This document shows, one piece after another, positions 1 to 64,000 of a stretch of DNA of 64,000 nucleotides. This stretch comes from Bacteroidales bacterium (GTDB lineage: Bacteria > Bacteroidota > Bacteroidia > Bacteroidales > BM520). Below the pieces are notes generated by a model. That model was not told where the DNA came from. It saw only the letters and a program-made list of their open reading frames with translations, and did no database searches. A program made the position numbers and the translations under genes. Each line of letters starts with the position of its first letter. Within the stretch, counting starts at the first letter, position 1. Location: contig JBMNMG010000005.1 in NCBI GenBank assembly GCA_050953245.1, positions 320,575-384,574 on the forward strand, written 5' to 3'.

Positions 1-1
1 A

Positions 2-328
2 ATGAAAAAAACATTAAAAGATTTTCTAAAGATATTAGTTATTGTTGGTATTGCCGCTATAATAATGGCATTAATACCATCTAAAGCCAATAAAAACAAT
101 TATAGATTACCCCCGAGGGCAAATAAAGCTTCGTTTCATCAACTTTGTGTAGGATGTGATTTATGTGTAGTTTCGTGCCCTACAGGTGTTATGGAACCTG
201 CAAGTTTAGATGATGGATTACAAAGTTTTTTAAAACCGCATATGAATTTCAACAAAAGCAGATGCATAGGTTGTGGCAATTGCTATAACATTTGTCCGAC
301 CAATGCATTAAAACCTTTAAAAAAATAA
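2..328 (+). CDS. small 4Fe-4S dicluster-domain protein with N-terminal hydrophobic segment
   Basis: Two CxxCxxCxxxCP ferredoxin motifs (CVGCDLCVVSCP, CIGCGNCYNICP). ATG at position 2, so the upstream context is unseen. Confidence 0.6.
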   Translation: MKKTLKDFLKILVIVGIAAIIMALIPSKANKNNYRLPPRANKASFHQLCVGCDLCVVSCPTGVMEPASLDDGLQSFLKPHMNFNKSRCIGCGNCYNICPTNALKPLKK

Positions 329-335
329 ATAGAAT

Positions 336-1922
336 ATGAGAAAATTATCGTTAATATTACTTTTCTTGCCTTTAATGGCATTTGGTCAAATAGAAAAATC
401 AGATTGGGTGAATGGAGTTCCTGATGGTTGCACAACTATTACAGTTGGAAAAAATGCATCATCGGACGGAAGTGTATATACTTCGCATACGGATGATAGC
501 CACAGAACTCGTTCGAATTTTTTAATTCAACCGGCGAAAAAACATAAAAACGGAGAAACTGTAGAATTATTTAAAAGAGGGACTTGTGATACAACTCCAA
601 TGCCTACTTATTCTGCAATAAAAACAGGAGAAATTCCTCAAGTAAAATACACTTACGGATACATAAACTCTGCTTATCCTTGCATTAATGAAAAACAATT
701 GGCAATGGGAGAGTCAACATTTGGTGGCAGAGAAGAACTTATATCGGAAAACGGCTTAATAGATTGCGAACGTCTATGTATGTTATTGTTAGAAAGATGT
801 AGTACTGCAAGAGGAGCAATCTTAACAGCAGGAGAGTTGTTAAAAGAATACGGATGGATAGATGCAGGTGAATGTTTAACTATTGCAGATAAAACTGAAG
901 TTTGGCATTTAGAAATTGTAGGCCCCGGGAAAGGCAATAAAGGTGCAATTTGGTGTGCACAACGAGTTCCTGATGCTCATATCGCAGTTAACGCAAATGC
1001 AAGTACTATTAAGGAAATAGATATTTCCGATACTAAAAACTTTTTAGCTTCCGAAAATGTCTTTTCATATGCAGAAGAGCAAGGGTGGTGGAATCCTGAG
1101 GAAGAAGAATTTAGATGGTGTTATGCTTATGCTCCGCAATCCAGAACGGAAATAGCTTCCAGAAGAAGAGAATGGAGAGTGTATGATTTATTAGCTCCAT
1201 CGTTAGGGTTAGACCCACATGCCGAAAATTATCCGTTTTCCGTAAAACCGGACAAACCTGTAACATTGCAAGATTTAATTACAGTATTTTCCGACCAATA
1301 CGAAGGTACCGACTTTGACATGTGCAAAACATTAATAGTACCTGATGAGGATGGGAAAATGGAAATTTCGCCACTTGCAAATCCGCAAATGCCATACGAA
1401 ATGACTAAAATGTTACGTTTAAACGGTGGGTGGGGCGAATTAGGAGAACGCACCATATCGAGGTGGTACACGATGTATGCAACTATTATCCAATTAAGAG
1501 ATTTTATGCCCGACGAAGTTGGCGGTTTAGTTTGGCTTGCCTTAGACAACGTAGCAACATCTGTTTACGTACCGGTTTACAACTGTGTATCAGATCTTCC
1601 AAAAGAATACAAAACTTGCGGTCGTCAAACAGGTTTTAGTAGAGATGCTGCTTGGTGGGTATTCAACAGACTTGGCACATTAGCAGTTCATAGATGGGGT
1701 GATATGCGCTATGATTTAGCGGAAGTCTGGGGACCATTCCAAACTCAACTTATCGAGAATCAAAAAAATGTAGAAGAAAAAGCCTTAGAGTTACTTAAAA
1801 AAGATAAAAGCAAAGCTATAGAGTATTTAACTAACTATACAAACGAACAATGTAACGAGGCCTTAGAAAAAGCTTGGAAGTTAGGCGATCATCTTTGGAC
1901 AAAATATGATGAAAAGTGGTAA
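336..1922 (+). CDS. C69-family dipeptidase (secreted)
   Basis: Signal-like N-terminus followed by GCTTITVGKNASSDGSVYTSHTDD, typical of the N-terminal Cys nucleophile region of peptidase C69. 528 aa. Confidence 0.72.
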   Translation: MRKLSLILLFLPLMAFGQIEKSDWVNGVPDGCTTITVGKNASSDGSVYTSHTDDSHRTRSNFLIQPAKKHKNGETVELFKRGTCDTTPMPTYSAIKTGEIPQVKYTYGYINSAYPCINEKQLAMGESTFGGREELISENGLIDCERLCMLLLERCSTARGAILTAGELLKEYGWIDAGECLTIADKTEVWHLEIVGPGKGNKGAIWCAQRVPDAHIAVNANASTIKEIDISDTKNFLASENVFSYAEEQGWWNPEEEEFRWCYAYAPQSRTEIASRRREWRVYDLLAPSLGLDPHAENYPFSVKPDKPVTLQDLITVFSDQYEGTDFDMCKTLIVPDEDGKMEISPLANPQMPYEMTKMLRLNGGWGELGERTISRWYTMYATIIQLRDFMPDEVGGLVWLALDNVATSVYVPVYNCVSDLPKEYKTCGRQTGFSRDAAWWVFNRLGTLAVHRWGDMRYDLAEVWGPFQTQLIENQKNVEEKALELLKKDKSKAIEYLTNYTNEQCNEALEKAWKLGDHLWTKYDEKW

Positions 1923-1980
1923 TAAACATATTAAAAAAACATAAATAAATTTTAATATTTGTTTTTACTAATAAATAACT

Positions 1981-1988
1981 TATCTTTG
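1981..1988 (+). promoter_or_regulatory. Bacteroidota -7 box TATCTTTG (TAnnTTTG) upstream of rfbA
   Basis: Exact TAnnTTTG match 117 nt upstream of the rfbA ATG. It is the only such box in the 182-nt gap. Confidence 0.45.
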
Positions 1989-2104
1989 CATGATATAATG
2001 TTTTGCTGTATAAGTAAATGTTATGTTGTAAAATGTTGAAATACAAGGGTTTTGCTAATAAATGATACTATTGGTAGAAAGCGAAGCATGTCCAAAATTT
2101 TATA

Positions 2105-2983
2105 ATGAAAGGAATAGTATTAGCAGGAGGATCGGGAACAAGATTATATCCTATAACTAAAGGGATATCAAAACAATTAATACCAATATACGATAAACCT
2201 ATGGTTTATTATCCGGTATCAGTATTAATGCAAGCAGGCATCAGGGAAATCTTAATAATTTCAACACCTACTGATTTACCGGGATTTAAGCGCTTATTAG
2301 GCGATGGAAGCGATTACGGTGTTAAATTTGAATATGCAGAACAACCATCTCCCGATGGATTAGCTCAGGCCTTTATTATTGGTGAAGAGTTTATCGGAGA
2401 TAGTAATGTTTGCCTGGTATTGGGAGATAACATATTTCAAGGAAATGGCTTCGTTGATTTGTTAAAAGATGCAGTATTGGAAGTTGAACATAGTAACAAC
2501 GCTACAGTATTCGGATGTTGGGTTAAAGATCCGCAACGATACGGTGTAGTCGAAATAGATGAAAACTTAAATGCCTTAAGCATAGAGGAAAAGCCTAAAG
2601 AGCCAAAATCCAATTACGCAGTAGTTGGGTTATACTTTTACCCTAACGATGTAGTTAAATTTGCAAAAGAAGTTAAACCTTCAGCAAGAGGCGAATTGGA
2701 GATTACATCTGTCAACAAAATGTATTTAGACGCAAATAGATTAAAAGTTCAACTATTAAGTAAAGGCTTTGCTTGGTTAGATACAGGTACTCACGAATCT
2801 TTATCGGAAGCTTCAACATTTATAGAAGTTTTAGAAAAACGAACCGGTTTAAAAATAGCTTGCTTAGAGGAAATTGCCTACAACAACGGATGGATCAGTA
2901 ACGAAACTTTAAGAAAAGTAGCATCCGTTATGAAAAACAATGAGTATGGTCAATATCTGCTCCAATTAGCAAATAACAAATAA
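2105..2983 (+). CDS. rfbA: glucose-1-phosphate thymidylyltransferase
   Basis: [18 protein letters not shown]...[14 protein letters not shown] is the canonical RmlA N-terminus. 292 aa. Confidence 0.95.
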
Positions 2984-3014
2984 ATACAAAAAATTTAATT
3001 TATAAGATTTTTCT

Positions 3015-4070
3015 ATGAAAAGAATACTTATTACAGGCGGTGCAGGATTTATCGGAAGTAATTTAGTTAAGTATTTCTTAAAAAAATATAGTGATTATCA
3101 AATTATCAATTTAGATAAACTCACATATGCCGGTAATTTGGAAAACTTAAAAGATGTAGAAGATTATCCAAATTATACTTTTGTAAAAGCCGATATCTGC
3201 GATTTTGCAACTATCTTAAAAGTATTTGAGAAATACCAAATCACAGACGTAATTCATTTAGCAGCAGAAAGCCATGTAGATAGAAGCATTAAAGATCCGT
3301 TTACCTTTGCGCAAACTAACGTAATGGGGACATTAAGTTTATTACAAGCAGCAAAAGAAAAATGGAAAGGTAATTATGATACTCACCGCTTTTATCACGT
3401 ATCTACAGATGAGGTTTATGGAGCATTAGAATTCGATGGAACATTATTTACAGAAGAAACTAGCTACGACCCTCATTCGCCATACTCTGCAAGCAAAGCA
3501 TCTAGCGACCATTTTGTTAGAGCATTCCATGATACATACGACTTAAACGTAGTAATATCTAATTGTGCTAACAACTATGGTCCTTATCAATTTCCAGAAA
3601 AACTAATCCCCTTATTTATCAACAACATACTACATGGCAAGCAACTACCAGTTTATGGCAAAGGCGAAAACGTAAGAGATTGGCTTTACGTAGAAGACCA
3701 TGCAAGAGCAATAGACTTAGTGCTGCACAAAGGTAAAAAGGGCGAAACATACAACATAGGAGGCTTTAACGAATGGGCAAACATAGACCTAATAAAACTA
3801 CTAATTAAAGTAGTAGATAAGAAATTAGGCAACCCACAAGGCACCTCCGAAAAACTAATCACATACGTAACAGACAGAGCAGGCCACGACTTACGCTATG
3901 CCATAGACGCCTCTAAAATCAAAAACGAATTAGGATGGACACCATCATTACAATTCGAAGAAGGCATAGAAAAAACAGTAGATTGGTATCTAAACAACCA
4001 AGAATGGATGAAAAACGTAACAAGTGGCGACTATCAAAAGTACTATAAAGACATGTACGACAACAGATAA
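3015..4070 (+). CDS. rfbB: dTDP-glucose 4,6-dehydratase
   Basis: GGAGFIGSN Rossmann motif, YSASKASSDH (YxxxK) and RmlB-like length (351 aa). Directly follows rfbA. Confidence 0.95.
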   Translation: MKRILITGGAGFIGSNLVKYFLKKYSDYQIINLDKLTYAGNLENLKDVEDYPNYTFVKADICDFATILKVFEKYQITDVIHLAAESHVDRSIKDPFTFAQTNVMGTLSLLQAAKEKWKGNYDTHRFYHVSTDEVYGALEFDGTLFTEETSYDPHSPYSASKASSDHFVRAFHDTYDLNVVISNCANNYGPYQFPEKLIPLFINNILHGKQLPVYGKGENVRDWLYVEDHARAIDLVLHKGKKGETYNIGGFNEWANIDLIKLLIKVVDKKLGNPQGTSEKLITYVTDRAGHDLRYAIDASKIKNELGWTPSLQFEEGIEKTVDWYLNNQEWMKNVTSGDYQKYYKDMYDNR

Positions 4071-4088
4071 TAACAAAAATTTTAAAAT

Positions 4089-5057
4089 ATGAATATTCTA
4101 GTAACAGGAGGAGCAGGCTTTATTGGTTCCAATTTATGTGAAGAATTTTTACAGCAAGGATATAATGTTTTATGTTTAGATAATTTTGCAACAGGTAAAA
4201 TGGAAAACATTTTACCTTTTTTTACAAAATATGAAAAAACATTTAAACTACAAGTTGGAGATATAAGAAACTATGCAGATTGCGAAAAAGCAGTAGAAGG
4301 CATAGATTATGTTTTTCATGAAGCAGCTTTAGGTTCTGTACCACGTTCTATTAAAGATCCTATAACTACAAATGCAGTTAATATATCTGGATTTTTAAAT
4401 ATGTTACAAGCCAGTACTAAAGCTAAAGTAAAACGTTTTATTTATGCTGCAAGTTCATCTACTTATGGAGATAGCGAAAAACTACCAAAAGTAGAAGATG
4501 TTATTGGAAGACCATTATCTCCATACGCAATTACTAAATATGTAAACGAACTATATGCAGATGTTTTCCATAAAACATACGGAATAGATTGTATAGGATT
4601 ACGTTACTTTAATGTATTTGGAAGACGACAAGACCCTCATGGTGCATATGCTGCAGTAATCCCATTATTTGTAAAGAAATTTATGAAACATGAATCTCCA
4701 ATAATTAATGGTGATGGAGAATATAGCAGAGACTTTACATATATAGATAACGTTATTCAAATGAACTTATTGGCAATGAAAACTACTAACCCAAAAGCTT
4801 TAAACCAAGTTTACAATACAGCATTTGGCGAAAGAACAACATTAAATGAATTAGTAACACTACTAAAGAAAAACTTAAGTAAATTTGATAGCGAAATTGC
4901 AAATATAGAAGCAGTTCATGGACCTAACCGCCCAGGAGATATCCCACATTCATTAGCAAGTATAGACAAAGCAAAAGAACTATTAGGATATGATCCACAA
5001 TTTTCTATGGCAAAAGGTTTAGAAAAAAGCTGCGAATGGTACTGGAATAACCTATAA
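4089..5057 (+). CDS. NAD-dependent sugar-nucleotide 4-epimerase (WbpP/TviC-like)
   Basis: GGAGFIGSNL and YAITKYVNE (YxxxK) mark an extended SDR. Paired with a TviB/WbpO-like dehydrogenase downstream. Confidence 0.7.
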   Translation: MNILVTGGAGFIGSNLCEEFLQQGYNVLCLDNFATGKMENILPFFTKYEKTFKLQVGDIRNYADCEKAVEGIDYVFHEAALGSVPRSIKDPITTNAVNISGFLNMLQASTKAKVKRFIYAASSSTYGDSEKLPKVEDVIGRPLSPYAITKYVNELYADVFHKTYGIDCIGLRYFNVFGRRQDPHGAYAAVIPLFVKKFMKHESPIINGDGEYSRDFTYIDNVIQMNLLAMKTTNPKALNQVYNTAFGERTTLNELVTLLKKNLSKFDSEIANIEAVHGPNRPGDIPHSLASIDKAKELLGYDPQFSMAKGLEKSCEWYWNNL

Positions 5058-5103
5058 ATTGAAAATAAATATATAAAATTACCATAAAAATCCAACGACT
5101 ATT

Positions 5104-6387
5104 ATGATAGAAAAGAAATTAGCAGATATTAAAATATGTGTTATTGGTTTAGGATATGTAGGACTACCATTAGCACGTTTATTTAGCACAAAATTTAAAA
5201 CTGTAGGTTTTGACTTAAGCCAACCTAGAGTAGACGAATTAATGAGAGGAATAGATAGTACATTAGAAGTAGATAATAAACTATTAAAAGAAGCTATAGA
5301 TAAAAATGGTTTTAAATGCACTACAAATATAGAAGAAATTAAAGATTGCAACTTTTACATAGTTGCAGTACCTACACCAGTAGATAAAAACAATAATCCA
5401 GACTTAACCCCATTAATTGGAGCAAGTACAACAGTAGGTAAAGTTATATCTAAAGGTGATATAGTAGTTTACGAATCTACAGTTTATCCAGGAGTAACAG
5501 AAGACGAATGCTTACCAGTAGTAGAAAAAGTTAGTGGTTTAAAATTTAACAAAGACTTTTTTGCTGGCTACAGCCCAGAACGTATAAACCCTGGTGATAA
5601 ACAACATACAGTTGAAAAAATTAAAAAAGTTACATCAGGAAGCACACCAGAAATTGGTAAAATAATAAACGATGTATATTCATCTGTAATAATTGCAGGA
5701 ACACACTTAGCCCCAACAATTAAAGTTGCAGAAGCTGCCAAAGTTATAGAAAACTCACAAAGAGATATAAATATTGCTTTTGTAAATGAACTAGCAAAAA
5801 TATTTAACAAAATGAATATAGACACACAAGCAGTATTAGAAGCAGCAGGAACAAAATGGAACTTTTTAGCATTTAGACCAGGCTTAGTTGGTGGTCACTG
5901 TATAGGTGTAGACCCATACTATTTAGCACAATCTGCACAAAGATTAGGATACAATCCTGAAATTATATTAGCAGGAAGAAGAATGAACGATGGAATGGGT
6001 GAATATGTAGCAGATCAAGTAATTAAACTAATGTTAAAAAAAGGAATTCAAGTATTAGGCTCAAAAATATTAGTATTAGGATTTACATTTAAAGAAAACT
6101 GCCCAGACGTTAGAAATACAAAAGTAGTAGATATTGTAAAAACATTACAAGAATACAATGCAGATATAACAGTACACGATCCATGGGTTAACCATGACGT
6201 TGCATTACACGAATACGGTGTAGACGTATTAAACAAATTACCAAATGAAAAATATGATGCAGTAGTTTTAGCAGTAGCACATGATAAATTTAATAATCTA
6301 GACTTAGAATCTATAACAAAAGATCTAAACGTAGTATACGACGTAAAATGGATTCTAGAAGAAGACGAAGTAGACGGAAGATTATAA
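5104..6387 (+). CDS. UDP-N-acetyl-hexosamine 6-dehydrogenase (TviB/WbpO/Cap5O-like nucleotide-sugar dehydrogenase)
   Basis: ICVIGLGYVGLPLA NAD-binding motif and GGHCIGVDP catalytic-Cys motif. 427 aa. Confidence 0.8.
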   Translation: MIEKKLADIKICVIGLGYVGLPLARLFSTKFKTVGFDLSQPRVDELMRGIDSTLEVDNKLLKEAIDKNGFKCTTNIEEIKDCNFYIVAVPTPVDKNNNPDLTPLIGASTTVGKVISKGDIVVYESTVYPGVTEDECLPVVEKVSGLKFNKDFFAGYSPERINPGDKQHTVEKIKKVTSGSTPEIGKIINDVYSSVIIAGTHLAPTIKVAEAAKVIENSQRDINIAFVNELAKIFNKMNIDTQAVLEAAGTKWNFLAFRPGLVGGHCIGVDPYYLAQSAQRLGYNPEIILAGRRMNDGMGEYVADQVIKLMLKKGIQVLGSKILVLGFTFKENCPDVRNTKVVDIVKTLQEYNADITVHDPWVNHDVALHEYGVDVLNKLPNEKYDAVVLAVAHDKFNNLDLESITKDLNVVYDVKWILEEDEVDGRL

Positions 6388-6425
6388 AAAAATAAAGAAA
6401 ATAGTTAAGAAAGATTATTTTTATA

Positions 6426-7895
6426 ATGGGATTAAAACAAAAGACACTAACAGGTTTTCTTTGGTCATCTGCTGGCACACTAGGTAATGGAATCATTAGT
6501 TTAATAGTAACTATGATTCTTGCTAGGATTTTGACACCATCTGATTTTGCTCTAATTGCTCTTTTACAAGTTTTTCTTACAATATCAAATGTTGTTGTTG
6601 ATAGTGGTTTTTCTCAAGCAATAATTAGGGATGATAATCCAAGTAAAACAGATCTATCATCAGTATTTTATTTTAATATACTATTATCCTTAACGATTTA
6701 TATAATACTTTATCTTTTAGCACCTAAAATCAGTCTATTTTATGATTCTCCGGAATTGATCAAATTATCAAGAGTTGTTTTTCTGGTTATAATATTTAAT
6801 TCCTTTTCTTTAATACAAAATGCAACATTAAATAGAAACTTAAATTTTGCAACATTAAATAAATGTTCAGTTTTAGGAAGTTTATTTGCAGGAGTAATTT
6901 CTATAATAATGGCATTTTCTGGTTTGGGTATTTGGGCATTAGTTGCTAATAGTGTATTACTCCCATTCTTTAGAAGTATTTTACTTTGGTATTATTCAAA
7001 GTGGAGACCAATAATAAATTTCAGTTTTAAATCAATAAAAAGATATTTAGGTTTTGGAATATTTTTAATGTTTCAAGGAGTTATTGATGCTATATCTACA
7101 AATTTAATAACTTTGGTTATTGGTAAAGTATATACAAAAAATGAATTAGGATATTATTCGCAAGGAAAGAAATTAGATGGTTATATTGTTACACCATTTA
7201 ATACAATTATTCAAAAAGTAACTTATCCAATACTTGCAAAAATAAAAAATGAAGAAACAAGAATAAAAGATGCTTATAGACAAATTGTCGGAGTTGTTAT
7301 GTTTGCATTTATACCAGTAATGTTATTTACAATTTTTACATCTAAAAATATGATTATAATTTTTTTTGGTGATCAATGGGGACCTGCTGGCATTTATTTA
7401 AAAATTGTAGCTATAAGTCAAATTTTATTTCCTTTACAAATTGTTTGTACTAATGTAGTAATGTTAAAAGGAAAAACAAATATAATGTTGTATTTTTCTT
7501 TCATTAAACATGGCCTTAGAATTGGACTTGTTTTTGCATTTATTAATCATGGAGTTTTATATTTAGCTATTGTTTTTGCTTTATCTACAATAATTGGAAG
7601 TATATTATTTATTGTTTTAGGAATGAAACTTTTAAAGTATTCATTTTCAGAATTGATTAAAGATTTATACAAAACTATTATTAGTTCTTTCATATCTATT
7701 ACTATTGTAGGATTAGTAGGATATTTGTTATCGGCAAGTAATACTATTGTTATTTTTATAATTCAGGCTATAGTTATGTCATTGATTTATATCTTATTTT
7801 CAATCATATTAAAGGATAAAAGTTTGAAAGAATTAATTAGCTTAATTAAAACAACATTATCTATGATTTTATCTAAAACAAAGACATTACATTAA
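6426..7895 (+). CDS. wzx: Wzx-type oligosaccharide flippase (MOP superfamily)
   Basis: 489 aa, multi-spanning membrane protein with a polysaccharide-biosynthesis-protein-like N-terminus. Sits in a glycan locus. Confidence 0.72.
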   Translation: MGLKQKTLTGFLWSSAGTLGNGIISLIVTMILARILTPSDFALIALLQVFLTISNVVVDSGFSQAIIRDDNPSKTDLSSVFYFNILLSLTIYIILYLLAPKISLFYDSPELIKLSRVVFLVIIFNSFSLIQNATLNRNLNFATLNKCSVLGSLFAGVISIIMAFSGLGIWALVANSVLLPFFRSILLWYYSKWRPIINFSFKSIKRYLGFGIFLMFQGVIDAISTNLITLVIGKVYTKNELGYYSQGKKLDGYIVTPFNTIIQKVTYPILAKIKNEETRIKDAYRQIVGVVMFAFIPVMLFTIFTSKNMIIIFFGDQWGPAGIYLKIVAISQILFPLQIVCTNVVMLKGKTNIMLYFSFIKHGLRIGLVFAFINHGVLYLAIVFALSTIIGSILFIVLGMKLLKYSFSELIKDLYKTIISSFISITIVGLVGYLLSASNTIVIFIIQAIVMSLIYILFSIILKDKSLKELISLIKTTLSMILSKTKTLH

Positions 7896-7937
7896 GAATT
7901 ATAATAACATAGAAACATTATCAATAATATTTAATTT

Positions 7938-8456
7938 ATGATACGTAAATATTTTTTTCTTATATTTTATAGATGCTTTGCACAATATCTACCGTTATCT
8001 GGAAAATGTCCATTTGCAAAAAAAATAAGATATTTATGTGCAAAAAATATATTTAAACACTGTGGTGAAAATGTCAATATTGAACGTAAAGCATATTTTG
8101 GTACAGGATTTGATCTATCAATTGGAGATAATTCTGGACTTGGTGTTAATTGTAAAGTACCATCAGACATTACAATTGGTGAAAATGTTTTAATGGGTCC
8201 TAATTGTTATATTTTTAGTAAATCAACGCATGAATTTTCACGCACAGATATCCCTATAAGGTTACAAGGAAGAAAAATTTCCAATAAAAAAACAATAATT
8301 GAAGATGATGTATGGATTGGAAGAGATGTTTTAATAAATCATGGAAGAAAAGTTTCTACAGGAACAATTATTGCGGCTAGATCGGTTGTAACTAAAGATT
8401 ATCCCGCATATACAATTATAGGTGGCAATCCAGCTAAGTTAATTAGAAGCAGATGA
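7938..8456 (+). CDS. hexapeptide-repeat (LbH) O-acetyltransferase
   Basis: Left-handed beta-helix repeats (IGDNSGLGVNCKV, IGENVLMGPNC, VWIGRDVLINHG) and a C-terminal IIGGNPAKLI. Confidence 0.75.
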   Translation: MIRKYFFLIFYRCFAQYLPLSGKCPFAKKIRYLCAKNIFKHCGENVNIERKAYFGTGFDLSIGDNSGLGVNCKVPSDITIGENVLMGPNCYIFSKSTHEFSRTDIPIRLQGRKISNKKTIIEDDVWIGRDVLINHGRKVSTGTIIAARSVVTKDYPAYTIIGGNPAKLIRSR

Positions 8457-8503
8457 TTTAAAAATCTTAATTATTTGTTAACAACATAATTTCTTATGCA
8501 GAT

Positions 8504-9931
8504 ATGAAACTTAGAGTAATTCTATTAATAGTTGCTTCATTATTTAATTTGATATTTTGGTTTGGCGAATATCATGTTATTAATGATATTGCAATGATTT
8601 TTCCATTGATTTCAATAGTATTATCTGTTTTATATATTTTACCGAAAAAAATTAAGGGACAATTTGAAATCAAAATATTTTATATACTAATAGCTGGTAT
8701 TTTATTTTATAATAGTCCTCTTTACTTTAAAGCACTTTTTAATTCTAAAGAAGCATTAAATGTTTTGTTGTATTATAGAATTAAACAAAGTTTTTTCGTT
8801 AAAGCTAATTTACTTTTAGGTGTTAGTCTTCCATTGATTACAGCTGGTTATTTAATTGAAGTCGAAAAAGCAAAAACGATTCAAAATCAATTCAAGAATA
8901 ATTTATATAAATTAAGAACAGAGAATTTAGGTATATATTCAATATTTGCATTAATATTTTTAGTTCTTTCCATTAGCAAAACAGGTTTAACGATAGGTTC
9001 TACATATATTGGCAGTAGTTCTGGCTATTATATGCCACTTATTAGAATGATTTATTTAATTGGAACTATAATATTCTTTAATAGAATGTTGTTAAACAAG
9101 TTTAAAATTAAATTTAAAAATTTACAAAAAGATGAGGTTTTTGCATTCGTAATAATTTTAATGTTTATTATTTATGTTTTAATTGGCGGTGATCGAGGTC
9201 CTGCTTTTAATACAATGTTAATATTAGTGTTTGGACTATTATTAATGCAAAGAATGACCATAAAAAAAAGGTATATTATAATTGGCTTAATAGGTATAGT
9301 AATTTTTTATAATTTATTTAAATTTATCGAAATTTTAAGACTTGTAGAAGATGATGATTTAAATAAAGAAGTTGTACAGTCAGTTTTTTATTCCTTTAAA
9401 GACTATAAGGATTCTAACAATGTTTCAGGAACAAATATTAGAACTACTAGCGTTGCAATTGAAGGTATAGAAAATAATTTATATCCACATACTTATGGCT
9501 TGTTTTTTTTACAAGCAGTAGTCCGAGGAATCCCTTATATTGGAAACAAGATAGTAGAATTATTTGTAAGTGAGAATTCAATTTTTTATGCAGGTAGTGC
9601 AAGATTAATTACTATTCAAATTTCTGGGTTTGATTATACTTCTGGGTTAGGCACATCTTATTTGGCTGATACTTATATAGAATTTGGTCTTATAGGTGTT
9701 GTTTTAATATCATTTTTATTTGGGATATTAACAGGTATGTTTGAAAATAAAATTAAAACTTTAAGTTTTAAAAGTTTTTCAGATTTTTTAATTGTTGTAA
9801 TTTTTGTATCTACTTCCTTTTATGTAGGAAGAGGTATACTAGGTGGTTTTGTTGTTAATTTTATTCACACTTGGTTTTATTATATTATTATAAAAATTTT
9901 AATAAAACCATTTAAAATAAATTATCATTAA
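8504..9931 (+). CDS. Wzy-like repeat-unit polymerase (polytopic membrane protein)
   Basis: 475 aa, about 10 or more hydrophobic segments, very low GC. Located between the flippase and the glycosyltransferases. No specific motif recognised. Confidence 0.45.
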   Translation: MKLRVILLIVASLFNLIFWFGEYHVINDIAMIFPLISIVLSVLYILPKKIKGQFEIKIFYILIAGILFYNSPLYFKALFNSKEALNVLLYYRIKQSFFVKANLLLGVSLPLITAGYLIEVEKAKTIQNQFKNNLYKLRTENLGIYSIFALIFLVLSISKTGLTIGSTYIGSSSGYYMPLIRMIYLIGTIIFFNRMLLNKFKIKFKNLQKDEVFAFVIILMFIIYVLIGGDRGPAFNTMLILVFGLLLMQRMTIKKRYIIIGLIGIVIFYNLFKFIEILRLVEDDDLNKEVVQSVFYSFKDYKDSNNVSGTNIRTTSVAIEGIENNLYPHTYGLFFLQAVVRGIPYIGNKIVELFVSENSIFYAGSARLITIQISGFDYTSGLGTSYLADTYIEFGLIGVVLISFLFGILTGMFENKIKTLSFKSFSDFLIVVIFVSTSFYVGRGILGGFVVNFIHTWFYYIIIKILIKPFKINYH

Positions 9932-9934
9932 ATT

Positions 9935-10993
9935 ATGAAAAAAATACTTGTAACAGTCCCTACATTAGGAGCAGGAGGAATGGAACGTGCAGCTTTAAAT
10001 TTTGCCATCATGTTATCTCGCCAAAATATTGAGGTTAAATTGTTTTTAATATCATCAAACACAATATCATATAATATTCCAGATGATATTGATGTATTTT
10101 ATGGAAAAAAGAAAGTTTCAAACAAGCTATTAATTCCTATATCACTATATAAACTTAGAAAAGTTACAAAGAAATTTAAACCTGATTTTGTTTTAAGTTT
10201 CTCTGGCAAGTTAAGTTCTTATGTAATATTGGCCTTAAAAGGTGTGAATGACAAAGTTATACCCTTTCATAGATCTAGTCCATACAGAACATATGGTTTT
10301 TTTAATAACTTATTAAACGAAATGGTTTTTCCTAAATGTAAAGCATTAGTCGTTCAAACATATAAAGCCAAGAGTTTCTTTAAGGATAAATATGGTAACA
10401 AAAACATTTTAGTAATACCTAATCCTGTTAGAGAAATCTTTATTGATGAAAATATAAAAAAAGAAAAAATAATACTTAGTGTTTCTAGATTGGTAAAAGG
10501 TAAGGGATTAAAACAATTAATTGATATTTTTAGCAAAATTAAGGATAAAGAATGGAAGTTATATATATTAGGTAAAGGTTATCTTAGAAATGAATTAAAT
10601 CAACATATAAAAGAATTAAAACTTGAAAGTCAGGTAAAATTACTTGGATTTAAACAAAACATAGATTATTATCTTTCTTTAGCTTCGATTTTTGCTTTTA
10701 CATCAGAATCTGAGGGATATCCTAATGCCTTATTAGAAGCTATGGCAGCAGGTTTACCTTGTATAAGTTTTGATTGTCCTACAGGACCGAATGAGATTAT
10801 TGACGATGGAGTCAATGGCTTTTTAGTACCATTGGGTGATCAGAAACAATATATAGATAAATTAATTAAGTTAATCGATAATAAAGAATTAAGAATTAAA
10901 TTTTCAGAAGAAGCTAAAAAATTAAAGGAAACAAATTCACTTGAGAATATTTCAAATATGCTTATTAATGGTTTGGAAAATCTTTTAGATTGA
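9935..10993 (+). CDS. GT4-family glycosyltransferase
   Basis: GT-B C-terminal EX7E region (SESEGYPNALLEAMAAGLPCIS). Confidence 0.85.
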   Translation: MKKILVTVPTLGAGGMERAALNFAIMLSRQNIEVKLFLISSNTISYNIPDDIDVFYGKKKVSNKLLIPISLYKLRKVTKKFKPDFVLSFSGKLSSYVILALKGVNDKVIPFHRSSPYRTYGFFNNLLNEMVFPKCKALVVQTYKAKSFFKDKYGNKNILVIPNPVREIFIDENIKKEKIILSVSRLVKGKGLKQLIDIFSKIKDKEWKLYILGKGYLRNELNQHIKELKLESQVKLLGFKQNIDYYLSLASIFAFTSESEGYPNALLEAMAAGLPCISFDCPTGPNEIIDDGVNGFLVPLGDQKQYIDKLIKLIDNKELRIKFSEEAKKLKETNSLENISNMLINGLENLLD

Positions 10994-11050
10994 AATAAAT
11001 AATGTATAAATATAATTCTTGCATATAAATTATTTTATAAAGAAAAAAAT

Positions 11051-12262
11051 ATGAATATACTCAGAATAGGGCCTTCTGTAAATAGAGGTTCAACAAGTCG
11101 TACAATGGAACAGTTAGGAGAATTAGTTCAAAAAGAGGGGTGGAGATCAATTATAGGATATGGTAGAGTAGCAAATAAAAGTACTTCAACAACTATTAAA
11201 ATTGGTAACAAAATATCACTTTATAATCATGTTTTACAGACTCGTTTATTTGATAAGCATGGTTATGGGTCTTATCATGCAACAAAAATATTTCTCAATA
11301 AAGTTGATGAAGTAAAACCAGATTTAGTGCATCTACACAATATTCATGGTTATTATATTAATATTCAATTGCTTTTTAACTATTTGTTAAAACATAATTT
11401 ACCCGTTGTTTGGACTTTTCATGACTGTTGGCCTTATACAGGTCATTGTACACATTATGCTGATGCAAAATGTAATAAATGGAAAACACATTGTGAATCA
11501 TGTCCTTTAAAAACATCTTATCCCAAAAGTATATTTCTAGATAGATCATTCAAAAATTATGATTTTAAAAAATCTATTTTTACTTCTCTTGAAAACTTAA
11601 CAATTGTTGCAGTTTCAGATTGGCTAAAATCTGACATAGAAAAATCATTTATGAATAAATATCCTATATTAAGGATATATAATGGAGTTGATATCGACTA
11701 TTTTAAACCTTATGAAGATTATGAATATGTTAAATTAAAATATTCTATTCCAAAAGATAAAAATGTTTTATTGGCATGTGCAACATCGTGGTCAAATAAT
11801 AAAGGATTCTTGGATTATATTAAATTAAGTAAGATGTTAAATAAAGACTATGTGATTGTTCTTGTTGGGCTTCCTTCAAAATTAATTAAGAAACTTCCAA
11901 ATAACATTATTGGGATTCCAATAACTTATGATATAGAAGAATTAGCAAAATTATATTCTTTGTCTTCGATTGTTCTTAATCTTTCAAAACAGGAAAGTTT
12001 TGGTAAAACCACAGTTGAAGGATTAGCGTGTGGAACTCCAGGAATTGTTTATGATGTAACGGCAAGTCCAGAGTTAATTGATAGTGAAACAGGTATTGTA
12101 GTACAAAAAGATGATATCAGTCAAGTTTGTGAAGCTATCTATGAAATAGAAAGATGGAACAAAAGTAATTTACAAATTAAATGTAGAGATAGAGCTAAGT
12201 CTTTTTTTGATAAAAATATAAATTTCATGAAGTATATAGATTTATATAAATCTTTATTATAA
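11051..12262 (+). CDS. glycosyltransferase (GT-B, GT4-like)
   Basis: QESFGKTTVEGLACGTPGIV matches the EX7E-type motif. 403 aa. Confidence 0.72.
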   Translation: MNILRIGPSVNRGSTSRTMEQLGELVQKEGWRSIIGYGRVANKSTSTTIKIGNKISLYNHVLQTRLFDKHGYGSYHATKIFLNKVDEVKPDLVHLHNIHGYYINIQLLFNYLLKHNLPVVWTFHDCWPYTGHCTHYADAKCNKWKTHCESCPLKTSYPKSIFLDRSFKNYDFKKSIFTSLENLTIVAVSDWLKSDIEKSFMNKYPILRIYNGVDIDYFKPYEDYEYVKLKYSIPKDKNVLLACATSWSNNKGFLDYIKLSKMLNKDYVIVLVGLPSKLIKKLPNNIIGIPITYDIEELAKLYSLSSIVLNLSKQESFGKTTVEGLACGTPGIVYDVTASPELIDSETGIVVQKDDISQVCEAIYEIERWNKSNLQIKCRDRAKSFFDKNINFMKYIDLYKSLL

Positions 12263-12501
12263 TTTATTCATATATTTAAATTCTTATTGTTTTAATCTTT
12301 TGTTTAATAAAACCGAAATAACTAGTAAGAATAAAATAAAAAGAAATGATTAATATTATATATTCAAAAAAATGAATATAATTGTTTTTTTAATTGTTAA
12401 CTTTTATTTTTATACATATAAATTTATGTATAGTAAATTAATGTTTATATTTATTAAAAAAAACATAAAAAAAAGTATTTAAAGTTTATAAAATTAGCCT
12501 A

Positions 12502-13443
12502 ATGAAAAAAATAATAGAAAAAGTATATAATTCTTTTGCTTTATCATCACCTAAGAATGAAGTGTTTCTAAGAAAAATATATTGGAAAAATGTTGAAAAG
12601 TTAAATTACTTATCTCCGAATAAAAATAATAGGATACAAAGAACAATTCCTCTTGATTTTAATCTAGTCCTTGATTTTTTATCAAGAAATGGAGTCGGAC
12701 AAGGTAGTAATATTATAGTTCATTCTTCTTATGGAAACTTAAAACCTATATCACTTTCACCTGCTGAGATTAACGAGGAATTAATTAAATTAATTGGTAA
12801 TAAAGGAACAATAGCAATGCCTGTTATCAGAAGTTTTGTTGAAGACAACTTAACATTAAAAGACCATTTAGAAGATAAAATAAAAGATATTGAATGCACA
12901 TACGATGTAAATAAAACTAAAATTATTTCTGGTGTTTTAGCACAAACATTAATGAATCGTAAAGGAAGTATTACAAGTAGATTTCCTTTAAATCCGTTAA
13001 CAGCAAATGGACCTATTGCAGAAAGTATGATGAAAAATAATTTAGAAGGAGATTTACCTTCACCTCATGGACCAAATTCTTCTTGGAAATTTTGTGCTGA
13101 TAATGATGCATTCGTTTTTTATTTAGGAGTTGATTTTGGACATCATATAACAATGCAACAAGTATCTGCAGAATGTAATGAAAACTGGCCTTTAAAAGAT
13201 TTTTATATTAAAAGAAGATTCAAGATTATAGATGAAGATAAAATAATGTATAAAACTATAAAAGAAAGAAGACAAAAGTGGACCATGTACTTGGCAGAAA
13301 AGAATGTTAGAAAAGAACTTCTAGATGTAGGTATTGTGAAAATTGCTAATTTTGATGGGGTACCCATATGTATATATAAAGCAAAAGAATTACTTGATTA
13401 TATTGATAATCACAAAAATAAGACTTTCCCTTATTATGTGTAA
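12502..13443 (+). CDS. AAC(3)-family (aminoglycoside 3-N-acetyltransferase-like) N-acetyltransferase
   Basis: By eye: IIVHSSYGNL...GTIAMPV, TSRFPLNPLTANGPIAE, SPHGP and LGVDFGHHITMQQVSAE follow the Antibiotic_NAT motif order. Confidence 0.55.
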   Translation: MKKIIEKVYNSFALSSPKNEVFLRKIYWKNVEKLNYLSPNKNNRIQRTIPLDFNLVLDFLSRNGVGQGSNIIVHSSYGNLKPISLSPAEINEELIKLIGNKGTIAMPVIRSFVEDNLTLKDHLEDKIKDIECTYDVNKTKIISGVLAQTLMNRKGSITSRFPLNPLTANGPIAESMMKNNLEGDLPSPHGPNSSWKFCADNDAFVFYLGVDFGHHITMQQVSAECNENWPLKDFYIKRRFKIIDEDKIMYKTIKERRQKWTMYLAEKNVRKELLDVGIVKIANFDGVPICIYKAKELLDYIDNHKNKTFPYYV

Positions 13444-13458
13444 TTAAATTTAATAGAT

Positions 13459-14481
13459 ATGACACTTCTAAAAGATAAAACTCTCCTAATTACAGGAGGT
13501 ACAGGTTCGTTCGGTAATGCTGTATTAAAAAGATTTTTAAATACCGATCATTTTAAAGAAATACGCATATTTAGTCGTGATGAGAAAAAGCAAGACGATA
13601 TGCGTCATAGATTACAAAATCCAAAAGTAAAATATTACATTGGTGATGTTCGTGATAAGCGTAGCGTTGATGGTGCTATGGCAGGTGTAGATTATGTGTT
13701 CCATGCTGCAGCTTTAAAGCAAGTTCCATCATGTGAGTTTTTCCCAATGCAAGCAGTTCGTACTAATGTAATGGGTACAGAAAATGTTTTAGATTCTGCT
13801 ATTAAATTCGGAGTGAAAAATGTGGTTGTGTTATCTACAGATAAGGCTGCATATCCCATTAATGCCATGGGAATTAGTAAAGCTTTAATGGAAAAGGTTG
13901 CTATTGCTAAAGGTCGTCAGTTAGGTTTAGATGCTAATACTACTATTTGCTGTACTCGTTATGGCAATGTTATGGCTAGTAGAGGTTCTGTAATTCCATT
14001 ATGGATAGAACAAATAAAAGACGGTAATCCAATTACTATTACAGATCCACACATGACTCGTTTTATGATGACTTTAGAGGATGCTGTAGAGTTAGTATTA
14101 TATGCTTTTGAACATGGTAAAAATGGGGATTTATTTGTGCAAAAAGCTCCTGCAGCTACATTAACAGTTTTAGCTGATGCTTTAAAAGAGTTATATAAAG
14201 CTGATAATGAAGTTAAGATTATTGGAACTCGTCATGGCGAAAAGTTATATGAAACTTTAGTTACTCGCGAAGAGATGTTTAAAGCTGTTGATATGGGTGA
14301 TTATTATAGAATACCTGCAGATAATAGAGATTTAAACTATGATAAATTCTTTATAGATGGCGAAGAAGATATATCTAAAGTAGAAGATTTCCATTCACAT
14401 AATGCTTATAGGCTTAGTGTAGAGGAAATGAAACAACTTTTATTAAAGTTAGATATAATTCAAGAAGATCTTAAAAAATAA
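13459..14481 (+). CDS. fnlA: UDP-N-acetylglucosamine 4,6-dehydratase/5-epimerase (FnlA/CapE-type)
   Basis: KTLLITGGTGSFGNAVLKRFL, STDKAAYPINAMGISKALMEK and RYGNVMASRGSVIP are hallmark CapE/FnlA motifs. Confidence 0.9.
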   Translation: MTLLKDKTLLITGGTGSFGNAVLKRFLNTDHFKEIRIFSRDEKKQDDMRHRLQNPKVKYYIGDVRDKRSVDGAMAGVDYVFHAAALKQVPSCEFFPMQAVRTNVMGTENVLDSAIKFGVKNVVVLSTDKAAYPINAMGISKALMEKVAIAKGRQLGLDANTTICCTRYGNVMASRGSVIPLWIEQIKDGNPITITDPHMTRFMMTLEDAVELVLYAFEHGKNGDLFVQKAPAATLTVLADALKELYKADNEVKIIGTRHGEKLYETLVTREEMFKAVDMGDYYRIPADNRDLNYDKFFIDGEEDISKVEDFHSHNAYRLSVEEMKQLLLKLDIIQEDLKK

Positions 14482-14498
14482 ATAAAAAGGAAATTAAT

Positions 14499-15641
14499 AT
14501 GAATATTTTAATAACTGGAGCTAAAGGTTTTATTGGAAAGAATTTAGTATCAGAGTTAAATAATATTATATCTGGAAAAACTAAAAAGTATGGTATAGAT
14601 AATAATTTAACTTTGTTTGAATACGATATTGATACAGATCCAAAATTATTAGATGAATATTGTAAAAATGCAGATTTTGTTTTCCATTTAGCAGGTGTTA
14701 ATCGCCCTAAAACAGAAGACGAATTTATGAAAGGTAATTTTGGATTAACATCAGATTTGTTAGATAAGTTACAAAAATACAATAACAAATGTCCAATAAT
14801 GTTATCATCATCTATTCAAGCAGCATTAGATAACCCTTATGGAGTATCTAAAAAAGCAGGTGAAGATTTATTATTTGAATATTCCAAAAACACCGGAGCA
14901 AAAGTTTATGTTTTTCGTTTTCCTAATGTATTTGGTAAGTGGTGCAGACCTAATTACAATAGTGCTGTAGCAACATTTTGTAATAATATTGCTCACGATT
15001 TACCAATTAAAGTTAATGATCCTAACGTAGATATGACATTAGTTTATATAGATGATGTTGTTAATGAATTAATATTTGCATTACAAGATAAAGCTTATAA
15101 AGAAGGTGAATATTGTAAAGTTAGAGTAGAGCATAAAATTAAATTAGGTAGAATAGCAGATTTATTATATGAGTTTAAAGAAAGCCGTAAAAACTTATTA
15201 GTTCCCGATATGAGTGAACCAATAGTTAAAAAGCTATATTCTACATATTTAAGTTATTTGCCTGAAGATCAATTTAACTATCCTTTAAAGATGAATGTAG
15301 ATAATAGAGGATCATTTACAGAGTTTTTAAAATCAAACGATAGAGGTCAAGTATCTGTAAACATATCTAAACCAGGAATTGTAAAAGGGAATCATTGGCA
15401 TCATACTAAAAACGAAAAGTTTATTGTAGTTAGTGGAAAAGGAGTTATTAGATTCCGCAAAATAGATGAAGATAAAGTTTATGAATATTTTGTTTCCGGA
15501 GATAAATTAGAAGTAGTAGATATACCTGTTGGATATACACATAATATAGAAAACTTAGGTGATAGCGATATGGTAACTATAATGTGGGTTAATGAGATTT
15601 TTGATCCTGAAAACCCAGATACTTATTTTTTAGAAGTGTAA
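14499..15641 (+). CDS. fnlB: UDP-2-acetamido-2,6-dideoxy-L-talose 4-reductase (FnlB/CapF-type, SDR plus C-terminal cupin)
   Basis: N-terminal SDR (ITGAKGFIGKNL) and C-terminal cupin (RGSFTEF...KGNHWHHTK). Follows fnlA. Confidence 0.85.
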   Translation: MNILITGAKGFIGKNLVSELNNIISGKTKKYGIDNNLTLFEYDIDTDPKLLDEYCKNADFVFHLAGVNRPKTEDEFMKGNFGLTSDLLDKLQKYNNKCPIMLSSSIQAALDNPYGVSKKAGEDLLFEYSKNTGAKVYVFRFPNVFGKWCRPNYNSAVATFCNNIAHDLPIKVNDPNVDMTLVYIDDVVNELIFALQDKAYKEGEYCKVRVEHKIKLGRIADLLYEFKESRKNLLVPDMSEPIVKKLYSTYLSYLPEDQFNYPLKMNVDNRGSFTEFLKSNDRGQVSVNISKPGIVKGNHWHHTKNEKFIVVSGKGVIRFRKIDEDKVYEYFVSGDKLEVVDIPVGYTHNIENLGDSDMVTIMWVNEIFDPENPDTYFLEV

Positions 15642-15650
15642 TAGATAAAT
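15619..15650 (+). repeat. 32-bp direct repeat, copy 1 (last codons plus stop of fnlB)
   Basis: ATACTTATTTTTTAGAAGTGTAATAGATAAAT is identical to 16878..16909. Confidence 0.92.
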
Positions 15651-15712
15651 TATATATATAGACTAAATAATATTGTTTTGATATTGAAAACTAATATTTG
15701 TTAACTTTAAAT

Positions 15713-16804
15713 ATGAAAATTAATATAAAAGAAATAAAACTTAAAAATATATCTGATGGTAGTTTAATTAATTGTAAGTTATTAAAAGGATATACAGTAT
15801 TGTATGTGAGTTTAGAATTTTGGATTGCCAGTAAAGGATATAAACTTTATAAATACGATGTATTAAATGATAAATGGTCTCTTTTTGGGACATTACAAGA
15901 TAAAAAATACTACTTATTTAGTAAATTTAAAATAACTAGAAGATTATTAAGAGCAGAAATTACAAAACTATACAAGTTTAATAATAATTTGTATATATGT
16001 ATAGCTAAAAAATCATTATTTAAATTTAATTCAAATAATAATAAATTTGAAAAATGTTTGAATATTATGAAAGGTTCTAGACCATTAAATATATGTCAGG
16101 ACTCCAAAGGTGTTTTATATTTTGGAGAATATTTTTTTAATCCAGCTAGAAAAAAGGTCAATATTTATAAATCAGAAGATGAAGGTAAGACTTGGAATAT
16201 AGCATATACTTTTAACGATGGTAGAATCAACCATATACATGGAATATTTTTAGATCCTTATAAAGAAGAATTGTTGTGGGTTGCAACTGGTGATGATGAC
16301 GTAGCTTGCATATTTGGTTATTCTAAAGATGGTTTTAGAACAATAATTGAAAAGTATAGAGGAAAACAAGACTATAGAATTTGTGTTCCTTTATTCTATA
16401 AAGATAAAATAGTCTATGCAACAGACTCTCAATTTCAGCAAAATTATATTAGAGTAATAAATAGAGAAAGTGGAGCTATAAAAGACTTGGAAAAAATTCA
16501 AGGTTCTGGTATTTATGGAGTACAAATAGGTAATTTTGCTGCTATTTCAACTACTATTGAACCATCTAAAATAAATACAGATAAAAATTCTTATTTATGG
16601 TTTACAAAAGAAGGTTTAAACTGGAAACCATTAATAAGTTTTAAAAAAGATATGTGGCATAATGTTTATTTTCAATTTGGTAGTATTAGGTTCCCCAATT
16701 ATGAAATAAATAATAAACAGTATAATAAACTGATTGTCACAGGATGTGCTTTAAAAAAAATAGATGGAAATAGTTTGATAATTAATATAAAAGATATACT
16801 ATAA
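15713..16804 (+). CDS. BNR/Asp-box beta-propeller-like protein (cassette gene inside the fnl operon)
   Basis: SEDEGKTWN is a canonical Asp-box (SxDxGxTW). TKEGLNWKP is a degenerate second box. No signal peptide. Start taken at the ATG, 15 nt inside the tracked ORF. Confidence 0.5.
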   Translation: MKINIKEIKLKNISDGSLINCKLLKGYTVLYVSLEFWIASKGYKLYKYDVLNDKWSLFGTLQDKKYYLFSKFKITRRLLRAEITKLYKFNNNLYICIAKKSLFKFNSNNNKFEKCLNIMKGSRPLNICQDSKGVLYFGEYFFNPARKKVNIYKSEDEGKTWNIAYTFNDGRINHIHGIFLDPYKEELLWVATGDDDVACIFGYSKDGFRTIIEKYRGKQDYRICVPLFYKDKIVYATDSQFQQNYIRVINRESGAIKDLEKIQGSGIYGVQIGNFAAISTTIEPSKINTDKNSYLWFTKEGLNWKPLISFKKDMWHNVYFQFGSIRFPNYEINNKQYNKLIVTGCALKKIDGNSLIINIKDIL

Positions 16805-16877
16805 AATAATAATATTTTTTTATAGTTATTGATTATAGTTAGAAATGTAAGAATAGTAGAAATATAATAAATGTTTT

Positions 16878-16909
16878 ATACTTATTTTTTAGAAGTGTAA
16901 TAGATAAAT
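16878..16909 (+). repeat. 32-bp direct repeat, copy 2
   Basis: Perfect copy of 15619..15650, located 16 nt upstream of the fnlC ATG. Confidence 0.92.
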
Positions 16910-16925
16910 AAAATAATATATAAAA

Positions 16926-18065
16926 ATGGATATTAAAAAACTTAAAGTTGTTACTGTTGTTGGTACGCGCCCAGAGATAATTAGATTAGCTTGTGTACTA
17001 CAAAAATTAGATCAAAGCGAAGCTATAGAACACATATTAGTACATACTGGTCAAAATTACGATTATGAGCTAAACGAAGTGTTCTTTGAAGATTTAGGAT
17101 TACGTAGACCAGATTACTTTTTAGAAGCAGCAGGTAAAAATGCTACAGAAACTGCAGGTCAAATATTAATTAAAATAGATCCTGTATTAGAAGAAGTAAA
17201 ACCAGATGCATTTTTAGTGTTAGGAGATACTAATTCTTGCTTATGTGCAATAGCTGCTAAAAAACGTCATATTCCAATATTCCACATGGAAGCTGGTAAT
17301 AGATGTTTTGATCAAAGAGTACCAGAAGAAAGCAATCGTAAAATAGTAGACCACACAGCAGATATCAACTTAACATATAGCGATATTGCTCGTGAATATC
17401 TATTAGCAGAAGGCTTAAGACCAGATAGAGTAATAAAAACCGGTAGTCCAATGTACGAAGTATTAATGCAATATCTACCTAAGATAGAAAAATCTACTAT
17501 TTTAGAAAAATTAAACCTTAAAAAAGGAGAATACTTTGTAGTATCAGCACATAGAGAAGAAAACATTAACTCCGAAACTAACTTTAACAATTTAGTTAAA
17601 ATATTAAATGGTGTTGCAGAAAAATTTAACTATCCTGTTATAGTATCTACACATCCAAGAACTCGTAAAATGATAGAGAAAAAAGGAGTTAAATTTAATG
17701 ATAAAGTTCAATTAATGAAGCCTATGGGATTAAGCGACTACAACAAACTTCAAATGAATGCATTTGCTGTATTATCAGATAGTGGTACAATCTCAGAAGA
17801 AAGCTCAATATTAAACTTTAGAGCATTAAATATTAGAGAAGCTCACGAACGTCCCGAAGCAATGGAAGAAGCATCTGTAATGATGGTTGGCTTAAATCCA
17901 GAAAGAGTAATGCAAGGATTAGTACAACTACAATATCAAAAAATAGGAGATGAAAGAAACTTTCGTCCAGTTTACGATTACAGCATGCCTAATGTAAGCG
18001 ATAAAGTTGTTAGGATAATAATATCTTATACAGATTACGTTAAAAGAGTAGTTTGGGGTGAGTAA
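16926..18065 (+). CDS. fnlC: UDP-N-acetylglucosamine 2-epimerase, non-hydrolysing (FnlC/CapG-type)
   Basis: VVGTRPEIIRL, HTGQNYDYELNEVFF and HMEAGNRCFD are typical WecB/FnlC-family motifs. Confidence 0.9.
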   Translation: MDIKKLKVVTVVGTRPEIIRLACVLQKLDQSEAIEHILVHTGQNYDYELNEVFFEDLGLRRPDYFLEAAGKNATETAGQILIKIDPVLEEVKPDAFLVLGDTNSCLCAIAAKKRHIPIFHMEAGNRCFDQRVPEESNRKIVDHTADINLTYSDIAREYLLAEGLRPDRVIKTGSPMYEVLMQYLPKIEKSTILEKLNLKKGEYFVVSAHREENINSETNFNNLVKILNGVAEKFNYPVIVSTHPRTRKMIEKKGVKFNDKVQLMKPMGLSDYNKLQMNAFAVLSDSGTISEESSILNFRALNIREAHERPEAMEEASVMMVGLNPERVMQGLVQLQYQKIGDERNFRPVYDYSMPNVSDKVVRIIISYTDYVKRVVWGE

Positions 18066-18075
18066 AATTTAAATT

Positions 18076-19281
18076 ATGAATATTTTATTTTTAACAGTTT
18101 CTAGAATAGATGATATAAATAAACGTGGTATATATACAGATTTATTACGTTATTTTATTAATCAAGGTCATAAAGTTTATATTGTTTCGCCTACAGAACG
18201 TAGATTTAAAAAGAAAACACATTTAATAAAAAAGGAAAATCATTCTATTCTAAAAGTTAGAACACTAAACATTCAAAAAACAAACTTTATTGAAAAAGGA
18301 ATAGGTACTATTTTACTAGAATCTCAATTTAATAAAGCAATAAAAAAACATTTTAAAAATATCAATTTTGATTTAATACTTTATTCTACACCTCCAATAA
18401 CTTTAACAACAGTTATTAAAAAGATAAAAAATAAAAATAAAGCAAAAACTTATTTATTACTAAAAGATATATTTCCGCAAAATGCAGTTGATATAGAATT
18501 AATGAGTAATAAAGGACCTTTGTATAATTTTTTTAGAAAGAAAGAAAAGAAACTTTACAAACTATCAGATTATATAGGATGTATGTCACCTGCTAATGTA
18601 GATTATGTAATTAAACATAACCCAGAAGTAGATAAAGAAATAGTTGAAGTATGTCCTAACTCGATAGAATTAAAAGAAGATAATATTATTAAAAATAAAG
18701 ATATTCTTAAAAAGTATAATGTTCCTGAAGATTCATTAACCTTTATATATGGTGGAAATTTAGGGAAACCTCAAGGGCTTGATTTTTTATTAGAAGTTTT
18801 AGATTCCAATAATAATAAAAACGATAGATTTTTTATTATAGTTGGTTCAGGTACAGAATATAATAAAATTGATTTATGGTTTAAAGAAAATAAACCTAAA
18901 AATGCTATTTTATTATCTGCACTACCTAAAGAGGATTATGATAATTTAGTACAAAGTTGTGATGTCGGAATTATATTTTTAGACCCAAGATTTACAATTC
19001 CTAATTATCCATCTAGGTTGTTATCTTATTTAGAATATAAAATGCCAGTTATAATGGCAACAGATGTTAATACAGATATTGGAAAAATTGCAGAAGAAAA
19101 TGGATATGGTGTGTGGACAGAAAATGGAAATTTACAAGAATTTAATATCTTATTAGATAACTTTTGTAATAAAACATATTCTATAGAAGATATGGGTAAT
19201 AAAGGTTATAATTATTTAAAAGATAATTATACTATAGAAGATTGTTACAAAATAATAATGAAACATTTTATTGAAAAGTAA
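18076..19281 (+). CDS. GT4 glycosyltransferase (WbuB-like, putative L-FucNAc transferase)
   Basis: 401-aa GT-B protein immediately after fnlABC, the usual WbuB position. Function is inferred from context. Confidence 0.65.
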   Translation: MNILFLTVSRIDDINKRGIYTDLLRYFINQGHKVYIVSPTERRFKKKTHLIKKENHSILKVRTLNIQKTNFIEKGIGTILLESQFNKAIKKHFKNINFDLILYSTPPITLTTVIKKIKNKNKAKTYLLLKDIFPQNAVDIELMSNKGPLYNFFRKKEKKLYKLSDYIGCMSPANVDYVIKHNPEVDKEIVEVCPNSIELKEDNIIKNKDILKKYNVPEDSLTFIYGGNLGKPQGLDFLLEVLDSNNNKNDRFFIIVGSGTEYNKIDLWFKENKPKNAILLSALPKEDYDNLVQSCDVGIIFLDPRFTIPNYPSRLLSYLEYKMPVIMATDVNTDIGKIAEENGYGVWTENGNLQEFNILLDNFCNKTYSIEDMGNKGYNYLKDNYTIEDCYKIIMKHFIEK

Positions 19282-19925
19282 TGTATAAACATTTTTTTAA
19301 AAGATTTTTCGATTTTTTAATTTCATTAATAGGATTTATTGTAATATCACCTTTATTTTTGATATTATGGATAAGTTTATCTATTGCTAATAAAGGTGCC
19401 GGTGCATTTTTCACTCAAAAAAGACCTGGTAAAAATGAAAAAATCTTTAAGGTTATAAAGTTTAAAACAATGACAGATGAAAGGGATGCAGAAGGTAATT
19501 TATTGCCTGATGTTGAACGATTAACTAAGGTGGGGAAATTTATACGATCTACTTCTTTAGATGAAATTCCACAATTATTAAATGTTATCAAAGGAGATAT
19601 GGCATTAATTGGTCCAAGACCGTTATTAGTTCAATATTTACCATTATATAATGAAGAACAGAAAAGACGTCATGAAGTAAGACCTGGAATTACAGGTTGG
19701 GCTCAAGTAAATGGTCGAAATTTGTGCAAGTTGAGTAATAAATTTAAATATGATGTTTGGTATGTTGATAATTGTTCATTAAAGTTAGATATAAAAATTA
19801 TTTTTTTAACTATCAAAAATGTTTTTCTAAGAAAGGATATTGGTGCTGGCAATGCAACAATGAAAGAGGTTGATGATTTAGGATTTAGTAAAAAATTAAT
19901 AAAAATAAACAATAAAAATATATGA
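19281..19925 (+). CDS. monotopic phosphoglycosyl transferase (PglC/WcfS-type initiating sugar transferase)
   Basis: KRFFDF..., PGKNEKIFKVIKFKTM, DEIPQLLNVIKGDMALIGPRP are bacterial sugar-transferase motifs. The start overlaps the upstream stop (TAATG). Confidence 0.9.
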   Translation: MYKHFFKRFFDFLISLIGFIVISPLFLILWISLSIANKGAGAFFTQKRPGKNEKIFKVIKFKTMTDERDAEGNLLPDVERLTKVGKFIRSTSLDEIPQLLNVIKGDMALIGPRPLLVQYLPLYNEEQKRRHEVRPGITGWAQVNGRNLCKLSNKFKYDVWYVDNCSLKLDIKIIFLTIKNVFLRKDIGAGNATMKEVDDLGFSKKLIKINNKNI

Positions 19926-20464
19926 TTGAAAATAAGGATATTATTTTACGTGCTATTGAAGAAACGGATTTAGTTATGTTGTATGAAATGATTAACGATC
20001 AATCAATACAAAATATGGTAGGTGGCAATAGTAGGCCTATTTCTATGTATCAGCAAAAAAATTGGTTTGCATCTATTCAAAATAGAACAAATGAATTAAG
20101 ATTAATTATTGACACAAAAAACGATGGACCTATTGGGGTTGTTATGTTGACAGATATTAATTATATTAATGGGACAGCAGAAACTCATATAAAACTTAAC
20201 TCCAAAAAATCTTCAAGAGGTAAAGGATATGGTTATAAAGCATATATGACTTTATTTGAATATGCTTTTAATAATATGAATTTAAATTGTATATTTTGTC
20301 AAATTTTAGATTATAATATTCCATCTATTAATTTGCATTTAAAGTGTGGGTTTGTTAAAGAAGGGAGATTAAGACAAAGAGTTTATAAAAATGGAAAATA
20401 TAATGATATGTTGATATTTTCATTATTAAAGAAAGATTGGGAGAAATTATTATGTCAAAATTAA
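19922..20464 (+). CDS. GNAT-family N-acetyltransferase (RimJ/RimL-like)
   Basis: 180 aa with SRGKGYGYKA in the acetyl-CoA P-loop-like position. 4-nt overlap with the upstream gene. Confidence 0.72.
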   Translation: MIENKDIILRAIEETDLVMLYEMINDQSIQNMVGGNSRPISMYQQKNWFASIQNRTNELRLIIDTKNDGPIGVVMLTDINYINGTAETHIKLNSKKSSRGKGYGYKAYMTLFEYAFNNMNLNCIFCQILDYNIPSINLHLKCGFVKEGRLRQRVYKNGKYNDMLIFSLLKKDWEKLLCQN

Positions 20465-21495
20465 TAAAAGAATTTGGTTCTGATTTTCATTTTTGTGATT
20501 TTCCAAAGAATAAGGAAAAAACAATATTAAAATTATATGAAAATTCTATATTATTAGGGAATGGACGTAATGCATTTCAATTATTATTTGAAAAATATAA
20601 ATGGAAACGAATATGGATGCCAACATATTTCTGCTATATTGTTATTAATGCATTAAAAAATTTTGATATAGAAGTTTGTTTTTATAACGATAACCCTATT
20701 TCAAAGGAAGATGCGGAGAATATTGCTAAAATTCCTTTTGAAAAAGGAGATGTTTTGCTTAGGATAAATTATTTTGGTTTAAGAACATGGAGGGATAATA
20801 AAAATATACCTGTTCCTGTTATCGAAGATCATTCTCATGATTTAAGCGGAGATTGGGCTAAAAATAGTAATGCAGACTGGTGTTTAGCATCATTACGAAA
20901 AACTCTTCCAATATTATGTGGAGGAATATTATGGTCGCCTAAACATAATAACATAAATCAAATTCAATTAACAAAAGAATGTAAAGATTTTGCTGAAATT
21001 AGATATAAGGCAATGAATTTAAAGAAAGATTATCTAAGAGGTTATGATAATGTTGAAAAGCAAATATTTAGAGATTTATATATTAAATCAGAAGAGATAT
21101 TAGATAATTTTAAATGTACATCAATAGATGATTATAGTAATAATATTTTAAAGGAATTGAATATTTCAGAATGGACAAAAATGCGTGTGCTTAATTGGGT
21201 AAATGCAGAAAATATATTAAAAGATAATTATATAGTTTTGCAACCTGAAAATTTAAAGTATTGTAATCCATTTTCTTTAATAATATTATGCGATAATAAA
21301 AAACAAAGGGAAATATTGCGAAATAAGTTGATTAAAAATGATATATATCCAGCTGTATTATGGAATATTCCAGATTATGTTTTAGATAAAAAAGCAATCG
21401 ATTTTGGCTCAAGAATGTTGTCTTTACATTGTGACGGTCGATATAATGAAGAAGATATTAATTTTATGTGTAGTATAATAAAAGATATAAAATAA
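20452..21495 (+). CDS. divergent DegT-like PLP-fold protein (uncertain)
   Basis: By eye: GRNAFQLL...WMPTYFCYIVINAL, VIEDHSHDL and ASLRKTLPILCGGILWS parallel the DegT/DnrJ motif order, including a candidate PLP lysine. Start moved to the ATG at 20452. Confidence 0.35.
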   Translation: MSKLIKEFGSDFHFCDFPKNKEKTILKLYENSILLGNGRNAFQLLFEKYKWKRIWMPTYFCYIVINALKNFDIEVCFYNDNPISKEDAENIAKIPFEKGDVLLRINYFGLRTWRDNKNIPVPVIEDHSHDLSGDWAKNSNADWCLASLRKTLPILCGGILWSPKHNNINQIQLTKECKDFAEIRYKAMNLKKDYLRGYDNVEKQIFRDLYIKSEEILDNFKCTSIDDYSNNILKELNISEWTKMRVLNWVNAENILKDNYIVLQPENLKYCNPFSLIILCDNKKQREILRNKLIKNDIYPAVLWNIPDYVLDKKAIDFGSRMLSLHCDGRYNEEDINFMCSIIKDIK

Positions 21496-21507
21496 GATTT
21501 AACATTT

Positions 21508-22554
21508 ATGATAGAAATAATAAATTATAATAATGACGAAAAATGGGATAAAACAGTTAAATCTTTTAACGACTGGGACGTGTATTATTTGAATGGATAC
21601 GTATACCCATTTTTTTTACATGGAGATGGTGAACCTGTTTTGATTTACTATGAAAGTAATGAATTAAGAGGTATTTGTGTACTTATGATGCGAGACATAA
21701 AAATAGACAATGGGAATACAGAAAATTATTTTGATATGATAACTCCTTATGGATATGGAGGATTTATTTTTGAGGGAGAAAAGACTGAAAAAAATATTGA
21801 AACATTTTATAATGAATATCAAAGTAAATTAAAGGAGTTAGGGGTTATTTCCGTGTTTTATCGTTTTCATCCTCAGCTTAATAATGCTCATTATTTGGAT
21901 AATCAAATAGAAGTTATAGATTTAGGTAAAACAATAGAAATGTTTTTGGACTCTGAAGAGTCTATTATGAGTAATATGCACTCTAAAAATAGAAATACAG
22001 TTAGAAAAGCAATTAAAAATAATGTGTTAATAAAACATGGACTTACTCATGACTTGTTGGAATCTTTTATGGATATTTATAATTCTACAATGGATCGTGA
22101 TGAAGCAGATAGTTATTATTATTTTGATAATTCTTTTTATAATGCTTTAGAAGAGAAAATGAATGATAATCTTGAAGTGTTTTATGCTGAACATGATAAT
22201 AACATAATAGCAATGTCGTTGATACTTTATGGAAATGGTCGTCTACATTATCATTTGTCAGGTTCCAATATGGAAGGCAGAAGATTGTCAGCAACAAATT
22301 TATTATTATATGAAGTTGCAAAGTGGGGAAGTCAAAATGGATATAAAACATTTCACTTAGGTGGTGGAGTTGGGTCAAAAGAAGATGGACTTTTTTCCTT
22401 CAAGAAGGTTTTTAATAAAGAATCTGATTTAAGATTCTCAATCGGTAAACAAATAGTAGATCAAGAAAAATATGATCAATTAGTTAAATATAGAAAAGAA
22501 AAAGATACAAAATTTGATGATAATAGTGGCTTTTTCCCTCTATATCGAAGTTAA
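21508..22554 (+). CDS. FemAB-family / lipid II:glycine glycyltransferase-like aminoacyl transferase
   Basis: HSKNRNTVRKAIKN, ...YHLSGS... and TFHLGGG resemble the FemAB/GNAT-like aminoacyl-transferase family. 348 aa. Confidence 0.6.
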   Translation: MIEIINYNNDEKWDKTVKSFNDWDVYYLNGYVYPFFLHGDGEPVLIYYESNELRGICVLMMRDIKIDNGNTENYFDMITPYGYGGFIFEGEKTEKNIETFYNEYQSKLKELGVISVFYRFHPQLNNAHYLDNQIEVIDLGKTIEMFLDSEESIMSNMHSKNRNTVRKAIKNNVLIKHGLTHDLLESFMDIYNSTMDRDEADSYYYFDNSFYNALEEKMNDNLEVFYAEHDNNIIAMSLILYGNGRLHYHLSGSNMEGRRLSATNLLLYEVAKWGSQNGYKTFHLGGGVGSKEDGLFSFKKVFNKESDLRFSIGKQIVDQEKYDQLVKYRKEKDTKFDDNSGFFPLYRS

Positions 22555-22649
22555 TGTTTTATAATAGTCACAAAATTAACTCTAAATTAAAAGTATTTAA
22601 TTAAAAAATTAAAAATAAACTATAAAACTATAAATATAAAATAGTAATT

Positions 22650-23891
22650 ATGAACAAAAAAATTTGGCTTTCTCTTGCTCATATGGGAGGGTACGAACAA
22701 GATTATATTCAAGAAGCATTTGACACCAATTGGGTTGTACCTTTAGGACCAAATGTGAATGGATTTGAGAAGGATTTAGAAAAGTTTTTGGGTGAAGACG
22801 TGCATGTGGTGGCATTGAGTTCCGGAACTGCTGCTGTTCACTTGGCACTTATAGCTTGCGGTGTAAAACCGGGAGATGAGGTTATTGTGCAGAGTTTTAC
22901 TTTCTGTGCTTCTGCCAATCCTGTGACTTACTTGGGTGCTACTCCTGTGTTTGTGGATAGTGAACAAGATACTTGGAATATTGATCCTATCTTGATGGAG
23001 AAGGCAATTGAAGACCGCATTGCCAAAACAGGACGTAAACCCAAAGCAATTATCCCTGTGGCACTTTATGGGATGCCTTATAAGATCGATAAAATCATGG
23101 AGATTGCTAATAAATATGAGATTCCTGTGATTGAAGATGCCGCTGAAGGGTTTGGGTCTCGTTTTGACGGACAAGTATTAGGTACTTTCGGAAAATTTGG
23201 AGTGTTCTCGTTTAACGGGAATAAGATGATCACCACCTCCGGAGGGGGTGCATTGATCTGTCCAGATGTGGAAACAAAACAGAAAGTTATGTTTTACGCT
23301 ACACAGGCTCGTGAGGCTTATCCCTATTATCAACATGAAGAGATAGGGTATAACTACCGACTTTCGAATATTTGTGCCGGGATAGGTCGCGGACAGATGT
23401 TGGTAGCTGATGATCACATACGTCATCACCAACATACATGTAAATTATATAAGAAACTGCTTTCAGGTATTGATGGAATAAAACTGCATGAGAACCTATC
23501 CGAACGATATGATAGCAATTATTGGCTTAACACCATCGAAATAGATTCTTCTCTACCCATAAAAGGAACCGAGAATGCTTATAGTACTGCCATAACCGAT
23601 GCTGTTGGAGGTGCTGCGGGAGTTACCCATGAAGCATCTTCGTTGCATACCGATTGCGAGCCAAACCACAATGTGGAAGCACTTCGACTCTTTTTAGATG
23701 AAAAGAATATTGAATCCCGTCCTTTATGGAAACCGATGCATTTGCAACCGGTCTATAAAGATAACCCTGCTTACGTAAACGGCATTAGTGAAAGTCTCTT
23801 CCGTCGTGGTCTCTGTCTTCCAAGTGGTCCTTGCGTATCAGATGAAGATATTGAGTATATTGTGGATGCGATCAAAGAAGCTATTGAATAA
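22650..23891 (+). CDS. DegT/DnrJ/EryC1/StrS-family sugar aminotransferase (WcfR/EpsN-like)
   Basis: LSSGTAAVHLAL, IEDAAEGFGS and FSFNGNKMITTSGGGAL (PLP lysine). GC is clearly higher than in the preceding genes. Confidence 0.9.
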   Translation: MNKKIWLSLAHMGGYEQDYIQEAFDTNWVVPLGPNVNGFEKDLEKFLGEDVHVVALSSGTAAVHLALIACGVKPGDEVIVQSFTFCASANPVTYLGATPVFVDSEQDTWNIDPILMEKAIEDRIAKTGRKPKAIIPVALYGMPYKIDKIMEIANKYEIPVIEDAAEGFGSRFDGQVLGTFGKFGVFSFNGNKMITTSGGGALICPDVETKQKVMFYATQAREAYPYYQHEEIGYNYRLSNICAGIGRGQMLVADDHIRHHQHTCKLYKKLLSGIDGIKLHENLSERYDSNYWLNTIEIDSSLPIKGTENAYSTAITDAVGGAAGVTHEASSLHTDCEPNHNVEALRLFLDEKNIESRPLWKPMHLQPVYKDNPAYVNGISESLFRRGLCLPSGPCVSDEDIEYIVDAIKEAIE

Positions 23892-24096
23892 TCTAAATCA
23901 ATTTAATAAAGCAGATTATTAATTTCAATAATACCATATGCTATAAATATGCGTAGTTAACTATTTAGGTTTTAGAGTTTCTGATAACAGATGATGATTG
24001 TTGGAAAGTACTGCAGCAGTTTGGTTCTTAAGTTCGCTATTATTCTCACATAAGCAAATTGGTAACTAAGATTAAAAAATAGAAAATATATAAGAA

Positions 24097-24450
24097 ATGG
24101 ATAATAGAGTATTTGATTTAGGCAACGAGGTTATGAACGTGGTCGATCAAGAGGTTCCAAGTGAGTTCATTCCTTTCAGAGGTAATTTTCCATTGTTGAG
24201 TCCTGCTCTTGAGGATTTGTATTATAAGGAGGTAGCCTCAGGTAAACTTATGAGTGAGGTCCCTGATTGGGTTAGTGCTATAATATTTAAGGGATTAAAA
24301 GTTAAATCAATTGATGATAGCTTTAAAGAATATTTGAAAACTAATGGAATTTTTAAGGAGTATCCTACCATGACAGATTCCGAGAAGTCTGAAGTGTTGG
24401 AAAAGTTTATGGATGCTAATTGTATGACTGATGAGTACTTGGATATATAG
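24097..24450 (+). CDS. hypothetical acidic protein (117 aa)
   Basis: Only the open frame and a composition similar to its neighbours support this. No motif recognised. Confidence 0.35.
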   Translation: MDNRVFDLGNEVMNVVDQEVPSEFIPFRGNFPLLSPALEDLYYKEVASGKLMSEVPDWVSAIIFKGLKVKSIDDSFKEYLKTNGIFKEYPTMTDSEKSEVLEKFMDANCMTDEYLDI

Positions 24451-24473
24451 GATAAGGAAGCTATGCTAATTTT

Positions 24474-24486
24474 GAGATGGCTTCTC
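24474..24486 (+). repeat. solo copy of the 13-nt core GAGATGGCTTCTC (same core as the arrays at 39.8/41.1 kb)
   Basis: Exact match to the first-unit core of the 22-bp arrays. Lies 24 nt after the ORF stop. Confidence 0.5.
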
Positions 24487-24592
24487 GAAGAGAGGAAACC
24501 TAAAAAATATTTCATAAACAAACTATGATTGTGATATTACTCTTTAATTATTATAGATAAAAACAGCTTAGTACACTATCTACATACTTTTA

Positions 24593-24657
24593 GGCAACAC
24601 TAACTGCTTGAGGAAAATTTAAAAACCTATAAGCATTAAGTGTTGCCTTTTTTTTTA
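24593..24657 (+). terminator. intrinsic terminator-like hairpin plus T-run
   Basis: AGGCAACAC...GTGTTGCCT, extendable to an 18-bp stem with 2 mismatches, followed by 9 T. Confidence 0.55.
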
Positions 24658-24760
24658 TATCTTTACATAAAATATTTTAAATAACATTGGAATAGTATAG
24701 AGAAAAATATGAAACTTCCTCGTTGAAGGTGCTGATACGAGGAGTATAAGGATTGGAGAT

Positions 24761-26116
24761 ATGCAATATAAAGAGATTACTAAGCGTGTTGAGAGAGATC
24801 TGAAGAATAAGAATTTCGATGAAGTTACGGAGCGTTTGACTAAGCTAAAGAGTATAGATGTAGCAGAGGTATTATCCCCCTTGGAGCCGCAGCAATTACT
24901 ATTGGTCTTCTCACTACTACCGAAAGATCATGCCGCTGAGGTGTTTTCGTATTTCTCATCGTCGCAGAAGCAGAGTATCGTGAAGGGGACTTCTCCCGAG
25001 GAGATTAAGGAAATACTGGACCTCCTCAATATGGACGATAAGGTTGATGCTTTAGAAGAGCTCCCTTCTAATATCGTGACTCAGATTCTTCGCAATTCAT
25101 CCTCCATAGAGCGGAGCCTTATCAATAAGTTTCTCGCATATCCTGAGGATTCTGCGGGTTCGCTGATGACTATTGAGTATGTTTCTCTTCTTTCCACAAT
25201 GACGGTTGCTGATGCAAGAGCTCATATTCGCAATGTGGGGTTGGAGAAGGAGACTATCTACACTCTATATGTTACTGATGAGAGTAGGAAGCTGATCGGT
25301 ATTTTGAGTCTTAGGGAGCTTGTGACTTCATCCGATGATGCACTGGTTGGTGACTTGATGAATACCAATTTTATTTTTGCGCATACACAGGATGACCAAG
25401 AGGATGTAGCCAAGCTCTTTACCAAATATGGTTTGCTCACCCTGCCGGTAGTAGATATGGAGCAGAGGATAAATGGTATCATCACGGTTGACGATATCAT
25501 GGAAGTGGTTAAGCAAGAGGCTACGGAAGACTTCCAGATCATGGCAGCTACCAGTCCATCAGAAGAAAAATATCTTGAGACTTCTGTTTGGGGGCATACT
25601 AAAAAGCGTATTATATGGCTATTGGTGCTGATGATCTCTGCCACCTTCACGGGGCGAATTATGGGGCACTACTCTGAGGTGCTGGAGTCGACCATCATAC
25701 TCTCTGTTTTCATACCGATGCTGATGGACACAGGTGGTAACTCAGGTAACCAGTCGAGTACTCTGGTAATTCGCGCACTTGCCGTTGGGGATATCACGAT
25801 CAAGGACTGGTTCAGGGTTTTCTGGAAGGAGTTGTTGGTTGCCACTACCAGTGGAATAATATTGGCGGCGGTCAACTTCGCGCGAATCGTCCTCTTCGAG
25901 AGTATCGATATGAATATCGCCTTAGTAGTCTGTCTCACTATTGTAGTTGTGGTAATCCTCGCTAAAACTGTGGGCGGCTTGCTACCTATCTTTGCCAAAT
26001 CAGTTGGTTTGGACCCTGCAGTTATGGCTGGTCCATTGATTACTACTATTGTTGATGCTTTAGCACTACTTATCTACTTTTACCTTGCTACAACTATGCT
26101 CAACGTAGTGGTGTGA
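24761..26116 (+). CDS. mgtE: magnesium transporter MgtE
   Basis: MgtE_N, tandem CBS region and C-terminal TM domain with PMLMDTGGNSGNQS. 451 aa. Confidence 0.93.
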   Translation: MQYKEITKRVERDLKNKNFDEVTERLTKLKSIDVAEVLSPLEPQQLLLVFSLLPKDHAAEVFSYFSSSQKQSIVKGTSPEEIKEILDLLNMDDKVDALEELPSNIVTQILRNSSSIERSLINKFLAYPEDSAGSLMTIEYVSLLSTMTVADARAHIRNVGLEKETIYTLYVTDESRKLIGILSLRELVTSSDDALVGDLMNTNFIFAHTQDDQEDVAKLFTKYGLLTLPVVDMEQRINGIITVDDIMEVVKQEATEDFQIMAATSPSEEKYLETSVWGHTKKRIIWLLVLMISATFTGRIMGHYSEVLESTIILSVFIPMLMDTGGNSGNQSSTLVIRALAVGDITIKDWFRVFWKELLVATTSGIILAAVNFARIVLFESIDMNIALVVCLTIVVVVILAKTVGGLLPIFAKSVGLDPAVMAGPLITTIVDALALLIYFYLATTMLNVVV

Positions 26117-26202
26117 TGTGAATGGGTAATCCGCCTTCTAACCGGTGCCATAAGAGTAAAATATTGAAGGTAAGAATAATTAATATATAAAATTATTTAG
26201 TT

Positions 26203-28410
26203 ATGGAAAAAGATGCACTTGTCAATAAAAATGAAAAAATACCTGTTGAATTTATCGTCAATGATATCATCTACAAGGTTCTTTCGTTTGAGGAAAGAAC
26301 TGTGGAAGTAGGCGAGCAAACCGAAGGTTCCGATACCGTTATCATACCGAGTCCGGTGACGTATAATGGCATTATATTCAATGTGATAGGTGTTGGTGAT
26401 AGGGCATTCTATAGTTATTATAATGTTACTTCTGTGATATTACCCAATAGCATCAAGTATATTGGTAATAATGCTAATTCATTTAACCTAATACGTATTC
26501 ATTTGACTTTGCCTTCATCCCTTGAGAGAGTATTAGAAAGTGCTTATGTTTTTAATAAATTAGATGATTTAAATCTTCCGTCAAGTTTAAAGGAGATTGG
26601 CCCAAATGCATTTGCATTCACAAAAGTTGGGACTGAAAAAGCATATATCCCGGCAAGTGTAGTTACTATAGAAGGAAATCCTTTTTTGGGCTCCGATCTT
26701 AAAGAGATTATTGTAGATTCCGGTAACAGTTGTGTTAAATCTGAAGATGGTGTTCTTTTTAGTAAGGATGGACGAAAATTAATTGCTTATCCTGATTTAA
26801 AGCCTGAGAAAACTTACACCATTCCTGATGGTGTAACTACGATCGGAAGATTATCTTTTGGATACAATTATATTTTGATGAAACTGATCATTCCTGCAAC
26901 AGTCAATAAATTTGAAAACAAAGCTTTATGGTCGTGTTCAAGTATAAAAACCATTGTTATGCAAAGTACCTTACCTCCGGAAGTTGGAGAAGAGTCATTG
27001 CATGATATAGAAAGCAATTGTTTTATTTTAGTCCCCAAGAGGTGTATTAATAGATATAAAAATGCTGAGGGATGGAAAAAATTTGTTAATATAGTTGATG
27101 AGCTACCTACTGAATTTAAAATCAATGGCATCAACTATAATGTTCTTTCGTTTGAGGAAAAAACTGTAGAAGTGGGTCAAAATCCCCAAGCTTCAGGTGT
27201 TTATACTATTCCGAGTCAGGTAACCTACAATGAGTTCACATACAATGTGGTAGGTGTTGGAGATCACGCATTCGGTTGTAACGAAAGAGTTACTTCCGTA
27301 AAGTTGCTCAAAGGCATCAAGTCTATCGGCATATGTGCATTTCAAACACTTAATAATCATTTACTATTGCCTCCATCTCTTGAAAAGATAGGCAGAAGTG
27401 CTTTTACATATAATCAAATTGTTGATTTAAGACTCCCGCAAAATTTACAGGAGATTGATTCACTTGCATTTGCATACACAACAATAAAAACACAAAAGGT
27501 AAATATACCTTCAAGTGTAACTTCAATAAAAGGTAACCCTTTTTATGGCTCTAGTATTAAAGAGATTAAAGTATCTTCCGGCAGCCGTCATTTTAAATCT
27601 CAAGATGGTGTTCTTTTTATCAGAAATGGGCAGAAATTGTTAGTTTATCCGACATTAAAGCCCGACAAAACTTACGCCATTCCTGCTAATGTCACTACGA
27701 TAGGAGAATCATCCTTTGCATACAATATTAATTTGACCAATCTTATCTTTCCTACTACAATTAAGAATTTGGAAAACAATGTTTTCTGGTCGTGTCCAAA
27801 TCTAAAAACACTTGTTGTTAAAAGCACTACACCTCCGGAAGTTGAAGATATGTCGTTGGATGGTGTGGAAAGCAATTGTATTCTTATCGTACCCAAGGGT
27901 TGTGTTGATAAGTATAAAAACGCAGATGGATGGAAAAAATTTAAGACTATCAGGAGTTTCCCAATCCACGGATTTCTTCCGAAAGAAGTATATTCAGATG
28001 GTATCCCTGACAATAAAGGTCCGCTTGAATTTTCATTCCCTCAGAAAGAAAGAAAACTCTGGGCATTATCATTTGATTTTAAAGTCAATGAAAAACTTAA
28101 TCAATGGATCTTTATGCTATCAAAAAATAGTAGAATATTTGGAATTCTCCTTGAGCAAGATGGAAATATTTATATCACAACGAATGATCAAAAAAATAAA
28201 TATTCACTCAGTAGTTCATATTCATTAAACATATGGCATTCGGTTTATTTGTCTTTTGATAACGGTCTATTAACTTTTCAATTAAATGATAATCCTCCTG
28301 AACAAATTCACATAAAGATGAATTTGAAAGATGAAGATAATTCTTGGAGTTGTTCCAATTATTCTGATGGAGTAAAGTTCAAAGGATATTTGAGAAATAT
28401 CATATATTAA
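26203..28410 (+). CDS. BspA-type leucine-rich-repeat protein with internal ~290-aa duplication and C-terminal LamG/ConA-like domain
   Basis: Repeated IP..V..IG..AF LRR_5-type units. Residues ~13-302 and ~303-590 are paralogous. The C-terminal ~140 aa looks like a jelly-roll fold. No signal peptide seen. Confidence 0.78.
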   Translation: MEKDALVNKNEKIPVEFIVNDIIYKVLSFEERTVEVGEQTEGSDTVIIPSPVTYNGIIFNVIGVGDRAFYSYYNVTSVILPNSIKYIGNNANSFNLIRIHLTLPSSLERVLESAYVFNKLDDLNLPSSLKEIGPNAFAFTKVGTEKAYIPASVVTIEGNPFLGSDLKEIIVDSGNSCVKSEDGVLFSKDGRKLIAYPDLKPEKTYTIPDGVTTIGRLSFGYNYILMKLIIPATVNKFENKALWSCSSIKTIVMQSTLPPEVGEESLHDIESNCFILVPKRCINRYKNAEGWKKFVNIVDELPTEFKINGINYNVLSFEEKTVEVGQNPQASGVYTIPSQVTYNEFTYNVVGVGDHAFGCNERVTSVKLLKGIKSIGICAFQTLNNHLLLPPSLEKIGRSAFTYNQIVDLRLPQNLQEIDSLAFAYTTIKTQKVNIPSSVTSIKGNPFYGSSIKEIKVSSGSRHFKSQDGVLFIRNGQKLLVYPTLKPDKTYAIPANVTTIGESSFAYNINLTNLIFPTTIKNLENNVFWSCPNLKTLVVKSTTPPEVEDMSLDGVESNCILIVPKGCVDKYKNADGWKKFKTIRSFPIHGFLPKEVYSDGIPDNKGPLEFSFPQKERKLWALSFDFKVNEKLNQWIFMLSKNSRIFGILLEQDGNIYITTNDQKNKYSLSSSYSLNIWHSVYLSFDNGLLTFQLNDNPPEQIHIKMNLKDEDNSWSCSNYSDGVKFKGYLRNIIY

Positions 28411-28512
28411 ATTCAGAAACAAATCAAAACACTCTTAATATATGCCACATAGAACAAAAGTAAACCCAATTATATCTTTAAAGTACAATTAATAGCTTAT
28501 TAAACTATATAT

Positions 28513-28551
28513 AAATAGTGTTTAAAAATAATTTAAACACTATTTTTTTTT
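28513..28551 (+). terminator. intrinsic terminator of the LRR gene
   Basis: Perfect 14-bp stem AAATAGTGTTTAAA/TTTAAACACTATTT, 5-nt loop, then a T-run. Confidence 0.8.
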
Positions 28552-28776
28552 GCCCTTTTATTAGTTTTTTTATAAAAAAAATTATGATACAACTGCCAAA
28601 TTTATATGTTATTTTTATGCCTTATACATACAAAAAAAGAAATTCATATTATTTTAAAACTAAAATAGCTATGGATGACAATCTTGCAAAAAAAGATGTT
28701 ATTTACTATGCTATTGTATTGAAAGATCTTAATGGCTTTTGGATATACACACTAACACCTAATTTAGGAAAGAATT

Positions 28777-28897
28777 AAAAAAAATAGTAATTATTGAAAT
28801 TAGGAAACACATTGGCCACACAACCCAAGGTTCTAATATCAACAATTACTATTTCATTGCAAGTATAACAATATTTTTTTTAATAAACAAGAAAAAA
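28777..28897 (+). repeat. structured repeat, copy 1 (hairpin 28781-28854)
   Basis: Homologous to 30181.. and 30336... Arms AAAATAGTAATTATTG / CAACAATTACTATTT enclose the conserved loop CACATTGGCCACACAA(C/T)CCAAGG. Confidence 0.85.
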
Positions 28898-28960
28898 ACA
28901 AAAAAAATTATGCTTTTATAAAAAATCTTTTAGTTCGTTGTTTTTATTTGCAACTTTATG

Positions 28961-28968
28961 TATATTTG
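28961..28968 (+). promoter_or_regulatory. -7 box TATATTTG upstream of the ATPase gene
   Basis: TAnnTTTG match 26 nt before the ATG at 28994. It explains the spurious MYIC... N-terminal extension in the ORF track. Confidence 0.5.
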
Positions 28969-28993
28969 CATTCAAAAAGTAAATTTACATAAA

Positions 28994-30157
28994 ATGATAG
29001 AAAGGCAAATTACATCGGTGCTTAGAGAGAGGTTAAAAAAATTTCCTATTCTCACTCTAACAGGACCAAGACAATCAGGAAAGAGTACGCTGTTGAGAAA
29101 TTGTTTTCCAGATTACGAATATATTAATTTAGAAAGATTGGATTATCGACAACTAATTTTAAATGATCCGATTGGGTTCTTGAAGAATCAAGATAGGAAG
29201 ATTATTTTCGATGAAGCACAACAAGTTCCGGAATTATTTAATTATCTGCAAGTTGTGTCGGATGAGCAAAATAATGCTGGTCAGTATATTTTATCCGGTT
29301 CTCAAAGCTTTCTTATGAGCGAACGTATTTCGCAATCCTTAGCAGGAAGAACCAGTATTAACCATCTGTTCCCATTTGATTTTTCTGAAATTGGATGGCG
29401 TGATCAAGTTACAGATGCCATTTATACCGGTTTTTATCCAAGAATTTATGATTTTAGCATTGAGCCTTCTGAGTTTTATTCTCCATATATCCAAACATAT
29501 ATTGAGCGAGATGTGAGAACGTTGAGAACAATAGAAAATCTGAACACATTTTCCCGTTTTTTATCTCTCTGTGCTGGAAGAGTGGGTCAGATATTGAATA
29601 TTTCTTCCTTAGCCAACGATGCAGGGGTTTCTGTTAATACGGCAAAAAATTGGCTTTCTTTGTTGGAGGCGAGTTTTATTTTATTCAGATTGCAACCCTA
29701 TTACAAGAATTTTAGTAAAAGATTGATAAAGGCACCGAAGTTATATTTTTATGATACGGGATTGGTTTGTTCTCTTTTGAACATTCAATCGGCTGATATG
29801 GTGCGGACCCATTATCTCTATGGTGCTTTATTTGAGAACTTGATTATAGCAGAAATTATTAAATTTCAATCACACAAGGGCCGACGAAGAAAAATCTATT
29901 ATTGGCGGGATAGTAATGGAGTGGAAATAGATTGTTTGCTGGAGGCAGATAATGGAAAATTGCATTTGGTGGAAATAAAAGGTGGAGCAACCATAAATTG
30001 GGATTATCAGAAAAATTTAAATCGTTTTCCTGATCAAGACTCTGGTTTGAAAAAATGGATTATTTACACCGGTGAAGACACTATCGATACGGCTGATATA
30101 ACAATAGTTGGAAGGAAAGAGTTGAGCAAAGTACTTAGTACATTGGCAACGGAATAG
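28994..30157 (+). CDS. AAA+ ATPase with C-terminal DUF4143-type domain
   Basis: Walker A GPRQSGKST and Walker B IIFDEAQ. Length and C-terminal region are typical of the AAA_14/DUF4143 family. Start set at MIERQ. Confidence 0.82.
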   Translation: MIERQITSVLRERLKKFPILTLTGPRQSGKSTLLRNCFPDYEYINLERLDYRQLILNDPIGFLKNQDRKIIFDEAQQVPELFNYLQVVSDEQNNAGQYILSGSQSFLMSERISQSLAGRTSINHLFPFDFSEIGWRDQVTDAIYTGFYPRIYDFSIEPSEFYSPYIQTYIERDVRTLRTIENLNTFSRFLSLCAGRVGQILNISSLANDAGVSVNTAKNWLSLLEASFILFRLQPYYKNFSKRLIKAPKLYFYDTGLVCSLLNIQSADMVRTHYLYGALFENLIIAEIIKFQSHKGRRRKIYYWRDSNGVEIDCLLEADNGKLHLVEIKGGATINWDYQKNLNRFPDQDSGLKKWIIYTGEDTIDTADITIVGRKELSKVLSTLATE

Positions 30158-30180
30158 AACCTGATATTTCTAGATGAAAT

Positions 30181-30335
30181 AAAAAAAATAGTAATCGTTG
30201 AAAAAAGATAACCACATTGGTATCACAATCCAAGGATCTAATTCCAACAATTACTATTTTATGCGAAGGTAAAAAATCTTTTTTAAATAAACAAGAAAAA
30301 TTTTATTTATCTTCCTAAATATCAAGTATTAAAAA
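30181..30335 (+). repeat. structured repeat, copy 2 (154-nt tandem unit; hairpin 30185-30260)
   Basis: Begins 24 nt after the ATPase stop. Near-identical to copy 3. Confidence 0.88.
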
Positions 30336-30490
30336 CAAAAAATAGTAATCGTTGAAAAAAGACAACCACATTGGCCACACAATCCAAGGATCTAATTCCA
30401 ACAATTACTATTTTATGCAAAGGTAAAAAATCTTTTTTAAATAAACAAGAAAACTTTATAATAATTTCCTATATATCAAGTATTACAACT
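30336..30490 (+). repeat. structured repeat, copy 3 (tandem with copy 2; hairpin 30339-30414)
   Basis: Same arms and loop as copy 2, offset by 154 nt. The tail ...TTCCTA(A/T)ATATCAAGTATTA(A/C)AAC is also duplicated. Confidence 0.88.
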
Positions 30491-30554
30491 CAATATTTTT
30501 TCATAACTTAATAAAAAATTAATAAAATTTTCTGGGAATAGAATTCTTTATTTA

Positions 30555-30562
30555 TATCTTTG
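30555..30562 (+). promoter_or_regulatory. -7 box TATCTTTG
   Basis: TAnnTTTG match 92 nt upstream of the ATG at 30654. Confidence 0.4.
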
Positions 30563-30653
30563 TGCGAGATATTTAAATGTTTTTTTTAAATAGGGTTGCC
30601 GTTTGTGGTACACTTTCTATTAGTTAATTTTTTTACTTTTAAACAAAATCATT

Positions 30654-31496
30654 ATGAAGAAAAAACTTTTTTCAATACTTGTATTTGCCTCATTAACAAT
30701 TATGAGTGTTTCAGCTCAAAAAAGAGGAAACGTAAAACTACAACAAGATGTAGAACCGTTTACTGCCCTATCGGTGTCCGGTGATTGGGATGTTTATGTT
30801 CGTCAAGGTAATCATCAAAGTGTTTCCATCGAAACTAACAAAGAAGAGTTACTAGATTGTGCAGAGATTGAAGTAAGAAATGGAACATTGTATATTAAAA
30901 ACAATTGTAAGAAACATATGTTTCTAAAGGTTAATTCCCGTAATTTTTTTCAAAAGGTAACTATTACGGTAACCGATTTAAATAAAATTACTGCATCGGG
31001 TGGAGTAGATATTTATTTTGAAACACCGCTTGAAACAGAAGATTTTGAATTGGATATGAGCGGAGGATCTGATATTAATGACTTTTTGATTAGATGTACA
31101 ACTTTTAATGGTAAATTTACCGGTAGTAGCGATGCCAAAATAAGATTTCTTGCTGTTGAAGGTGTAGTAACTAGTATGAGTGGCGGCTCAGATGTGGAGT
31201 TACTTGATATTGATGCCCTACAAACTACTGTATCTGTATCCGGAGGGAGCGACTTGGAAATGACCGGGCAAACACAACGTCTTACTATAAGTGCATCCGG
31301 AGGAAGCGATCTCTCACTTTCTCGCTTTAGAGCATCGGGATGTGTCGCTGTTTTTTCCGGTTCTTCAGATGGAATTCTTAATGTTTCAGATATGTTGAAT
31401 ATTTCCCTTTCAGGATCCAGTGATGTGGTTTGTTTTGGTAATCCAAGAGATGTGACAAAACAGATTTCAGGAAGTAGTTCTCTAAAGTTTAGGTAG
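30654..31496 (+). CDS. secreted DUF2807 / head-GIN-domain-like beta-helix protein
   Basis: Signal peptide (…SVSAQ) and repeated SGGSD/SGSSD strands as in putative auto-transporter adhesin head GIN domains. Confidence 0.65.
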   Translation: MKKKLFSILVFASLTIMSVSAQKRGNVKLQQDVEPFTALSVSGDWDVYVRQGNHQSVSIETNKEELLDCAEIEVRNGTLYIKNNCKKHMFLKVNSRNFFQKVTITVTDLNKITASGGVDIYFETPLETEDFELDMSGGSDINDFLIRCTTFNGKFTGSSDAKIRFLAVEGVVTSMSGGSDVELLDIDALQTTVSVSGGSDLEMTGQTQRLTISASGGSDLSLSRFRASGCVAVFSGSSDGILNVSDMLNISLSGSSDVVCFGNPRDVTKQISGSSSLKFR

Positions 31497-31715
31497 TGAT
31501 AACAGTAACATCTTTCTACATTCCATTTACAAACTGAACACTTTTGTTTTATTCAGAAGTGTCTAAAAATCACATATTTGTACAATAATTTTGAATTGCA
31601 AGTTTCAGATTAAGATGCAAGGATTAAGACAGATGAAACCATAGTATTTGTTTCTGAAATTCAATCTCATTCAGGAAAAAGTGGATTGCAAAAATAATAC
31701 AAAAAATAAAAAAGT

Positions 31716-32411
31716 ATGAAGGCGACGATAATTATTGGAACACCATACAAAGGGTGCACTCATGCAATGCAAGAGCTATTCAAGGAACAGCTTTCAGTGC
31801 TTCACTCTCAGATTACTTTTGACGAATACGTTTTACCCAATGCTGCACCTCATTTTTGCATAGGCTGTAAAAATTGTTTTGAAATTGGGGAGGAAGCTTG
31901 TCCTCATTACGATTCAGTGGCACCGATATGGGCATCGCTCTTAGAATCGGATATACTTATTTTTATCTTTCCAATGTATGTGATGAGAGTTCCCGGACAA
32001 CTTAAAGCACTTTTGGATCACTTTGGATATCGTTGGGCTTCGCATCGTCCTGAGCCAAGAATGAGCGAAAAGCGTGCAATAATTATCACTCAAGGAATTG
32101 GTGCTCCTACGAAACATGCATTAAAAGATGTAGAAACCTCTCTTCGTTGGTGGGGTGTTTCAGATATTCGTTTGCTTGGTATTAAGCTGCTTGAAGGAGT
32201 AATCTGGGATAAACTCTCCCTTAAAAAACGTGCTGAAATAGAGCAGAAACTCAATCGTCTTGCATTATCTACAAAAAAGCCCTTGCGACGCAACCATCTT
32301 GAAACTTGGATCTTCTTCAAGATGTGTCAAGCCTTACAACGTAAGTTAGTAAAAAAAGGTGCTCCCTTTTCAATAGACACTCAATATTGGATAGATAATG
32401 ATTTACTTTGA
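31716..32411 (+). CDS. flavodoxin-like / NAD(P)H-dependent FMN reductase family protein
   Basis: N-terminal IIIGTPYKG..., CIGCKNC, and DILIFIFPMY...PGQLKALLD are typical of iron-sulfur flavoprotein-like reductases. Confidence 0.6.
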   Translation: MKATIIIGTPYKGCTHAMQELFKEQLSVLHSQITFDEYVLPNAAPHFCIGCKNCFEIGEEACPHYDSVAPIWASLLESDILIFIFPMYVMRVPGQLKALLDHFGYRWASHRPEPRMSEKRAIIITQGIGAPTKHALKDVETSLRWWGVSDIRLLGIKLLEGVIWDKLSLKKRAEIEQKLNRLALSTKKPLRRNHLETWIFFKMCQALQRKLVKKGAPFSIDTQYWIDNDLL

Positions 32412-32470
32412 TATGAATATCAAGATAAAATAAACAACCAATAGGTCACACTATTTACAGGTTCATAACA

Positions 32471-32516
32471 AAAAGGGTATAAAGCAAAAATCGCTACTTT
32501 ATACCCTTTTTATTTT
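32471..32516 (+). terminator. intrinsic terminator
   Basis: AAAAGGGTATAAAG / CTTTATACCCTTTT stem followed by a T-rich run. Confidence 0.75.
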
Positions 32517-32645
32517 TATAGCACAATTATTCTTGCGAAATACGAATTCTTTGATAGTCTAATTTCGGATTGCTTTTGGACATCGTTGAAAGAATCTGGG
32601 AGTGGCAGCAAAGCGTAGAATTTATATCTTTTGTAAAAAATATGT

Positions 32646-32653
32646 TATATTTG
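32646..32653 (+). promoter_or_regulatory. -7 box TATATTTG
   Basis: TAnnTTTG match 67 nt upstream of the ATG at 32720. Confidence 0.4.
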
Positions 32654-32719
32654 CAAGAATTGATTTTTCCCTTAAGATTAATAATAGATTTAAATTTTTA
32701 ATTCATTAATTTTCAATTT

Positions 32720-33319
32720 ATGGCAAAAGATAATGTTGATAATAGTACAAACAATAGGAATAAATCCTCTGTTTCTAAAAAGAATGTGAGTAGTAAAGCG
32801 AACGATAGCGGTAAAACCGTATCTGAGCAAAAGTTGGATTATCAGCGATATAAGTTAAGAGTAGATTTCTTAAAGTGGTTTCTTGCAAGTATTGTACTTG
32901 TAGTTATTACTATGATTATTGATTTTGGTTTTCGTGATAGACAAGCAGGGTTAAAAGAGATACAAGTTTATGATGAGTATGTATCGGAATTATTGATTTT
33001 AAATTCGGAACCCGGACAAAAGAGAATGTTAGCACAGTTTTTTGCAAATGTTACTCCTTCTAAAAGTTTACGTAAAGGATGGCAAAATTATTTTGAAATT
33101 GTAGATAAGGAGTATCAAGAGTATATAAAGCCTTTCGAGAAAAACGATTCCTTATTGCAGGAGAAGTATAATAAGATTTATTCTAAAAGCCCTAATTTCA
33201 CATCAACCGATAGTATAATGCTCAAAGAACTAAAGGCTGAGATTGAAGATAACAGAGCTAAAATTTATCCTAAACTTGTGCTTCCCTCAGATGTTAAGTT
33301 GAAGAGTTTCTTTGAATAA
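32720..33319 (+). CDS. hypothetical single-pass membrane protein
   Basis: Lys/Ser/Asn-rich N-terminus, one TM (WFLASIVLVVITMIIDF). Has its own promoter box and terminator. Confidence 0.45.
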   Translation: MAKDNVDNSTNNRNKSSVSKKNVSSKANDSGKTVSEQKLDYQRYKLRVDFLKWFLASIVLVVITMIIDFGFRDRQAGLKEIQVYDEYVSELLILNSEPGQKRMLAQFFANVTPSKSLRKGWQNYFEIVDKEYQEYIKPFEKNDSLLQEKYNKIYSKSPNFTSTDSIMLKELKAEIEDNRAKIYPKLVLPSDVKLKSFFE

Positions 33320-33334
33320 GTTTTCTTAAGTTTT

Positions 33335-33355
33335 AGGGATGCCATCCCTTTTTTA
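33335..33355 (+). terminator. intrinsic terminator
   Basis: AGGGA-TGCCA-TCCCT hairpin followed by TTTTTT. Confidence 0.6.
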
Positions 33356-33406
33356 TTGATATTAAAAAAAACACAATAAAGTTATTAGACTTTGCTTTAA
33401 ATTTAT

Positions 33407-33414
33407 TAATTTTG
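33407..33414 (+). promoter_or_regulatory. -7 box TAATTTTG
   Basis: TAnnTTTG match 31 nt upstream of the ATG at 33445. Confidence 0.4.
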
Positions 33415-33444
33415 TAAATAATATTTTGTATAAAAAATATTACT

Positions 33445-33996
33445 ATGAAGGATTTTTTTAAGTCTATAAGAAATCATATCTTTCGATTTTTTTATAGTTT
33501 GTTTTATAAGAGGAAGTACTTAAGAGGTCGCTATTTTGATGATGATTTTGTAGGATGGTTTTGGTGTTTTCGAGGTATTAACGGTAGGTTATTTGGAAAT
33601 AATAGAAAAATTGGATTTCCTGTACATCCCCAATCTACAGTGATTAATGAGAAAAACTTGGAGTTTGATGTAGATGATATTGTAGTTTTTCAGGCGCCAG
33701 GTTGTTATTGGCAAAATCATAAGGCAAAGATTATTATCGGAAAAGGATGTTATGTTGCTCCAAATGTTGGATTTATTACTACTAATCACGATATTTACGA
33801 TTTAGACAAGCATGTAGATGGTAAAGATATCAAGTTGGGAAATAATTGTTGGATAGGTATGAATTCTATGGTGCTTCCCGGTGTTGAGTTGGGCGATAGA
33901 ACTATAGTTGGTGCCGGTTCCGTAGTTACAAAAAGTTTCCCTGAGGGGAATGTTGTAATAGTAGGAAATCCTGCACAAATCGTTAACAATTTATAG
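33445..33996 (+). CDS. hexapeptide-repeat (LbH) acyltransferase
   Basis: IGKGCYVAPNVG, LGNNCWIGMNSMVLPGVELGDRTIVGAGSVV and VGNPAQIV. Confidence 0.75.
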   Translation: MKDFFKSIRNHIFRFFYSLFYKRKYLRGRYFDDDFVGWFWCFRGINGRLFGNNRKIGFPVHPQSTVINEKNLEFDVDDIVVFQAPGCYWQNHKAKIIIGKGCYVAPNVGFITTNHDIYDLDKHVDGKDIKLGNNCWIGMNSMVLPGVELGDRTIVGAGSVVTKSFPEGNVVIVGNPAQIVNNL

Positions 33997-34012
33997 ATAA
34001 AAAGTTTGTAGG

Positions 34013-35281
34013 GTGAAAAAGTTATCGAATAATAATTTTTTATTTTCTATTACTACTTTAGCTACAGGTTCTGTATTGGCTCAGCTTATCACTGTGTTAT
34101 GTTCGCCTATTTTAACAAGATTATTTACTCCTGCCGAAATGGGGGCATATACTTATTTACTATCTTTTGGAACAATCTTCCTGGGAATTATCAATGCTAA
34201 ATATAATATGGCAGTTGTTGTAGAACAAGATGATCGCAATGTATTTGCATTGATAAAACTTTCCATTATTATAGGGTTGATAATCACTGTTTTAGGTAGT
34301 ATTATTTTTGTTGGATATAATGCCATATTTAATCATGTATTCAACCTTGATGAGGTTTTATTTATTTTTTTCCTACTCTTGTCTTATGCCCTTATAGAAG
34401 TGCTCACAGCCTATAATAATAGACAAAAAGAGTATAAGATTATGGCAAGCGTAAGTGTAATCAGATCGTTTTTCCAAAACATCGGAGCAGTAATCTTAGG
34501 CTTTTTTAAAGTAGGGAAGTTTGGTTTAATAATACCTTACGTTGTTGGGCAGTATATGGGAGTAGGTAGGCAAGGTAAAACATTAAAACACCACATAAAA
34601 GACATCAAAAGCGTTGCTAAAGAAGAGCTTAAAACAGTAATGATTAAGCATAAACGTCAGCCGTTATTTTCTGCACCTGCAGCCTTAGCTAATAACTTTT
34701 CATATTCGTCTATTACTATCTTTTTAAAAACAATTTTTGGCAATACATATGTTGGTTTTTACTCTATATCTGTTACTTTACTTGGAATGCCATTATCGTT
34801 AATCAGCAACAATGTGTCTAAAGTGTTTTTTGAAACAGCAGTTAAAGAGTATAATCAATCAGGAGAGTATATCAAATCTTTTAAAAAAGTATTTTTCTTT
34901 CAATTGTTATTAGCAATTCCGATGGTGCTAATAATGTACTTTTTTGGTCCTCCCATCTGTGCTTTTGTCTTTGGCAGCGAGTGGAGAGTTGCTGGCGATT
35001 ATATTCAAATCTTAGCACCAATGTTTGGTGTCAGATTTATAGTAACCACATTATCAGTAGCTTTAATTATTGTAAATAAACAGATGATCGATTTAATATT
35101 ACAAATACTATTTGTAGTATCATCAGTATTATGTTTTGTATTATGCTATTTTTATAAATTTTCGATTACTAAATATTTAACAATAATCACGATTTTATTT
35201 TCAGTAGTATATATAATTTACTTAGGTGTAATTTATTATTACTCAAAAAATAGAAAAAAGTCACATAAAAAATCTAAATAA
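34013..35281 (+). CDS. oligosaccharide flippase-family (Wzx/MOP-like) membrane protein
   Basis: 422 aa, polytopic, N-terminus resembles polysaccharide-biosynthesis proteins. GTG start as tracked. Confidence 0.6.
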   Translation: MKKLSNNNFLFSITTLATGSVLAQLITVLCSPILTRLFTPAEMGAYTYLLSFGTIFLGIINAKYNMAVVVEQDDRNVFALIKLSIIIGLIITVLGSIIFVGYNAIFNHVFNLDEVLFIFFLLLSYALIEVLTAYNNRQKEYKIMASVSVIRSFFQNIGAVILGFFKVGKFGLIIPYVVGQYMGVGRQGKTLKHHIKDIKSVAKEELKTVMIKHKRQPLFSAPAALANNFSYSSITIFLKTIFGNTYVGFYSISVTLLGMPLSLISNNVSKVFFETAVKEYNQSGEYIKSFKKVFFFQLLLAIPMVLIMYFFGPPICAFVFGSEWRVAGDYIQILAPMFGVRFIVTTLSVALIIVNKQMIDLILQILFVVSSVLCFVLCYFYKFSITKYLTIITILFSVVYIIYLGVIYYYSKNRKKSHKKSK

Positions 35282-35383
35282 TCTAAAACTTAGATATTTA
35301 ATTTTTAATAAATAAAAAAATACCTTAACTTTATCAATTCTTAATTTATATAATAATAACTTAATATTTAAGAATTAATATAT

Positions 35384-37537
35384 ATGAAAAAAATATCCTC
35401 TATAATCGTAGCAATAATCATATCATTCTCAGTATTTTGCAATCCTGTAAGTAAAAAAGATGCAGTTACTATTGCTAATACTTTTATCAAAAGTCATAAT
35501 TTAAGTATAGATAGAGTTTCTTTAGATAATTTAGTATTAACGGAAACTTCTAAAGATAGTGAGCCTTTATTTTATGTGTTTAGTAATGATTATGGCTTTA
35601 TTATTGTTTCAGGTATTAATTCTACTCTGCCTATTATCGGATATTCGGAAGAGAGTTCTTTTGAGCTAGATAATATCCCTCCTAATTTAGAACAAATTTT
35701 ATCTACTTATAAAGAAGAAATTCAATATGCATATAATAACAACATTCGTTTAAACGAAACTTCAAGAACAGCTATTGAAAATCAATTATCTAATGTTCCT
35801 AAGTATGAAACGGAAGTTGAGCAATTGTTAGGAAATATTAAATGGAATCAATGGCCATATTATAATGCTTTATGTCCTTTCGATGAAGATGAAGGTTATA
35901 TATGTCCTGTTGGTTGTGTTGCTACGGCTATGGCTCAAATTATGAAGTATTGGTCTTATCCTGATAGAGGCGAAGGCTATCATTCTTATAGTTCTAATTA
36001 TGGAAGTTTATCTGCAGATTTCAATACGGATTACAAATGGGAAAACATGCCTGAACCAATGTTAACATCTCCTAATGCTGAGTGTGCTAAAATTAGTTAC
36101 CATTGTGCAGTTAGTGTAGATATGAATTTTTCTCCTTATGGTAGTGGTGCGTATCAAGACAAAGTTCCATATAGTTTAGCTACTTATTTTAAATATGACA
36201 ATACTGCTGAAAATGTAGAAAGATATTATTATTCTGATGAAGACTGGGATAACTTACTAAAAACAGAATTGGATTTAGGTCGTCCTATTCAATATGCAGG
36301 ATATAATTCATCCGGTGGTGGCGGTCACTCTTTTGTTTGTGATGGATACGACAATAATGGCTATTTTCACTACAATTGGGGATGGGGCGGTTCTTATAAC
36401 GGATATTTTTTAACTCACGTATTAATACCTGATGGTTCCGGAGTTGGTGGAGGTTCGGGAGATTTTAGTTATTATCAATCTATAGTTATAGGCATTCAAC
36501 CCATAGATATCACCACAAGCGTTCCATCCGGTTTAGTTGCTATAGATATTACTTCCGGTAGTGCATTATTAAAATGGGATAGAATTCCAATTGCATCTTC
36601 TTATAATGTTGAAATAAAGAAAGAAGGCACAGAAAATTGGACACTTTTAACCTCGGAGGTTAATAGTCTGGAAGTTACAGAATTAGATGATAATACAACT
36701 TATGAGTGGCGAATTAAAGCTCTCAAAGAGGAATTAGAAAGTGAGTATTCGGAAATTAAAACTTTTACTACTTATCCTGAAGGAACTTGTTATCCTGTAC
36801 AGGAATTTACCGTAATAGATGATGGGTATCAAAATGTAATTCTTTCTTGGATAGCACCTCCGTCTGATCCTGCAAAAGATAACTTTATCTATAAACTTTA
36901 TAGAGATGATGAGCTGATAGAAACTACTACTGAGCTAACTTATACAGATGAAAATGTAGAACCCGGAGATCATAGTTATTGTATAATCGTAGAACATTCC
37001 GATTGTATGTCCGATCCTATTTGTAAAGATATTTATGTAGAGGAGTTTATCTGCTATCCTGTACAAAATGTGACTTACGAGATAATAAACGATAACAATG
37101 TTAAAATTAGTTGGGATGCTCCTGAAAATGCAAAAAATAGAAATATCAGTTACAGATTTTATATAAATGATGTCTTTAAAGGTACAGTTAGTATGACTAG
37201 CTATACACATGTAAATGTTGCAGTAGGAACTTATAAATATTGCATAGAAGCCGAGCATACAGATTGTATATCGGAAAAAGTTTGTGTAGAAGTAGATGTA
37301 GTTACAGGAATTGAAGACATCAAAAACTTAAACATTTATCCAAACCCGACTAATAGTGTTGTTAATATAGAAGGCGTAAATATTAAAGAAGTTCGCATAT
37401 ATAATAACATTGGTAGATTAGTCGAAATAGTGGATACAAATACTATAAATGTTTCTAATTATACTCCTGGTGTGTATATTTTAAGAATAGTTTCTATAGA
37501 TGGTGAAATTTACAAATCTAAACTTGTTGTGAAATAA
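35384..37537 (+). CDS. C10-family (streptopain-like) cysteine peptidase with Spi-type prodomain, FN3-like repeats and T9SS C-terminal sorting domain
   Basis: Catalytic Cys context CPVGCVATAMAQIMKYW and His context GGHSFVCDGYD. C-terminal NIYPNPTNSVVNIEG...YILRIVS...KLVVK is a Por/T9SS CTD. Confidence 0.85.
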   Translation: MKKISSIIVAIIISFSVFCNPVSKKDAVTIANTFIKSHNLSIDRVSLDNLVLTETSKDSEPLFYVFSNDYGFIIVSGINSTLPIIGYSEESSFELDNIPPNLEQILSTYKEEIQYAYNNNIRLNETSRTAIENQLSNVPKYETEVEQLLGNIKWNQWPYYNALCPFDEDEGYICPVGCVATAMAQIMKYWSYPDRGEGYHSYSSNYGSLSADFNTDYKWENMPEPMLTSPNAECAKISYHCAVSVDMNFSPYGSGAYQDKVPYSLATYFKYDNTAENVERYYYSDEDWDNLLKTELDLGRPIQYAGYNSSGGGGHSFVCDGYDNNGYFHYNWGWGGSYNGYFLTHVLIPDGSGVGGGSGDFSYYQSIVIGIQPIDITTSVPSGLVAIDITSGSALLKWDRIPIASSYNVEIKKEGTENWTLLTSEVNSLEVTELDDNTTYEWRIKALKEELESEYSEIKTFTTYPEGTCYPVQEFTVIDDGYQNVILSWIAPPSDPAKDNFIYKLYRDDELIETTTELTYTDENVEPGDHSYCIIVEHSDCMSDPICKDIYVEEFICYPVQNVTYEIINDNNVKISWDAPENAKNRNISYRFYINDVFKGTVSMTSYTHVNVAVGTYKYCIEAEHTDCISEKVCVEVDVVTGIEDIKNLNIYPNPTNSVVNIEGVNIKEVRIYNNIGRLVEIVDTNTINVSNYTPGVYILRIVSIDGEIYKSKLVVK

Positions 37538-37588
37538 AACTTTATGCAATAATATTTGTCAAAATAATAATAATATAATAAAAATAAA

Positions 37589-39787
37589 ATGAAAAAAACA
37601 TTCTCAATAATCCTAGCAATAATAATATCGTTATCAGTATTTTGCAATCCGATAAGTAAAAAAGATGCAGTAACTACTGCTAATACTTTTATTAAAAGTC
37701 ATAATTTAAAGTTACAGCAAGTATCTTCAGATAATATAGTTTACACTTCAACCTTTGATGATAATAATCCGGCATTCTATGTGTTTAGTTTTAACAACGA
37801 TGGGTTTATTATAGTATCTGCACAAGATTTTACATATCCTATATTGGGATATTCTGAAAATGTAGGATTTGATCCTAATAACATACCTGATAACCTAAAA
37901 GAAGTATTGTTAGGCTATACCCAAGAGATAGAATTTGGAGTTAAAAATAATTTTCAAGTCAACAGCTATATTCAAAAAGTAAAAGACGATCAAATAAACA
38001 ACAGTTCTAAAGATGTAAAATCTGTAGAACCCTTATTAGGTGAAATTCAATGGGATCAGCGTCCATTCTATAACGATATGTGTCCAATTGATCCGATTTG
38101 GGGTGTTAGATGCCCGGTAGGATGTGCTGCCACTGCAATGGTTCAGATAATGAGATATTGGGAACACCCATCACAAGGCGAAGGTTCACATTCTTATAAC
38201 CACAACTCTTATGGAAATTTATCTGCAGATTTTACATGTACTTACGATTGGGCAAACATGCCAAAACCAACGTTAACCGGTCCAAACACCGAATGCGCTA
38301 AGGCAAGTTATCATTGTGCAGTTAGTATTGATATGAATTTTTCCCCTAATGGAAGTGGTGCTTATTTAGCTGATGTGGGGTCAGCTTTAAAAACATATTT
38401 TAAATACGATCCCAGCCTTAATGTAAAAAACAGATCCTCATACACGGAATCTGTTTGGAAACAAATGATAAAAGAAGAGTTAGATAATGGCAGACCTGTG
38501 GAATATGCAGGTTTTGATGCTTACTATACTTCCGGTCATGCTTTTGTTTGTGATGGTTACAATGAAGATTTTTTCCACTTCAATTGGGGATGGAGTGGTG
38601 CATATGATGGATATTTTTCTTTAAACGCATTAATTCCTGATGGAACAGGAACAGGTGGCGGTTCCGGTGACTTCAGTTATGGACAGCATGTTCTTTTTGG
38701 TATTCAACCTATCGAAGAAGTTAGCATAGAAATTCCAACTAACTTGGAAACCACAGATATTACAGAAAACAGTGCTAAGTTAAATTGGGATGAAGTTGAA
38801 TCAGCAGAAAAATATAAAATTCAATATAAAATAGCAGATGAGCCTAATTGGAAAATAAGGACAACTACAGACAACTTCTTATCAATCCGTAACTTACAAA
38901 GTGAAACAAATTACGTTTGGAGAGTTAAAGCTATCTATCAAAATGAAGAATCGGATTATTCCGAAACAGACAGTTTCACAACTCTAGAGCAAATCTGTGA
39001 TCCTATAGAAAACTTAGAAGCCACGGTAACAGATTACCAAGTAGAACTAAATTGGGAATTGTCAAAATATGCGGAAGCCATCTCGAAAAATAGAAATATT
39101 AAATTTAATATTTACAGAAACGACTCATTCTTATCAACAACAACAAATAATTCATATACCGATAAAAATGTAGAAGTCGGTACCCATAACTATTGTGTAG
39201 AAGTTGTATATCCTGCATGCACATCAGAACAAGTTTGCGTTGACGCTACAGTAATCGAAATAGATGCATGTACACCAGTACAAAATCTAACGGCAGAAAA
39301 TGTTGGTCAAACTAATGTAATTAAATTAACTTGGGATACTCCGGAAGGTGCAAAAAACAGAGCATTAACTAATTATGTAATATATTTAGACAACGAAGAA
39401 ATTGCTAATATTTCAGATGTTACAACAACAGAATATATAGACAAAACATTCGAAAGCCAAGACATAGATAATGATTATGCAGTAAGTTATTGTATTAAAG
39501 CAGTATACGCAACTTGTGAATCTGAAGAAGCTTGCACCGACGTTGATGTGTTAGTAGGTATCGAAGATAATCCAGACATAAACATCTATCCTAACCCGGC
39601 AAATAACTTAGTAACAATTTCCGGAATTAAAGTAAAAACTGCTCGTGTCTACAACAATACCGGCCAACTAATACAAGAAGTTTATGGTAATATTATAGAC
39701 GTATCTAATCTTAGAGATGGCATCTATATGATAACCTTTATCACCGAAGATGGCAATTTCTACAAATCTAAGCTTGTAGTTAATTAA
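37589..39787 (+). CDS. C10-family cysteine peptidase, tandem paralog, with T9SS C-terminal sorting domain
   Basis: CPVGCAATAMVQIMRYW, SGHAFVCDGYN, and the C-terminal NIYPNPANNLVTISG...YMITFIT...KLVVN. The first 40 aa are nearly identical to the upstream paralog. Confidence 0.85.
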   Translation: MKKTFSIILAIIISLSVFCNPISKKDAVTTANTFIKSHNLKLQQVSSDNIVYTSTFDDNNPAFYVFSFNNDGFIIVSAQDFTYPILGYSENVGFDPNNIPDNLKEVLLGYTQEIEFGVKNNFQVNSYIQKVKDDQINNSSKDVKSVEPLLGEIQWDQRPFYNDMCPIDPIWGVRCPVGCAATAMVQIMRYWEHPSQGEGSHSYNHNSYGNLSADFTCTYDWANMPKPTLTGPNTECAKASYHCAVSIDMNFSPNGSGAYLADVGSALKTYFKYDPSLNVKNRSSYTESVWKQMIKEELDNGRPVEYAGFDAYYTSGHAFVCDGYNEDFFHFNWGWSGAYDGYFSLNALIPDGTGTGGGSGDFSYGQHVLFGIQPIEEVSIEIPTNLETTDITENSAKLNWDEVESAEKYKIQYKIADEPNWKIRTTTDNFLSIRNLQSETNYVWRVKAIYQNEESDYSETDSFTTLEQICDPIENLEATVTDYQVELNWELSKYAEAISKNRNIKFNIYRNDSFLSTTTNNSYTDKNVEVGTHNYCVEVVYPACTSEQVCVDATVIEIDACTPVQNLTAENVGQTNVIKLTWDTPEGAKNRALTNYVIYLDNEEIANISDVTTTEYIDKTFESQDIDNDYAVSYCIKAVYATCESEEACTDVDVLVGIEDNPDINIYPNPANNLVTISGIKVKTARVYNNTGQLIQEVYGNIIDVSNLRDGIYMITFITEDGNFYKSKLVVN

Positions 39788-39797
39788 TATATTATTT

Positions 39798-39983
39798 GGG
39801 ATGGCTTCTCCAAATTCTAGGGATGGCTTCCCGAAAATTTAGGGATGGCTTCCCTAAATCTCATTAAAAGTTACTTGTAATTTGATGATAATTAGATTGT
39901 TGTGTAAAAAATAATATGAGATGGCTTCTCTAAAATTTGGAGATGGCTTCCCGAAAATCTGGAGATGGCTTCCCTCTTTGTTA
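39798..39983 (+). repeat. left module: 3 + 3 units of a 22-bp-phased repeat (core GRGATGGCTTCYC)
   Basis: Unit starts at 39798, 39820, 39842 and at 39918, 39940, 39962. A 54-nt conserved AT-rich spacer lies between the clusters. Confidence 0.92.
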
Positions 39984-40121
39984 AAAATTTTGAAATTATT
40001 TTGCGGTTTGTATATTTTTTTGGATAGTAAACATACCTCTGACTTTTCAATTTATTGAAAAAATTGAAAAAGAGTGTAACCTAAAATTATTTTGTTGGGC
40101 TAAATATTATTTAGGATATGT

Positions 40122-40808
40122 CTATTTTTCTAAGATAAACTCATACTCCTCGTTATTCTTAAAGTCATCTTTACGGGCATGCAAATAGATGAAATTTTCA
40201 ATATTCCCAAATAAACTTTCAAAGTCAAAAAAACTTTCTAGGCTTTGAATGTAATTGATATCTAAGAACTTGCTATAGTCACTCCAACGATATTTTCTGT
40301 AGTCCATTTCAGGAAAGTGATTTGTGATATTTCTGTTAACATAAATAATGCAGTCACGAAGATAATTTTTGTCGTATATTTCTTTACGCTTATAACTTTT
40401 ACTAAACACGCAGCCTATATAATCATAATTAGTTCTATAGTAATCAGAATAACTTATAAAGGATCTTCGCAAAAGTTCGCTCATAATACGACTTGCAATA
40501 TATTTCCTATGGATTTTGTTATTTTCAGAGGGAGATATGTTTTTTACAAAACATTTTAAATCATTTCTGTCATCATCAACAAGTTTTAGAATCTGACTAA
40601 TACTCTTAGTATTAATTACATAATGGAAATGGTTATCCATTACGGATCCCGTATAGATATGTGCAAATTTACTAATTTGTGTTCTTATATTTGAGTCGAA
40701 AATATTTTTTGCGACATCATCGGGAAATATTGATATACAATTAGTTCCCCTATTGAAAATATGAAAGTCTCTTTCTGGTACCATCAATTGCATATTAGGA
40801 CTAGGCAT
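40122..40808 (-). CDS. REP-associated tyrosine transposase-like protein (IS200/IS605-type Y1 HUH fold)
   Basis: FHIFNRG, MDNHFHYVI (HUH), YVNRNITNH (Tyr helix) and RWSDYSKFL follow the RAYT/Y1_Tnp motif order. A TATTTTTG box lies on the minus strand at 40846-40853. Confidence 0.7.
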   Translation of the reverse strand: MPSPNMQLMVPERDFHIFNRGTNCISIFPDDVAKNIFDSNIRTQISKFAHIYTGSVMDNHFHYVINTKSISQILKLVDDDRNDLKCFVKNISPSENNKIHRKYIASRIMSELLRRSFISYSDYYRTNYDYIGCVFSKSYKRKEIYDKNYLRDCIIYVNRNITNHFPEMDYRKYRWSDYSKFLDINYIQSLESFFDFESLFGNIENFIYLHARKDDFKNNEEYEFILEK

Positions 40809-41051
40809 AATAATAAAGGATTTGTTGATAATTTCATGAATAATACAAAAATAAATTCTCTATTAAAGGTTTTAATACTTAATAGTTTGATATACTGCCA
40901 AGTACTAAAACCTTATGCAAATAAAAATTTTTTAAAAAACTAAATCATTTAATAATTTTAGATTTAATTATGCGTCTTTACTAATAGTCTCCAAAATGAT
41001 GAAAACGTTCCTTTTTTTTGCATTTTTTTTATTAATATTTTTAAAGAATTT

Positions 41052-41281
41052 GGAGATGGCTTCTCCAAATTCTAGGGATGGCTTCCCGAAAATTTAGAGA
41101 TGGCTTCCCGAAACCTCAACAAATATAGTTTGTAATTAGGTGATAATTAGATTGTTGTGTGAAAAATAAAATGGGATGGCTTCTCCAAAATCTAGAGATG
41201 GCTTCCCTGAAACTCAGAGATGGCTTCCCTGAAACTCAGAGATGGCTTCCCTGAAACTCAGAGATGGCTTCCCCAAAATGT
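41052..41281 (+). repeat. right module: 3 + 5 units of the 22-bp-phased repeat
   Basis: Unit starts at 41052, 41074, 41096 and at 41172, 41194, 41216, 41238, 41260. The units at 41194, 41216 and 41238 are identical. Confidence 0.92.
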
Positions 41282-41329
41282 TGTTATTTTTTTGTTATAA
41301 TTAAACATTTTTTAATACATCAATATTAA

Positions 41330-42997
<1,668 letters not shown>

Positions 42998-43283
42998 TTT
43001 ATCTATAATCATAAACAATCAAGATAAGCAAAAGTATAAAGTATAAGTATAAGTATAAATTATTAGAATAAACAAAAGTATAAGCAAAAGCATAAACATA
43101 AGAACTATAAGTTATTGTAAACTTATTTGTTTGATATGTAATTTAATAAAGGGAAAATTAACGAGTTAAAATAACAAGTTATTAATAATAATAAAATAAT
43201 ATGTTATAAATTAAGAATATATAACAAGTATAAAATAATAAGTTATAAAGAAAAAGTAATTAGTTAAAAAGTAAGTTTTTAGT

Positions 43284-45224
43284 ATGGATAGACAAACTAT
43301 TGTAGGTTTAATATTAATATTTTTATTATTGTCCGTTTTTTCTATATGGAGAAATAAAAATATGCCTAAACCGGAACCTGCAACTACCCAAACAGTTTTA
43401 ACAGATAGTATATCTGCAAGCGATACAACACAAACTACATCGTTATTGTCTGATTTAGAATTGGATAATGAAGGGGTAACTTCCGATAGTATTAAAAAGA
43501 TTATTAGGATAGATACTTATGGAGCATTTTCTGAATCTGTAGAAGGTGAAGAAGAGTATTACACTGTAGAAAGCGATATTTTAAAACTTACATTTTCTAA
43601 TTTAGGCGGTAAATTATATTCCGTTGAATTAAAAGAATTTACTACTTTCGATGACCAACCGTTAATATTATTTGAAGGTGATAATAATGAATTTGGATTA
43701 AGCTTTTTTTCAAACAACAGGCTTATCCAAACATCAATGATGTATTTCCAGCCATATAATTTAGACAATAAAATAACTTCTGTAAATAGCGAAGATGGTA
43801 AAGATGTTAGTTTTAGATTATATGCAGCAGATAATGGAGAAGTAGATAATTCTAAATATTTGGAATTTTTATATCATATTCCAAAAAGCGACTATATGAT
43901 AGATTTTTCTGTAAACTATGTTAATATGGAAGATGTTATTGCTTCTAACAATGGGTTTATAGATTTGCTTTGGTCATTAGATTTACGTCAACAAGAAAAA
44001 TTAAAAGATAGTAGATTAAATATATCAAATATCCATTATAAATATTTAGGTGATAAAGACATTTCGCAACTTAAAGTCAAAAAAAATGGTAGCGCAAGTA
44101 ACGATTTATCAGTTAAAACAGAATGGGTGTCTTTTAAACAACAATTTTTCACATCAACGATAATAGCTGATAATGAAGAAGGTTTTTTATCAGGAGCAAT
44201 AAATGCTGAAGTTGATCCAACAAAAAATAGTACTGTAGATAGATATCTTAAAACAATGACTGCCAGGTTAACTTTGCCTTATTATGGCCAATCCGAGTCA
44301 GAAAGTTTTGATATGCGAATGTACTTTGGTCCTACTAAATTTAAAGAATTAAAAAAATACAAAATCGGTTTAGAAGATCAAATTATTTTGGGTAAATTCT
44401 TTTTAGTAAAATGGATTAACAAATACGTAGTAATTGCAGTTTTTAACTTCCTAGATAATTTTAATTGGAGTTATGGAATAATAATATTGGTTCTTACAAT
44501 ATTATTAAAAATTGTACTATTTCCTGTTACGTATAAATCTTACTTAAATGGTGCGAGAACTAGGGCATTAAAGCCGGAAATGGATGCTATTAATAAAAAA
44601 TATCCTAATAGCGAAGATGCTATGGCTAAGCAGCAGGAAATAATGGCTCTGTATAAAAAGTTCGGTGTAAATCCAATGTCGGGATGTTTACCTATGTTGT
44701 TACAGTTCCCGATATTAATTGCAATGTTTAGGTTTTTCCCAGTATCTTTTGAATTGCGTCAACAACCATTTTTATGGGCAGATGATTTGTCGTCTTACGA
44801 TTCAATTTTAGATTTGCCTTTTAATATACCGTTTTATGGGGATCATATTAGTTTGTTTGCATTATTAATGGCAGCATCCACTATTATATATACCATGATA
44901 AACAATAAAAATATGGGACAACAATCTCAGCCCGGCATTAAGTTTATGACATATGCAATGCCAATATTGTTCTTAGGTATATTTAATAATTATTCGTCCG
45001 GATTAAGCTATTACTACTTGTTAGTTAACCTAATAAGTTTCTTGCAAATGTTTATAATAAGTAAAATAAAACCACAAGAAAAACTTAGAGAAGAACTATT
45101 ATTAAAAGCAGAAGAGATAAAAACTAAGAAGAAAAAGAAATCTAAATGGCAACATAAGTTGGAAGAAATGCAGAGAATGCAACAACAACAAGCAAGAGAA
45201 AATGCAAAACGTCGCAAATATTAG
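43284..45224 (+). CDS. yidC: membrane protein insertase YidC (long Bacteroidota form)
   Basis: N-terminal TM, large periplasmic domain, conserved C-terminal core (GCLPMLLQFPILIAMF) and a Lys-rich tail. Confidence 0.9.
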   Translation: MDRQTIVGLILIFLLLSVFSIWRNKNMPKPEPATTQTVLTDSISASDTTQTTSLLSDLELDNEGVTSDSIKKIIRIDTYGAFSESVEGEEEYYTVESDILKLTFSNLGGKLYSVELKEFTTFDDQPLILFEGDNNEFGLSFFSNNRLIQTSMMYFQPYNLDNKITSVNSEDGKDVSFRLYAADNGEVDNSKYLEFLYHIPKSDYMIDFSVNYVNMEDVIASNNGFIDLLWSLDLRQQEKLKDSRLNISNIHYKYLGDKDISQLKVKKNGSASNDLSVKTEWVSFKQQFFTSTIIADNEEGFLSGAINAEVDPTKNSTVDRYLKTMTARLTLPYYGQSESESFDMRMYFGPTKFKELKKYKIGLEDQIILGKFFLVKWINKYVVIAVFNFLDNFNWSYGIIILVLTILLKIVLFPVTYKSYLNGARTRALKPEMDAINKKYPNSEDAMAKQQEIMALYKKFGVNPMSGCLPMLLQFPILIAMFRFFPVSFELRQQPFLWADDLSSYDSILDLPFNIPFYGDHISLFALLMAASTIIYTMINNKNMGQQSQPGIKFMTYAMPILFLGIFNNYSSGLSYYYLLVNLISFLQMFIISKIKPQEKLREELLLKAEEIKTKKKKKSKWQHKLEEMQRMQQQQARENAKRRKY

Positions 45225-45330
45225 TCGCAAATATTAGATATTTATTAGAGATGTGGCGATACAATGCAAGATAGAGTAAATGATACAAGAAAGTGTAAAT
45301 GACATTTTATATTAAATAAAGAGATAAGTT

Positions 45331-45404
45331 CGGGGTGTGGCGCAGTTGGTTAGCGTGCTTGACTGGGGGTCAAGAGGTCGTGAGTTCGAGTCTCACCACT
45401 CCGA
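45331..45404 (+). tRNA. tRNA-Pro (anticodon GGG)
   Basis: Hand-folded cloverleaf. Acceptor CGGGGTG/CACTCCG, anticodon stem CTTGA/TCAAG with loop CTGGGGG, T-arm GTGAG-TTCGAGT-CTCAC. 74 nt, no encoded CCA. Confidence 0.9.
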
Positions 45405-45410
45405 CTTTTT

Positions 45411-46667
45411 TTAATCGAATTCGGAAGGACGAACTAATTTGTAAACTTTGTCAGCTTTTCGTAAAAAAACAGGAAATTTTATTGAGCAGTTTATTCCTTT
45501 CACTGCAGTTTGAACTTCTTCATCGTTTTGGTATATTTGTGTGACTGTCATGGTTTCTACACCTGTTGTAGGGCCAATAATCATTATTTCGTCACCTACA
45601 GATAAGTTGTCCGTATCTAAAGCAATTTCAGCAACTTTAACTTTAGAAAAGTAGTTAGTTATAGTGCCTATTAATTTTTTGACTTTTGTTGCTCTGTTGC
45701 CGTACATTTCTGTCCATTCTATTAGGTTTCTCCCTAAGTAATAGCCATTTGTAAAACCTCTGTTGTAAACAGTTTCCAATTCTTTATTCCACTTATCAAT
45801 ATTCTCTTGTGTAAAGTTATTGTTAAAGTAGGCATCTACTGCATCTTTATAACATTTTGTTACGGTTTTTACATAGTCTGCTCCTCTTCCTCTTCCTTCA
45901 ATTTTTAAGACAGTTACTCCTGCTTCTAAAATTTGATCTAAAAAATGGATAGTTTTTAAGTCTTTAGGAGACATAATATACTCGTTATCAATTTCTAATT
46001 CAACTTCTCTATCTTTGTCTAATACAGTGTATTGTCTTCTGCATATTTGATAGCAACTACCTCTGTTTGCAGATGCATCGGCACCGTGTGTGTCTAAACT
46101 GAGATAACATTTTCCGGAGATCGACATACATAATGCTCCATGAACAAACACTTCTATTTGAAGTAAATTACCGCTTGGACCGCAAATATTGTTTTTTTTG
46201 ATTTGGTCTGATATGTATTTTATTTGCTTTAAGTTTAATTCGCGTGCTAAAACAATTACATCGGCAAATTGAGCATAAAATTTTACTGCTTCAAAATTGC
46301 ATATATTGCATTGTGTTGAGATGTGAACTTCTACACCCAGCCTATTAGCTATTTTTATTACGGAAATATCAGTTGCGATTATTGCGGAAATATCATTTTC
46401 TTTAGCTGCTTTTATTATAGTTTCTACTTCCTCTATTTCATTATCATATACTACTATATTTAGAGCAAGATAAGTTTTAACATTATTTTTTTTACAGATT
46501 TCACTTATTTTACTTAAATCATCCAATGTGAAGTTATGAGATGAAGATCTGGATCTCATGTTCAACTTATCTATTCCAAAGTAAACTGAGCCTGCTTTTG
46601 CTTGTATTGCTGCTGCTAATGCTTCCCAAGAGCCAACAGGCGACATTATTTCTATTTTGTTTTCCAT
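45411..46667 (-). CDS. U32-family peptidase
   Basis: MENKIEIMSPVGSWEALAAAIQAKAGSVYFG and the E..VHGALCMSISGKCYLS motif are typical of peptidase U32. Confidence 0.85.
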   Translation of the reverse strand: MENKIEIMSPVGSWEALAAAIQAKAGSVYFGIDKLNMRSRSSSHNFTLDDLSKISEICKKNNVKTYLALNIVVYDNEIEEVETIIKAAKENDISAIIATDISVIKIANRLGVEVHISTQCNICNFEAVKFYAQFADVIVLARELNLKQIKYISDQIKKNNICGPSGNLLQIEVFVHGALCMSISGKCYLSLDTHGADASANRGSCYQICRRQYTVLDKDREVELEIDNEYIMSPKDLKTIHFLDQILEAGVTVLKIEGRGRGADYVKTVTKCYKDAVDAYFNNNFTQENIDKWNKELETVYNRGFTNGYYLGRNLIEWTEMYGNRATKVKKLIGTITNYFSKVKVAEIALDTDNLSVGDEIMIIGPTTGVETMTVTQIYQNDEEVQTAVKGINCSIKFPVFLRKADKVYKLVRPSEFD

Positions 46668-46697
46668 TCTAATTTTTGTTAATCAATTCTCTAAGAA

Positions 46698-47351
46698 TTA
46701 CAAATCAAAGAAACTTAATATATCTTCAACTTTTTCTATTGTTTTAGAAGCACCACTATTTATCAAATTTTCTTTGGATCTATAACCCCATAAAACGCCA
46801 ACAGGTGTTATACCCGCATTATTGCCGGTTATCATATCAACATCAGAATCTCCAAAGTAAATTATTTCAGATTTATCTACTTTAGTATGTTCTATAATTT
46901 TTTCTATCATTGTTGGATTTGGTTTTGTAGGAATATCTTTAGATTCACCCATCAAGATAGAAAAATTAATTTGAGGGAAAAAATGATTCATCAATTCATC
47001 TACACCAGCTTGAAACTTATTAGATGCTACTGCAATTAAGATATTGTTTTCTTGTAAAGTTTCCAAGACCTTAGTAATTCCCTCGTAAGGGAAAGTCTCT
47101 ACTAAAATATTGTCTTTATAAAAAACAAAAAATTCTTCTTTTAATTTTTGTATATATTCGTGTTCCTTATATTCATCAGGTAAAGCCCTTTGGATTAATT
47201 TATAAGCACCACCACCTAATTTTAAATTGTAATCTTCAATAGGGAAAGTTGGATGGTTATGTTTTTGCATAATATGATTACATGCATAACCTAAACCTCC
47301 AACAGTATTTAGTAGGGTGCCATCCAAATCAAAAATACTTAATTTATACAT
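46698..47351 (-). CDS. HAD-superfamily hydrolase (phosphoglycolate phosphatase-like)
   Basis: DLDGTLLNT motif I, SNK motif II and GDSDVD motif IV. Confidence 0.8.
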   Translation of the reverse strand: MYKLSIFDLDGTLLNTVGGLGYACNHIMQKHNHPTFPIEDYNLKLGGGAYKLIQRALPDEYKEHEYIQKLKEEFFVFYKDNILVETFPYEGITKVLETLQENNILIAVASNKFQAGVDELMNHFFPQINFSILMGESKDIPTKPNPTMIEKIIEHTKVDKSEIIYFGDSDVDMITGNNAGITPVGVLWGYRSKENLINSGASKTIEKVEDILSFFDL

Positions 47352-47377
47352 ATCGCATTATATTATTTTATATCCTA

Positions 47378-48586
47378 TTATATTCTTTCGATATCAATTT
47401 TTTTATACACTTGGATCCATCTGTCAGGCAATTCATTATTGCAAGCAGTTAAATAATCTTTATACGAGCACGATACTAAGTAACAATTGTTAAATTTCTT
47501 TTTTAATATATCAGGGCATTCAACTTCCATCCACCATCTTGATGTAAGTCTGCTTTTATAGAAAACAATATCATTTTCAAATAAACTGGAATTTACGTGA
47601 TATTTAATAAAATGATCACTTTTATATGGAGATTCTTTCGTTCTATTATCAAAACCTTCTAAGAAGTACCACATCATTTGTGCAATTAATTTAGCAGTTA
47701 TAAAGTTTTTGTCTTTAAGAGGGTTATATTCATAAATACCTAACGAAGAAACTCTATCGCTACTTCCTGTAAATCTACAAAGTTTGCAAACTTCGTTGCC
47801 TGTAAAACCATTCGGTGAAAGCTTAAAACTTCCTGGAGAATCGGATGCTTTAATACAAGATACATCAAAATTGACAATATCGCTATTTCTGATAGAAGGT
47901 TCTACTTCATCCATATTTTCTTGGGCAATTCCTAATCTGAAAGTATCAAAAAACATGGAATCAAAAACTTTTAATATTTTGTTATTATTAAAATACGTTT
48001 GATAACCTATATTTGTAATGTTGAATAAAAAGTTAGGTTTTTTTAAGATAATATTATTTATGTAAGAATCGGAAGAACAATTATCCTTTTCGTTAATATC
48101 GATAGTAGAATCTATAAAAGTTATATTTATCAACTTATTAAGACTTTCGTATGCCAAATAATTGGCATAGGCAATGTCGTTGCTTCCACCTAAAATAATT
48201 ACAAAAATATTATTTGAAATAAAATAATCTACTACAGTTTTTAAAGCAAAGTAAGAATCTTTTACAGTTTCTCCACATTTAATATTGCCAACATCTATTA
48301 TTTTTAATTTAGGAAAATGATTATATAACTTATAAAACTCATTTCTAATATAATCTGCGGCTTTATTTAATTTTTCCCTAACAGGATTTTTTGCTTTAGA
48401 GAAATTAAATTTACTTAAACCTCTATACTCTGAAATACCTACAATAGCAATATCTGCAGATTCGCATTTAGGAAATTCATTTTCTTTAGAGTATATATTA
48501 ATACTACTACCTAAAGTTTCTTTTTTAAACTTAACAAAACTGTTTAAATCTATCGGACTTAAATAATCTTGTATTTCTTTTTTCAT
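47378..48586 (-). CDS. arginase/formiminoglutamase-fold protein with degenerate metal-ligand motifs and a C-terminal extension
   Basis: Motif order by eye: IAIVGISEYRG, LGGSNDIAYA, ITFIDSTIDIN, FDVSCIKASDSPG, IYEYNP. 4-nt overlap with topA. Confidence 0.5.
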   Translation of the reverse strand: MKKEIQDYLSPIDLNSFVKFKKETLGSSINIYSKENEFPKCESADIAIVGISEYRGLSKFNFSKAKNPVREKLNKAADYIRNEFYKLYNHFPKLKIIDVGNIKCGETVKDSYFALKTVVDYFISNNIFVIILGGSNDIAYANYLAYESLNKLINITFIDSTIDINEKDNCSSDSYINNIILKKPNFLFNITNIGYQTYFNNNKILKVFDSMFFDTFRLGIAQENMDEVEPSIRNSDIVNFDVSCIKASDSPGSFKLSPNGFTGNEVCKLCRFTGSSDRVSSLGIYEYNPLKDKNFITAKLIAQMMWYFLEGFDNRTKESPYKSDHFIKYHVNSSLFENDIVFYKSRLTSRWWMEVECPDILKKKFNNCYLVSCSYKDYLTACNNELPDRWIQVYKKIDIERI

Positions 48587-50895
48587 TTTTTCTTCTTTTT
48601 GCTTTGAGCCTTATTAATAATATCTAAACAATCTTCTTTAGAAAGTTTTTCAGGGTCCATACTTTTTGGAATTTTATAATTCTTTTTCATGTAAGCAATA
48701 TAAGGACCATACCTTCCATTTAAGACTTTCATCTCGTTATCATCACATGTAAAAGTATTTATCATATTGGCTTTATCGGCTTTATTCTTTTCTTTAATAA
48801 TATTGATTGCTTGATCTTCTGTTACTTCCAAAGGTTCTAATTCTTCCGGAATAGAATAGAATTTATTGTTATGACGTATGTATGGTCCATACTTTCCTAA
48901 TCCAACAATTAACTCTTTATCTTCAAAGTTTCCAATTTTTTTAGGAAATTTAAACAACTCCATCACTTCTTCAAAAGTAACGGTATCTAATTTCATATCT
49001 TTAGTCAAACCTGCAAATCGAGGTTTTTCTTCATCGTCAGCTTCACCAATTTGAGCCATTAATCCATATCTGCCTAATTTTACATATACATTTTTTTCGG
49101 ATTTGGGATCAACGCCTAACAATCGTTCACCTCTTACTTTTTCTGAATTTTCATCAGCTTTAACAACTTCTTTATGAAACGGCTCGTAAAAATCACTAAT
49201 CATATCTTGCCATTTTAATTTGCCTTTAGCAATTTCATCAAATTGCTTTTCTATTTCGGCAGTGAAGTTGTAATTTAAAATATCACTAAAGTTAGTATTT
49301 AAAAAGGTATTTACAACTGTTCCTATATCTGTTGGAGCTAATCTATTATTAACAGCACCTTGTTTTTCAGTGTAAGTTGATTCTGAGATTTTTCCTGATT
49401 TATAAATTATTTGCTTTAATGTGACCTTTTCTCCTGATAACTTTATCTTTTCTACATATTCTCTTTTTTGTATAGTAGAAATTGTTGGTGCATAAGTAGA
49501 TGGCCTCCCAATCCCTAATTCTTCCATCTTTTTTACTAAGCTGGCTTCAGAATATCTATATGGAGGGTTCGTGGTTTTCTCCAAAGCTTCAAGTTGTTGC
49601 ATAAACAACTCTTGATTTTTCTTTAGGTTAACATTAATAATTGAACTTTCTTCTTCTACTTCATCATCCTTAGATTCATTATAAACTTTTAAAAAGCCAT
49701 CAAATAATAAAACTTCACCTTTAGCAATAAAATGTTTTTTATCTTCCTTATCGGAATATATGTTTATAGTAGTATTTTCTACTTTTGCGCTACTCATTTG
49801 TGAAGCTATAGTACGTTTCCAAATTAATGAATATAACTTTTGTTCCTGAGTATCTCCATCAATTTCATGATTACTAATATAAGTAGGTCTGATAGCTTCG
49901 TGTGCTTCCTGTGCACCTTTAATTTTAGTAGTATAGTTTCGAGGACTGGAATATTCTTTTCCGTAAACTTTTTCTATCTCTGCTTTCGCTGTAGATAAAG
50001 CTAATTTAGATAAGTTGACGGAGTCTGTTCTCATATAAGTAATTTTCCCTGATTCATACAACTGTTGAGCAACCTTCATAGTTTTATTCACAGAAAAACC
50101 TAATTTTCTTGAAGCTTCTTGTTGAAGTGATGATGTTGTAAAAGGTGGAGGAGGATTTTTAGATACTGATTTTTTTTCTATATCCGTAACCTTAAAGGTT
50201 CCATCTTTTATTTTATTAATAAAATCAATAACTTCTTTAGAAGATTTTAATCTAGTAGATAACTCAGCTTTTACAGAATCGTTTTTACCTCCTTTTTCAT
50301 TTGGAGAAAATAATGCAGTAACTCTATAATATACTTCCGATTTAAAATTTTTAATTTCTTCTTCCTTCTCTACTATAAGCTTTACAGCAACAGATTGAAC
50401 TCTACCGGCCGATAACGCAGGTTTTACCTTTTTCCACAAAATAGGAGATACTTCAAAACCTACTAATCTATCTAAAACTCTTCTTGCTTGTTGCGCATTT
50501 ACTAAGTTTTTATCTAAGTCTCTCGGATTTTCAATAGCGTTTAAGATAGCATCTTTAGTAATCTCATTAAAAACAATACGCTTAGTTTTGTCTTTATCTA
50601 ATTCTAAAGTTTCAAATAAATGCCAAGAAATAGCTTCTCCCTCACGGTCCTCATCAGAAGCTAACCAAACTATATCTGCTTCTTTTGCAAGCTTAGATAA
50701 TTCGTTTACAACTTTCTTTTTATCTGAACTTACTTCGTACAAAGGAACAAATCCACCTTCAATATCTACACCTAATCCTTTTTTTAACAAATCTCTAACA
50801 TGACCATAACTGGATTTAACAATAAAGTTGTCTCCTAAAAATTTTTCTATAGTTTTTGCCTTCGCCGGAGATTCTACAATAACTAAATTCTTCAC
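48583..50895 (-). CDS. topA: DNA topoisomerase I
   Basis: MKNLVIVESPAKAKTIEKFLG (Toprim), ITYMRTDS (active-site Tyr) and C-terminal GRYGPYI repeats. Confidence 0.95.
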   Translation of the reverse strand: MKNLVIVESPAKAKTIEKFLGDNFIVKSSYGHVRDLLKKGLGVDIEGGFVPLYEVSSDKKKVVNELSKLAKEADIVWLASDEDREGEAISWHLFETLELDKDKTKRIVFNEITKDAILNAIENPRDLDKNLVNAQQARRVLDRLVGFEVSPILWKKVKPALSAGRVQSVAVKLIVEKEEEIKNFKSEVYYRVTALFSPNEKGGKNDSVKAELSTRLKSSKEVIDFINKIKDGTFKVTDIEKKSVSKNPPPPFTTSSLQQEASRKLGFSVNKTMKVAQQLYESGKITYMRTDSVNLSKLALSTAKAEIEKVYGKEYSSPRNYTTKIKGAQEAHEAIRPTYISNHEIDGDTQEQKLYSLIWKRTIASQMSSAKVENTTINIYSDKEDKKHFIAKGEVLLFDGFLKVYNESKDDEVEEESSIINVNLKKNQELFMQQLEALEKTTNPPYRYSEASLVKKMEELGIGRPSTYAPTISTIQKREYVEKIKLSGEKVTLKQIIYKSGKISESTYTEKQGAVNNRLAPTDIGTVVNTFLNTNFSDILNYNFTAEIEKQFDEIAKGKLKWQDMISDFYEPFHKEVVKADENSEKVRGERLLGVDPKSEKNVYVKLGRYGLMAQIGEADDEEKPRFAGLTKDMKLDTVTFEEVMELFKFPKKIGNFEDKELIVGLGKYGPYIRHNNKFYSIPEELEPLEVTEDQAINIIKEKNKADKANMINTFTCDDNEMKVLNGRYGPYIAYMKKNYKIPKSMDPEKLSKEDCLDIINKAQSKKKKK

Positions 50896-50984
50896 TTTTA
50901 CTATTTTTTTTTAATAATTTTATTATAGTTGTATTAATTATACAAATATTTTGGCAAAGTAAAGCAATTTTTTTCGAATTTATT

Positions 50985-50992
50985 TAATTTTG
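50985..50992 (+). promoter_or_regulatory. -7 box TAATTTTG upstream of miaB
   Basis: TAnnTTTG match 16 nt before the ATG at 51008. The tracked ORF starts at a TTG inside this box. Confidence 0.45.
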
Positions 50993-51007
50993 CATAAAAA
51001 TAAAAAA

Positions 51008-52336
51008 ATGAATAAAAGTTTATATATAGAAACTTATGGTTGTCAGATGAATTTTTCCGATTCGGAAATTGTAAATTCCATATTACGAGAAAATAATTCC
51101 GAATTGATTGATAATCCGGAAGATGCAGATATAATATTAATTAATACTTGTTCTATCAGAGACAATGCGGAAAAAAGGATCTTTAACAGATTGAGAGAGC
51201 TTAAATATTATAAAAAGAAAAATAAAGATTTAATTATCGGAATCATAGGTTGTATGGCAGGAAGATTACAACATAACTTACTGTCAGATGATTCTATAGT
51301 TGATGTAGTAGTAGGTCCTGATAGTTATAGAGAATTACCAATTTTAATATCGAATGCATTAAAAGGAAAAGCACAAGTTAATACTGTTTTATCGGAAACG
51401 GAAACTTATGACGATATAATTCCTTTGAGAATAAACTCTAATGGAGTTTCCGCATTTGTTTCTATAATGAGAGGTTGCGAAAATTATTGTGCCTACTGTG
51501 TAGTCCCTTATACACGAGGGAGAGAAAGAAGCAGAAGTGCAAACAGTATTGTTGACGAAATTAAATCATTATTGAAAAATGGATATAAAGAAGTAACATT
51601 ATTAGGACAAAATGTGAATTCTTATTTGTGGACAAATAGTGATGGAGAACAAATTAACTTTAGTAAATTAATTTCTATAATTGCAGAATTAGATGAAAAT
51701 TTGAGAATAAGATTTGCTACTTCCCATCCAAAAGACTTATCTGATGAACTAATTCTGACTATTGCGAAATACAAGAATATATGTAAGCATATTCATTTAC
51801 CGCTTCAATCCGGTAGTACAAAAGTGCTTAAAAAAATGAACAGAAAGTATACTCAGGAGTGGTATTTAGAAAGAATTAATTCAATAAAGCGATATATTCC
51901 TGATTGTTCTATTACTACAGATTTAATAGCCGGTTTTTGTGACGAAACAGAAGAAGATCATAACCAAACATTAGAAGTTATGAAATTAGTAGGATACGAT
52001 TATGCTTATATGTTTAAGTATTCTGAACGTCCAAATACCTTAGCACAGCGTAAATATGAAAATAATGTTCCGGAAGAAGAGAAAAACCGAAGACTTCAAG
52101 AAATTATAGATTTACAACAAGAATTATCTTTACAAAGTAATAAAAAGGATATTGATAAAGTTTTTGAAGTTTTAGTTGAAGGAGTATCTAAAAGATCTGA
52201 TAAGGAAATTTTTGGAAGAAATTCTCAAAATAAAGTTATTATTTTTGAAAGGAAAAATGAAAAACCTGGTGATTATGTTCGGGTAAAGGTAACTGAATGT
52301 ACAGCAGCAACCTTAAAAGGTGAAAGAATAGATTAA
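51008..52336 (+). CDS. miaB: tRNA (i6A37) methylthiotransferase MiaB
   Basis: YIETYGCQMNFSDSE, radical-SAM CENYCAYCVVP and a C-terminal TRAM domain. Start set at MNKSLYI. Confidence 0.92.
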   Translation: MNKSLYIETYGCQMNFSDSEIVNSILRENNSELIDNPEDADIILINTCSIRDNAEKRIFNRLRELKYYKKKNKDLIIGIIGCMAGRLQHNLLSDDSIVDVVVGPDSYRELPILISNALKGKAQVNTVLSETETYDDIIPLRINSNGVSAFVSIMRGCENYCAYCVVPYTRGRERSRSANSIVDEIKSLLKNGYKEVTLLGQNVNSYLWTNSDGEQINFSKLISIIAELDENLRIRFATSHPKDLSDELILTIAKYKNICKHIHLPLQSGSTKVLKKMNRKYTQEWYLERINSIKRYIPDCSITTDLIAGFCDETEEDHNQTLEVMKLVGYDYAYMFKYSERPNTLAQRKYENNVPEEEKNRRLQEIIDLQQELSLQSNKKDIDKVFEVLVEGVSKRSDKEIFGRNSQNKVIIFERKNEKPGDYVRVKVTECTAATLKGERID

Positions 52337-52393
52337 TATTATTTAGTTTCATTTTTTGTTTCAGAAATAGTCAATTAATTCTATAAAAATTAG

Positions 52394-52401
52394 TATCTTT
52401 G
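52394..52401 (+). promoter_or_regulatory. -7 box TATCTTTG upstream of kamD
   Basis: TAnnTTTG match 27 nt before the ATG at 52428. Confidence 0.45.
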
Positions 52402-52427
52402 TAATCTATTAAAATCAAGATAAATAT

Positions 52428-53981
52428 ATGCGCAAAAGTAAATTAGGCATAGACTTTAAAAGAGTTGATTATGCTAAAAGTTTAGCAGAATCTATTGCAT
52501 TAGAAGTACAAGGATTTGTTGATAACTATACAACAGTTGCTGTAGAGCGTACTATATGCAGATTGTTAGGCATAGACGATGTAGATGAACACGGAGTTCC
52601 ATTGCCTAATAAAGTAGTAGATTCACTTGCAAATGCAAAAGTGTTAGGGGAGGGTGTTATTTATTTTTTAGGAAATGCTATCATAGAAACTAAATTATCT
52701 CCTCAAGAAATTGCTGAAAAAGTTTCCAATGAAGAATTAAATTTAACTCAAATAAAAGCTCATTCGGAAAAAGAAATTTTAGATGCAGTTCAACCTTACA
52801 TAGATAAAAGTATAAATAGAATAAAAGAACGAAAAAATCGTAGAGAAAAATATTTGGATACTATAGGTTCCGGTCCGCAACCTTATTTATATGTTATTGT
52901 TGCAACAGGAAATATTTACGAAGACGTAGTTCAAGCTCAAGCAGCGGCTCGTCAGGGAGCTGATATTATTGCCGTTATTAGAACTACAGGTCAAAGTTTA
53001 TTGGATTATGTTCCTTATGGAGCAACAACAGAAGGTTTTGGAGGAACATTTGCAACACAAGAAAACTTTAGAATAATGCGTAAAGCATTAGACGAAGTAG
53101 GTGAAGAAGTCGGAAGATATATCAGATTATGTAATTACTGCTCAGGTTTATGTATGCCTGAAATTGCAGCAATGGGTGCCTTAGAAGGGTTAGATGTTAT
53201 GCTTAACGATGCATTATACGGTATTTTGTTCCGAGATATCAATATGCAACGTACTTTAGTAGATCAATTTTTTTCCAGAGTAATTAATGGTTTTGCCGGT
53301 GTTATTATTAATACGGGAGAAGATAATTACTTAACTACGGCTGATGCCTACGAAGAAGCATATACTGTTTTATCTTCAGATTTAATTAATGAACAATTAG
53401 CATTGATGGCCGGTTTACCGGAAGAGCAAATGGGGTTGGGACATGCCTTTGAGATGGATCCAATGTTGAAAAACGGATTCTTATATGAGTTGTCACAAGC
53501 ACAAATGACCCGCGAGATATTCCCTAAAGCAACTTTAAAATATATGCCTCCAACTAAATTTATGACAGGTAATATTTTTAGAGGTCACGTACAAGATGCT
53601 TTATTTAATATTATTTCGATTTGGACAAAACAAGGAATACAGCTTCTTGGAATGATGACCGAAGCTATTCATACTCCTTTTATGAGTGATAGGTTTTTAG
53701 CTATAGAAAATGCAAAGTACATATTTAATAATTTTCATGACATTGGGGATGAGGTAGAATATAAAGAGGGTGGAATTATTAGAGAAAGAGCTCAATTAGT
53801 TTTAGAAAAATCTATTATGCTTTTGGAAGATATAAATCAAGAAGGTTTATTTACTGCTATTGAAAAAGGAATGTTTGCAGATATCAAACGACCTAAAAAT
53901 GGTGGGAAAGGTTTGGCAGGTGTATCTGAAAAAGGTGCAAATTATTTAAATCCATTTATTAACATAATGAAAAACAGATAA
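52428..53981 (+). CDS. kamD: D-lysine 5,6-aminomutase alpha subunit
   Basis: The N-terminal ...TTVAVERTICRLLGIDDVD... and overall 517-aa layout match KamD. Followed by the B12-binding beta subunit. Confidence 0.87.
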   Translation: MRKSKLGIDFKRVDYAKSLAESIALEVQGFVDNYTTVAVERTICRLLGIDDVDEHGVPLPNKVVDSLANAKVLGEGVIYFLGNAIIETKLSPQEIAEKVSNEELNLTQIKAHSEKEILDAVQPYIDKSINRIKERKNRREKYLDTIGSGPQPYLYVIVATGNIYEDVVQAQAAARQGADIIAVIRTTGQSLLDYVPYGATTEGFGGTFATQENFRIMRKALDEVGEEVGRYIRLCNYCSGLCMPEIAAMGALEGLDVMLNDALYGILFRDINMQRTLVDQFFSRVINGFAGVIINTGEDNYLTTADAYEEAYTVLSSDLINEQLALMAGLPEEQMGLGHAFEMDPMLKNGFLYELSQAQMTREIFPKATLKYMPPTKFMTGNIFRGHVQDALFNIISIWTKQGIQLLGMMTEAIHTPFMSDRFLAIENAKYIFNNFHDIGDEVEYKEGGIIRERAQLVLEKSIMLLEDINQEGLFTAIEKGMFADIKRPKNGGKGLAGVSEKGANYLNPFINIMKNR

Positions 53982-53982
53982 T

Positions 53983-54771
53983 ATGAGTGGCGGATTATAT
54001 TCAATGGAAGCTAAGGAATTTAGCAAAACCTTAGATCTTAAAAAAGTAAAGCCATACGGTGATACAATGAATGATGGAAAAACTCAAGTTAGTTTTACGC
54101 TTCCTTTACCTGCAGGTAACGAGGCTATAGAAGCTGCAAAACAACTTATGTTAAAGATGGGGTTTGAAAATCCGTTAGTAGTTTTTTCTCAAGAATTGAC
54201 ACCAGGTTATACTTTTTTTAATTGTTACGGAAGTTGTACTCATACAGTAGATTATACATCTATCCATGTACCTAAAGTTGAGTCAACTACTTGGAGTATG
54301 GAAGAAACTGACGAATTTATTAAAACTCATATAGGTCGTCCTATTAGAGTTTTAGGTGCAAGTACTGGTACGGATGCCCATACTGTTGGCATAGATGCTA
54401 TTATGAATATGAAAGGCTATGCCGGGCATTACGGTTTGGAAAGATATGAAATGTTTGAAGCATTAAATCTGGGAAGCCAAGTCTTAAACGAAGATTTTAT
54501 AGCAAAAGCTATTGAATATAAGGCAGATGCATTGTTAGTTTCGCAAACAGTTACACAAAAAGATGTTCATATTAAAAATATGTTAGAATTAGTGGAAATG
54601 TTGGAAGCTGAGGGGTTAAGAGATAAAATAATACTAATTTGCGGTGGTCCGAGAATTACACACGAATTAGCAAAAGAATTAGGTTATGATGCAGGCTTTG
54701 GTATGAATACATATGCAGATGATGTAGGTTCTTACATAGCTCAAGAATTAGACAGAAAATTAAATAAATAA
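53983..54771 (+). CDS. kamE: D-lysine 5,6-aminomutase beta subunit (B12-binding)
   Basis: DAHTVG (DxHxxG cobalamin-binding motif) and a Rossmann-like C-terminal half. Start lies 2 nt after the kamD stop. Confidence 0.87.
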   Translation: MSGGLYSMEAKEFSKTLDLKKVKPYGDTMNDGKTQVSFTLPLPAGNEAIEAAKQLMLKMGFENPLVVFSQELTPGYTFFNCYGSCTHTVDYTSIHVPKVESTTWSMEETDEFIKTHIGRPIRVLGASTGTDAHTVGIDAIMNMKGYAGHYGLERYEMFEALNLGSQVLNEDFIAKAIEYKADALLVSQTVTQKDVHIKNMLELVEMLEAEGLRDKIILICGGPRITHELAKELGYDAGFGMNTYADDVGSYIAQELDRKLNK

Positions 54772-54779
54772 TATATATT

Positions 54780-55448
54780 ATGATGGATAAATATCAAGTA
54801 AGAGAGACTATTGCTAAAAGAGCAGCTCTTGAATTAAAAGATGGTGATGTTGTTAATTTAGGAATTGGTTTACCAACCATGATACCTAACTATTTACCTG
54901 AAGGTGTAGAAGTTGTTTTACAAACAGAGAATGGTGCTATTGGAATGGGTGAAACACCTGAAGAGGGTAAAGAAGATAAAGATTTAATCAATGCCGGTGG
55001 AGGATATATTACTTTAAACGAAGGTGCCTCAACTTTTGATAGTGCTACATCTTTTGGAATAATTAGAGGTGGTCATGTAGATATTACATTTTTAGGTGCT
55101 TTTCAAGTTGACGAAAAAGGTAATTTAGCAAATTGGATTATACCGGGTAAATTAACTCCTGGAATGGGTGGTGCTATGGATTTAATTATTGGTACTAAAA
55201 AAGTAGTATTAGCAATGAGCCATACACAAAAAGGTAAACCAAAAATTTTAAAAGAATGTACATTACCTTTAACAGCTGCAGGACAAGTAAACTTAATTAT
55301 TACAGAAATGGGAGTAATAGAAGTTACACCTAAAGGCTTAGTTTTAACTGAAATTAATGATAAAGAATTTACAGTAGAAGATGTAAAAGCTGCTACCGAA
55401 GCTGATTTAATTATTTCAGAAAATTTAATATCCATGAGAACAGCTTAA
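54780..55448 (+). CDS. 3-oxoacid (acetoacetate) CoA-transferase subunit B
   Basis: IAKRAALELKDGDVVNLGIGLPT...QTENG (catalytic Glu region) and GMGGAMDL. 222 aa. Confidence 0.85.
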   Translation: MMDKYQVRETIAKRAALELKDGDVVNLGIGLPTMIPNYLPEGVEVVLQTENGAIGMGETPEEGKEDKDLINAGGGYITLNEGASTFDSATSFGIIRGGHVDITFLGAFQVDEKGNLANWIIPGKLTPGMGGAMDLIIGTKKVVLAMSHTQKGKPKILKECTLPLTAAGQVNLIITEMGVIEVTPKGLVLTEINDKEFTVEDVKAATEADLIISENLISMRTA

Positions 55449-55497
55449 ACATATATGTTATTTATATATGTTTTTAACATAAATTGTAAAAAAATAT

Positions 55498-55505
55498 TAT
55501 CTTTG
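55498..55505 (+). promoter_or_regulatory. -7 box TATCTTTG
   Basis: TAnnTTTG match 66 nt upstream of the ATG at 55571. Confidence 0.4.
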
Positions 55506-55570
55506 TAGTACACTTTAATACACATTCTACCTTACTACATTAGTATTAATTTTTTTTCAATTTATATCTT

Positions 55571-56107
55571 ATGTGTAAATTTACTAATGAGGAAGTTATT
55601 AATGCTTTAAGGAAATCTGATACTACGATAATCCAATCATATTTTTACAAAAAATGTTATCCTTCTGTAGAATATCATGTTCTATCTAATAACGGAACAA
55701 AGAATGATGCTAAAGACATATTTCAGGATGCATTGCTTAATTTAATAAATATTGTAGAAAATAAAAAGGATTATCATTTTAATTGTACAGTTAAAACATT
55801 GTTTGTTGCAATAGCAAGAAATTTGTGGTTAAGGCGTATAAACAGCGATAAGAAAGTTTATAAAGATTGTAATGTAAAAATTGAAAATTTGTTATTTTGG
55901 GCTTATGAACCTGAGATAAATTATTTAGATAAAGACAAATTTCTTATTGATGAATTTTCGGGGGTAAGCGAAAAAGTTATTTTTGATATTGCAAAGCAAA
56001 TTAGTGATGATTGTTACAGTATATTAGTTTCAACAGATTCAATTAATAGAAAAAAGAAGTATCAGTATAAACAAAAAATTAGAAAAATTCTTAAAAAACA
56101 TATATAA
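55571..56107 (+). CDS. sigma-70 region-2-like protein (atypical ECF-like sigma factor?)
   Basis: DAKDIFQDALLNL and TLFVAIARNLWLRRIN resemble sigma region 2.1-2.4. No convincing region-4 HTH seen by eye. Confidence 0.4.
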   Translation: MCKFTNEEVINALRKSDTTIIQSYFYKKCYPSVEYHVLSNNGTKNDAKDIFQDALLNLINIVENKKDYHFNCTVKTLFVAIARNLWLRRINSDKKVYKDCNVKIENLLFWAYEPEINYLDKDKFLIDEFSGVSEKVIFDIAKQISDDCYSILVSTDSINRKKKYQYKQKIRKILKKHI

Positions 56108-56111
56108 AATG

Positions 56112-56135
56112 AGGCAACGTAAGTTGCCTTTTTTT
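56112..56135 (+). terminator. intrinsic terminator
   Basis: AGGCAAC-GTAA-GTTGCCT followed by TTTTTT, 5 nt after the stop. Confidence 0.8.
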
Positions 56136-56200
56136 ATATACTGTAAATGATGTCAATTTAAAATAATACTAAGCTTAACATTAAAATTAAAAAAATCATT

Positions 56201-56208
56201 TAAATTTG
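56201..56208 (+). promoter_or_regulatory. -7 box TAAATTTG
   Basis: TAnnTTTG match 33 nt before the ATG at 56241. Confidence 0.45.
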
Positions 56209-56240
56209 CATAGTTAATAGTTTACAAAAACATATATAAT

Positions 56241-58703
56241 ATGAACATTAAAAAGAAGTTTTTATCGGAATTAGTTCCAATATTAGTTGCATTAGTTTGT
56301 TTTGTAGCAATAGTATTGATTTATTGTTCACCTGTTTTTAGCGGAAAAGTTATTAATCAACCGGATATGCTCAACTTCAAGGGCATGAGTAAAGAAGTCT
56401 TTGATTTTAGAGAACAAACAGGTGAAGAACCTTATTGGACAAACTCTATGTTTTCCGGTATGCCGGCCTACCAAATCTCTGCTTTAGCACCATCAGCTCA
56501 TTTATTAGATTTTCCATCTAATTTATTTCATTTGTTTCTAAGTGGTGTTATAGCAAGTTTATTAGGTTACTTTATTGGATTTTATATCTTGATGAGGTCT
56601 TTTGGTATAAATAAATGGCTATCTATTATAGGATCTATTGCAATTTCATTTTCATCATACTTCTTTATTATATTGGCAGCCGGTCATAACTCTAAAGCAT
56701 TAACAATAGGGTATTTTGCACCGGTAATAGGAGGCTTCTTTTTAATTTTCAGACAGAAGAAATATTTATGGGGAATTCCCTTAGTTTTAATATGCACAGC
56801 TATAGGAGCGCTACTTCATCCTCAAATGACGTATTATTTTTGTATGATGTTGGGAGTGTTTTTTCTTGTAGAATTAGTTGAGCATATAAGAACTAAAAAA
56901 ATTAAAGATTTTTTATTTGCAACTTTAATATTTGCCGGGTCATTTGCTATAGGAATTGGAACAGGATACGGTAAATATAAAGTGAATCAAGAATACTTAA
57001 CCGAGACCATGAGGGGTGGGCACTCTGAAATAGTTAAAGAAGACGAATTAAAAGATAATACGTCGGGGCTAAGTTTAGAGTATGCTACTCAATGGAGTTA
57101 CGGGAAGTTAGAAACTTTTACATTGATGATTCCAAACTTTAAAGGAGGATCGTCTCATTATTCCGTTTCAACAAAATCAGATATCTATAAAGAGTTAATT
57201 AATAAAGGAATGCCTGTAACATCTGCAGAACAGTTTTGCAGTTCGTTGCCAATGTATTGGGGAACACAGCCTTTTACATCGGGTCCTGTGTACGTAGGTG
57301 CCATTATTTGCTTTTTATTTGTATTGGGATTATTTATAGTGAAAGGTCCTTATAAGTGGGCATTACTGATATCTACATTGTTTTCGATATTATTAGCATG
57401 GGGCAGTAATTTTATGGGTTTTACTAAGCTTTTCTTTAATTATTTCCCAATGTATGATAAGTTTAGAGCTGTTTCATCAATTTTAGTAGTGGCTGAAGTA
57501 GCAATTCCGTTATTAGGCTTTTTAGCTCTTAAAACAATAATGGAAAACAAGATAGAAAAAGAAGTCCTTCAAAAAAAGATATTGATATCAGGAGGTATAA
57601 CAGCAGGTATCTGTCTATTTTTTGCAATATTTGGTAAAGCCTTATTCTCATTCACTTCACCGCAAGATGCTATGATATTTGCACAGCTACCGGATTGGCT
57701 AACAGCTTCAATAGTTTCGGAACGTGCATCTATGTTAGTTACTGATGCATTTAGATCAGCACTATTTATTATTTTAGGAGTAGCAGTAATGTGGCTATAT
57801 GTTAAAGGCAAAATAAAATTTGTTTATTTTACTATCTTACTTGGAGCTTTAATATTAGTAGATATGTGGGGTGTAAATAAACGATTCTTTAACAATGATA
57901 ATTTTGTAACTCAAAAAGAATACGATAGTTACTTTGCAAAACTTCCATACGAAGAACAAATCTTAGCAGACCCGGATTTGTATTTTAGAGTTTTCAATTT
58001 AACCACCAGTGCATTTAATGACTCTCGTACTTCATATTACTTAAACTCGATAGGCGGGTATCACGGAGCAAAATTACGCAGATATCAAGATTTAATAGAT
58101 CAACATTTATCTAAAGGCAATATGAATGTCTTAAATATGCTAAATACTAAATATTTTATTACCAAGGGAAATAATAATATCCCGGTTCATCAATTGAATA
58201 TTAGTGCATTAGGTAATAGTTGGTTTATAGATTCGTTATTAGTAGTTAATACCCCCAAAGAAGAGTTGGATGCGTTAAATACAATAAATCCATCTAATAC
58301 TGCAGTAACAGATAAGGTGTTTAAAGATTTTACAACAAACTTTAATGCTACTACCGATTCAACGGCATCAATTATACTGACTAGTTATGCACCAAATAAA
58401 TTAGAATATGTTTCTAATAGTAATTTAGATAAAACTGCCGTATTTTCGGATATTTATTATCCGTACGGATGGCAAGCATATATAGATGATAATCCTGTAG
58501 ATCACTTTAGAGTAAATTATGTTTTAAGGGCATTAAATATCCCTGCGGGAAATCATAAAATAGTCTTTAAATTTCATCCTACTACATTGTTTAAAGCAGA
58601 TAAAGTATCTTATGTGTTAATTATCTTAATGTATGTTATTACTGTGGGTTGTATTGCTATAGGAATTACTAAATCAGTAAATAAGAACAAAAAAACTGTA
58701 TGA
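56241..58703 (+). CDS. YfhO-family polytopic membrane protein (putative glycosyltransferase)
   Basis: 820 aa, many N-terminal TM segments, large C-terminal extracytoplasmic part and a terminal TM, as in the Bacteroidota YfhO family. Confidence 0.75.
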   Translation: MNIKKKFLSELVPILVALVCFVAIVLIYCSPVFSGKVINQPDMLNFKGMSKEVFDFREQTGEEPYWTNSMFSGMPAYQISALAPSAHLLDFPSNLFHLFLSGVIASLLGYFIGFYILMRSFGINKWLSIIGSIAISFSSYFFIILAAGHNSKALTIGYFAPVIGGFFLIFRQKKYLWGIPLVLICTAIGALLHPQMTYYFCMMLGVFFLVELVEHIRTKKIKDFLFATLIFAGSFAIGIGTGYGKYKVNQEYLTETMRGGHSEIVKEDELKDNTSGLSLEYATQWSYGKLETFTLMIPNFKGGSSHYSVSTKSDIYKELINKGMPVTSAEQFCSSLPMYWGTQPFTSGPVYVGAIICFLFVLGLFIVKGPYKWALLISTLFSILLAWGSNFMGFTKLFFNYFPMYDKFRAVSSILVVAEVAIPLLGFLALKTIMENKIEKEVLQKKILISGGITAGICLFFAIFGKALFSFTSPQDAMIFAQLPDWLTASIVSERASMLVTDAFRSALFIILGVAVMWLYVKGKIKFVYFTILLGALILVDMWGVNKRFFNNDNFVTQKEYDSYFAKLPYEEQILADPDLYFRVFNLTTSAFNDSRTSYYLNSIGGYHGAKLRRYQDLIDQHLSKGNMNVLNMLNTKYFITKGNNNIPVHQLNISALGNSWFIDSLLVVNTPKEELDALNTINPSNTAVTDKVFKDFTTNFNATTDSTASIILTSYAPNKLEYVSNSNLDKTAVFSDIYYPYGWQAYIDDNPVDHFRVNYVLRALNIPAGNHKIVFKFHPTTLFKADKVSYVLIILMYVITVGCIAIGITKSVNKNKKTV

Positions 58704-58891
58704 AAAACAAGTTTGCATTAATAACGGTATTCCTTTTTATGATGGGTCCATGCATGCAAAAAAACCTATTCCGTATAACCCTATAGAGTTGGAGTAAGTC
58801 ATGAGTACTTATCTTACTGCTGAATAAATTCAATTTGCATTTTTTTAATAAAAAAGTAGCAAAAACACTTGACAAGTGAAAAAATAATTTT

Positions 58892-58899
58892 TACCTTTG
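58892..58899 (+). promoter_or_regulatory. orphan -7 box TACCTTTG with no annotated gene downstream
   Basis: TAnnTTTG match. The next long ORF starts 455 nt downstream, and a 13-bp inverted repeat begins 16 nt after the box. Confidence 0.3.
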
Positions 58900-59353
58900 T
58901 ATGGTCAAATCTTTTTGAAAGGACATGGTCATGAAGTACAATCTGTCGATAGAAAAACTGCCAATATCGTTCATTGAAAAAGTGATACAAAGGGGAGTTT
59001 CGTTTGTCCTGAATAAAAAAACATGTCCTTTCAACTTTCTAAATTGCTTATTATTAATAGTTTAATAGCAACCTCTTTGTATGAGGGCAAGACGTGTACT
59101 TTGCCTTGTACTGGAAATGGATGCTATATCCGTAAGCAGTCTTTCATTTGGATTTTGGACAAGAACAGGTTTACTTAGTTTGTGGCCTCGCAATAAACGT
59201 GTGTCTGCCGTTTGTGAGACCAAGTTAAACATGAGGCGACGGGGAAACACCGCCACAGCAAGTCGTTTTGACTGAAGGCTTGAGAAAAGACATAAAATAG
59301 TCATAAAATACAAAAAATTCAAATGTAATAAAAACTAATTAAAATATAATAAA

Positions 59354-60073
59354 ATGAAAAAATACATAACTATAATGATAGCCATTTTGGGTATTGCAGT
59401 GTTTATAGTGACATTCATTGCCTGCACTAAGGAAAAAGAACAAATTAATATTCAATCTTTAAATGAGGTGGATGGCAGAAAGCCCATCGCAACATTCGAT
59501 AATGCAACAGGAGTGATAACTTATTCTTTCGATTTATCTGAGGTTCAACAAAAAATTAGCAGTGACCTTGCATTAAGAAGCGACCAAGACAGATTTATTA
59601 TTGAATCCATCATTATTGAGGATAGCGTTCCCTCTGATATACGGGTCCTTCCTGAAATTCGAATCACAGTATTAGACACTGAAGAGGAAGTATCATATAC
59701 CATGTGGTACATGCGTAAATTTGCCAACAAGGAGGTGAACAAAGACGGAACCAATTACTACGTAGACTCAGAGGTACGTACAGGTATATATGAATTTGCC
59801 TATCATATTGGTGACACCTACTACAAAGCTAATGTGAACGGCAATGAGATCACTACGACAGAGATTGACTCCACTTTGTGTAAGGATATGATAAGATGGT
59901 TCTTTGTATGTTTACAAAAAGGTTGCGAAGTCTCTTGCACAAAAGGAGGCTCATTTTGGCATGGGTACTGTAATCCATGTCCCACACCACCGGGACAATG
60001 CAGTCAAGAAATTGCGCCATGGGTTACTCCTACGATTTCTTTTTTGGGTGCTCTAATAATTGCCCTGCTTTAA
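59354..60073 (+). CDS. putative lipoprotein with Cys-rich C-terminal region and terminal hydrophobic tail
   Basis: Lipobox-like ...VTFIAC. Seven Cys lie in the last ~60 aa, ending in ISFLGALIIALL. Confidence 0.55.
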   Translation: MKKYITIMIAILGIAVFIVTFIACTKEKEQINIQSLNEVDGRKPIATFDNATGVITYSFDLSEVQQKISSDLALRSDQDRFIIESIIIEDSVPSDIRVLPEIRITVLDTEEEVSYTMWYMRKFANKEVNKDGTNYYVDSEVRTGIYEFAYHIGDTYYKANVNGNEITTTEIDSTLCKDMIRWFFVCLQKGCEVSCTKGGSFWHGYCNPCPTPPGQCSQEIAPWVTPTISFLGALIIALL

Positions 60074-60177
60074 CTTATCTTTAGTCACAACAGTATGTCA
60101 AAATAGGAAATGTTTTTCCAAAAGGACTTCAAATGGAAGACAACTTTTGACATACTGTAGTTTTTATACAATTTATC

Positions 60178-61479
60178 ATGAAAAAAGAAAAATCACAAAA
60201 CAGGTTATTGCTGTTTGTAATGGTTATGATTACAATATCATTACCTATCAAATCGACTTTTGCGCAAAACGCTATTGATTTATATAAGTCCATGTCAAAA
60301 GAATTTGCAACAGACCATCCATTTGTAAGTTTTGTCGTTGACGTCGAGCAACGGAAAGATGATTCCACCCTGTGGACCTCCCAAAAACATGTCTTCCTGG
60401 ATTATGATGAGAAAAATCCAACGATCTATGTGGATTATTTAAGTGAAGGCGGAAGGATTAGGGAATCTCAACTATTAGACACAAAAAAATACATTTGCAT
60501 TGACCATGACAGTTATGAAATCACCAGATACGACAACAAGAAAATGCCCTGGGACGACTATCATGACTACGGACTATTTGAATTTATTCCTCACGCATTC
60601 TACTATTTGAGTTATTACCTTTATCCCATGAAGGGAAAAATTCGAGGAGGATTGATGATGTACACGATTTCCAACATCCAAGACCAAGAATCTATAACGG
60701 TCAATGACAAATTATACACGAAGTTTCACGGTATTTCCAACACCTTAATTACTACAAATGGAAAAACAGGCAAGCGAATGTTGGCCAAGAATAAAGCGGC
60801 TTTTTTTGTCAATCAAGAAACGAAAGTGTTGGACAGTGTTTATGTTATTCAAACTCCCTCAGATTACGAGAAGTGGGAGACCTTTGTGAGCATTCGGGAT
60901 GTTGTGTTTTCTGACCCCCAAAAGTACATTGATGATGTTTTCAACCTTGAGAAGGCGGAATATAAGAATTACAGCCGCCACGACAGCAAAAATCCGCCAC
61001 TGAGCAGAGCTTATTCCAGAAATAAAGGCGTGACTGAAGCCTTGCTCAACTATCCTTTGCAGAAACTGGACAGCGGGCTAACCACTCTTGCTGACAACAA
61101 GGGCTGGGTCTTGCTTAACTTTTGGAGTGTAAACTGTCCCCCTTGTTTGGCTCATCTGAAAGAGTTGGGGCACGAAAAAGATTCACTGGGGACATATATC
61201 TTGGAAAGTAAAGGCATTAAAATATTGGCTATCAATCATCGATCGGACAATGTTGATCTTATTCGCTCCATTGCAGAAAAAACTAACACGTCTGAAATTG
61301 TCTATTATGCGAATGGCATAGGCGATGTCATCAGTATTCGATTTCTCAATTATTATTATCTCATCTCTCCTGACAGACAAATTGTTTATGAAACATGGGA
61401 TTTAGGCGACTATTCCGAACTCCTGAAAGCAAAAGCAGATTATGAAAAACGACACCCGGAATTGTCAAGTATTCCATAA
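60178..61479 (+). CDS. secreted protein with C-terminal TlpA/thioredoxin-like domain
   Basis: Signal peptide (…KSTFAQ) and LLNFWSVNCPPCLAHLKEL (CxxC in a Trx fold). The N-terminal ~290 aa are unassigned. Confidence 0.62.
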   Translation: MKKEKSQNRLLLFVMVMITISLPIKSTFAQNAIDLYKSMSKEFATDHPFVSFVVDVEQRKDDSTLWTSQKHVFLDYDEKNPTIYVDYLSEGGRIRESQLLDTKKYICIDHDSYEITRYDNKKMPWDDYHDYGLFEFIPHAFYYLSYYLYPMKGKIRGGLMMYTISNIQDQESITVNDKLYTKFHGISNTLITTNGKTGKRMLAKNKAAFFVNQETKVLDSVYVIQTPSDYEKWETFVSIRDVVFSDPQKYIDDVFNLEKAEYKNYSRHDSKNPPLSRAYSRNKGVTEALLNYPLQKLDSGLTTLADNKGWVLLNFWSVNCPPCLAHLKELGHEKDSLGTYILESKGIKILAINHRSDNVDLIRSIAEKTNTSEIVYYANGIGDVISIRFLNYYYLISPDRQIVYETWDLGDYSELLKAKADYEKRHPELSSIP

Positions 61480-61653
61480 CAAAAGAGGATTGCGGGAAAG
61501 AAATGGTAAGAAAAGTAGAGGAACAGGAAATTATGAAAACCCTTATAACCCCATCGAATTGGAATAGGCAACCTAAGATGTGAAGAAAAACAACAAAAAG
61601 GTAAAACATCTAAATTTGAATTGTAATAAACAATTTGAAACTGAACAAGCTGA

Positions 61654-61971
61654 AGCAAAGCAGACAGCCGGCCTATTGTGAGCCTCATCTATAACGCTAA
61701 TTTGAACGTGATGCTGCCTTTCGGCTTGTCCGTTACGCCTGCAGTGGAGTACTATCATACCCGTACCGAAGGACGCAAAGACAATTTTGTGCTTTTGGAT
61801 TGCAGCCTAGGCTACACGTTCCGTAATGTCAAATTCAGCCTTGACGTGAACAATATTCTTGGTACGGATAGTTTTATATATTCCTATTATTCCGGGATTT
61901 ATGGGTATTATTCTGCGTATTCCATTCTCCCGCGCAGTGTGATGTTAACCGCGAGATTCAAGGTGATGTAA
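61654..61971 (+). pseudogene. C-terminal fragment of an outer-membrane beta-barrel (TonB-dependent-receptor-like) gene
   Basis: Only ~100 codons are open. Alternating beta-strand pattern (FSLDVNNILGTD..., PRSVMLTARFKV) resembles a barrel C-terminus. No N-terminal part is present. Confidence 0.45.
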
Positions 61972-62020
61972 CTTATAGATGAAAAATACTTTCACGTATA
62001 ATATTATAGAATAATAATAA

Positions 62021-62060
62021 AAAAAGAGCCATCTAAGTTTAGTTAAATGGCTCTTTTATT
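62021..62060. terminator. bidirectional terminator hairpin
   Basis: AAAAAGAGCCAT ... ATGGCTCTTTTATT, flanked by an A-run and a T-run. Lies between the convergent barrel fragment and nifJ. Confidence 0.75.
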
Positions 62061-62112
62061 TATATAACTATATTTATTTTATTATATAGCTAAATAATTG
62101 ATTTCAAAGTTA

Positions 62113-64000
62113 TTATTTTTCTTCTGCTAACTTTTTATATTGATTATATCTCCATTGAGCATTTTCTTGTGTTGCTTTAAATAACACTTTTGCTTCTTCA
62201 GGGAATGTTTTTGTTAGAGAATTAAATCTAACTTCGTTCATTAAGAAGTCTTGGAATTTATCCCAATCAGGTTCTTTACTATCTAAAGTAAATGGGTTTT
62301 TATCTGTTCCTTCTAAAGCTGGGTTATAACGCCATAAGTGCCAGTAACCGCATTCTACAGCTTTCTTTTCTTCTAATTGTGTTTTACCCATACCCGATTT
62401 AATACCATGATTAATACAAGGTGAGTAACAAATTACTAATGAAGGACCTGGATATTCTTCAGCTTCTTTAATAGCTTTGAAATATTGAGCATGATTTGCC
62501 CCCATTGCTACTTGAGCTACATAAACGTAACCATAAGTACGAGCAATCATTCCTAAGTCTTTTTTACGAACTTTTTTACCGGAAGTTGCAAATTTAGCAA
62601 CTGCACCTGCAGGAGTAGCTTTTGAAGATTGACCACCTGTATTTGAATAAACTTCTGTGTCTAATACTAAAATGTTAACATCTTCACCGGAAGCAATAAC
62701 GTGATCTAAACCACCAAAACCAATATCATAAGCCCAACCGTCACCACCGATTATCCATTGAGATTTTCTTGCTAAATGATGTTTTAGACTTAAAATTTGT
62801 TTGCAGTATTCACAATTACATTTTTCAGCTAATTCAATTATTTGATCTCCAATTTTTTTGCTTTCTAATGTTTTTTCTTTATTTTCTATCCATTGTTTAA
62901 ATAGATCTTTTAATTCAGCACTAACTTTATCACTCTTTAAACCTTCTTCCATGATTTCTTGTAGAGTGTTTCTTAGTTTTTGAGTTGCTATATACATTCC
63001 TAAACCAAATTCTGCATTATCTTCGAATAATGAGTTACCCCATGATGGGCCATATCCGGAACGATAATTTCTACAATATGGAGTAGCAGGAGCTGAACCA
63101 CCATAAATAGAAGAACAACCTGTAGCATTAGCGATCATCATTTGTTCACCATATAATTGAGTTATACACTTGATGTAAGGTGTTTCGCCACAACCAGCAC
63201 AAGCACCTGAGAATTCAAATAACGGTTGAGCAAATTGGCTGTTTTTAACGTTAGCTGCTTTATCAATTAAATGATCTTTATATGTAACTTTCTTTTGTGA
63301 ATATGTCCAGTGGGCTTCTTCTCCCATTTGAGTTTCTAATGGTTTCATTACTAAAGCTTTTTCCTTAGCAGGACAAACATCAGCACAATTACCGCATCCG
63401 GCACAATCTAACGGAGATACTTGAATTCTAAAATGCATTCCATTTAATTCCTTTGGAACTTTTACTTCTATAGTAGTCATTCCTTCAGGAGCATTTTCCT
63501 TTTCTTTATCATCCATAACAACCGGTCTGATAGCAGCATGAGGACATACTAATGAACATTGGTTACATTGGATACAGTTGTTTGGATTCCATTCAGGAAC
63601 AAATACTGCAATACCACGTTTTTCGTATTCTGTAGTACCGGCAGGGAAAGTGCCATCTTCATAACCGTTAAATGCACTAACAGGTAAATCGTTTCCTTTT
63701 TGAGCAAGTATAGGTCTTACTATGTTTCTAATAAACTCAGGCTCATCTTCGTTACCTTTATCTTTTTTAACTTCAATATTTGCCCATTCTTTTGGAATTT
63801 CAACTTTAGTAACGTCAGAACCGCGATCTACTGCTGCATAGTTCATTTTTACAATATTATCACCTTTTCTTCCATACGATTTTACAATAAATTCTTTCAT
63901 TTGTTCTACAGCTAAATCGTAAGGAATTACGTTAGAAATTTTAAAGAAGGCAGATTGTAAAATAGTATTGGTTCTGTTACCTAATCCAATTTCTTGAGCT
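62113..64000 (-). CDS. nifJ: pyruvate:ferredoxin (flavodoxin) oxidoreductase, C-terminal ~630 aa (5' part beyond the window)
   Basis: CIQCNQCSLVCPH and CAGCGNCADVCP ferredoxin domain, then the TPP domain GGDGWAYDIGFGGLDH. The frame stays open upstream of the tracked Met to position 64000. Confidence 0.93.
   Translation of the reverse strand, partial: AQEIGLGNRTNTILQSAFFKISNVIPYDLAVEQMKEFIVKSYGRKGDNIVKMNYAAVDRGSDVTKVEIPKEWANIEVKKDKGNEDEPEFIRNIVRPILAQKGNDLPVSAFNGYEDGTFPAGTTEYEKRGIAVFVPEWNPNNCIQCNQCSLVCPHAAIRPVVMDDKEKENAPEGMTTIEVKVPKELNGMHFRIQVSPLDCAGCGNCADVCPAKEKALVMKPLETQMGEEAHWTYSQKKVTYKDHLIDKAANVKNSQFAQPLFEFSGACAGCGETPYIKCITQLYGEQMMIANATGCSSIYGGSAPATPYCRNYRSGYGPSWGNSLFEDNAEFGLGMYIATQKLRNTLQEIMEEGLKSDKVSAELKDLFKQWIENKEKTLESKKIGDQIIELAEKCNCEYCKQILSLKHHLARKSQWIIGGDGWAYDIGFGGLDHVIASGEDVNILVLDTEVYSNTGGQSSKATPAGAVAKFATSGKKVRKKDLGMIARTYGYVYVAQVAMGANHAQYFKAIKEAEEYPGPSLVICYSPCINHGIKSGMGKTQLEEKKAVECGYWHLWRYNPALEGTDKNPFTLDSKEPDWDKFQDFLMNEVRFNSLTKTFPEEAKVLFKATQENAQWRYNQYKKLAEEK

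Follow-up and report, generated by a model that had tools for sequence, protein, structure and literature searches.

PYNPIELE-coding tails in a Bacteroidales genome are most likely relics of two decayed GLPGLI-family genes

The window, i.e., the whole 64,000-nt stretch of a Bacteroidales contig analyzed here, contains an intact YfhO-family gene (56241–58703, PF09586 match) directly followed by a short sequence coding for the octapeptide PYNPIELE and a TAA stop codon (tail A, 58771–58797). A second such sequence, ending with TAG (tail B, 61541–61567), is located downstream of a two-gene cassette (59354–61479) that encodes a 239-aa protein whose C-terminus is rich in Cys, along with a TlpA/AhpC-like protein of 433 aa. 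All features discussed are on the plus strand, and both tails are exact matches to a degenerate PYNPIELE-stop pattern. They lie 68 and 62 nt 3' of an intact gene, in the same relative frame, and form direct repeats 2770 nt apart; as described in the first-pass annotation, they stand on either side of a segment with elevated GC content (0.35–0.44 vs about 0.30 in the flanks).

Rechecking of the sequences, CCG TAT AAC CCT ATA GAG TTG GAG TAA in tail A and CCT TAT AAC CCC ATC GAA TTG GAA TAG in tail B, yielded the same six differences in 27 nt, each of them synonymous or in the stop codon. Before external data are considered, the pair on its own is weak evidence: in Markov-simulated 64-kb windows 0.7–0.9 pairs of identical octapeptides are expected per window, and 0.017 pairs in which both copies are followed by a stop. 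As a DNA repeat (26 nt, 81% identity) it is unremarkable among the other repeats of the region.

Scanning of metagenomes with the degenerate PYNPIELE-stop coding pattern (about 39 bits, with only a handful of chance matches estimated) gave 159 or more matches, spread over at least 120 contigs. Among the matches listed, nearly all form the C-terminus of ORFs of 280–310 aa, often arranged in tandem arrays, which belong to GLPGLI (TIGR01200; PF09697 Porph_ging), a paralogous family in Bacteroidota for which we know of no function. PYNPIELE-ending ORFs score 141–167 bits against TIGR01200 (cutoff 50) and also match PF09697; among the metagenome loci listed, 146 of 196 GLPGLI ORFs have exactly this end, and the rest mostly carry one-residue variants. 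The TIGR01200 model stops about 35–45 residues short of the tail, and in the searchable literature we came across no account of the tail. Since members of a large family end in this octapeptide and a stop, both window copies are true homologues of the family tail, and the homology of the two, proposed initially from the pair alone, is borne out. Across the family, conservation extends to the octapeptide coding only and not to any DNA motif (98 distinct 24-mers among the matches listed). Tails of the same locus differ at 0–7 of 27 nt (mean 3.6, among the loci listed); thus, six differences are normal for paralogues in one locus, and the pattern is one inherited from intact parents. The differences between the window tails are silent on present function.

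The first-pass annotation had interpreted this pattern as a small-protein family under purifying selection at its C-terminus. Selection at the C-terminus holds, with the octapeptide of ~290-aa GLPGLI proteins rather than a small protein as its target: all assessable PYNPIELE-stop occurrences are in full-length or degraded genes of this length. In particular, all 20 assessable short-ORF hits in metagenomes are degraded GLPGLI genes, and none of these 20 is as extreme in the loss of its body as the window copies.

GLPGLI genes often adjoin a large outer-membrane barrel gene, homologues of which are present in 71 of the 120 PYNPIELE loci listed, and a subset adjoins a radical-SAM peptide cluster. 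In Bacteroidales this cluster comprises a TIGR04149 precursor, a TIGR04148 maturase, a TIGR04150 pseudo-rSAM protein, a C39-domain ABC exporter and an HlyD-like protein. The maturase gene directly follows the tail in 17 of the 120 loci listed, several of which retain only its first ~105–125 codons. In the large GLPGLI subfamily with the invariant octapeptide, the latter is preceded by a hypervariable stretch, and the genes are interleaved with those of radical-SAM peptide precursors.

The family HMM search of the window identified nothing beyond the two tails and, in particular, no GLPGLI gene body. With a profile built from 119 PYNPIELE-ending members, only the last 26–42 positions match at the two tails (positions 260–285 in the case of tail A), and the residues upstream of the octapeptide in both tail frames, that of tail B included, score at the level of shuffled sequences. 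The window copies thus have the (P)YNPIELE-COOH tail, and a full-length profile match (about 230 positions) is absent; unlike family members, they possess neither the ~270-residue body nor the GLPGLI motif. As the body is missing, we regard them as remnants and not as members of the family. Three remnants can be distinguished: tail A with a maturase start, tail B, and the end of a barrel gene.

The homology of tail A extends 32 nt beyond its stop and disappears after about 58830. The segment 58798–58829 consists of a 3-nt spacer and the first eight codons of a maturase gene (58801–58827, MSTYLTAE*), and the region 58771–58829 is 76% identical to positions 886–944 of an intact metagenome locus (L142), with a 14-nt exact run, ACTTATCTTACTGC. 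The L142 gene beginning with MDTYLTAGQ is a TIGR04148 maturase (351 bits, cutoff 300), and the same succession is seen in two other loci (L182, L205). No further match to a maturase, pseudo-rSAM protein, precursor (GG-leader) or exporter was found in the window by tblastn, and the locus does not constitute a functional radical-SAM cluster.

A 28-codon ORF (58700–58786), MKNKFALITVFLFMMGPCMQKNLFRITL, overlaps the YfhO stop as ATGA, as previously noted. It has no NCBIfam match. Its alignment to profile positions 1–15 of the family beats 99% of shuffles, yet scores just 0.4–0.5 bits, and any signal peptide would align likewise. The ORF possibly represents the signal-peptide end of the gene to which tail A belonged, joined to it out of frame by an internal deletion. 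In the zero frame of this ORF, an A7 run includes a slippery heptamer A_AAA_AAC (58759–58765) of correct geometry. A –1 shift at CAA AAA AAC (58757–58765) does lead into the tail frame, but it is not the sole route, as had been assumed: the tail frame, which is open from 58681 onwards, contains an in-frame ATG of its own at 58750 (MHAKKPIPYNPIELE), missed in the first reading, so that no shift is formally needed. The predicted fold of 58757–58860 (–12.6 kcal/mol against a shuffle mean of –12.1, z = –0.19) has an unstructured centroid, and the loci retrieved contain no orthologue with the two-frame ORF; programmed frameshifting is thus without support. In the alignment of contigs covering copy A, the A7 run is the same and gap-free in 15 independent assemblies, which lends support neither to phase variation nor to an assembly error. 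From the options put forward for copy A, the frameshifted pseudogene is the one most likely to hold. Conspecific assemblies are identical over both copies (15 over copy A and 15 over copy B).

Copy B is a 41-codon ORF (61442–61567), confirmed in the ORF list, that covers the final 38 nt of the 433-aa gene and consists of the out-of-frame 3' end of this gene, the 62-nt spacer and tail B. No signal peptide is found in it, and TIGR04149 is not matched by the 33-aa ORF that follows tail B. The N-terminus said to be common to both copies is coincidental: at 61442, ATGAAAAAC arises from the conserved Tyr-Glu-Lys (Y-E-K) codons of the thioredoxin-like gene, the ATG being formed by tAT Gaa (Tyr-Glu), for which homologues often have tAC Gaa. 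The shared GTATTC is likewise coincidental, since its frame relative to the tail differs between the copies, and these upstream features carry no weight. No gene caller has called either mini-ORF (17 conspecific contigs in the case of copy B).

Ninety-six nucleotides past copy B, tblastx revealed the last ~103 codons (61663–61971) of a gene for an ~886-aa outer-membrane protein with a CarboxypepD_reg domain and a barrel. The fragment covers only residues 788–885 of 886, the C-terminal tenth, and is 48% identical to proteins of three loci (L205, L162 and L121; E = 3e-27, tblastx). Its closest proteins, with PF14905, are 83–86% identical. Nucleotide differences from an intact relative (L231) number 13, 7 and 38 at the three codon positions, and this third-position bias points to a recent truncation. 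In the two closest intact relatives (L229 and L231) the barrel gene is followed by an ECF sigma gene, not by GLPGLI genes. The canonical order is barrel followed by GLPGLI, vs tail B followed by the barrel fragment in the window.

The cassette does not belong to the GLPGLI system. Its homologues (48–60% identity) are found as a pair elsewhere, in surroundings that lack the PYNPIELE motif. Homology to relatives extends from 59339 to about 61470 (to about 61455–61472 for the 433-aa gene), and these ends differ from the positions of the tails (58771 and 61541).

We consider it highly probable, and the most likely explanation, that the tails are relics of two ~290-residue GLPGLI genes lost by ordinary decay. 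The parents would have been two paralogues in a barrel / GLPGLI / radical-SAM peptide locus of the TIGR04149-04148-04150 type, situated between the YfhO gene and the pyruvate:ferredoxin oxidoreductase gene. Their bodies would have been removed by deletions and the arrival of the higher-GC cassette, and the six synonymous differences would have been fixed in the intact parents, in which strong purifying selection acted on the invariant octapeptide at the C-terminus. The “–1 shift” of copy A is most plausibly a scar left by rearrangement, possibly an out-of-frame internal deletion that placed the signal-peptide end onto the last ~12 codons. We infer the order and nature of these rearrangements, as well as a lack of expression of the remnants. 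Among the 80 nearest GTDB relatives of the YfhO gene (at most 62% amino acid identity) there is no synteny and no GLPGLI gene or motif, and no close relative (80–95% identity) was found in which the locus is intact at the corresponding place; hence, the ancestral arrangement is deduced rather than observed.

Several observations fit the decay of GLPGLI genes less well. It leaves the matching spacing (68 and 62 nt) and frame of the tails as a coincidence. The ECF sigma neighbor of the closest intact barrel genes, the non-canonical order of tail B and the barrel fragment, and a loss of the bodies more extreme than in any of the 20 assessable degraded copies also count against it. As both remnants keep all eight residues and the stop without bodies, either the decay is recent or some retention is required.

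The best-placed alternative, itself very unlikely, is that the tails act at the DNA level as direct repeats, serving in attachment, in recombination or as crossover points of paralogues, and mediated capture of the cassette. It agrees with their direct orientation around the higher-GC segment, with the rearrangement-prone nature of GLPGLI loci (maturase fragments after some tails, degraded copies), and with a conspecific contig (L088) in which 61976 is joined to 56420. Yet the repeats, unlike those of an attachment-site island, are just 78–81% identical, with all differences at third codon positions, and lie off the cassette boundaries. The family conserves the octapeptide coding and no DNA motif, no integrase, transposase or recombinase ORF is present in 54.7–64 kb, and the cassette is never flanked by tails in 11 loci of other genomes.

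Still less probable is that the bodiless tails have been retained because the octapeptide is a self-sufficient module, so that tail-only peptides are predicted to be made still: the 41-mer from copy B, and a signal peptide with the tail, produced through slippage at A7, from copy A. Such a module might serve as a recognition peptide for the barrel protein, an exporter or a C-terminus-binding protease.

We give hardly any credence to the tails being genuine small genes that form a mini-protein family, copy A being expressed via –1 ribosomal or transcriptional slippage or phase variation at A7, even though the heptamer is correctly placed for the tail frame, the 5' ORF of copy A resembles a signal peptide, both tails are perfectly preserved and copy B is an intact ORF. 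Against it, all assessable cases of the motif lie in ~290-aa proteins, no short PYNPIELE ORF was found in 1.5 Mb of loci of YfhO relatives or in the loci of relatives of the 433-aa gene, and the start and first 12 codons of copy B derive from the 3' end of a conserved gene, read out of frame; moreover, the heptamer lacks structure, the A-run is constant and the ORFs are uncalled. Finally, a coincidental match in an AT-rich window is effectively refuted, in spite of the roughly one identical octapeptide pair expected per window and the unremarkable DNA repeat, by the rarity of stop-ended pairs, the match of each copy separately to an invariant C-terminus shared by a large family, the homology running beyond the stop of copy A into the maturase start, and the associated barrel-gene remnant after copy B.

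As in programmed –1 sites, e.g., dnaX and IS-element transposases, an X_XXY_YYZ heptamer is found in phase between overlapping frames; unlike at those sites, no stimulatory structure follows, no conserved two-frame gene is seen in the loci retrieved from relatives, and the downstream frame is a relic of the end of another gene. Remnants of deletion or replacement in accessory loci offer a closer parallel, with short in-frame fragments of neighbor genes at junctions and inherited patterns of divergence; here nothing essential differs, the only unusual feature being two remnants with the same perfect octapeptide. Remnants of paralogues can thus mimic a striking signature, synonymous-only differences between short ORFs combined with a textbook slippery heptamer, and in screens for short ORFs or frameshifts a conserved peptide should be checked against the ends of larger families before selection on a short ORF is proposed.

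A by-product of wider interest than the window itself is the invariant C-terminal octapeptide of GLPGLI proteins and the association of their genes with radical-SAM precursors and barrel genes. Taken together, these features suggest an immunity or partner role of the GLPGLI family, which can be tested. One possible reading, independent of what the window remnants do, is that GLPGLI proteins are immunity or escort partners, matched one-to-one with TIGR04149 radical-SAM-modified peptides and acting through the tail.

PYNPIELE followed by a stop codon was confirmed on re-reading at both sites, 58771–58797 (TAA; copy A) and 61541–61567 (TAG; copy B), and the two tails differ at six positions, each synonymous or in the stop codon. 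Copy B closes a 41-codon ORF overlapping the last 38 nt of the gene for a 433-aa thioredoxin-like protein. At copy A, an ATG at 58700 overlaps the stop of the YfhO gene (56241..58703), and CAA AAA AAC (58757–58765) in the frame of this ATG would permit entry into the tail frame by a –1 shift, as described in the first-pass annotation; absent from that description, the tail frame of copy A is itself open from 58681 onwards, with an in-frame ATG of its own (58750; MHAKKPIPYNPIELE). When windows of matching composition are simulated, six-frame translation gives 0.7–0.9 identical octapeptide pairs per window, and 0.017 pairs with a stop after both copies; at the DNA level the tails form a 26-nt, 81% repeat not distinct from other repeats in the region. 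The internal evidence alone for a more-than-chance match is thin.

Other octapeptides shared within the window stem from true DNA repeats. These include a tandem repeat of approximately 154 nt near 30.2 kb (approximately 30184–30430), an element present twice, at 39.8 and 41.1 kb (39800–39950, 41055–41260), with an internal period of 44 nt, paralogous genes 2205 nt apart (35431/37636, 36444/38652), and repeats spaced by 858–864 nt at 26–28 kb (26278–27917); another such site is 15619/16878.

The origin of the motif is indicated by a scan of a metagenome collection for CCNTAYAAYCCNATHGARYTNGARTRR, a pattern of approximately 39 bits for which we estimate that only a handful of chance matches should be expected: at least 159 matches were found on at least 120 contigs. 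The following counts refer to the matches listed and their loci. Nearly all of them terminate open frames of 280–310 codons, with up to six such genes arranged head to tail, and the encoded proteins score 141–167 bits on TIGR01200 (GLPGLI; cutoff 50) and also match PF09697. The exact PYNPIELE end is present in 146 out of 196 GLPGLI ORFs, most others being one-residue variants, and a few ORFs end instead in xWLWLE[VMA]E, a second type of tail. The octapeptide is encoded by 98 different 24-mers with invariant residues, while approximately 35 residues ahead of it are hypervariable. Tails from one locus differ at 0–7 of 27 nt (mean 3.6), and hence the six synonymous differences between copies A and B represent the normal distance between GLPGLI paralogues. 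The ATG of the next gene usually lies 0–30 nt past the tail stop; a conserved DNA element 3' of the stop was considered and rejected, as the downstream sequences are diverse. All 20 assessable short-ORF matches are degraded GLPGLI genes. In the searchable literature the octapeptide tail goes unmentioned, and the GLPGLI family receives no more than passing mention.

Intact loci, such as L182 and L205, have the order: a gene for an outer-membrane barrel protein of approximately 886 aa that carries a CarboxypepD_reg domain; a TIGR04149 GG-leader Cys-rich precursor; GLPGLI genes with interleaved precursors; and a downstream flank of the TIGR04148 radical-SAM maturase, the TIGR04150 pseudo-rSAM protein, a C39-domain ABC exporter and an HlyD-like protein. 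Among the matches listed, homologues of the barrel protein are present in 71 out of 120 PYNPIELE loci, and several loci retain just the first 105–125 or so codons of the maturase after the tail.

Remnants of such a locus are seen in the window. The segment 58771–58829, comprising tail A and the sequence following it, matches a gene junction of metagenome locus L142 at 76% identity, with a 14-nt exact run; at this junction a GLPGLI gene ends and a TIGR04148 maturase gene (351 bits, cutoff 300) begins, with TIGR04150 after it. All that remains of the maturase in the window is MSTYLTAE-stop, compared to MDTYLTAGQ in L142 and MKKYLSAEN in L182. Starting 96 nt past copy B, positions 61663–61971 encode the last 103 or so codons of the barrel protein (48% identity to residues 788–885 of 886 in L205, E = 3e-27). 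Compared to intact relatives (83–86% amino acid identity), this fragment has 13, 7 and 38 differences at the three codon positions, and its frame is still open; such third-position-biased divergence fits a recent truncation, as well as the still-perfect tails. An inverted repeat of 15 bp with a T-run (62006–62073), forming a strong terminator-like hairpin, separates the barrel fragment from the oxidoreductase gene, which is convergent.

Beyond these remnants, the bodies of the barrel, GLPGLI, precursor, maturase, pseudo-rSAM, exporter and HlyD-like genes are absent throughout the window, and a profile derived from 119 members of the family matches the 64 kb at tails A and B alone. Residues 5' of the octapeptide in the tail frame score no higher than shuffles with this profile, and longer upstream homology in this frame was rejected, the best pairwise matches (e.g., with metagenome locus L215, 44% over 36 aa) being driven by the octapeptide. 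The 28-codon ORF of copy A, starting at the YfhO stop, is signal-peptide-like and aligns with the family N-terminus better than 99% of shuffles, at less than 1 bit; that it represents a GLPGLI gene with the body deleted is plausible but unproven. The 33-codon ORF after tail B was considered as a decayed GG-leader precursor (7 of 24 residues by eye), a reading with neither TIGR04149 nor tblastn support.

The most likely explanation for both tails is decay of a GLPGLI locus. A barrel / GLPGLI / radical-SAM peptide locus would once have occupied the interval between the YfhO and oxidoreductase genes, and would have been removed by deletions and by the arrival of a higher-GC cassette of the 239-aa and 433-aa genes (59354..61479), leaving three scraps: tail A joined to the first maturase codons, tail B, and the last part of the barrel gene. 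In copy A, an out-of-frame internal deletion of the GLPGLI gene body would produce the apparent –1 shift. The order of tail B followed by the barrel fragment is non-canonical. The tails appear to derive from GLPGLI C-termini and would work like them; the copies differ from GLPGLI family members in lacking both the body and the GLPGLI motif, and hence are relics, nor is the window a functional TIGR04148-type cluster.

The cassette has a GC content of 0.35–0.44, compared to approximately 0.30 in the flanks. Homologues of the 433-aa gene (at most 60% identity) belong to a different cassette, in which the gene for an approximately 245-aa protein precedes them and genes for DUF1573, HTH and kinase proteins follow; their homology with the window stops at approximately 61455–61472. 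Tail B travelling with the 433-aa gene was rejected, as homologous cassettes never carry the motif. The 239-aa protein (59354–60073) has a Cys-rich end (CKDMIRWFFVCLQKGCEVSCTKGGSFWHGYCNPCPTPPGQC) and, in relatives, never occurs without its TlpA/AhpC-like 433-aa partner; neither protein could be firmly placed in a family. Between tail A and its gene, approximately 0.5 kb (58830–59340) contains no recognisable gene: gene callers differ between an ORF of 64 aa on the plus strand (59081–59275) and one of 80 aa on the minus strand, and the segment, which includes a GC-rich hairpin (59235–59256), matches neither Rfam nor NCBIfam and shows no similarity to the retrieved loci. An Rfam scan of 55–64 kb with E up to 1 yielded nothing.

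Among other explanations, the tails acting as recombination points at the DNA level are disfavoured: the repeats are only 78–81% identical, no DNA motif is conserved across the family, and the tails do not match the homology boundaries of the cassette. Both tails lie 62–68 nt downstream of an intact gene, in each case in the +1 frame relative to it, but the possibility that YfhO or the 433-aa protein gains the tail by a +1 shift was rejected, and the shared spacing and frame are treated as coincidence, since no non-GLPGLI protein in the data ends in the motif. Of the small-protein family under C-terminal selection proposed in the first-pass annotation, the homology of the tails stands, but the tails are not a small-protein family, the motif being the end of GLPGLI proteins; the synonymous-only pattern would be inherited from the period when the parent GLPGLI genes were intact. 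The common start ATGAAAAAC of the two copies also does not hold: in homologues of the 433-aa gene, its position in copy B is taken by the codons tat/tac gaa aaa (Tyr-Glu-Lys), with the ATG often missing, so the start of copy B is a by-product of the host gene. Programmed –1 frameshifting is unsupported: the heptamer has no structure after it (z = –0.19), the retrieved loci show no conserved two-frame gene, and gene callers never call the mini-ORFs in 17 conspecific contigs; by the usual criteria copy A does not qualify as a frameshift site. An assembly error and consensus-level phase variation through the A-run are excluded by the same A7 in all 15 conspecific contigs covering copy A.

These 17 same-species metagenome contigs, recovered via the YfhO and 433-aa proteins, align without gaps and are essentially identical to the window around both copies. 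A close relative with the ancestral arrangement was not found via either YfhO or barrel-fragment relatives. YfhO neighbours were sought in 185,579 species genomes, and the 80 GTDB loci examined (nearest YfhO, at most 62% amino acid identity) are uninformative, having no synteny, no GLPGLI gene and no PYNPIELE-like peptide within two mismatches. The closest barrel-fragment proteins (83–86% identity) reside on contigs of 1.7–2.7 kb, too short for the GLPGLI context; downstream of the nearest intact relatives is an ECF sigma gene, not GLPGLI genes. In a related organism (83% nucleotide identity; L230, 1190–1513, aligned with 61679–61964), a similarly 5'-truncated barrel fragment has a breakpoint approximately 15 nt from that of the window and different neighbours (an AAA_14/DUF4143-type ATPase gene on the opposite strand), being either an independent truncation at nearly the same site or an assembly chimera.

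The two-tail finding is real and ordinary. A side observation worth a note is that the invariant octapeptide and the interleaving with radical-SAM precursors, exemplified among the matches listed by L182 (937–14460) and L205 (911–9680), suggest that GLPGLI proteins may serve as partner or immunity proteins, a testable role; the literature search found no paper on the tail or on precursor-interleaved GLPGLI loci.

Some conspecific contigs differ from the window elsewhere. L081 is identical to it until the oxidoreductase gene is reached at its end, and is 10% divergent within this gene (62113–63882), to which the 182 differences (35, 15 and 132 by codon position) are confined; this points either to a chimeric assembly or to recombination involving a related species. 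L088 (2240–2250) is a circular permutation of 56420–61976, with 61976 joined to 56420 at an AGGTGA microhomology within a 21-nt similar stretch, and may reflect a circular form, a tandem duplication or a chimeric assembly. One strain (L092, 2582–5074) carries an insertion at approximately 55457, where an additional gene of 830 aa, with domains of an N6-adenine methylase and of a specificity subunit (Methylase_S), separates the CoA-transferase subunit gene from the 178-aa gene.
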